Origin: Candidatus Sumerlaeia bacterium
Lineage (GTDB): Bacteria > Sumerlaeota > Sumerlaeia > SLMS01
Reading direction: 5' to 3'
DNA: 31,539 bases
NCBI GenBank assembly: GCA_038208905.1
Contig: JBBQYG010000029.1
Span: 1 to 31,539, forward strand
The notes under the pieces were generated by a model that was given only the letters and a program-made list of their open reading frames with translations, did not search any database and was not told the DNA's origin. The position numbers and the translations under genes were made by a program. This document shows, piece by piece, positions 1-31,539 of the stretch (its first letter is position 1; every line of letters begins with the position of its first letter).

Positions 1-118
1 CGGCCTCCAATTCAGCCAGTGGGTGTTGGCTGATAGCCCTTGTCATCACCGCCGCGACTGTGACTCCTTTCCTCCTTCCGCCCCGATAAAACACCCACGC
101 GCCACGGGTACCTGACTG

Positions 119-3100
119 GTGATCTTCAAGTCCGTCTTTGGCAAGAACCTCAAGCAGCCCGAGGCCCGCAGCCAGGCCATCGAAAACGCCATCAAGCAGG
201 CCCGCGCCGCCTACAAGGTACGGCCGATCGAGGAGGCGCGGGAACCGGTCCTCAAGCTTCAGGATCTGTTCGTGGAGCAGGAAATCGACCGCCTGGAATT
301 GCTCTATGCGGCGGATTCCTCGCTGACGGGCGACGAGTTCTGGCTGCGCGAGATCGTGACGATCCTCCTCCGCGCGCCCTCTCTGAAGGAGGACGAAACC
401 AGCTATCTTCTGCGCCTGTGTCTCCTGGAGCCCACGAAGCTGGAACTCTGGCAGCGCGTTTTTCGCGAGCGGCGCAACAGCTCCAACCCGATGGGGCTCG
501 ACCAGGCCCACGAGCAGTGCGCGCTGGCCCTGCTTCCGTTCTTTCCGGGTCAGTACGAATCGCGGTGGCCCGATCACGGGCGCGAGTCGGAGGCGCGCGC
601 CCTCTTCCTGCTGTGCCTCAACCACGCGGTGGATCAGGTGGTGACTCTGGGGCGCGACGACGACCCGGCGGGGGAGCTTCTGGACGCGGCGGTTCGCCTG
701 CTGCCAGAGCGACACGACGCCCTCTCGGCCCTCGCGCACCGCATTGTCCGCCTGGACGACCACCGCCCCCAGAGCCTGGGCATCGTGCTGGAATCGCTCA
801 TGGGGAATCCCGCGGAGCACGACTTAAGGATGTGGGCGGCGGGCGCGCTGCTGGGGATCCCCGGCCACTTCGAGGAGGGGCTCTCCCTCCTGCGGCAACT
901 CCACGAGGCCGGCGACCGCAGCCCCACGCTGCTGCAGGCGTTGATCTCCGCATTGAAGACACTCGACGAAATCTCCGAGGGCGACGTTCCCCTCTTCCGG
1001 GAGTATTTGGCCGCGAATCCCGGAGACATTCGCGCCGCGGACTTGTTGGCTGAGCGCCATGCCCGGCGCGAGGATCTGGGACAGGATGCCATCCGGCTCT
1101 ACCGCCTCGCCGCCGCCAGCAGCCCGCGCCGCACGCTCTATCTCCGCCTTCTGGGTCGTGCGTCAGCCTCGCGCAGCGACTGGTCCCAGGTCATCGAAAC
1201 CTTCAACGAAGTCCGCGCCGCCGGTCAGGAAACCGAAGACATCATCATCCCGCTCGCCACGGCCTACTCCGAGTTCGACCGCTCCGACGCCGACGCGCTC
1301 GCCGTTTACCGCCACGCCATCGAGCTGGGAAGCAGAAAGCCCGAGATCCACGCGCTGCTTTGCCGCGAACTCTACCGCACGGCGCCGCGCGCGCCCGACA
1401 GCATCGCCCAGTTCACCCAAAGCACGTTGGCCTGCCCCGAATGCTCCTGGGCCCAGCTCGGACTTGCGTCCCACTGCCTGGAAACAGGCGACGCGGGGCG
1501 CGCCTTGGACGCCGCGGTGGCGCTGCTGGAGCGCAACCCCCAGGACAAGGAGGCGCGCCGCATCGGCGGCCGGGCGTTGGCCGCGGATTTCTCCCGCCGA
1601 CGGATGGGTCGCCTGGCCAACGTCGCGCCGGAGGCACTGCGAGCGGTCTTCGAGGAGGCCCACGCCCAGGCACCCGACGCGGGACCGGTGGCGCTGGGTC
1701 TCGCGCGGCGCCGCGTCGCCGACGGCGTGCGCGACTCGGAAACGGCGCGGCTCCTCGGCGAGGTCTGCCGCCGCAACCCCGACGCCCACGACCTGCGCAT
1801 CGCGCGGGCCGACATCCTGTGGGAGATCGGCCAGCGGCCCAACGCGGCTGAACTCTATCGCGAGCTGCTGGAGCGATGCCGCGCCGCCGAGAATCACGAG
1901 CTTCCCCGCGGCGTCACGGCGGAGATACGCCATCGCGCCCTTATGCGCTTCGCCGACTGCATCGTGCGCCCGCCGGGTCCCAGCCCTGCCGACATCGAGT
2001 TCCTGATGGAGGCCGCCGCGCAGAGCGACGCCCCCGCCGAAACCGTCCTCGCCGCGGCACGCTCCGTCATCGATCTGGAGGCGGACCATCCCGCGCGCCT
2101 CCCACTCTTCCAGCGCGCGCTGCTCCTCGCGCCGGCGGACCTCAAGATCGAGCGCGCCGTCGCCGAGGCCTTCGCCGTCCAGGGGAATCCCAAGCCGGCC
2201 ATCGCCTTGGCCGTGCGTCTGCTCGGCATGGGACGCGACGACGAGGAGACCGTGAGCCTGCTGCGCAGCATCCGCGATCTCGTCAACCCCGAGCAGCTTA
2301 GCCGAGGCCTCATCGCCCGGCTCCGCGCAAGCGCCAACCCCGAGCGCCATTCGCCGCCGCTCCTCCTCGCGGTGGGCGAGCTGATCGCGATGGCGGGCCT
2401 CCTCGAGCCGGAGGACCTGCCGATCCTCCAGCGCCTGCACGAAAGCTTCCCCCGCAATGTGCGAGTGCTCCGCCGGCTCGCGGAATGCCTCACGCTCGCC
2501 GGCCATCACGAGGCCGCCGCCGAGTTCTATGTCGAACTCATCGAAGACAATCGCGACGACGACGAGTTGATCCTCCAGATGGCCAAGACCAGCGCCCGCC
2601 TGGGCCGCCGATCCAGGAGCGACCTGCGCGTCGCCCAGCGCGCCGTGCATCTCGAGCCCGACAATCCCGAGCTGATCCTCCACCTTGCCGCCATCGAACT
2701 CGATACCGGCCAGTTCCCCGATGCGATCCGCCGCCTCGACACGATTCTTCGCCAGGACCCAGACCTGCACCCGCGCATCATGAATCTGCTCGAGCGCTAC
2801 AAGCGCCTGAGCACCGAGCAGGGCGAGCTTGGACTCCTCTTCGCGCGGCTCCACATCCGCGCGGGGCGCGCGGACCAGGCGATGGCAGTCCTCGGCCGGC
2901 TCCAGCAGAACTACCAGAAGTACCTTGGCGAATTGCTCTCCTGCTATACGGAGATCATCGCCATCGGCCTTACCACGCCGCGCCCCTATGTGGAGCGGGC
3001 GGTGCTCTATCGCCTGAGCGGCTGCGTGGACGAGGCGGTGGAGGACATGGCCGCGGCGCATCGACTCGCGCCCGATAATATGGACATCCTGGGGGAGTAC

Positions 3101-4345
3101 GCCGACACCCTGCGCCAGAAACTCCATACACAGGACCACGTCGATGCCTCCACCGCGGTGCGCTGCGGGGAACTCTTCATGGAGGCCGGCGACGACGAGG
3201 GTGCCTTCGAGATGGCCGATCTGGCGCTGGGTGCGAACCCCCACGACCAAGCCGCGCTCCATCTCCTCGCCCGCCTGCAGCTCAACGCGGGTTCGCTCCA
3301 CAACTGCTGGGACACGCTCAAGAAGCTCCCCGCGCGGGAAAGCGCGATGGGGATGCTCCAGGAACTCGCGCGCGCCTTCGCCGAACAGGAGGAACATGGA
3401 CTTGCCGTGGACGTCACCACCGAGGCGATCCAGATCGCGGGGCCCCAGACCGACCTCCTCCAGCAACTCCGCACGCTCTATCAGGAGCAGGCCCGTAGCT
3501 CGGAGGGCGCCCACCAGCGTCAGCGCATCCTCGGTGCCCTCTCCGAGCGGGCACAGGACCGATACGAGCTGCGCGAGCAGCTCGGCAGTGGCTCCATGGG
3601 CATCGTGTACAAGGCCTATGACCGCGAGCTGGACGAGATCGTGGTGCTCAAGATCATGCCGGAGCACTTCGCGCGCGACTCAGAGGCGCTGGCCCGCTTC
3701 CGCAACGAGGCCAAGGCCGCCCGCAAGCTTGCCCACCCCAATATCTGCCGCATCCACGACATCGGCGAGGAGTCGGGCCGCAAGCACATCAGCATGGAAT
3801 ACGTCGCCGGCGGCGACCTTCGCCAGTACCTGCGGGACCGCGGCGGCAAATTGCCCCAGAAAGAGGCCATTGCCATCGCCCGGGAGGTCGCCCTCGCCCT
3901 CGCCCACGCCCACGAGGAGGGCGTCCTGCATCGCGACATCAAGGCCGCCAACATCATGCTGACGGGATCGGGCCGCGTGAAGCTGAGCGACTTCGGAATC
4001 GCCTCGCTGCTGCAAGCCGCCAACCGATCCGTCGGCGCATCCGACGCCAGCACCAGCGTCATCGGCACGCCACTCTACATGAGCCCGGAGCAGTTCGACG
4101 GCGAATACCTAACAAAGGCGTCCGACCTTTATTCCTTCGGGGTGCTGCTGTACGAGATGCTTTCGGGATCGCCGCCTTTCACGCGGGGCTCGATCGCCTA
4201 TCACCACCGCTTCACGCCCCCCCCGCCGATTCCCAATGTGCCCGCATCGCTGTGGGCGGTCATTGAGAAGCTCCTCTCCAAGAAGGCCGCCCAGCGCTAC
4301 CAGTCCGCGGAGGAAGTGATCGCGGCCCTGGACGAGTTCCGATAG
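119..4345 (+). CDS. Large TPR/alpha-helical repeat protein with C-terminal Hanks-type Ser/Thr protein kinase (1408 aa)
   Basis: GTG start. From about residue 1148 (nt ~3560) the full set of kinase motifs: LGSGSMGIVYKA, VVLKIM, HPNICRIHD, HRDIKAANIML, VKLSDFGIA, GTPLYMSPEQ, SDLYSFGVLLYEMLSG. The first ~1140 aa are Ala/Leu/Arg/Glu-rich with TPR-like turns (LERNPQDKEA, RRNPDAHDL, HLEPDNPEL, RLAPDNMDI). No TM segment seen. Confidence 0.92.
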   Translation: MIFKSVFGKNLKQPEARSQAIENAIKQARAAYKVRPIEEAREPVLKLQDLFVEQEIDRLELLYAADSSLTGDEFWLREIVTILLRAPSLKEDETSYLLRLCLLEPTKLELWQRVFRERRNSSNPMGLDQAHEQCALALLPFFPGQYESRWPDHGRESEARALFLLCLNHAVDQVVTLGRDDDPAGELLDAAVRLLPERHDALSALAHRIVRLDDHRPQSLGIVLESLMGNPAEHDLRMWAAGALLGIPGHFEEGLSLLRQLHEAGDRSPTLLQALISALKTLDEISEGDVPLFREYLAANPGDIRAADLLAERHARREDLGQDAIRLYRLAAASSPRRTLYLRLLGRASASRSDWSQVIETFNEVRAAGQETEDIIIPLATAYSEFDRSDADALAVYRHAIELGSRKPEIHALLCRELYRTAPRAPDSIAQFTQSTLACPECSWAQLGLASHCLETGDAGRALDAAVALLERNPQDKEARRIGGRALAADFSRRRMGRLANVAPEALRAVFEEAHAQAPDAGPVALGLARRRVADGVRDSETARLLGEVCRRNPDAHDLRIARADILWEIGQRPNAAELYRELLERCRAAENHELPRGVTAEIRHRALMRFADCIVRPPGPSPADIEFLMEAAAQSDAPAETVLAAARSVIDLEADHPARLPLFQRALLLAPADLKIERAVAEAFAVQGNPKPAIALAVRLLGMGRDDEETVSLLRSIRDLVNPEQLSRGLIARLRASANPERHSPPLLLAVGELIAMAGLLEPEDLPILQRLHESFPRNVRVLRRLAECLTLAGHHEAAAEFYVELIEDNRDDDELILQMAKTSARLGRRSRSDLRVAQRAVHLEPDNPELILHLAAIELDTGQFPDAIRRLDTILRQDPDLHPRIMNLLERYKRLSTEQGELGLLFARLHIRAGRADQAMAVLGRLQQNYQKYLGELLSCYTEIIAIGLTTPRPYVERAVLYRLSGCVDEAVEDMAAAHRLAPDNMDILGEYADTLRQKLHTQDHVDASTAVRCGELFMEAGDDEGAFEMADLALGANPHDQAALHLLARLQLNAGSLHNCWDTLKKLPARESAMGMLQELARAFAEQEEHGLAVDVTTEAIQIAGPQTDLLQQLRTLYQEQARSSEGAHQRQRILGALSERAQDRYELREQLGSGSMGIVYKAYDRELDEIVVLKIMPEHFARDSEALARFRNEAKAARKLAHPNICRIHDIGEESGRKHISMEYVAGGDLRQYLRDRGGKLPQKEAIAIAREVALALAHAHEEGVLHRDIKAANIMLTGSGRVKLSDFGIASLLQAANRSVGASDASTSVIGTPLYMSPEQFDGEYLTKASDLYSFGVLLYEMLSGSPPFTRGSIAYHHRFTPPPPIPNVPASLWAVIEKLLSKKAAQRYQSAEEVIAALDEFR

Positions 4346-4372
4346 GTCCTTCGATCGGCGTGTATAGACAAT

Positions 4373-4398
4373 GCGGGCCGGGATCAGTCCCGGCCCGC
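4373..4398. terminator. Probable bidirectional terminator hairpin between convergent kinase and amtB genes
   Basis: Perfect 11-bp inverted repeat GCGGGCCGGGA-tcag-TCCCGGCCCGC between the two stop codons. U-tracts are weak. Confidence 0.65.
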
Positions 4399-4429
4399 CT
4401 TGCAGCAATCAGGTCCGCGCGCTTCAGCC

Positions 4430-5881
4430 TCAGCGAGGCTCGCTGCCCTGAACAGAGAGCGCCGGCGCGCCCGAGTGGCTTGCCGCGGGATGCGCAGGCA
4501 CCATCGAGTCGAAGCCCCCGCCGTCCCAGCTCGCCCGCGGATAGGCCTCGTTCCCATGCTCGGCCACATCGAGTCCCGCGAGTTCTTCCTCTTCGGAGAC
4601 GCGGAGCTGGCCAATGGCCTTCAGCATAAGGAACAGGACCAGGCAGGTTGGGAACACCCAAATGAACGCCGCGCCAACGCCGATGAGCTGCGTGACGAGG
4701 CTGGCGTTTGCGCTGGAGAATCCCGGCAGCGCCAACGCCAACGTCCCCCACACGCCGCAGACGCCGTGGACGCTGACGGCGCCCACCGGATCGTCGATCT
4801 TCAGGACGCGCTCGATAAAGAGCACCGAGCAAACCACTAGCAGGCCCGCCACCAGCCCCACCACGATCGACATCGCCGGGTACATCACGTCGCAGCCGGC
4901 GGTGATTCCCACCAAGCCCGCCAGAATCCCGTTCAGCGTCAGGCCAGTCTCGGGCTTCGTGAAGAAAATCCATGTGGCGATCATGGCGCCAAACGCGCCC
5001 GCCGCGCCCGAAAGCAGCGTGTTCACGCAAATGATGCCGATCACCGGATTCGCGCCGTCAGTCGAGGAGCCCGCGTTGAATCCAAACCAGCCGAAGAACA
5101 GGATAAAGGTGCCCAGAGCGGCCAAGGGCATCGAGTGCCCGGGAATCGCGTGGGCGCGGCCGTCGCGGCCAAACTTGCCGATGCGTGGTCCCAGCACGAT
5201 GGCGCCGGCCAACGCGGCCCATCCGCCCACCGAGTGAACCACCGTGGAACCGGCGTAGTCCAGGAAGCCCATCTTGCCAAGCCATCCCCCCGCCGCGTCG
5301 GCCCCGAGCAGCAGGTTGCCCCACGCCCATTTGCCAAACACCGGATAGATCACAAGGCAGATGAACGCGGCGTAGATGATGTAGCCGGTGAACTTGGTCC
5401 GCTCTGCCATCGCACCGGAAACGATCGTGGCGGCGGTGGCGGCGAAGACGACCTGGAAAACGAAGAATATATACAACCAGGCGGAGTGGATGCCCTCGGG
5501 CGCGCCGCCCAAGCCAAAGAGCGTCGTGCCGAAAATGCCGTTGGATGAGGCGCCGAACATCAAGCCGAAGCCGACGAGGAAGAACGTCAAGGCGCCGATG
5601 CAGAAATCCATCGTGTTCTTCATGATGATATTGCACACGTTTTTCGCGCGGACAAAGCCCGACTCCACCAGGAGGAATCCCGCCTGCATGAAGAACACCA
5701 GAAATGCCGCTATCAACGTCCACATCATTGCCGCGGACGAGGGCACCGCAGGTTCCTCGACCGCCGCCACTACCGCCGCGGTTGCATCCGCAGCCGCATC
5801 CTGGCCCATCGCCGCCACCGTCAGCATGGCGGAAAAGCCCACCAATCCCCAGCAAAGCGTTTTCCGGAATCTCGTCGTCAT
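4430..5881 (-). CDS. amtB: Ammonium transporter (Amt family), 483 aa, with likely cleavable signal peptide
   Basis: Motifs FFMQAGF, FQVVFAATAATIVSGAMAER, DYAGSTVVH, GWFGFNAGS, DDPVGAVSVHG (twin His intact) and C-terminal EELAGLDVAEHG. Start moved from 6244 to the ATG at 5881 (MTTRFRK), which follows an AGGAGA RBS. Confidence 0.95.
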   Translation of the reverse strand: MTTRFRKTLCWGLVGFSAMLTVAAMGQDAAADATAAVVAAVEEPAVPSSAAMMWTLIAAFLVFFMQAGFLLVESGFVRAKNVCNIIMKNTMDFCIGALTFFLVGFGLMFGASSNGIFGTTLFGLGGAPEGIHSAWLYIFFVFQVVFAATAATIVSGAMAERTKFTGYIIYAAFICLVIYPVFGKWAWGNLLLGADAAGGWLGKMGFLDYAGSTVVHSVGGWAALAGAIVLGPRIGKFGRDGRAHAIPGHSMPLAALGTFILFFGWFGFNAGSSTDGANPVIGIICVNTLLSGAAGAFGAMIATWIFFTKPETGLTLNGILAGLVGITAGCDVMYPAMSIVVGLVAGLLVVCSVLFIERVLKIDDPVGAVSVHGVCGVWGTLALALPGFSSANASLVTQLIGVGAAFIWVFPTCLVLFLMLKAIGQLRVSEEEELAGLDVAEHGNEAYPRASWDGGGFDSMVPAHPAASHSGAPALSVQGSEPR

Positions 5882-6270
5882 GTCCTGTGGTCTCCTGCCG
5901 CGTGATCGGTTGGATTGTGCGCCGATATAAGGGCAATACGTGACGCCTCCGTGGCTGAATCGCAAACCGATTCTCCCGGAAGGCGGAACTCCGGCCCGGC
6001 GCCTTCCGACTTGGACCGTTGAACCCATTGGGTTTGGAAAGGCCGTCTTCCCCTCACCGTGCAGGGATTCCTGACCCTGTAGTGTACATCGTGGACAAAT
6101 AAGGCCATCCTGAAATCCGACACAAAGCGCCGATTCCAAACGATTTGGCACCAATGGCCGCCATTTACATCCCGCAATATGGCCTAAAATGCCCAGCGCT
6201 CCGCAAGGCGATCTACCAAGGCGAAAGGGCTTTAGCAGAATCAACGGATACCGGGACTGATCGGAGCCTC

Positions 6271-7455
6271 CTACAGAGGCTTCAGGTAGGGGAGAAGCGC
6301 CTTGCGGTTAAAGTCCTCACGCATGGCCCACATGTAGGCATCCAAATAGAAATGAACAAATCCCGAGCCAATCACCATCCCCGTGGCGATCGCGATCAGC
6401 GACTGATGCCCGGTGGAGGCGCTGAAGTAGAAGAAGCCCACCAACCCTCCCGTAAACAGCAGGGAAAAGGCAAACAGGGCCCAGATTCCATTGAAGGGAA
6501 GGCGACCAAAAATTAGCTCTGCACGACCCGCTGGCGCCTCACCCCCCCCGTGTGCAGAGGGCATCATCGCGGGATACTTGTGAAAGTGCACCAGCATCAC
6601 GATGGCGATGTACTGGGTGTAGTGGGCCACCAAGCCAAACTGAGCGTGGGAGAACATCAGGAAATTGGGCTCCGGACTAAACACCGTGAAGAAAAGCGGG
6701 AGGGGGAACGTTAGCGATGTAAAGACCATCGCCGCATGGGGCCAACTCGCAAACTTGCTGGCCCACAACGACCTCGCCCGTGCCACAACCATGTGCACCA
6801 TTGCCCAAACCCAATATGCCACCAGTGGAATCAGGAGCCAGTGCCAAAATCCCAACTCCCTGACTGGGGAGAGGAACATCGGATAGTCCGAAAACACCCA
6901 CCCCATGCTGTAGAGCAGCAGCGCATTAGCATAGATCGCGTGGTTGTCGATATCGCGCTCCCGGTGGTCAAATAGTCCGAACTTGTGCCGATAGAACCCG
7001 GCAAAACCAATGTTTTGACGTGTCACATGATAGGAGACCCAGATAAATGCGATCGCCAGCGTAAAATCGAAGCGGGGCACCGCCGGATTCATGTAGGCAA
7101 AGTACTCCGTGATGCTGATGCCCATGCCACCCAGAAAGACCACTGCGGGACCGATGAAGTATATCTTATAATGGCGCCGATAGTGGGCCAGATTCTGACG
7201 GTCGAAGTAGAAAAAGAACGTTCCGCAGGTATGAAAAACGGCAAAGCACAGCAAAAAGGCATTCAGCGCCGAATGCACCATCCCATTTCCCCCGAAGACG
7301 AGAAAGGCGCCGACATACAGGATGGAAAAAATGGTTGGAAAAACAAAGAACATCGCGTCGAATGCGGCGCCCCCAATCCACTTCACCGGTGCAGGGCGCT
7401 CGGCCCCCTGAAACGGCGATTGCGCTGTGATGCTGGATAGTGGAGCGGCGCTCAT
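6271..7455 (-). CDS. Uncharacterised polytopic membrane protein with His motifs (possible Brp/Blh-like metal-binding membrane enzyme)
   Basis: Many hydrophobic segments. His motifs AVFHTCGTF, SYHVTRQNIG, VAHYTQY and VHFYLDAYMW. Function is inferred only. Confidence 0.7.
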   Translation of the reverse strand: MSAAPLSSITAQSPFQGAERPAPVKWIGGAAFDAMFFVFPTIFSILYVGAFLVFGGNGMVHSALNAFLLCFAVFHTCGTFFFYFDRQNLAHYRRHYKIYFIGPAVVFLGGMGISITEYFAYMNPAVPRFDFTLAIAFIWVSYHVTRQNIGFAGFYRHKFGLFDHRERDIDNHAIYANALLLYSMGWVFSDYPMFLSPVRELGFWHWLLIPLVAYWVWAMVHMVVARARSLWASKFASWPHAAMVFTSLTFPLPLFFTVFSPEPNFLMFSHAQFGLVAHYTQYIAIVMLVHFHKYPAMMPSAHGGGEAPAGRAELIFGRLPFNGIWALFAFSLLFTGGLVGFFYFSASTGHQSLIAIATGMVIGSGFVHFYLDAYMWAMREDFNRKALLPYLKPL

Positions 7456-7834
7456 TGGTGCTCAAGTAGTGGGGAAAGGAGGGCGCCCGGAGTGTCCGGA
7501 GGCGCGCTTTAATGAGAGCGACCAACCCCGCTTTCTGTCAACCGCAAAGCCCTCGCCACAAGTGGGTACATCATCACCTTCATCCCCTCCCACCACCCCC
7601 CTCCCAAGAGCCCCACGCCCTCGGCCCCCAATTCGGAACCAATCCACGGTGACACCACCGGTGTTCACTGGGACGCCCATTGGTTCTGCCGCGCTGACGG
7701 TGATTGCAAGGAGCGTCTCATCGTCCGCATAGCCGGATGGCTTCCCCCGGTACGGATTTGACGAGTACTGGCAGAAACCGAAGCCCCCCGGGCACGCAGG
7801 GGGACTTCGAGGGGAATCCGATGTGCTTGCGATC

Positions 7835-8539
7835 CTACTCCACAGTATCCGAAACCGATCCCGACACCGTGGCGCCCTCTGGTGGAGGAACAACCTTGAA
7901 GCCCGCCTTGCCGCTGACAAGCACCCGCTCGAAGAAGGACAGCCCCGCTTGATAGTATCGCCTACCCCCCGCCATCACCGTCGCGAAATCCGGGGGCAGG
8001 CTAAGCACCAGGGCGCCGACCGGTGCCGGCACCTCGGCCATGCTCGCGCCGTTCTCAATATAGAACCGGCCATCGGCGTAGTAGAAGAACTCGTCGCCCA
8101 CGGCGATCAGCTTCATCCCTTCCCGCTGGGGGGGCACATCCACCACCGCCGCCGCCGACTGCGAGGCAAAGAGGCTTTCGGACATCTTCTCAGGCGTCAT
8201 GCTGTTGGGTTGCTGGTTGGCCGTCTGGACGTTGTTGGTTGTTGGCGTCTTGGGAACATAGGGAACGCGGGCGTCGCGCGCGCGCTGGGCGCTCTCCTCC
8301 CGGGCCTTCAGCTTCCGCTCTTGAACTTCGCGGCGTTCGGCCTCTTTCTTCAGGCGGCGCTGGTCCCGCTGGAGGTCGTTCTCGCTGACATAGGGGATCG
8401 ATCCCCGGTCCACGATGCTGCCATAGCTCCGGCTTGGTCCGTCGTAGAACGTAGTCTGTGCCGATATGGAGCCACCAGCCAGCGACAGGGACACCGCCGC
8501 CGCCAACCCCATCGCGCGAGATGCCTGCTGGGGTTTCAT
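7835..8539 (-). CDS. Exported DUF6515-like protein (234 aa)
   Basis: Signal peptide, then a charged coiled segment, then repeated FYYADGRFY...VPAPVGALVLSLP and YYQAGLSFF...VVPPPEGATV motifs. The ATG overlaps the upstream stop (TGATG). Confidence 0.7.
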   Translation of the reverse strand: MKPQQASRAMGLAAAVSLSLAGGSISAQTTFYDGPSRSYGSIVDRGSIPYVSENDLQRDQRRLKKEAERREVQERKLKAREESAQRARDARVPYVPKTPTTNNVQTANQQPNSMTPEKMSESLFASQSAAAVVDVPPQREGMKLIAVGDEFFYYADGRFYIENGASMAEVPAPVGALVLSLPPDFATVMAGGRRYYQAGLSFFERVLVSGKAGFKVVPPPEGATVSGSVSDTVE

Positions 8540-9357
8540 CACTTGGTCTCCTTCCCCGCCTTGGAACGGGAAGCGAAGGGGATCTCCTCCGCATCCTTCG
8601 GTGGATTCAAGGTGAATGCCCCCGGCGCGATGGATCCGGGCGTTTCCACCTGCTGGATCAACATCGTGTAGCGCGGCTCGCCATAAAGATTCTTGTAGTG
8701 AATCTGCACCTTGCGCGGCGTTGGTACCTCGCCCTCGCGGATCCAGACCTGCCAGTCCATCTCCGCAGTGGTGAAGGCAATGTGGTGGCAGGGTTCGTCG
8801 AGCACCCGGTGAATGCCCAGGTACTTGCCGCTTTCCACCCGGGTGAGAAGGCCGGACCCAAGCCCCTCGCGCGCGAGATCCGCCGCCGGGCGGGTGACTC
8901 CATAGCGCTTGGACATGTCGTCGAGCATCGCGTTGATGGAGGGTGCTGTTTCCGTCTTGGCATAGAGGTTCTCGAGCGGCAGCGAAATCGTGATGGTCTT
9001 GCCGTCATAGACGACCGTTTCGCGCTCAAGGTCCCCCACCACGTCCATCCGCAACTTGTCGGGCCGCTGCACCGTCACGGTGCGCTTGTGGGAGAAGGTT
9101 TGCATGCTGCCATCCTCCTCTTCCCGGTCCACCGTGTCCTGGATCAAGAACCGCAGACGCGGCTGGGAATCGAGGTAGGAGCTCATCCAGCCAACCACTT
9201 CCCGGGCCTTGGGCTCCACCGCGCCCGGGCTCGCGGCCGCGACGGCCGTCGGGGCCGGTGCCGCGGGGGCATCCTGCGCCGTCAAAGGCCGCCCGCCGAG
9301 CATCGCGCACGCAGCAAGGGCCGGGATGGAAAGTGCCTTCCAGTCTATCTTCCTCAT
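8539..9357 (-). CDS. DUF2092 family periplasmic protein (LolA-like fold), 272 aa
   Basis: Signal peptide MRKIDWKAL...LTA after a GGAGA RBS. Motifs VQRPDKLRMD, VYDGKTIT, CHHIAF...MDWQVWI and FTLNPPKDA. Confidence 0.8.
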   Translation of the reverse strand: MRKIDWKALSIPALAACAMLGGRPLTAQDAPAAPAPTAVAAASPGAVEPKAREVVGWMSSYLDSQPRLRFLIQDTVDREEEDGSMQTFSHKRTVTVQRPDKLRMDVVGDLERETVVYDGKTITISLPLENLYAKTETAPSINAMLDDMSKRYGVTRPAADLAREGLGSGLLTRVESGKYLGIHRVLDEPCHHIAFTTAEMDWQVWIREGEVPTPRKVQIHYKNLYGEPRYTMLIQQVETPGSIAPGAFTLNPPKDAEEIPFASRSKAGKETK

Positions 9358-9516
9358 GTTGTCTCCAGTTTCGTGGACGAATAGTCGATCTCGCAGCACC
9401 TGATCACTCCCCGCTCCGGCTACCAGCTTCGGCGGAAGAGGGGGACGATTCGCCCCCCACTCGAAATCATTTGTCGGCCAGAAGTGCCTGCGCGGCAACA
9501 GGAGATGCCCTTACTC

Positions 9517-10449
9517 CTATCGCTTCGATGTGATCTCAAATGTGTCAATGGCCCTGCTTATCGTATTGATCGCCGCCCCGCTGATTCCGTCCGGACGAAT
9601 CTCGATGGCCAGAAACGTCTCAAGCGCATCGTACTGTGTCAGGCGATCTTGATCTTCGGGCCAGTTTTCCCGGTCCACCCGACCGCTGGCCCCCTGAACG
9701 ATGGCGACTGTGGTGCTCCCGGGAATCCTGCGGCGCTCATAGACGTGATTGTGACCCGAGATCAGCATGTCGAAGGGCCGCGCGCCACTGGTCGCTTTAT
9801 CGATGATGTCCACTATCCCCGGCGAGCCGCCGTGTGCGATCTTTGAGGCATAGGGAGGGTGGTGGGTGATGCAGAGGAGCCACTTCGAGGTGTCTTGCAT
9901 CAGCTCCTCCGCCAGCCAGCGCTGTTGCTCTGGATCGCCCTGAATCGTTTCGCTGTCGAGCATATAGAGCGAATACAGCCCGCCATCACCGGCGATGCGA
10001 TAATAGTTCTTCCCCCCCATGCCCAGCCGTGGGTCCGCCATCTGGGGAATCGCCTGCTTGTTTCCATAGTCATGATTGCCCAATACCGCATTGACGGGAA
10101 TCCCGGCAGCGAAGATCTTGGCAAGGGGACGGAAGAGTTTCTCCTCGGATGCCTCGGGGTAGGACCCCTCGCTGTAGATGTTGTCGCCCAGAAGGATAAG
10201 CGCTTCGATGCCCTCGGCCGAGTGCCAGCGGGCAACGATTCCAGCGAGGCTGCGTTGGGCACCACTCCCACGGCCTGCGTCTCCCATAAGGGCGAGGCGG
10301 GCCCCCGTGCGCGGCGCAGGGCTATCCGAAGCGAACCCGTGCCATACGGTCTCAGTGCGGGAGGAGCCTTTCGCCCCGCTAGCGCGCCCTTGATCGCAGG
10401 CGAAGAGCGATAGAACACCGATGAGGGCCAGACACCATACAACTCTCAT
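9517..10449 (-). CDS. Calcineurin-like metallophosphoesterase (purple acid phosphatase-like), probable lipoprotein
   Basis: Metal motifs GDAG, GDNIY, GNHDY, HHP and GHNH. N-terminal hydrophobic stretch ends in the lipobox LFAC. Confidence 0.88.
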   Translation of the reverse strand: MRVVWCLALIGVLSLFACDQGRASGAKGSSRTETVWHGFASDSPAPRTGARLALMGDAGRGSGAQRSLAGIVARWHSAEGIEALILLGDNIYSEGSYPEASEEKLFRPLAKIFAAGIPVNAVLGNHDYGNKQAIPQMADPRLGMGGKNYYRIAGDGGLYSLYMLDSETIQGDPEQQRWLAEELMQDTSKWLLCITHHPPYASKIAHGGSPGIVDIIDKATSGARPFDMLISGHNHVYERRRIPGSTTVAIVQGASGRVDRENWPEDQDRLTQYDALETFLAIEIRPDGISGAAINTISRAIDTFEITSKR

Positions 10450-10520
10450 GAGTTTCTGGCTCCTTGCTGCGGGGAGTCATTGTTCCAAGGTACTCAAATT
10501 GCCGAGCGAGATGCAGGCCA

Positions 10521-11858
10521 CTACGCCTTGGTGACCCGCCCCCGCCCCGGCGCTCGTCCCGCCATCGCGTTCCGCGTGTCCAGAATCAGGCGCGCGCGTG
10601 CCCCCAGCGCATCGTAGTCGATGGACGAGTGATTCGTCGAGATCACCACCGCGTCGTAGTCCCCCGCGCTGGAGAGGGACACGCTCTCTCGCCCCGCCAG
10701 ATGGGCATACTCGCGTGTCTGCTTCACCACCGGGATGTGGTCGTCGTGATAGTCCACCTTCGCGCCGCGCTCCTCCAGCAATTCGATCAGCTTGAGCGAC
10801 GGGCTCTCGCGCAGGTCGTCCACGTCCTTCTTGTAGGCCAGACCCACCAGCAAGAGGCGGCTTCCGCGAAGCGCCTTCCCGTCCTCGTTCAGCTCCTCCA
10901 TCAGGCGGGCCACCACATAATAGGGCATCGAGGAATTGATCTCGCCGGCGAGCTCGATGAACTTGGTCGGCATGTCGAACTCGCGCGCCTTCCACGTCAG
11001 GTAGAAGGGGTCGATGGGGATGCAGTGCCCGCCAAGGCCCGGGCCCGGGTAGAACGGCATGTAGCCAAAGGGCTTGGTGGATGCCGCGCGGATCACCTCC
11101 CAGATGTCGATGTCCATGCGGTGAAAGACCATCTTCAACTCGTTCACCATCGCGATATTCACGCAGCGGAAGATATTCTCCACCAGCTTGGTGGCCTCCG
11201 CGGCCTGGGTACTGCTGACGGAGACGATCTTCTCCACGATGGCGCCATAGAGCGCCTCCGCGATGGCCAGCGCCTCGGGCGTCTGCCCGCCGACAACCTT
11301 GGGAATCGTGGCCGTGGTGTATTGCTTGTTGTTGGGATCCTCGCGCTCGGGCGAATACGCCACGAAGAAATCCACGCCGGACTTCAGGCCGGAGAGCCGC
11401 TCCAGAATCGGCACCATGATTTCCTCCGTGGTGCCGGGATAGGTGGTCGATTCCAGCGACACGAGTTGACCCCGGCGCAGGAACTTGCCCACCGACTCCG
11501 ATGTGCGCTCGATGTACGTCATGTCCGGCTCGCGGTTCCGCGTCAGCGGCGTCGGAATGCACAGGATCAGCGCGTCGCACTCCGCCGCGGCGGAGAAGTC
11601 CTGCGTCGCGCGGAACTTGCCGCCGCGAATGACAGCGGCGATGCGCTCTCCCGGCAGGTATTCGATGTAGGACTTCCCCGCGTGCAGTGCCTCGATCTTG
11701 CGCGAATCGATGTCCAGCCCCACCACTGGGAAACCCTTTTCCCCGAAGTGCAGGATCAACGGCAACCCCACGTACCCCAAGCCAACCACGCCCACCACGG
11801 CCTCGCGGCGTTCGATGCGCTGAAGGAATTTTTCGGTCAGGACCTGAGTGTCGGACAT
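10521..11858 (-). CDS. Nucleotide-sugar dehydrogenase (UDP-GlcNAc/ManNAc 6-dehydrogenase, WbpA/WecC type)
   Basis: Rossmann GLGYVGLP, ESTTYPGTT, YSPEREDP, KLVENIFR, catalytic GGHCIPIDP and GLAYKKDVDDLRESP. Confidence 0.93.
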   Translation of the reverse strand: MSDTQVLTEKFLQRIERREAVVGVVGLGYVGLPLILHFGEKGFPVVGLDIDSRKIEALHAGKSYIEYLPGERIAAVIRGGKFRATQDFSAAAECDALILCIPTPLTRNREPDMTYIERTSESVGKFLRRGQLVSLESTTYPGTTEEIMVPILERLSGLKSGVDFFVAYSPEREDPNNKQYTTATIPKVVGGQTPEALAIAEALYGAIVEKIVSVSSTQAAEATKLVENIFRCVNIAMVNELKMVFHRMDIDIWEVIRAASTKPFGYMPFYPGPGLGGHCIPIDPFYLTWKAREFDMPTKFIELAGEINSSMPYYVVARLMEELNEDGKALRGSRLLLVGLAYKKDVDDLRESPSLKLIELLEERGAKVDYHDDHIPVVKQTREYAHLAGRESVSLSSAGDYDAVVISTNHSSIDYDALGARARLILDTRNAMAGRAPGRGRVTKA

Positions 11859-11973
11859 GGGAACTCGCGTGTTTGGGATGATGCGCCAGCGTGGTCTGAG
11901 GGGCGGCGGGGTGGCAACGGGGGATTGATTGACAGATTGGCGTTCCCATCGCTTTCCCTTTGCCAGCCCTCGG

Positions 11974-11989
11974 TGGCGCGTTCCATGCT
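11974..11989 (+). promoter_or_regulatory. Candidate sigma54 (-24/-12) promoter for the radical SAM / amidotransferase operon
   Basis: TGGCGCG-TTCC-ATGCT versus consensus TGGCACG-N4-TTGCW, with exact GG-N10-GC spacing, about 60 bp upstream of 12050. A second GG-N10-GC motif lies at 11938-11953. Confidence 0.45.
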
Positions 11990-12049
11990 CTTTCCCGCTT
12001 GGGCAGGCCGGGGTGAATCAATCCCCGCGGCCCGGCCGGAAGGGTTTCC

Positions 12050-13216
12050 TTGAGCGTCTTCGACCGTCCCTACAAGCGCCTGTTCAACACGCTCGTTTCC
12101 ACGGGAGACAAGTTGCTTGGGAATTCGCGCGTTCTGGCGAGGCCGTTGCGCATCCATATCGAGGTCAACGACCTCTGCAACCTCAAGTGCCCCCATTGCC
12201 CGCGCGAAAACCCCGACATCCCCAAGAACACCGGCCACATCCCGCTGGAGGCGGTGAAGAATCTCGTCCCCTGGTTTGAGACCGCCACCTACGTTGGCCT
12301 CGCGGGAAACGGCGAGCCGTTTCTGCATCCCGATATCATCGAGATCCTCCGGGTCATTACCGGCGCGGGTGCGACGCCGTCCGTCATCAGCAACGCGACG
12401 CTGTGGAAGAAGCTCGACATGATCGACAAGATCGCGGGCATCGGGCCGATGCTGCTGATGGTCAGCGTGGACGGCGGCACCAAGGAGACCTTCGAGAAGT
12501 GGCGCCTGCGGGCGAACTTCGACGAGGTGCGCGAAAACCTCCGCGCTCTTCGCGAAGCCAAGGCCCGAAAGGGCACCGTGTTCCCCATCGTGAATTTCAT
12601 CTCCTGCCTGATGAAGGAAACCATCGGCGAGGTGGAGCAGATCGTGGACGTGGCCGCGGAGGCCGACGCCAAGGTGATCATCTTCCAGAACATGTATCCC
12701 TACAACAAGCTGATGGAGGAAAACCGCGTCCGCGACATGGACGAGTGCCGCCGCGCCATCGCCCGCGCCCGCAAGCGCGCCGAGCCCCACGGCATCCGGA
12801 TCGACTGGCTCCCGATGAGCGAGGACGTGGATACGCGCGGCACCGAGGGCGGCGCCTACGGCTCCATCACCAGCGAGGACGCCGAGAAGCACCTCTCCGC
12901 CAATGGCAACGGCCACCATCACGAGAGCGGCGCGCGTGAGCACTACCACTGCGACTCCATCATGCACCAGATTCACGTGACGGTGCAGGGCAAGATCAAG
13001 TATTGCTGCTTCTGGACCGAGGGCGAAATCGGCGACCTAAAGACAGACGATTTCGGCGACCTATGGAACGGGGAGAAGTGGCAGCAGCTCCGCCGCGACC
13101 TGAAGCAGGGCAACAAGCCCAAGTCGTGCGAGGGGTGCCACAACCTCGTCGTGCATAGCCCGCGCAATATCGTCCGGGCCGGAATGAAGGATATGAAAGA
13201 CCTCTGGGGACAATAG
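12050..13216 (+). CDS. Radical SAM protein with C-terminal SPASM/Twitch domain
   Basis: CNLKCPHC (CxxxCxxC), GNGEPFLHP and SVDG. C-terminal C...GKIKYCC...IGDL...WN...CEGC. TTG start. Confidence 0.9.
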   Translation: MSVFDRPYKRLFNTLVSTGDKLLGNSRVLARPLRIHIEVNDLCNLKCPHCPRENPDIPKNTGHIPLEAVKNLVPWFETATYVGLAGNGEPFLHPDIIEILRVITGAGATPSVISNATLWKKLDMIDKIAGIGPMLLMVSVDGGTKETFEKWRLRANFDEVRENLRALREAKARKGTVFPIVNFISCLMKETIGEVEQIVDVAAEADAKVIIFQNMYPYNKLMEENRVRDMDECRRAIARARKRAEPHGIRIDWLPMSEDVDTRGTEGGAYGSITSEDAEKHLSANGNGHHHESGAREHYHCDSIMHQIHVTVQGKIKYCCFWTEGEIGDLKTDDFGDLWNGEKWQQLRRDLKQGNKPKSCEGCHNLVVHSPRNIVRAGMKDMKDLWGQ

Positions 13217-13223
13217 CGAAACG

Positions 13224-13961
13224 ATGACCCGCAAGCCACGCATCGGCGTTACCACCAACTTCAAGCACGAGGAAGTTTACTGCGGCGTGCCGCGCATCGA
13301 CCTCGCCACCAACTACACCGACGCCGTCGCGGCGGCGGGCGGCGTCCCGATGCCCCTTGTCGATCACGGCGCCGATTCCGCCGCCAGCTATATCGAGATG
13401 ATCGATGGCCTTCTCCTCACCGGCGGACCCGACATCGATCCCGCGCGCTATGGCGCGGAGCCGCACCTCAAGTGCAAGCTGGTCCACCCGCGCCGCGAGA
13501 ACTTCGAGGCCGAGTTGACGCGCCTCGCCATCGAGCGCGGCGTGCCGATCCTCGGAATCTGCCTCGGGCACCAAACGATCAATGTGGCGCTGGGCGGAAC
13601 GCTGATCCAGCACCTTCCGGACTCGGTGCCGGGCTACCCGCTGGAGCACGCGGGCGACGGCAAGAATCCGATGCCGCGCCACGGCGTCGCGCTGGATCCG
13701 GCATCGCGCCTCGCCGCCGTGCTCGGCACTCACGCGGTGGAAGTCACCACCAGCCACCACCAGGCCGTTGACCGCGTTGGCCGCGACCTCCGCGTCGTCG
13801 CCCACGCCCCCGACGGCGTCATCGAGGCGATGGAAAGCGCCGACGGCGACCAGGTCGTCGTCGTCCAGTGGCACCCCGAGTTCCTCGCGGCGGAGTCGGA
13901 TGTGCACCGCCGGTTGTTCGAGGATTTGGTGGAAAGGGCGCAGCGACGCGCCCAAGCCTAG
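13224..13961 (+). CDS. Class I glutamine amidotransferase / peptidase C26 (gamma-glutamyl-gamma-aminobutyrate hydrolase, PuuD-like)
   Basis: DGLLLTGGPDIDP, nucleophile elbow GICLGHQ, SHHQAV and VQWHPE. Starts 7 bp after the radical SAM stop. Confidence 0.92.
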   Translation: MTRKPRIGVTTNFKHEEVYCGVPRIDLATNYTDAVAAAGGVPMPLVDHGADSAASYIEMIDGLLLTGGPDIDPARYGAEPHLKCKLVHPRRENFEAELTRLAIERGVPILGICLGHQTINVALGGTLIQHLPDSVPGYPLEHAGDGKNPMPRHGVALDPASRLAAVLGTHAVEVTTSHHQAVDRVGRDLRVVAHAPDGVIEAMESADGDQVVVVQWHPEFLAAESDVHRRLFEDLVERAQRRAQA

Positions 13962-14530
13962 CGCTCCCTGCGCCCGTCAAGCCCGCGAAAGAGTTCCGGC
14001 CAACTCACAACCAGCTCCGAAAGCAATCCCTCCGCACAAAGCTGAGGCCCACTGGAACTGGCAATTCGTCCCCCAGCCGTATACACGTCGATCACGCGTC
14101 GGCGCGGATCGACGATCCACACTTGCTCCGTTCCATAGTCAAGATACCAGGCGCGCTTCTGCCCGATCTCGCTGGCTGAGTTGGAGGGCGACAACACTTC
14201 CACCGCGACGATGGGAGAACCAGCCACCCAGGTGTCGGTCGTCTCAGCGGACAACGTGAATACGGCGACGTCGGGAGATACAAGGATCGCCGGATCGATC
14301 GAAAGGGTGAAACCGGCCCCCTCGATGGAAACGAAAAGGTCTTCCCTTGCACAGAGATGCCTCTCCATCATTCCGCCAAGGCGGCTTGATACGATGCTGT
14401 GAAGCCAGTTCGATGGACTCATCTCGATCAATTCTCCCTCCCATAATTCCGCCCGCTTCAGGTGCGCGAACTCGGGGCCATAGAGTTCCTCCGGCGTGAC
14501 AAGGCGAGCTTTTGCCTGGGCGGCGGACAT
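13958..14530 (-). CDS. Uma2 (DUF820) family endonuclease, copy 2 (190 aa)
   Basis: ELWEGELIEMSP..H, SPDVAV, VAVEVLSPSN and KRAWYLDYG.EQVWIVDP. Start set at ATG 14530 by homology to copy 1. Confidence 0.88.
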   Translation of the reverse strand: MSAAQAKARLVTPEELYGPEFAHLKRAELWEGELIEMSPSNWLHSIVSSRLGGMMERHLCAREDLFVSIEGAGFTLSIDPAILVSPDVAVFTLSAETTDTWVAGSPIVAVEVLSPSNSASEIGQKRAWYLDYGTEQVWIVDPRRRVIDVYTAGGRIASSSGPQLCAEGLLSELVVSWPELFRGLDGRRER

Positions 14531-15090
14531 GGTTATTCCTCCAGATCGTCCTCGAAGATTTCGGCCAGCGGAAACGCCAAGCCATCGAGGACGCCCTCGC
14601 AAGTTACCGCGCCCGCGGTGATCGTCATGCCGCGCCCGTCGGCGAAATACACCTCCAAAGTCTTGCGACGCGGGTCCACGATCCACACCTGCTCCGCGCC
14701 GTACTTCAGGTACCACTGGCGCTTCTTTGTCATCTCGCTGCGCGAGTTGGAGGGGGAGAGGACTTCCACGGCTACGATGGGGGCGCCAGCGATCCACGGG
14801 GGGCGGCCACTGCGTCGATATACCGATACGTCAGGGGAGAGGAGTAGCGGCGGATCCTCTCGAAGCAGAAAGCCGATGCTCTCCGGCCCGACTCTAAGAT
14901 TTCTGTCTCGTCCGAGGTGCTGGCGAATAAGTACGATGATTTCGGTGACGACAGAACCGTGGTCACCACTCGATGGGCTCATTTCAATCAGTTCTCCATC
15001 CCAAAGCTCGGCCCGCTTCAGGTGCGCGAACTCGGGGCCATACAGTTCCTCCGGCGTAACGAGGCGTATTTTAGTCTGGGCGGCGGACAT
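14411..15090. repeat. Direct repeat of about 120 bp (14411-14530 and 14971-15090, offset 560) covering the 5' ends of the two Uma2 genes
   Basis: Ungapped manual alignment gives 17 mismatches in 120 nt (about 86% identity), including an identical run gcccgcttcaggtgcgcgaactcggggccata. Confidence 0.9.
14533..15090 (-). CDS. Uma2 (DUF820) family endonuclease, copy 1 (185 aa)
   Basis: ELWDGELIEMSP, SPDVSV, VAVEVLSPSN, KRQWYLKYGAEQVWIVDP and C-terminal VLDGLAFPLAEIF. Confidence 0.9.
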   Translation of the reverse strand: MSAAQTKIRLVTPEELYGPEFAHLKRAELWDGELIEMSPSSGDHGSVVTEIIVLIRQHLGRDRNLRVGPESIGFLLREDPPLLLSPDVSVYRRSGRPPWIAGAPIVAVEVLSPSNSRSEMTKKRQWYLKYGAEQVWIVDPRRKTLEVYFADGRGMTITAGAVTCEGVLDGLAFPLAEIFEDDLEE

Positions 15091-15174
15091 GGGCGGTGCT
15101 CCCGGGCGATCACCGGATAGTCAGCACATCGGGCGCGAACCCGGCAAGGGCGAATGGCGGGCCGGGGGAACTCC

Positions 15175-17040
15175 TCAGTGCAATTGCCAGTCGTCCACCG
15201 CTGCCGAGGGGATCCAATCAACGCCGCCGATGGCGAAGTTGTCCACCCGCGCCTCGGCGAGATTGAAGGTCCCCATCCTGACCCAGCCCACCCGCTGGGC
15301 GTTGTCGGGTACCGTCCAATTCACGACCGGCGTGCCGGAGCCGTTCTTGTAGATCCGGTACTCAAGCTGAGCGGGGCGCGCGATCACCGACACGCGGAAG
15401 GTGTCACCTGTTGCGATGCCGATCACCTGGTTGAAGGTGTTGATCTGGCCCCACTGGTTTGTGCGGCGAAGAACCACGCGGTTCTGGCGCGCGGCGTCGG
15501 AGACGCTGGTGAAGAACGTGAGCGAGTAGCCGAGCGAGCCCTCGCGGATGCGGAAGTCGAAGTTCGACTCCGCCGTGTTGGCGGAACCCGTCGCGCGATT
15601 CGCATTCGTCACGGTGAAGTCCAGCTCCGCGCGGAAGTCGCCATACACATAGCCCGCCGTGCGCAGCGTCGCGCCGCCGTCGGTCCCCGAGCCCAGCAGG
15701 CGCACCGAGCCACCCGATGCCGACGCCGATCCGGCTGCGGTCGTCTCAACGCGCCAGTGGGGGAGCGGCGCGGCGGAGTCGAGCGACGCAAAGGCGTCCT
15801 CCCACCACTTCGCCGCATGATCGATGGCCCCGCCTCCGCCCGCCATGCTGCCGCGCGGATAGTTCTGCGCCGCGGCAGCCTGGAAACCATACCACGGGTT
15901 CACGCTGGCGTTGGTGGAGGCGATGGACGACTTCTGGCGCAGCAGCGAGTAGTCCAGCCAACCGCCGCCAATCGTGTCGTGGAACACGAACCACATCGCG
16001 CCCGCGATATTGTGATTCGCCAAACCGGGCCACGCGCCGCCGGTTCCCGTGTTCCAGTTGTGGAGCGCCTGGTACGAGGCCTGGGCGAATTGAGCGCCGA
16101 TGGCCGACTCGGTCGCGTTGGGCATGTGCTTGTTGAACTCGGTGATGAACACCGGGCGATCGTTCAGGCCAAACTGGTCGATGATCATCAACTGCTCGCG
16201 GATGTCCTGCATGAATCCATCCGCGCCAAAGTTGCTTCCGCCGGGCTGCGCATAGGCGTGCAGCCCAAAGCCGTCGATCTTGCCGCGATCGCCCACGGGC
16301 ACTGCCTCGATCTGGCGCCAGAGGAACTCGTTGCCGTCCATGTATCGCACGCCCGGCGACGCGTTGCCCGGCGAGTTGGGCTGCATCAGTGCGATCTGCC
16401 GCGGGGGCGCGAAGTTCGGCGTCACCGTGTGGATCGCGTCGCGGACGGCAAGGTAGGTCGCCGCATACTGCGCGGGCGTCGGCTCCCAGGCGATGTTGTA
16501 GGCGCTGGCCCCCGTGTTCCAACGGTTGTTCTCGATCGTGCCCGCGATGTTGATCTCGTTCCCCACCTGCCAGATGCGCGCATGGTTGGCGTGGGTCGTC
16601 GCGGCTGCCGCCGCGGCGCTGGCAAAGTTCGCCAGCGTGAAGGGGTCGTTGTTGGGGCTCCCCACCGACTCGAAAAAGGGGACATTGCGCCCCCAGTTCG
16701 GCTGAAGCCGATAGATCAGCGAATGCCCCTTCCCTCCGCCCGTCACGCGCGCGTTGTGGCCGCCCGCGCCAAAGCCCGAAAACCACTCCGGGCTCATCCA
16801 GATGTCGCGCTGCCCCGCCGGCGAGAGGTTGTCTAAGTGGTTGATCTCCAGCGCCCACACCTCGCGCCCCGGGGCCATCGCCTCCACATCGTCGGCCGTG
16901 GGCGCGTTGGACGCGCTGGGGTCCGTGTCGCCGTACCAGTGTACCCCATAGAGGGAATTCGCGTCGTTGAGCTGGGCATTGGCAGGACCCCCCAACACGG
17001 CGATCAAGAGGAGCGGCAGGACGGTGCAGATCTTCATCAT
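15175..17040 (-). CDS. Secreted clan GH-A-like glycoside hydrolase with C-terminal beta-sandwich (ConA/DUF1080-like) domain
   Basis: Signal peptide ending ANA. Acid/base-like WQVGNEIN, GFGLHAY and nucleophile-like VFITEFN. C-terminal beta-rich domain (YVYGDFRAELDF...ARVDNF). Ends SAAVDDWQLH. Confidence 0.75.
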   Translation of the reverse strand: MMKICTVLPLLLIAVLGGPANAQLNDANSLYGVHWYGDTDPSASNAPTADDVEAMAPGREVWALEINHLDNLSPAGQRDIWMSPEWFSGFGAGGHNARVTGGGKGHSLIYRLQPNWGRNVPFFESVGSPNNDPFTLANFASAAAAAATTHANHARIWQVGNEINIAGTIENNRWNTGASAYNIAWEPTPAQYAATYLAVRDAIHTVTPNFAPPRQIALMQPNSPGNASPGVRYMDGNEFLWRQIEAVPVGDRGKIDGFGLHAYAQPGGSNFGADGFMQDIREQLMIIDQFGLNDRPVFITEFNKHMPNATESAIGAQFAQASYQALHNWNTGTGGAWPGLANHNIAGAMWFVFHDTIGGGWLDYSLLRQKSSIASTNASVNPWYGFQAAAAQNYPRGSMAGGGGAIDHAAKWWEDAFASLDSAAPLPHWRVETTAAGSASASGGSVRLLGSGTDGGATLRTAGYVYGDFRAELDFTVTNANRATGSANTAESNFDFRIREGSLGYSLTFFTSVSDAARQNRVVLRRTNQWGQINTFNQVIGIATGDTFRVSVIARPAQLEYRIYKNGSGTPVVNWTVPDNAQRVGWVRMGTFNLAEARVDNFAIGGVDWIPSAAVDDWQLH

Positions 17041-17174
17041 GGAGGTGGGGCCATGCGAGGTGGTATCAGAGACTCATGCAGCCGCTTACGTCCCCACCCG
17101 GCACGGAGCCAGAGAAATATCGCAATCCGCCCGGTCGATAGCCGCCGAGAGGCACGATGCTCCGCCGCTCCGCC

Positions 17175-18437
17175 CTACCCCTCCGCGAACAACGCCGCCG
17201 TGAATTGCTCCGGGTCGAAATCCCGCAGATCGTCGATTCCCTCGCCCACGCCGATCAAGGTGACCGGCACATCGAACTGGTCGCGGATCGTGATGAGGAT
17301 GCCGCCCTTGGCGGTGCCGTCGAGCTTTGTCATCACGAGGCCCGTCAGCGGAGTCGCCTGGGAGAAGATCTTCACCTGCTGCACGGCGTTCTGGCCCGTG
17401 GTGGCGTCGAGCACGAGGAGTGTTTCGTGGGGCGCGCCGGGGATGATCTTCCCCATCACGCGGGCCACCTTGCCCAACTCGTCCATGAGTGACGCCTTGT
17501 TGTGGAGGCGGCCCGCGGTGTCGATGAACACCACGTCGATGCCGCGCGCCTTGGCGGTCTGAAGCGCGTCGAAGGCGAGGCCGCTGGGATCGGCGCCCGC
17601 GTTCCCTCGGACGAAATCGCTGCCGGTGCGCTGGGCCCAGATTTCCAGCTGCTCCACCGCCGCCGCGCGGAAGGTGTCGCCCGCCACCAGCATGGTCTTC
17701 AGCCCCGCGTCGCGGCAGCGCTTGGCCATCTTGCCGATCGTCGTCGTCTTGCCGACGCCGTTTACGCCGATTACCGTCACCACATAGGGCCCGCCGTCGG
17801 CGTTCTTCGGCTCGAAGGTCCGCGCGCTCCCCACGAAGACTTCGCGGAGCACTTCCTTGAAGAGCGTCATGATCGGCTCGGCGCCCTCGATGTTCTCCGC
17901 GCGGGCGCGCTTCTTCATCTTGTCCACGATCTTGATCGCTGTCTCCATCGAGACATCGGAGGCGATCAGGATTTCCTCCAGCTTCTCCGTCGTCTCCTCG
18001 TCGAGCCGACCGCTGAGCCCGACCACGGCGCGGATCGAGGAGATGAAGCTGCCCGAGCCCCGCACCAACCGCTCGCGAAGTCGCTCGAACCAGTTCTTGG
18101 CCGGAATGGCGGGCAACGCGATCGATGTTTCCGTGGGAGCATCGGGCGCGACGGGCGCATCGGCGGGGGGCCTTTCCTTGCCGCCAAAGAAACGCGTGAA
18201 GATCCCGCCTTTCTTTACTGGCGGTACCGACTCTGCGCCGGGCAACTGGTCGAATCCGGGGGGACCGCTTACATCCCGGGGTGGGATGCCGGGCGCCGCG
18301 ACGGGCGACGATGCAACGGGACCATCCTCCGGCGGGGGCTCCACATGCTTCTCTTCAAAGAGCCTGCTGAAGAATCCCGGCTTTCGCGGTTTCTGGTCTG
18401 GCTGTTCGCTGCTCAAGGGGATGCGGCCTCTCTCCAT
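17175..18437 (-). CDS. ftsY: Signal recognition particle receptor FtsY
   Basis: GVNGVGKTTTIGK, GDTFRAAAVEQL, DTAGRLH, DATTGQNA, TKLDGTAKGG and GVGEGIDDL. Pro-rich N-terminal extension; exact start uncertain. Confidence 0.96.
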   Translation of the reverse strand: MERGRIPLSSEQPDQKPRKPGFFSRLFEEKHVEPPPEDGPVASSPVAAPGIPPRDVSGPPGFDQLPGAESVPPVKKGGIFTRFFGGKERPPADAPVAPDAPTETSIALPAIPAKNWFERLRERLVRGSGSFISSIRAVVGLSGRLDEETTEKLEEILIASDVSMETAIKIVDKMKKRARAENIEGAEPIMTLFKEVLREVFVGSARTFEPKNADGGPYVVTVIGVNGVGKTTTIGKMAKRCRDAGLKTMLVAGDTFRAAAVEQLEIWAQRTGSDFVRGNAGADPSGLAFDALQTAKARGIDVVFIDTAGRLHNKASLMDELGKVARVMGKIIPGAPHETLLVLDATTGQNAVQQVKIFSQATPLTGLVMTKLDGTAKGGILITIRDQFDVPVTLIGVGEGIDDLRDFDPEQFTAALFAEG

Positions 18438-18499
18438 TGAATCCTCCGCCGACGGGCGGTATCGTCGCGGGCGAGCGGCGCGAGCCTCAAGCGCGTTTC

Positions 18500-20905
18500 T
18501 CAGCGGAAGCCCTTGGCGACCGCCTCGCGGAAATCCTCCAGATCCCTCCCGAGCGCCCCCATCAACTCCACGATCTCCGCGTCGTTGCCGGACTCAGCCG
18601 CCTTCTCCAGGGCCAGCGCCGTGCGGCCAATGACGCCGGCGGAGATGCTGTTGGCGCCGCCCTTCAGCTTGTGCGCCGCGCGCTTGAACTGCGCAGGGTC
18701 GGTGCCGATTGTCTTGCGCAGCTCGGCGATCTGCTGCGGTGCGTCCTTGATGAAGATTTCCACCACCTCGCGGGCCAGTTCGTGGTCGCCGCCAAGGCGT
18801 GCCAGCAGTGACGCCTCGTCGAACGCCTTCATTGGCCGCGGCGTCGGCGAAGATAGGGGCGCCCTGATCGCTCCATCGACAACGAAGAGATCGGGGATGG
18901 CGCGCATGATCGCCGCGCGGACTTCCTCCGGCGAAATCGGCTTGGTCAGATAGTCGTCCATCCCGCTCGCGAGCGCCTTCTCGCGGTCGCCACGCATGGC
19001 GTGGGCCGTCAGCGCCACGATGGGGATGCGGCGCGCGGTGCCGACTTCGCGGCGGCGGATCACGGCGGTCGCCTCCAGTCCGTCCATGTCGGGCATCTGA
19101 ACGTCCATCAGCACCACGTCATAGGGAACCTTCGCCACTGCCTCCGCGGCCTCGCGTCCGCTGGAAACGGCGTCGGCGCGAAAGCCGAGCCTGGTCAGCA
19201 CGCCGACTGCCACGCGCTGGTTGGTGATGTTGTCCTCCGCCACCAGAACGCGGATCGGACGGATGCTGCGGGGATGCAGGAGTTCCCGCGGATCGGGCAA
19301 AGTGATGGGCGTGTCGGCGAGCAGCGCCTCCGCGGCGCGACGCTCCAGCAGCGGAACCTTGAACCAGAAGATCGATCCCTCGCCTTCCACGCTGTGGACG
19401 CCGATGGTGCCTCCCATGGCCTCCACAATCTTGCGAGAGATCACCAGTCCAAGGCCGGTGCCGCCGTGCTTGCGCGTGCTGGAGGAGTCCACTTGAGAGA
19501 ATGGTTGGAAGAGCTTCCCCAGCATGTTCTGGGCGATTCCGGGGCCCGTGTCCTCCACCTCGAATCGCAGCACCGCCGTGTCGCCGCGCGACTCGGTCAG
19601 GCCGATCTGCAATTTGACGCGCCCGTCCTCCGGCGTGAACTTCACCGCGTTGGCGACCAGGTTGATCAGCACCTGGCGCAACCGCCCCGAGTCGCCCATC
19701 AACCCATAGGGTACGCCGGAGTTGTATTGCAGCGACAGGCCGATCCGCTTGTCCGCCGCCGCCGCGTCCACCAAGTCAACCACGTCGTCCACCAGGCGGC
19801 GCAGGTCGAAATCCGACGGCAGCAGGTCGATGCGCCCCGCCTCGATCTTGGAGAAATCCAGAATGTCGTTCACGATCGCGAGAAGCGCCTGGGCGCTCTC
19901 CCGAACCGTCTGCGCGTAGTCGCGCTGTTCCTCGGAGAGGCTCGTGTCCAGCAGGAACCCCGTCATGCCAATGATGCCGTTGAGGGGCGTGCGGACCTCG
20001 TGGCTGACGTTGGCGAGGAACTCCGATTTGGCCTGGGCGGCTGCCTCGGCGGTTTCCTTGGCAAGGACCAACGCCTCCTCCGTCTTGCGTTGCTTGGTGA
20101 TGTCGCGGCCCACGGATTGGAACTCGGCCAGGCGGCCCTGCTCGTCGAAGACGCCGCGGTCTGTCCACTGTTGCCAGCGGATTTCTCCGCCGATCAGGAC
20201 TCGGTATTCGCAGGTGGATGAGGGATGATCGGGTGTGAGCGCGAGCAGGTTCTCCTCCGCCACCACAAGGTCCTCCGGCGGCATCGGCGGGAAGAAGCTG
20301 CGCCCGATCAGCTCCTCGCGCGAGCGCCCGAAGTAGCGGCAATAGGCGCCGTTCACGAAGGTAATCATCCCATCGGGGCGGAAGCGGCAGATCAACTCCG
20401 TCTGGTCCATGACGATGGCGCGATAGCGTTGCTCGCTCTCGCGGATGGAGTCCGCCGCGTTGCGCGCCTCAGTCACGTCGGTATTCAGGCCCACCAGGCG
20501 GACGGGGCGACCGTCGGCGTTGCGGATCGCCGCGCCCCTCAGGCTGATCCACCGCCACGTGCCGTCCTTGTGGATGAATCGCAGCGTCTGCACGAGGGGG
20601 CGGTGCTCGTCGAAATGCTCGCGCAGCGCCTGGCGCAGGGGCTCCTGATCGGCGGGATGCAGCAGCTTGCGCACGGTGTCGAAGTGGGGCCGAAACTCGC
20701 CGTTGCCATAGCCCAGCATCCCCATCCACCGGGAGCTGAAACTGACTTCGTCGGTTTGCAGGTTCCAGTCCCAGATTCCATCGCGGGAACTCGCCATGAT
20801 CGCGCCGGCGAAATCCGCCAATTGGCGATTGCGCGCCTCCAGGCGGGCCATCTGCTCGATGCCCAAATCCGTCGGGGTGGCGGTGGTGTCGGCGGGGGAG
20901 GCCAT
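18500..20905 (-). CDS. Cytoplasmic hybrid histidine kinase: PAS-PAS-HisKA-HATPase-REC-HPt (801 aa)
   Basis: PAS GIWDWNL and [13 protein letters not shown]-box [17 protein letters not shown] boxes [32 protein letters not shown]...LMDVQMP...YLTKP. HPt AAHKLKG. Start set at ATG 20905, 10 bp after the upstream stop. Confidence 0.93.
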
Positions 20906-20915
20906 CCGTTGTCGA

Positions 20916-22097
20916 TCAGCCGACCTGGATCGCCTCACCCAGAAGCAGCGAGGGGAGGCGGATCGCTTCGGTGGACGTCTCGATGCCATAGATCGGCAGC
21001 AGCTCCCGCTGGCGCGAGAGGAAGGCGTCCACGATGTCGGGATCGAACTGGGTGCCCCGCCCCTCCATGATAATGCGCAGGCTCACTTCGTGGGGGATCG
21101 CTTCCTTGTAGCACCGCCGCGTCGTCAGCGCGTCATAGGTGTCGGCCAGCGCCAGGATGCGCGCGGCGAGCGGGATTGCCGTTCCCGCGATGCCGTGGGG
21201 ATAACCCCTGCCGTCCCACCGCTCATGGTGGCTCTCGGCGATTTCGATCCCCATGCGGACGTAGGCGCTGCCGGGATGCTTGCGATCCACTGCGCGAAGG
21301 GTTTCCGAACCCAGCGTCGTGTGGATTTTCATCACCTCGAATTCCTGGGGAGTCAGGCTACTGGGCTTTTGAAGGATCCTATCGGGGATGCCGACCTTCC
21401 CGATGTCGTGCAGGGGGCTGGCCGCATAGATCACGCTCAGGAATTCGTCGGTGATGATGTCCTCGTACTGCTTCCTATCGTGAAGCGCCCGCGCAATCAG
21501 CAGGCAGTACTCGCGCATCCGCTCCAGATGGGCGCCCGTCTCGTGGTCGCGCGATTCCGCCAGGCGAGACAGGGCAAAGATCGTGGCGTTCTGCGACTCG
21601 ACGATTTCGGCCACCTGCTCCCGCACGCGGCGTTCGAGGATCGCGTTCTGCGATTCGATCTGCCGCTGATAGACCTTTTCCAGATCGAACAGGCGCTTCT
21701 TGCGCAGCGAGGACTCCAGCCGCGCCGCAAGGATCCGCATGTTGATCGGCTTCGTCAGGTAGTCGTCCGCCCCGCGCTCCAGGCAGCGGATGATGCCCTC
21801 CGTACCGTTCATACCCGAGACGATGATGACCGGGATGTGGAGCAGGTCGGGGTGGCGCAGGATGCGGTCCAGCGTCTCGTACCCGTCCATCACCGGCATG
21901 ATCAGATCCAGCAGGATGACGTCGGGGCGATAGGACTGGGCCTTTGCCAGGGCCTCCTCGCCGTTCTCCGCCGTCTGGTGGTCGTAGCCCAGCACCTCCG
22001 CCTGACGCGCGAGCACAATCCGGTTCGCCTCCATATCGTCGACGATCAGGAGGCGCGCCTTCTCGGCGGGGGGTCTTTTGCTATCGTCTTTCGCCAT
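20916..22097 (-). CDS. Response regulator with HD-GYP cyclic di-nucleotide phosphodiesterase domain (RpfG-like, 393 aa)
   Basis: REC IVDD...LLDLIMPVMDG...YLTKP. HD-GYP ETGAHLERM, SPLHDIGKVGIPD, HHERWDGRGYP and ARILALADTYDAL. Start set at ATG 22097 (MAKDD). Confidence 0.93.
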   Translation of the reverse strand: MAKDDSKRPPAEKARLLIVDDMEANRIVLARQAEVLGYDHQTAENGEEALAKAQSYRPDVILLDLIMPVMDGYETLDRILRHPDLLHIPVIIVSGMNGTEGIIRCLERGADDYLTKPINMRILAARLESSLRKKRLFDLEKVYQRQIESQNAILERRVREQVAEIVESQNATIFALSRLAESRDHETGAHLERMREYCLLIARALHDRKQYEDIITDEFLSVIYAASPLHDIGKVGIPDRILQKPSSLTPQEFEVMKIHTTLGSETLRAVDRKHPGSAYVRMGIEIAESHHERWDGRGYPHGIAGTAIPLAARILALADTYDALTTRRCYKEAIPHEVSLRIIMEGRGTQFDPDIVDAFLSRQRELLPIYGIETSTEAIRLPSLLLGEAIQVG

Positions 22098-22262
22098 GTC
22101 TTCCCGGCGGATCTGCGGCGCTGGCGCCGATGCGATGAACACAGCGAGTATTGGGGGCGGGGTCGGGTCCCCGCTCAACTCAAATTCACGAGGGGCTGCG
22201 AACTTCGCAGGAACTCCAACCCCCCCAAAACCAGATACCGCTCGTTTGGAGGCCGCGCATTC

Positions 22263-22341
22263 GCCCCGGGAGCGGCGAACCCAGGTAAGGGTTCCAAAGG
22301 GCTCAATTCAGCGCCGCTGTCGGACCTGCTTCCGGGGCTAC
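22263..22341. repeat. Intergenic nested palindrome, REP-like
   Basis: Arms GCCCCGGGAGC (22263-22273) and GCTTCCGGGGC (22328-22338). Inner pairs AGCGGCG/CGCCGCT and GAACCC/GGGTTC. The minus strand begins GTAGCCCCGG. Confidence 0.4.
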
Positions 22342-22439
22342 GATTGTTGCGTCCCTGCCGGCATGATTGCGTCTGGCCCCGCGAGTGTCGCAATGCCAGC
22401 GTTATCAACACGCTGGTCCAGGCAAGACCCATGCGCCCG

Positions 22440-25208
22440 TCACCCAATCAACGCATCTGCCCCCGCCACCACCTCGTCGATTTTCGACACCTCGCGGGCG
22501 CCGCCCTGGGCGAAGTCGGGCTTGCCGCCGCCCTTTCCGCCGAGCGGGGCCGCCAGTTTGTTGAGGACCTGGCCGGCGGGATAGTCGGCCTGGGCGTTCT
22601 TGCCGGTGGCGACCGCGAGGGCCACCTTGTCTCCGTTGGCGCTCAGCACCGCGGCCACGCCGGAATCGCCGAGGCTGTCGCGGATCGCCAGCACCACCGC
22701 GCGCAGGTCGGCGCTCTCCAGCCCGTCCATGCGGACGACGCAGAGGCGCGCCTTTCCGCCAAGGTCGCGGGCCTGCTGGGCGAGGCGCGACACGTCGCGC
22801 AGCGCCGCCTCCTGACGAAGGCGCGCCACCTCGCGCTCGAGGTCCTTCACGCGCGCTTGCAGCAGCGCCACGCGCTCGACGACGGCGGCGCCCTTCACGG
22901 CGAGTGCGGTCTCCAGCGGAACCACGACGTGGAAATGCTCGTCCAGCTCCTGCTCCTCGGCCTCGACGCCGGTGACGGCCTCGATGCGGCGGATGCCCGA
23001 TGCGATGGAGCATTCTGAGACCAGGCGATAGTGCATAATATCGCCCGTGTTGCGGACGTGGGTGCCGCCGCAGAACTCGATGCTATCCGGCCCCATGCTG
23101 ATCACGCGGACGACGGCGCCATACTTCTCCCCGAAGGGGGCGATGGCGCCCTTCTTCTTTGCCTCTTCGAGTGAGAGCACCTCGGTCACCACGGGTTGGC
23201 TCGCCATGACGAGGCGATTCACCTCGCGCTGGATTTCGAGAAGCTGCTCCGCGGAGACGGCCTCGGTGTGTGTGAAGTCGAATCGCGAGCTGGTGGCGCT
23301 GACGTAGGAGCCGGCCTGTGTGACGTGCTCGCCGAGGAGGCGCTTGAGCGCGCTCTGGAGCAGGTGGACGCTGCTGTGGTTGCGGCGGATCGCGTTGCGG
23401 CGCCCTTCGTCCACGCGGGCCGATGCCTTGTCTCCCGCGTTGAGGTGGCCCTCGATCAGGCGGCCCTTGTGGATGAAGATGCCGTGGGGCGTCTTTTGGC
23501 AGTCGGTCACCTCGAAGCGCCCGCTGCCGCTCTCGATGATGCCCGTGTCGCCGACTTGTCCGCCGCCCTCCGCATAGAACGGCGTCGCGCGAAGGACCAG
23601 CAGGCCCTCCTCGCCGGCGCGCATCGTGTCGGAGAAGGACCCCTTGTGGATGAAGCCGATGATGTCGGTCTCCACGGGGCCGGTGCCCTCGTAGCCGAGG
23701 AATTCCGTGGAGCCGTTGCGCTCGTGCAGCTCGTCGAGAAGGTCCGCCGCGAGGTCGAGCTTCGCGCCCTTCCACGACTTGCGGGCCTCCTCCTTCTGGC
23801 GCGTCATTGCCGACTTGTAGCCGTCCATGTCCACGGAGAGCCCGTCGTCCGCGGCGATTTCCAGCGTCAGGTCCACGGGAAAGCCATAGGTGTCCCACAG
23901 GCGGAAAGCCTCCTCGCCGGAGAGCGACTTCTCGCCGCGCTCCTCCGCCTGCGTCATCAGGTCCTCGAGGATCTTCATGCCGCGGTCGCGCGTCTGGAGG
24001 AATGTTTCCTCCTCGCGGCGGAGCGCCTTGCGGATGAAGTCGGGGTTCTTGGCGATCTCGGGATAGGCATCTCCCATCGTATCGACCACGGCGTCATACA
24101 GCGTCGCCATGAACGGCTTGTCCACGCCGAGGAGCGACGCGAATCGCAGGGCGCGGCGCTGGATGCGGCGCAGCACATAGCCGCGCCCCACGTTGCTGGG
24201 CGTGATGCCCTCCGCCAGCGTGAACACTAGCGCGCGCGTGTGGTCGGCGATGGCGTTGATTGCCAGGCGCTCCTTCGCGGCCTCCGCGCTGTGCTTCTCC
24301 GAAACCTTCAGGTAGGGAATGCCGAGCGTGTTGGACGCGGCCTCTACGATCGGCCACATCAGGTCGGTCTCATAGGGAGTGGACGGCACGCCGCTCTGCG
24401 CGAAACGAAGCGCCACCGTCATGCGCTCCAGCCCCGCGCCGGTGTCGATGCCCTTGTGCTTGAGGAGCGGACGCGAGCCGTCCCGCTGCTGGTCGTACTG
24501 CGGGAACACCATGTTCCAGATTTCCAGGAACGTGTCGCCCTCGTCGATCACGCGCTGGCCCAAGCGCTTCAGCGCGTCGGGCCCGCCCGTGCGCAACTCC
24601 GCGCGGATCGCCGCCAGCTCCGCGTCGGTGCCCAGGAAAAACTTCACCTCGCTGCACGGGCCACAGGCGCCCGTGTCGCCCGCCGGGCCCCAGAAATTTT
24701 CCGACTCGTCCAGCGGGATCAGCGGATTCGGGCAGTCGGTTTCCTCCGCATAGTAAAGCATCGCCTCCGTGTCGATCTTGTCCGGCGTTGGGCCATAGAT
24801 CGTGGGGAACATGCGGTCCTTCGGGAGGTTCATCCACTGGGGGCTCGTGCAGAATTCCCACGCGAACCGGATCGTCTCGCGCTTGAAGTAGTCGCCAAAG
24901 CTGAAGTTGCCGAGCATCTCGAAGAACGTGTGGTGACGCAGCGTCTTCCCGACGTTCTCCAGATCGGAGCCCTTGCCGCCCGCGCGCAGGCACTTCTGCA
25001 CCGTCGCAGCCCGCGGATACGGCAACGGGTCCACCAGCCCGGAGTAGAGCGACTTGAACTGCACCATCCCCGCCGTCGTGAACAGCAACGTCGGGTCGTC
25101 CGGCGGCACCACCGGCGAACTCGACACGATGGGGTGCGGGTGCGTGGGGATGGCGCGGAAGTAGTCAAGATAGGCTTGGCGAAGTTCGCGACCGGTGGAA
25201 ATCGACAT
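22440..25208 (-). CDS. alaS: Alanine--tRNA ligase
   Basis: DPTLLFTTAGMVQFK, QKCLR, HHTFFEMLGNFSFGDYFK, GPCSE, EIWNMVF, IDTGAGLER and FYAEGGGQVGD. Editing motifs HSSVH and FCGGTH. C-Ala GGKGGGKPDFAQGG. Confidence 0.98.
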   Translation of the reverse strand: MSISTGRELRQAYLDYFRAIPTHPHPIVSSSPVVPPDDPTLLFTTAGMVQFKSLYSGLVDPLPYPRAATVQKCLRAGGKGSDLENVGKTLRHHTFFEMLGNFSFGDYFKRETIRFAWEFCTSPQWMNLPKDRMFPTIYGPTPDKIDTEAMLYYAEETDCPNPLIPLDESENFWGPAGDTGACGPCSEVKFFLGTDAELAAIRAELRTGGPDALKRLGQRVIDEGDTFLEIWNMVFPQYDQQRDGSRPLLKHKGIDTGAGLERMTVALRFAQSGVPSTPYETDLMWPIVEAASNTLGIPYLKVSEKHSAEAAKERLAINAIADHTRALVFTLAEGITPSNVGRGYVLRRIQRRALRFASLLGVDKPFMATLYDAVVDTMGDAYPEIAKNPDFIRKALRREEETFLQTRDRGMKILEDLMTQAEERGEKSLSGEEAFRLWDTYGFPVDLTLEIAADDGLSVDMDGYKSAMTRQKEEARKSWKGAKLDLAADLLDELHERNGSTEFLGYEGTGPVETDIIGFIHKGSFSDTMRAGEEGLLVLRATPFYAEGGGQVGDTGIIESGSGRFEVTDCQKTPHGIFIHKGRLIEGHLNAGDKASARVDEGRRNAIRRNHSSVHLLQSALKRLLGEHVTQAGSYVSATSSRFDFTHTEAVSAEQLLEIQREVNRLVMASQPVVTEVLSLEEAKKKGAIAPFGEKYGAVVRVISMGPDSIEFCGGTHVRNTGDIMHYRLVSECSIASGIRRIEAVTGVEAEEQELDEHFHVVVPLETALAVKGAAVVERVALLQARVKDLEREVARLRQEAALRDVSRLAQQARDLGGKARLCVVRMDGLESADLRAVVLAIRDSLGDSGVAAVLSANGDKVALAVATGKNAQADYPAGQVLNKLAAPLGGKGGGKPDFAQGGAREVSKIDEVVAGADALIG

Positions 25209-25512
25209 GACGTTGCTTTCGTGGACCGACTGGCTGGCGTTTCAAGCCCCCGCAAGGGCGCAGGTTAGGTAGTCGCGGGCGGGGGAGAGGTCAAGGCGGG
25301 ATGGGGGGCGGGGGGCGCGGTCGGCACAATTCGACCCCGCACCCAACCACCGCACGAGACACCGCCACAGACCAACAGCCACCGAGTAACGGAACCGCCA
25401 CATGGCGCGCTTCAGCGTGCCCGTATTTGCCGCCGACTTCAGCCGGGGGAGGTCGAGATAGAGTGATTGAGAGCGCGCTTTAGCGTGCTTGCATATCTCA
25501 ACACTTCGGAGA

Positions 25513-26361
25513 TCATGAGTCGATGGTAAACCGGCACTTTGGGTAGCGACTGCATCCCAAAAAGTTCTTCCCCGCCTGAGGCCCCTTCCTCGCGGTCCGA
25601 CCCACCATCGGATATCCACATCGGGAACATGCCTGTGAGGGGTTGGAGCCCACTTGCCCGGGGCTCGCGTTTCCAACTTCCACCGCAACCGGATCGGGTC
25701 TCGGCGATATGGCCGCTGAGGCGGCGGGTACAACCCGGGGGGGAACGAGGGGCGCCGGCGGCGCGTGCATCTTGCGCAAATTCCGAACGTGCTCCACGTG
25801 GGTAGCCAGCCCCGGATTGAGCCGCTGGCCCTCGATGCTGGCGCGGATACGGGCGACTTCCTCGGGCGAGATGATGGCGACAGTCTTGGACTTGATATAC
25901 CTGACCAGCCCACCCATATGGGTGACGTTTGGCGGCATCTCGGTCTTGAGCTCGGCCTCGCCGACAAAAGCGACGATGGAAAACAGGTAGTGCTCGGGGA
26001 TACCGAACTGCTCGGCCAATGCCTTGGTGTGGCGATAGTTCTGGCGGAGTGGGTTCTGAAAGCGGTACGTCTTCTTGAACAGCTTCTGTGTCCACTGCGC
26101 ATCCCGCTCGCTTCCGAATATCCAGCCGCCCATGTTCTTGGTCTCCACCACAAAGATCCCAAAGACCGACAGGATGACATGGTCGATCTGCGTGGTGCCG
26201 CCGTCGATGCCGATGGTCACATTGGAAAGCCGACTGTAGATCGCGTTGTCAAGGAACAGCCAAGTTGACAAATCAACCTGCTTCTCGCCGATCCACCCCT
26301 TGATGGATGGGGGTTCCATGAACAAATCCAGAAGAAAACGAAGAAAGCCGGTCTCACTCAT
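25513..26361 (-). CDS. NERD nuclease-related domain protein with C-terminal topoisomerase C4 zinc ribbon
   Basis: KGWIGE, TTQIDHV...GIFVVETKN.GGWIFG and FQNPLRQN. C-terminal CSRCGYPMV.R...FLGCSRYPKC. Confidence 0.9.
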   Translation of the reverse strand: MSETGFLRFLLDLFMEPPSIKGWIGEKQVDLSTWLFLDNAIYSRLSNVTIGIDGGTTQIDHVILSVFGIFVVETKNMGGWIFGSERDAQWTQKLFKKTYRFQNPLRQNYRHTKALAEQFGIPEHYLFSIVAFVGEAELKTEMPPNVTHMGGLVRYIKSKTVAIISPEEVARIRASIEGQRLNPGLATHVEHVRNLRKMHAPPAPLVPPRVVPAASAAISPRPDPVAVEVGNASPGQVGSNPSQACSRCGYPMVGRTARKGPQAGKNFLGCSRYPKCRFTIDS

Positions 26362-26404
26362 CTATGGTTCATCTCCAATCGTCGCCTCCACCTCCACCCC
26401 CACC

Positions 26405-27268
26405 TCACTCCAACATCTCCCACCCCGCCACCCGCGACGCAGTGATCGAGGGGAGTGGGATGGGGGCTATGTTGCCGGGTTCGAAGAGGCCGGTGCTGAT
26501 GGAGATGACGCGGCCGTAGGCGTTGGCGCTGGTGCCGGGCGTGCCGCCGACTCCGTCGAGGGCGTCGAGGACGGGGTAGTCCACGGTGGTGTCTCCGGTG
26601 TTGTTGAAGCCAAAGCCGGAGGGGTCGCCCGGGTTCAATCCGTCGTCGAAGCCGTTGTCGAAGGACGCGATGGAGAGGCCGAAGGTGCTGGTCGGCGTGA
26701 GGCCGATGGCGGAGAGGCTGATGCGCGCCTCCAGCAGGTTGTTGGTGGTGGAGATGAAGCTGTCCACGGTGCCGCCGTCGGTATACCAGGATCCGGCCCC
26801 GACGTCGTGGAAGAACTCGCCCCACGTGATCCCATTCTGGGCGTTGTGGAAGTGGACCTGGTACTCGGGATAGAAGCTGGGCGAGGAGAAGAACGGCGTG
26901 CCGGAGTTGTCACCCAGGAAGTTCATCCCCGAGTCGCCTGGGTTCTGGTCGAGGTCGAAGCCGATGGCGAGGCTGACCTCGTTGGTCACGGTGATGTCGG
27001 CGAACCGCACGAGCAGAAACAGGTTGGTCGCGTCGAGTGTGATGCGCGCCTCGGTGATGTCATAGTTGCCGAGGTTTCCGGCGGCGTCGGTGCGCAGGTC
27101 GCCCGCCTCGCCCTTGTAAATCCACTCGTCGCCATTGACCGCCACATCATGAACGAGGGTCGGCGGCGTCCCCGTCCAGTCCGCCGGATTGCCATCCACC
27201 ACGATGGTCTTGGCGTGGGACGCGGCGGCGAGGGAGGCGACGGCGAGAAGGGCGAGCGGAAGGCGCAT
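26405..27268 (-). CDS. Secreted DOMON/CBM9-like carbohydrate-binding protein (287 aa)
   Basis: Signal peptide MRLPLALLAVASLAAASHA. TIVVDGNPADW, YDITEARIT.D..NLFLLVRF, AIGFDLD and LEARISL resemble glucodextranase DOMON-like domains. Ends SRVAGWEMLE. Confidence 0.65.
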   Translation of the reverse strand: MRLPLALLAVASLAAASHAKTIVVDGNPADWTGTPPTLVHDVAVNGDEWIYKGEAGDLRTDAAGNLGNYDITEARITLDATNLFLLVRFADITVTNEVSLAIGFDLDQNPGDSGMNFLGDNSGTPFFSSPSFYPEYQVHFHNAQNGITWGEFFHDVGAGSWYTDGGTVDSFISTTNNLLEARISLSAIGLTPTSTFGLSIASFDNGFDDGLNPGDPSGFGFNNTGDTTVDYPVLDALDGVGGTPGTSANAYGRVISISTGLFEPGNIAPIPLPSITASRVAGWEMLE

Positions 27269-27343
27269 GGGGGAGGGCTCCGTATTCATGACGATCAAAA
27301 ACATCGGAATCGCCAAGGAGTGGAGCGGTTCGATGGGGGGAAG

Positions 27344-27760
27344 TCAAGGGTTGGGTGATTCGGGGGGATGGAGGTACACCGGAGCCGTTGGCGCAATCGG
27401 CACTGGCGGCCCCGCTGGCCCCGCTTGAGGCTCCTTCCAGATATACAGATACCAATAGATCGGCATGGCAATGGCACTCCCCAGGAAGATTACCACGGCC
27501 CAGAGGGCCTTCTTGTCCTGAGGGAGGCGGTCGGTGGTGAACACGTGGTAGATATAGTACGCGAGAAGGCAAAGGCCCTCGACCATGGTAAAACAGTGGA
27601 GAAGGAAGACGACGGCGAACAGGATGGTAATTGCAATCGACACGACGCCGGCCGGACCCGCCATCGGGAGTGGCGCTGGAGGAGGGCCCCCCGTCGTTGC
27701 GCCCGCGAACATCACCATCGAAACAAACATGATCAGCGAGACGACCATAAACAGCAACAT
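27344..27760 (-). CDS. Small membrane protein with PLDc N-terminal-like motif; true start probably near 27818
   Basis: Three TM segments. KKALWAVVIFLG..IAMPIYWYLYIW matches the PLDc_N pattern. The frame stays open and protein-like upstream (TRNQKLLLGAATFWPIVY) but has no canonical start there. Confidence 0.7.
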   Translation of the reverse strand: MLLFMVVSLIMFVSMVMFAGATTGGPPPAPLPMAGPAGVVSIAITILFAVVFLLHCFTMVEGLCLLAYYIYHVFTTDRLPQDKKALWAVVIFLGSAIAMPIYWYLYIWKEPQAGPAGPPVPIAPTAPVYLHPPESPNP

Positions 27761-27827
27761 ATAGACAATCGGCCAGAAGGTCGCGGCGCCGAGGAGGAGC
27801 TTCTGATTTCGGGTCGATGGGAAACGA

Positions 27828-28355
27828 TCAATCTGTATTCGATGCTCCCGGACCCAGCGCGGCCTCGTACTTCCCCAGCTGCTTGCAGATGTCCGCCATT
27901 ACCAGGTCGTCCGCGTTCGCGACTCCCGTCGGGTCATAGTCTGCCGTGACGCCGATGACGTAGGGAAAATTCTCCAAGCGGTGATAGGCAGTAATGGATT
28001 TCGAGGTCTTCGGTGGGAAAGGGCCCAAGAACATGTACGTTAGCGAGCGCGTCTCATTTCCTGCGATGAAGGTTTTTGGAATCCACATTTCGTTGTCCGG
28101 GATTTGGGCGGTTTGATCGTGCTGGATGTAGAGGAAGTACCTCACCCCGCCCTCGCTCGTCAGCGAAGCGTAAACGGGCATCGTCCCTCGTAGTCCATTC
28201 GCATCGATCAGCCAGTTCTTGCCATAGGCCACATCGGAGCCAACCTCGCCCAATGTCTGGCGCAGATGCAGGCGTTCGAGGATGCCCGCGTTTCGCAGCC
28301 CGAAGTAGATCGCCACGACTGCACACAGGAGGATCACCATCGCGCCGACGCTCAC
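27828..28355 (-). CDS. Hypothetical protein with N-terminal membrane anchor (175 aa)
   Basis: Hydrophobic N-terminus and globular-looking remainder. Starts 5 bp after the upstream stop. No family recognised. Confidence 0.6.
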   Translation of the reverse strand: MSVGAMVILLCAVVAIYFGLRNAGILERLHLRQTLGEVGSDVAYGKNWLIDANGLRGTMPVYASLTSEGGVRYFLYIQHDQTAQIPDNEMWIPKTFIAGNETRSLTYMFLGPFPPKTSKSITAYHRLENFPYVIGVTADYDPTGVANADDLVMADICKQLGKYEAALGPGASNTD

Positions 28356-28360
28356 GGCCG

Positions 28361-28972
28361 TCAGCTTTCCTCGTCGTTCCGATTGAATTGGATCCTTGAC
28401 CCTCCCTGTGGCAAATGCCCCGTCACCCGCTTCTCCAGCAACTCCACCAACTCGGGCGCCATGAATTCATAATCGTCGGGAATATCAAGCGAGATCACGC
28501 GTTTGTCCTTTAGCCACGGGCTGAAACCCTTGCTAGGTCTGCGGCGGTGGCGCTCCTCCATCACGAAGACGAGATCGGCCCATTCGAGAAGATCGGACGT
28601 GAGGGGATTCTCCGCGTCGGGGTTCAGTCCCGCCGAGGCGACGGCGATGCCGGGCGTTTTGGCAAAGAGCTGCTCCACGGTGGCTTGCGCGCTGATCATC
28701 CGGTCAAAAGGGTCCCTGTGGTGATGAGGCAGATCGATCACGGCATTCATGTGCTCAATGCTGGGATGGAGAAGGCTCACCCTCCCGCTCGCCACGTATT
28801 CTCGAATGAACTGGCCGAACGGAACCCGTAGCGCGAGCTTTCCAATCCCGATTTTGATCGCGACCTCCCAAGCGCTGGCGCCGCTCAGCAGGCAGGAGTT
28901 GCCCGAATCATGGATAATTGCTTTGATTGACGGAGGCACCAGCTTGGGCTGGGTATCCAGCAACGCCCTCAT
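28361..28972 (-). CDS. In-frame chimera of a truncated VapC/PIN toxin and an N-terminally truncated low-molecular-weight protein tyrosine phosphatase-like protein; possibly a pseudogene
   Basis: Residues 1-102: LLDT, SGASAWEVAIK..IGKL and LPHHHRDPFDRMISAQA (PIN). Remainder: VASAGLNPDAENPL..DLLEWADLVFVME...LDIPDDYEFM.PELV.LLE (LMW-PTP-like) with no CxxxxxR loop. Confidence 0.8.
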   Translation of the reverse strand: MRALLDTQPKLVPPSIKAIIHDSGNSCLLSGASAWEVAIKIGIGKLALRVPFGQFIREYVASGRVSLLHPSIEHMNAVIDLPHHHRDPFDRMISAQATVEQLFAKTPGIAVASAGLNPDAENPLTSDLLEWADLVFVMEERHRRRPSKGFSPWLKDKRVISLDIPDDYEFMAPELVELLEKRVTGHLPQGGSRIQFNRNDEES

Positions 28973-29181
28973 TGCACATATTCCTCAAACCCCGGCGGCG
29001 TCTCATTGAAGTCCTCGGCCACCCAATCCACCAGATGAAGGCTCCACTCCTCGTCGGTGAGAACGGGCGACTCGTTCGTGGCACCGACGGCGACATCGAC
29101 GGTGACGTTGGTCTGCTCTGGAAGCACCACGGGTTCCGTGGGGCGGAACACTCCATTTTCGTAGATTGCACGAATTGTCAT
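28969..29181 (-). CDS. Antitoxin (AF2212/DUF104-like N-terminus, DUF2281-like C-terminus)
   Basis: MTIRAIYENGVFRPTEPVVLPE and acidic tail AEDFNETPPGFEEY. The stop overlaps the PIN start (ATGA). Confidence 0.82.
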   Translation of the reverse strand: MTIRAIYENGVFRPTEPVVLPEQTNVTVDVAVGATNESPVLTDEEWSLHLVDWVAEDFNETPPGFEEYVQ

Positions 29182-29254
29182 GACGCGGTCACCTCAAGTT
29201 CAGGGTCGGGGATTCGCGCGCCTCGTTCAACTGGGAACGAATTGCTCGAATCGT

Positions 29255-30427
29255 TCAACCGCCCCTTGCCGCGTGCTTCACCGGCGCCGTTGCAATCGTC
29301 ATCGCATGGAGAAAAGCCATGTCCATGTCGGGGCAGACGTCGCTGGCCTCCAGGGCGCCATCGGCGGCGTCGCGGAGCTGGGCGAATTCGGCCTCGTCCA
29401 GCCCGGCGAGAATCAGGCGACGGCCCTGGGACCTCATGAGCGCGAGCACCGCGCGGAGGTCCATCGCCGCGTTGCGGTCGAGCCGGGCCTCGTGGCCGAG
29501 GTCGAGGATCACTACGCGCACGTCGCGGGGCAGGCGCCCGGCCCAGGCGATCAGGTTGGGCATCTGGTGGAACTTGCCGCGGCGGCGGCGGTCCTTGTGG
29601 ACGTGATAGATGGCAAGGTTGGCCGGCAGCTCGAAATCGTCGCCCGCCGCCATCAGGTCCGACGCTTCGATTTCCGCAATCGGACGCAGGATATCCATCG
29701 CGATGATCCACCCGAGAAAGAGCACCGGGGGAATCATCGACCAGTGGGGAAAGTGCTGCTGGATAAGCGTCCCCAGGCCCGCCCCCAGCGCAAACGAACC
29801 GACGATGGCGAGCAGCAGCGCCAACCGGCGAGAGGTTGGATGGTGCGTCACGCTGCGGATGATCGACCGCTTGGATCGCGGCCCCGTCCCCGAGCGGCGA
29901 TCCCACGCCCAGAAGGCAAACTGCGCGCTCTCCAGCCCAAGATCGGTGAGGACTCCTGTCACGTGGGTCGTGCGGATGACTCCGTTGCTGATGCTCGTGA
30001 TCGTTGCGTTCTGTAGCCCCATCGCCATCGAGGCCAGTCCCGCCAGGAATTGAATATCCGTCGCCCAGCCACCCGCCTTGCGGCCGTTCATCTCCAGCCC
30101 GATGGCAAACATCAGCAGAAGGAACGCCTCGATCGCGATCGGCAGCACGTAAATCGATTCCCACGCGCGGCGGCGGCCGACCTCGGTCGTGGTTCCCGCG
30201 ATCGCCGCCCCCACATAGAACGCCGCCAGCAGCAACGCGGCAAACCCCGCCAGCCCCCACGCCCCTTCCGCGATGTCCCGCCCCAGGTTGGAGGTCGTCC
30301 CCGACACATGCGACGTGACCGTCCCACACGCCAGAATCGTCACGATGTTGGTGTACCCGGCGATCCACGCCAGCGTGATCGCGAGGCGTGCCTGCTGGGC
30401 AAAGGAATGTGCCTGTGCAACAAGCAT
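29255..30427 (-). CDS. YoaK/DUF1275 family membrane protein with C-terminal STAS-like domain (390 aa)
   Basis: LAWIAGYTN, TSHVSGTTS, AMGLQNA and IRTTHVTGVLTDLG (DUF1275). C-terminal VVILDL...LD..AAMDL......RSQGRRLILAGL (STAS-like). Start set at ATG 30427. Confidence 0.85.
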   Translation of the reverse strand: MLVAQAHSFAQQARLAITLAWIAGYTNIVTILACGTVTSHVSGTTSNLGRDIAEGAWGLAGFAALLLAAFYVGAAIAGTTTEVGRRRAWESIYVLPIAIEAFLLLMFAIGLEMNGRKAGGWATDIQFLAGLASMAMGLQNATITSISNGVIRTTHVTGVLTDLGLESAQFAFWAWDRRSGTGPRSKRSIIRSVTHHPTSRRLALLLAIVGSFALGAGLGTLIQQHFPHWSMIPPVLFLGWIIAMDILRPIAEIEASDLMAAGDDFELPANLAIYHVHKDRRRRGKFHQMPNLIAWAGRLPRDVRVVILDLGHEARLDRNAAMDLRAVLALMRSQGRRLILAGLDEAEFAQLRDAADGALEASDVCPDMDMAFLHAMTIATAPVKHAARGG

Positions 30428-30734
30428 CGCGCGCCACAGCCCCAATAATTCCCCGCGGCCAAGGTGGGCCGCGGTGGAGTGAATAAGTCAGGGGATACGG
30501 GGAGGCACGCGGTCAATGGGCAGTCATGGGAACGCCATTCTCCCGAATGGCGGCGGCCCCCGTGGCGTGCTGGCAATACCGATGGCGCATCCCCCCGCGG
30601 CTGATCGGGAGATCGGCCTTCCCCGCCCAATCCCCTTGCACACCCTGCCCGCCGGTGGTTCCTTCCCGCTCCCTGCCGTGGGGCTGTTTTTCGCCCGTGC
30701 AGGGCCAGATTCCCCAAGGTATGCGTCAAACTCC

Positions 30735-31539
30735 ATGAAGAAGAGCTACATCTTTTCGCCTGGCCCCACAGAGGTTCCCGCGGAGGTGCTCCTGGCGGGC
30801 GCCCGCCCGACGGTTCACCACCGCAGCGCCGATTTCCCCCCGATCTTCAAGCGTTGCCAGGAGAAGCTGCAGAAAATCTTCCGCACTCAGTCTCCCATCG
30901 CCATCCTTGCAAGCTCCGGCACCGGCGCCGTTGAGGCCGCCATGATTTCCACGACGGCCCCGGGCGAGAAGACCATCGTCTTCAACGGCGGCAAGTTCGG
31001 CGAGCGCTGGGTCAAGGTCGGCCAGGCCTATGGCATGAACGTGATCGAGCTGAAGTCCGACTGGGGCAAGGCGCTGGACATCGCGCTGCTCGAGGAGACC
31101 CTCGCCAAGAACCCCGATACGAAGAGCGTCGTCATCACCCAGACGGAGACCTCCACCGGAACGGTGTCGGACATCCGCCGCGTGGGCGAAGTGGTCAGCA
31201 AGACCAAGGCGCTCTCCATCGTCGATGCCGTATCCGCGTTCGCCGCCGAGGAGCTTCCCCAGGACGACTGGAAGATCGACTTGGTCTGCACCGGCTCCCA
31301 GAAGGCGATGATGCTGCCCCCGGGGCTTGGCTTCGCGTCGGTCAGCGCCAAGGCTCAGGAAGTCATGAAGGCCAAGGGCTCGCCCTGCTTCTACCTCGAT
31401 CTGCGCCGCTACCTGAAGGCCATCACCAGTGGCGACGACACGCCGTTCACCCCGGCGGTGAACCTGTTCTATTCGCTGGAGAAGGCGTGCGACATGCTGC
31501 TGGAGGAGGGCATGGAGAACAACTGGGCGCGCCACACGG
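30735..31539 (+). CDS. Class V PLP-dependent aminotransferase (alanine/serine-glyoxylate aminotransferase family), truncated by window end
   Basis: Absent from the ORF track because it has no stop; translated by hand. MKKSYIFSPGPTEVP, HHRS, SSGTGAVEAA, GKFGERW, ETSTG, VDAVS and PLP lysine motif TGSQKAMMLPPGLGF. Confidence 0.92.
   Translation, partial: MKKSYIFSPGPTEVPAEVLLAGARPTVHHRSADFPPIFKRCQEKLQKIFRTQSPIAILASSGTGAVEAAMISTTAPGEKTIVFNGGKFGERWVKVGQAYGMNVIELKSDWGKALDIALLEETLAKNPDTKSVVITQTETSTGTVSDIRRVGEVVSKTKALSIVDAVSAFAAEELPQDDWKIDLVCTGSQKAMMLPPGLGFASVSAKAQEVMKAKGSPCFYLDLRRYLKAITSGDDTPFTPAVNLFYSLEKACDMLLEEGMENNWARHT

Follow-up and report, generated by a model that had tools for sequence, protein, structure and literature searches.

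A short C-terminal tag on Sec-exported proteins of Sumerlaeota as a candidate sorting or anchoring signal

Predicting which proteins a bacterium displays or releases depends mainly on C-terminal sorting signals, and every known signal of this kind has pointed the way to a dedicated enzyme or secretion system. Several described systems resemble in part the short tail reported here from Sumerlaeota, a lineage which PMC8092238 presents as uncultured, widespread and thought to degrade chitin and other polymers. The tripartite signals (LPXTG/sortase, PEP-CTERM/exosortase, GlyGly-CTERM/rhombosortase, MYXO-CTERM/myxosortase and PGF-CTERM/archaeosortase) are like this tail, hereafter the tag, in being a short C-terminal signature on unrelated signal-peptide proteins, and they share its apparent lineage restriction, its modularity and its place after a linker, but the tag has neither a membrane helix nor a basic tail. 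A class of C-terminal signals read by membrane sorting enzymes is covered in 10.1101/2023.06.07.544157 and PMC11980579. The T9SS CTD (type A, TIGR04183) serves as an address at the C-terminus of glycoside hydrolases, peptidases and adhesins that a diderm lineage exports by Sec, and the tag resembles it in this, but the CTD is a folded domain with a model length of 72, whereas the tag comprises about 8 residues and is predicted to be disordered in the model of one of its bearers (protein A, below).

Three further systems are comparable in position or in form. The beta-signal of outer-membrane beta-barrels (BamA/BamD) combines a terminal aromatic residue with alternating hydrophobic positions. 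The tag is also a hydrophobic peptide at the extreme C-terminus, usually ending in Y or F, but its hydrophobic positions (V at -3, W at 0, L at +2 and Y at +3, equivalent to -7, -4, -2 and -1 from the end) show no alternation and it is not a last barrel strand, its bearers being soluble TIM-barrel or beta-sandwich proteins. The WxL domain (PF13731) has, as the tag has, W-x-L near the C-terminus of surface proteins, which are held non-covalently at the Gram-positive surface; it is a folded domain of Firmicutes, well over 100 residues long and with two motifs, and no WxL Pfam match was present in any tagged protein scanned. Peroxisomal PTS1 and PDZ ligands, the latter including the YxF tail of outer-membrane proteins sensed by DegS, consist like the tag of a few terminal residues with no membrane segment. 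These motifs are portable between unrelated proteins and are read by soluble receptors, but the register of the tag to the carboxylate is not fixed. To our knowledge, no system of this kind is known for bacterial secretion or surface display.

Two unrelated carbohydrate-binding proteins with predicted export signals are encoded in the window, the whole 31,539-nucleotide stretch of DNA analysed here, and end 11.2 kb apart in one shared type of tail (proteins A and B, Table 1). The position originally given for the tail of protein A was right, SAAVDDWQLH being the end of a 621-aa ORF on the minus strand, and both N-termini are signal-peptide-like by eye and by a crude in-house rule. No further similarity between the two proteins was found, as had been noted originally, and neither gave a Pfam, NCBIfam or PDB sequence match, with Pfam CBM9_1 reaching only E = 0.047 against protein B.

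Table 1. Positions in the window of the two tagged proteins, their predicted signal peptides and their tags.
Feature	Position	Strand	Details and basis
Protein A	15175..17040	(-)	621 aa; ORF and codon score
Predicted Sec signal peptide of protein A, MMKICTVLPLLLIAVLGGPANA followed by QL	16975..17040	(-)	by eye and in-house heuristic
Tag copy 1, SAAVDDWQLH	15178..15207	(-)	translation; stop codon 15175-15177
Protein B	26405..27268	(-)	287 aa from the MRLPLALL start; ORF; upstream TTG at 27316 possible
Predicted Sec signal peptide of protein B, MRLPLALLAVASLAAASHA followed by KT	27212..27268	(-)	read from sequence
Tag copy 2 with end of linker, ITASRVAGWEMLE	26408..26446	(-)	translation; stop codon 26405-26407

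Protein A comprises, in order, the signal peptide, a clan GH-A-like TIM-barrel, a concanavalin/legume-lectin-like beta-sandwich that extends to residue 605 and, after a short linker, the tag, whose core is V615-x-D-W618-Q-L-H621. Its AlphaFold2 model has a mean pLDDT of 92.3 and matched GH30/59/79/86-type enzymes and lectin/CBM66 domains in Foldseek; an ESM Atlas look-up of residues 600-621 gave no usable match. The last strand of this model stops at residue 605, pLDDT declines from 56 to 38 across residues 611-621, and three orthologs (P0037, P0045 and P0046) stop at the domain boundary with the domain intact and no tail, indicating that the tail of protein A is not an integral last strand of the preceding domain. 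Protein B, which has a database copy of the same length (P0065, 287 aa), runs from its signal peptide through a CBM9/glucodextranase-like beta-sandwich and a low-complexity linker of about 30 aa to a tag with the core V-A-G-W-E-M-L and one extra residue (E), so that the two window proteins stop 3-4 residues after W. The model of protein B is poor (mean pLDDT 68.6, best Foldseek matches 1ug9 and 1i82) and draws a weak strand at residues 280-284 with a pLDDT of 53-66; the tail of protein B may have an intramolecular role.

The tail observation is real and exceeds chance. The pattern originally proposed, V..W.[LM].{0,2}$, which was defined on the window alone before being tested in independent proteins, was observed at 3 C-termini among 283 such proteins against 0.024 expected from its internal density of 3 in 104,728 positions (Poisson P = 2.4e-6). 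A broader pattern derived from homologs was observed 4 times against 0.24 expected in the same proteins (P = 1.2e-4) and occurred in 2 of 2,979 non-coding-frame ORFs. The 283 proteins were those of 26 fetched loci and the window with families A and B left out; nearly all come from related Sumerlaeota loci, with the genes of one Verrucomicrobiia locus (L026) included, and three are artefacts, antisense ORFs called where family A was missed (L005, L007 and L010). Genes were called by codon usage, as longest-ORF calling mis-called high-GC loci. The observation was confirmed in this way, but the V of the pattern is present in only 63 of 109 distinct tails and the motif needs refining.

Among these independent proteins, a small sample, enrichment of the tag on signal-peptide proteins fell short of significance: it was carried by 2 of 58 signal-peptide-positive proteins and 2 of 225 others under a crude in-house rule (P = 0.19), and by 3 of 88 and 1 of 195, respectively, under an alternative crude rule (P = 0.09). 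All four independent bearers have signal peptides by eye; signal peptides were assigned throughout by crude in-house heuristic or by eye. A 13-column profile of the tail gave about 12 bits even on true tails in a local trial, so that significance is unattainable with it against a set of 5.8 billion proteins.

The consensus of the tag reads [S/A]-x-V-x-[D/G/E/N]-W-x-[L/I/V]-[Y/F/L], with a further 0-2 residues before the stop, most of them acidic or polar (E, D, N, H); the upstream part of the consensus can also be given as small-small-x-V. The core of the tag combines W with an aliphatic residue at +2 (77 of 109 distinct tails) and Y, F or L at +3 (98 of 109, with Y or F in 86). No residue follows +3 in 71 of the 109 tails and one or two follow in the other 38, with 7 in P0177, which lies outside this set; a distance to the C-terminus that varies in this way is a poor fit if the terminal carboxylate is strictly recognised. 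Of 62 homologs of protein A, 51 keep the W-x-x-[aromatic/aliphatic] end and the other 11 fail the loose pattern, and L020 and L024 are loci whose family A lacks the tag; all 11 homologs of protein B keep this end. W618 is conserved at a level of at least 90% across 51 aligned homologs of protein A, W283 is invariant in the 12-sequence alignment of family B, and W is kept even though overall identity between family members is as low as 38-63%. Conservation of the tag is at the protein level: in 25 tails the codons for Val, Asp, Leu, Tyr and Phe show synonymous variation, and because the codons differ in this way a shared DNA element as the source of the peptide was rejected.

The tag is confined to C-termini, where it follows a flexible linker, and its bearers are signal-peptide proteins with many unrelated architectures. 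Of the four independent bearers, the three that match the original pattern are an FG-GAP/Big_3_3 protein (2,387 aa), a CE4+Golvesin_C protein and a Peptidase_M1+fn3 protein; the fourth is 392 aa long and gave no Pfam match. The tag was also found on P0222 (772 aa) and P0340 (613 aa). Domain end and tag W are separated by a linker of 6-26 residues, a BACON domain is inserted ahead of the tag in P0038, and P0067 and P0068 each carry two tags in tandem. The original prediction of one C-terminal tag, separable from the domains and shared by exported proteins of unrelated families, agrees with these arrangements. Signal-peptide-like N-termini were detected by the in-house heuristic in 50 of 62 members of family A, 12 of 12 of family B and 36 of 43 CE4 proteins; a type I secretion C-terminal signal was rejected on these counts, since substrates of that system have no N-terminal Sec signal peptide. 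Among the fetched loci, no gene neighbour of family A is conserved across the phylum, synteny being limited to close relatives (L020-L023).

The W tail is present on 29 of 43 CE4+Golvesin_C proteins and on none of the 77 other search matches, 21 of which end, tail-less, right after Golvesin_C. Named matches with no tag derive from Burkholderiales, Gemmatimonadaceae/Gemmatimonadales, Marinobacter and Planctomycetaceae, and named matches with the tag are Sumerlaeota, Sumerlaeia or 'bacterium'. The named homologs of protein A (n = 62 homologs in all) are likewise all Sumerlaeota/BRC1 or 'bacterium', which matches the lineage named in the original prediction. Judged from the minority of matches that carry names, the tag looks restricted to Sumerlaeota. 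It occupies a slot that known sorting signals fill in homologous proteins from other phyla: among 17 distant relatives of the domain of protein B, chosen for their T9SS-like ends, 15 match TIGR04183 at E <= 0.01 (14 above the cut-off), a relative (P0337) ends in MYXO-CTERM by an NCBIfam model match, and others end in a hydrophobic stretch followed by RRR.

The tag itself fits none of LPXTG, PEP-CTERM, GlyGly-CTERM and the T9SS CTD, as had been stated from the two tails of the window and as NCBIfam searches bore out. The sorting-domain models of NCBIfam gave no match to the whole proteins A and B at E <= 1 and none, with TIGR02595 and TIGR04183 included, to six 40-aa tails at E <= 10; as controls, the same library detected MYXO-CTERM in P0337, and TIGR04183 the 15 relatives of protein B given above. 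A hydrophobic membrane-spanning stretch after the motif is absent, with only 0-2 residues following in all 109 distinct tails, as is a basic cluster at the extreme C-terminus. Across 308 called genes, a search for a C-terminal hydrophobic stretch with basic residues gave 8 matches, none of them PEP-CTERM-like as read. The tag looks undescribed, as no Pfam or NCBIfam sorting model fits it and no description was found in the openly available literature on Sumerlaeota/BRC1 secretion or sorting signals.

These tails are probably, at roughly 0.55, a short extreme-C-terminal sorting or anchoring tag of Sumerlaeota for Sec-exported surface and extracellular proteins. The Sec pathway would first export the protein with its tail exposed, and the tail would then be bound, as an extended peptide, by a candidate envelope component, which would pass the protein across the outer membrane or hold it on the cell surface. 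Candidate readers include a beta-barrel or beta-sheet protein that would pair with the tail through an edge strand, and a peptide-binding domain; a sortase- or exosortase-type membrane transpeptidase is an unlikely reader because the tag has neither a membrane helix nor a basic tail. Outer-membrane export or surface attachment is suggested by the position of the tag, which stands where homologs from other phyla carry T9SS or MYXO-CTERM signals. The original interpretation is partly supported overall; no receptor, protease or translocon for the tag was identified in the window or in the fetched loci. A more far-reaching version, which is tentative and given less than even odds, is that the tag is the address label of an undescribed pathway, a phylum-wide eight-residue peptide that a dedicated receptor or translocon, carrying Sec-exported enzymes and adhesins to the surface, would recognise in the periplasm. 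If true, this would give bacteria a counterpart of PTS1-style targeting and make the tag the functional equivalent of the T9SS CTD in a lineage using neither a T9SS CTD nor a sortase-like enzyme.

C-terminal-binding PDZ domains read short exposed hydrophobic or aromatic C-terminal peptides. The tail is short and exposed, its extreme end is hydrophobic or aromatic, and the model of protein A shows it as flexible; it could instead be recognised by an envelope protease or chaperone of the PDZ type (Prc/CtpA- or DegS/DegP-like), acting as a degron, pro-peptide or folding checkpoint with no part in targeting. This is unlikely, as the register to the C-terminus varies by 0-2 residues (7 in P0177), two proteins have tandem tags, and other phyla fill the slot with sorting signals, not degrons. 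The bearers are also extracellular-type enzymes and adhesin-like proteins rather than a general sample of exported proteins.

Slightly less likely again is that the tail plays no part in sorting and is a structural or adhesive end-piece, which would pair as a strand with the last domain of the same protein or with another copy, or would form an aromatic patch that adheres to polysaccharide, to the wall or to the membrane interface. Sugar and interface binding typically involve W and Y/F, most bearers are carbohydrate-active, and the short strand drawn at residues 280-284 of protein B would agree with such pairing, but the last domains preceding the tail are unrelated to one another (lectin-like, CBM9-like, Golvesin_C, BACON and the end of an M1 peptidase), the tail is disordered in the confident model of protein A, and tail-less orthologs keep the domain intact. 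Nor is the tail present on any of the 21 Golvesin_C-terminal proteins of other architectures, several of which are named from other phyla.

Some PEP-CTERM signals start with ...P-x-x-W-x-L-L, which resembles the tail, and a second tail type (VPxG-hydrophobic-G-x-E, below) also resembles the start of a PEP-CTERM signal, as would be expected if the tails were inert remnants, for instance stumps of a PEP-CTERM-like signal minus its membrane helix, kept by descent within families. This origin is improbable given the conservation of W at 38-63% overall identity with synonymously varying codons, the presence of the tag in many unrelated families, and the lack of a match to TIGR02595 or any other sorting model even at E <= 10. 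Chance resemblance between proteins A and B, conceivable for a short motif of which the window holds only two examples, merits practically no credence, being already refuted by the excess of the original pattern in independent proteins (3 against 0.024), the conservation of the tail in both families and its rarity in non-coding-frame ORFs (2 of 2,979).

As a portable tag of eight residues, the sorting or anchoring signal favoured here would mark the Sumerlaeota exoproteome from sequence alone, and it would provide a concrete query for finding its machinery by phylogenetic profiling. If it works with no membrane helix, it would represent a new architecture among bacterial sorting signals, and it may serve as a very small surface-display tag.

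In some close orthologs, the W tail is replaced by the second tail type, VPxG-hydrophobic-G-x-E. If the undescribed pathway existed, this type would serve as a further label, belonging either to that pathway or to a sister one. The idea that tail 'dialects' mark lineages was unsupported, as the second type does not form one clade and adjoins W-type sisters. It is clustered on the CE4 tree, with 4 changes, a number that none of 500 shuffles reached or undercut.

Translation of the window (G+C content 64%) places the short C-terminal tryptophan motif, here the W tag, immediately before the stop codons of proteins A and B (Table). The N-termini of both resemble signal peptides, by eye and by our own crude rule, and searches of Pfam, NCBIfam and PDB sequences gave no match for either. 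The AlphaFold2 model of A (mean pLDDT 92.3) is a TIM barrel followed by a beta-sandwich, for which Foldseek returned clan GH-A-type enzymes (GH30, GH59, GH79 and GH86 entries) as well as legume-lectin, ERGIC-53 and CBM66-type domains. Protein B is probably a CBM9/glucodextranase-like sandwich, judging from a sub-threshold Pfam match (E = 0.047) and a mediocre model (mean pLDDT 68.6) with 1ug9 and 1i82 as top Foldseek matches. These matches make the labels of the original prediction, GH-A-like for A and DOMON-like for B, reasonable.

Table. Coordinates of tagged proteins, neighbouring genes and related features in the window and in fetched loci (L).
Feature	Coordinates	Strand	Detail
Tag copy 1, SAAVDDWQLH	15178-15207	-	translation; stop codon 15175-15177
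Protein A ORF	15175-17040	-	621 aa; strong coding signal
Protein B C-terminal end, ITASRVAGWEMLE-stop	26405-26446	-	translation
Protein B	26405-27268	-	287 aa from likely start; length equals database copy P0065
TPR/kinase protein	119-4345	+	1,408 aa
TPR/kinase relatives	L002:7652-9916, L003:1-933		
UDP-glucose/GDP-mannose dehydrogenase family	10521-11858	-	
Radical SAM/SPASM	12050-13216	+	
Peptidase_C26/glutamine amidotransferase	13224-13961	+	
Two Uma2-family genes	13958-15090	-	longest ORFs 13958-14797 and 14533-15090
NERD/zinc ribbon	25513-26361	-	
Tag bearer	L001:10607-17770		2,387 aa; FG-GAP and Big_3_3
Tag bearer	L004:20396-21673		Polysacc_deac_1 + Golvesin_C
Tag bearer	L012:11953-15096		Peptidase_M1 + fn3
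Tag bearer	L025:5432-6610		no Pfam match
Family A, abnormal end	L020:9572-11623		..VWASALMLDM
Family A, abnormal end	L024:9605-11575		..GCEAMTY
Family A, abnormal end	L025:9947-11785		..VNNWE; stops right after W-E
Small proteins, prepilin-type N-termini	L001:4326-5069, L001:6130-6861, L004:2910-6130		..GFTLIELLIVVAIIAILAAIA..

Exported proteins from many families carry, at their very C-terminus, a portable tail that is conserved at the protein level. W-x-x-[Y/F/H/W/L/I/M] followed by 0-3 residues ends 51/62 A homologs and 11/11 B homologs; overall, these share only 38-64% (A) and 45-58% (B) identity with the corresponding window protein. Conservation of the tag W reaches at least 90% in the A alignment (51 sequences), and in the B alignment (12 sequences) the residue never varies. 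The 11 A-homolog exceptions comprise W tails out of pattern (P0049, P0053, P0064), L or M replacing W (P0050, P0051), stops at the domain boundary GGxDW (P0037, P0045, P0046), a basic tail (P0058), another ending (P0061) and P0027, flagged as partial in its source record. Pooling 109 distinct tails, with W (position 0) present by construction, gave a consensus of S/A/T at -5 (85/109), V at -3 (63/109), D/G/E/N at -1 (78/109), L/I/V at +2 (77/109) and Y/F/L at +3 (98/109), followed by nothing (71/109) or by 1-2 mostly acidic or polar residues (38/109). The V, D, L, Y and F codons vary synonymously across 25 tails, which places the constraint on the peptide rather than on any DNA or RNA sequence element. 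Family A genes without a normal tag occur in three Sumerlaeota lineages (L020, L024, L025), and these genomes would offer useful contrasts in the hunt for machinery.

In family A, 6-26 residues separate the lectin-domain end from the tag W, and P0038 has a BACON domain inserted there; protein B has a low-complexity linker of about 30 residues. Two B homologs (P0067, P0068) carry two C-terminal W tags in tandem (..DWELLGGWEFY, ..EWEMIGGWEFF). The last strand in the A model spans residues 594-605, and residues 611-621 fall to pLDDT 56 and then 38, so the tail of A is not an integral last strand of its domain, whereas such an integral strand is what the original prediction had named as counting against a signal; the B model is too weak to judge its tail.

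Lacking both a membrane helix and a basic tail, the W tag lies outside the sortase/exosortase class; it is too short and too disordered for a T9SS CTD, and is not the last strand of an outer-membrane barrel. Type I secretion substrates are not known to carry signal peptides, unlike the tag bearers with their signal-peptide-like N-termini. NCBIfam sorting-domain models matched neither whole A and B nor six 40-residue tails at E <= 10, in keeping with the earlier claim that the tag is not an LPXTG, PEP-CTERM or GlyGly-CTERM signal or a T9SS CTD, and Pfam gave no WxL or T9SS-tail match in the tagged proteins scanned. The tail profile itself is too weak for database searching. Literature searches found no published description of such a C-terminal tag; the passages of PMC8092238 covered mention signal peptides on chitinases and no C-terminal tag.

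The W tag occupies the position where other phyla place sorting signals. A search of 1.84 billion representatives with a family B profile retrieved 422 proteins at E <= 0.001, the best 150 of which were listed. Among the matches listed, the W tail is present in short close relatives (P0198, P0224) and in two other architectures (P0222, P0340), P0337 ends in MYXO-CTERM (27.4 bits), and several others have a terminal hydrophobic stretch with RRR. Of 17 distant relatives chosen from this list for T9SS-like ends, 15 matched TIGR04183, and 14 of these passed the model's cut-off. The B domain therefore behaves like a 'choice-of-anchor' module whose anchor slot, in Sumerlaeota, is taken by the W tag.

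The favoured reading, with a probability of roughly 0.55, is that Sec export comes first and that the tail would then be read as an extended peptide by a putative envelope component, which would export or anchor the protein. Recognition of the tail by a protease or chaperone is unlikely, and a structural or adhesive end-piece slightly more so. An inert remnant, set beside a tag W retained in both families, is improbable, and chance resemblance between the A and B tails can be dismissed given the frequency of the motif at the ends of other proteins.

This frequency comes from 308 genes that our own codon-usage caller predicted in the window and the 26 fetched loci; families A and B were set aside, leaving 283 test proteins, which include three antisense artefacts and the Verrucomicrobiia-locus genes. 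V..W.[LM].{0,2}$, the pattern originally set from the window alone, proved non-random, ending 3/283 proteins versus 0.024 expected from internal density (P = 2.4e-6). The broader pattern derived from homologs ends 4/283 versus 0.24 expected (P = 1.2e-4), and 2/2,979 non-coding-frame ORFs. Near misses, with their C-terminal residues, were a 503-aa protein (AAVTDWSLK), a GH3 enzyme (SSSWLFE) and an Amidase_3/Golvesin_C/CBM_11 protein (GTWWGVK). All four bearers have signal peptides by eye; our crude rules detect these in only two or three, so the difference from the remaining proteins falls short of significance (P = 0.19 or P = 0.09).

As far as names go, the W tag is lineage-restricted. Named A homologs are all Candidatus Sumerlaeota, BRC1 or SUM1 soil bin, plus one 'bacterium', and 24/26 loci encoding relatives are titled Sumerlaeota, Sumerlaeia, Sumerlaeales, Sumerlaeaceae or BRC1, the others being one 'bacterium' and one Verrucomicrobiia (a distant match, 25% identity). 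A homolog search with the L004 deacetylase listed 120 proteins, 43 of them with the CE4+Golvesin_C architecture. The W tail is present in 29/43 and a second tail type, VP[A/V]G-hydrophobic-G-x-[E/D/N]-stop, in 8/43 (P0083, P0086, P0093, P0096, P0099, P0102, P0107, P0140); five of the six with neither resemble degenerate tags. None of the 77 listed homologs of other architecture has a W tail, and 21 of these stop, tailless, a few residues past Golvesin_C. Named W-tail matches in this search are Sumerlaeia or 'bacterium', and named untagged matches are Burkholderiales, Gemmatimonadaceae/Gemmatimonadales, Marinobacter and Planctomycetaceae; P0096, the only match named Candidatus Sumerlaeota, has the second tail type.

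In two unrelated families, this second type, a conserved tail of about 11 residues, stands in place of the W tag in some close orthologs; in protein B relatives (P0202, P0203, P0204, P0208) it takes the form [L/V]P-x-ELS-x-[F/L]-x-L-[E/D]-stop. It is clustered on the CE4 tree, yet not in one clade. Locus proteins totalling 119,986 residues contain no internal match to it, and it is absent from all 26 loci and from the window.

No conserved neighbour of the family A gene was found across the loci compared. Several small proteins with prepilin-type N-termini cluster near tagged genes at two loci. Directly downstream of A, the window has a tandem pair of Uma2-family (putative restriction endonuclease-like) genes with overlapping longest ORFs, so the downstream gene of the pair probably starts later than listed. 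A NERD nuclease-related domain fused to a topoisomerase-type zinc ribbon is encoded immediately downstream of B. The radical SAM/SPASM and Peptidase_C26 pair and the adjoining dehydrogenase-family gene (10521-13961) may form a small modification cassette. The window also encodes a protein that combines an extended TPR region with a Ser/Thr kinase domain at its C-terminus; at two other Sumerlaeota loci, relatives of this protein are encoded just upstream of family A.
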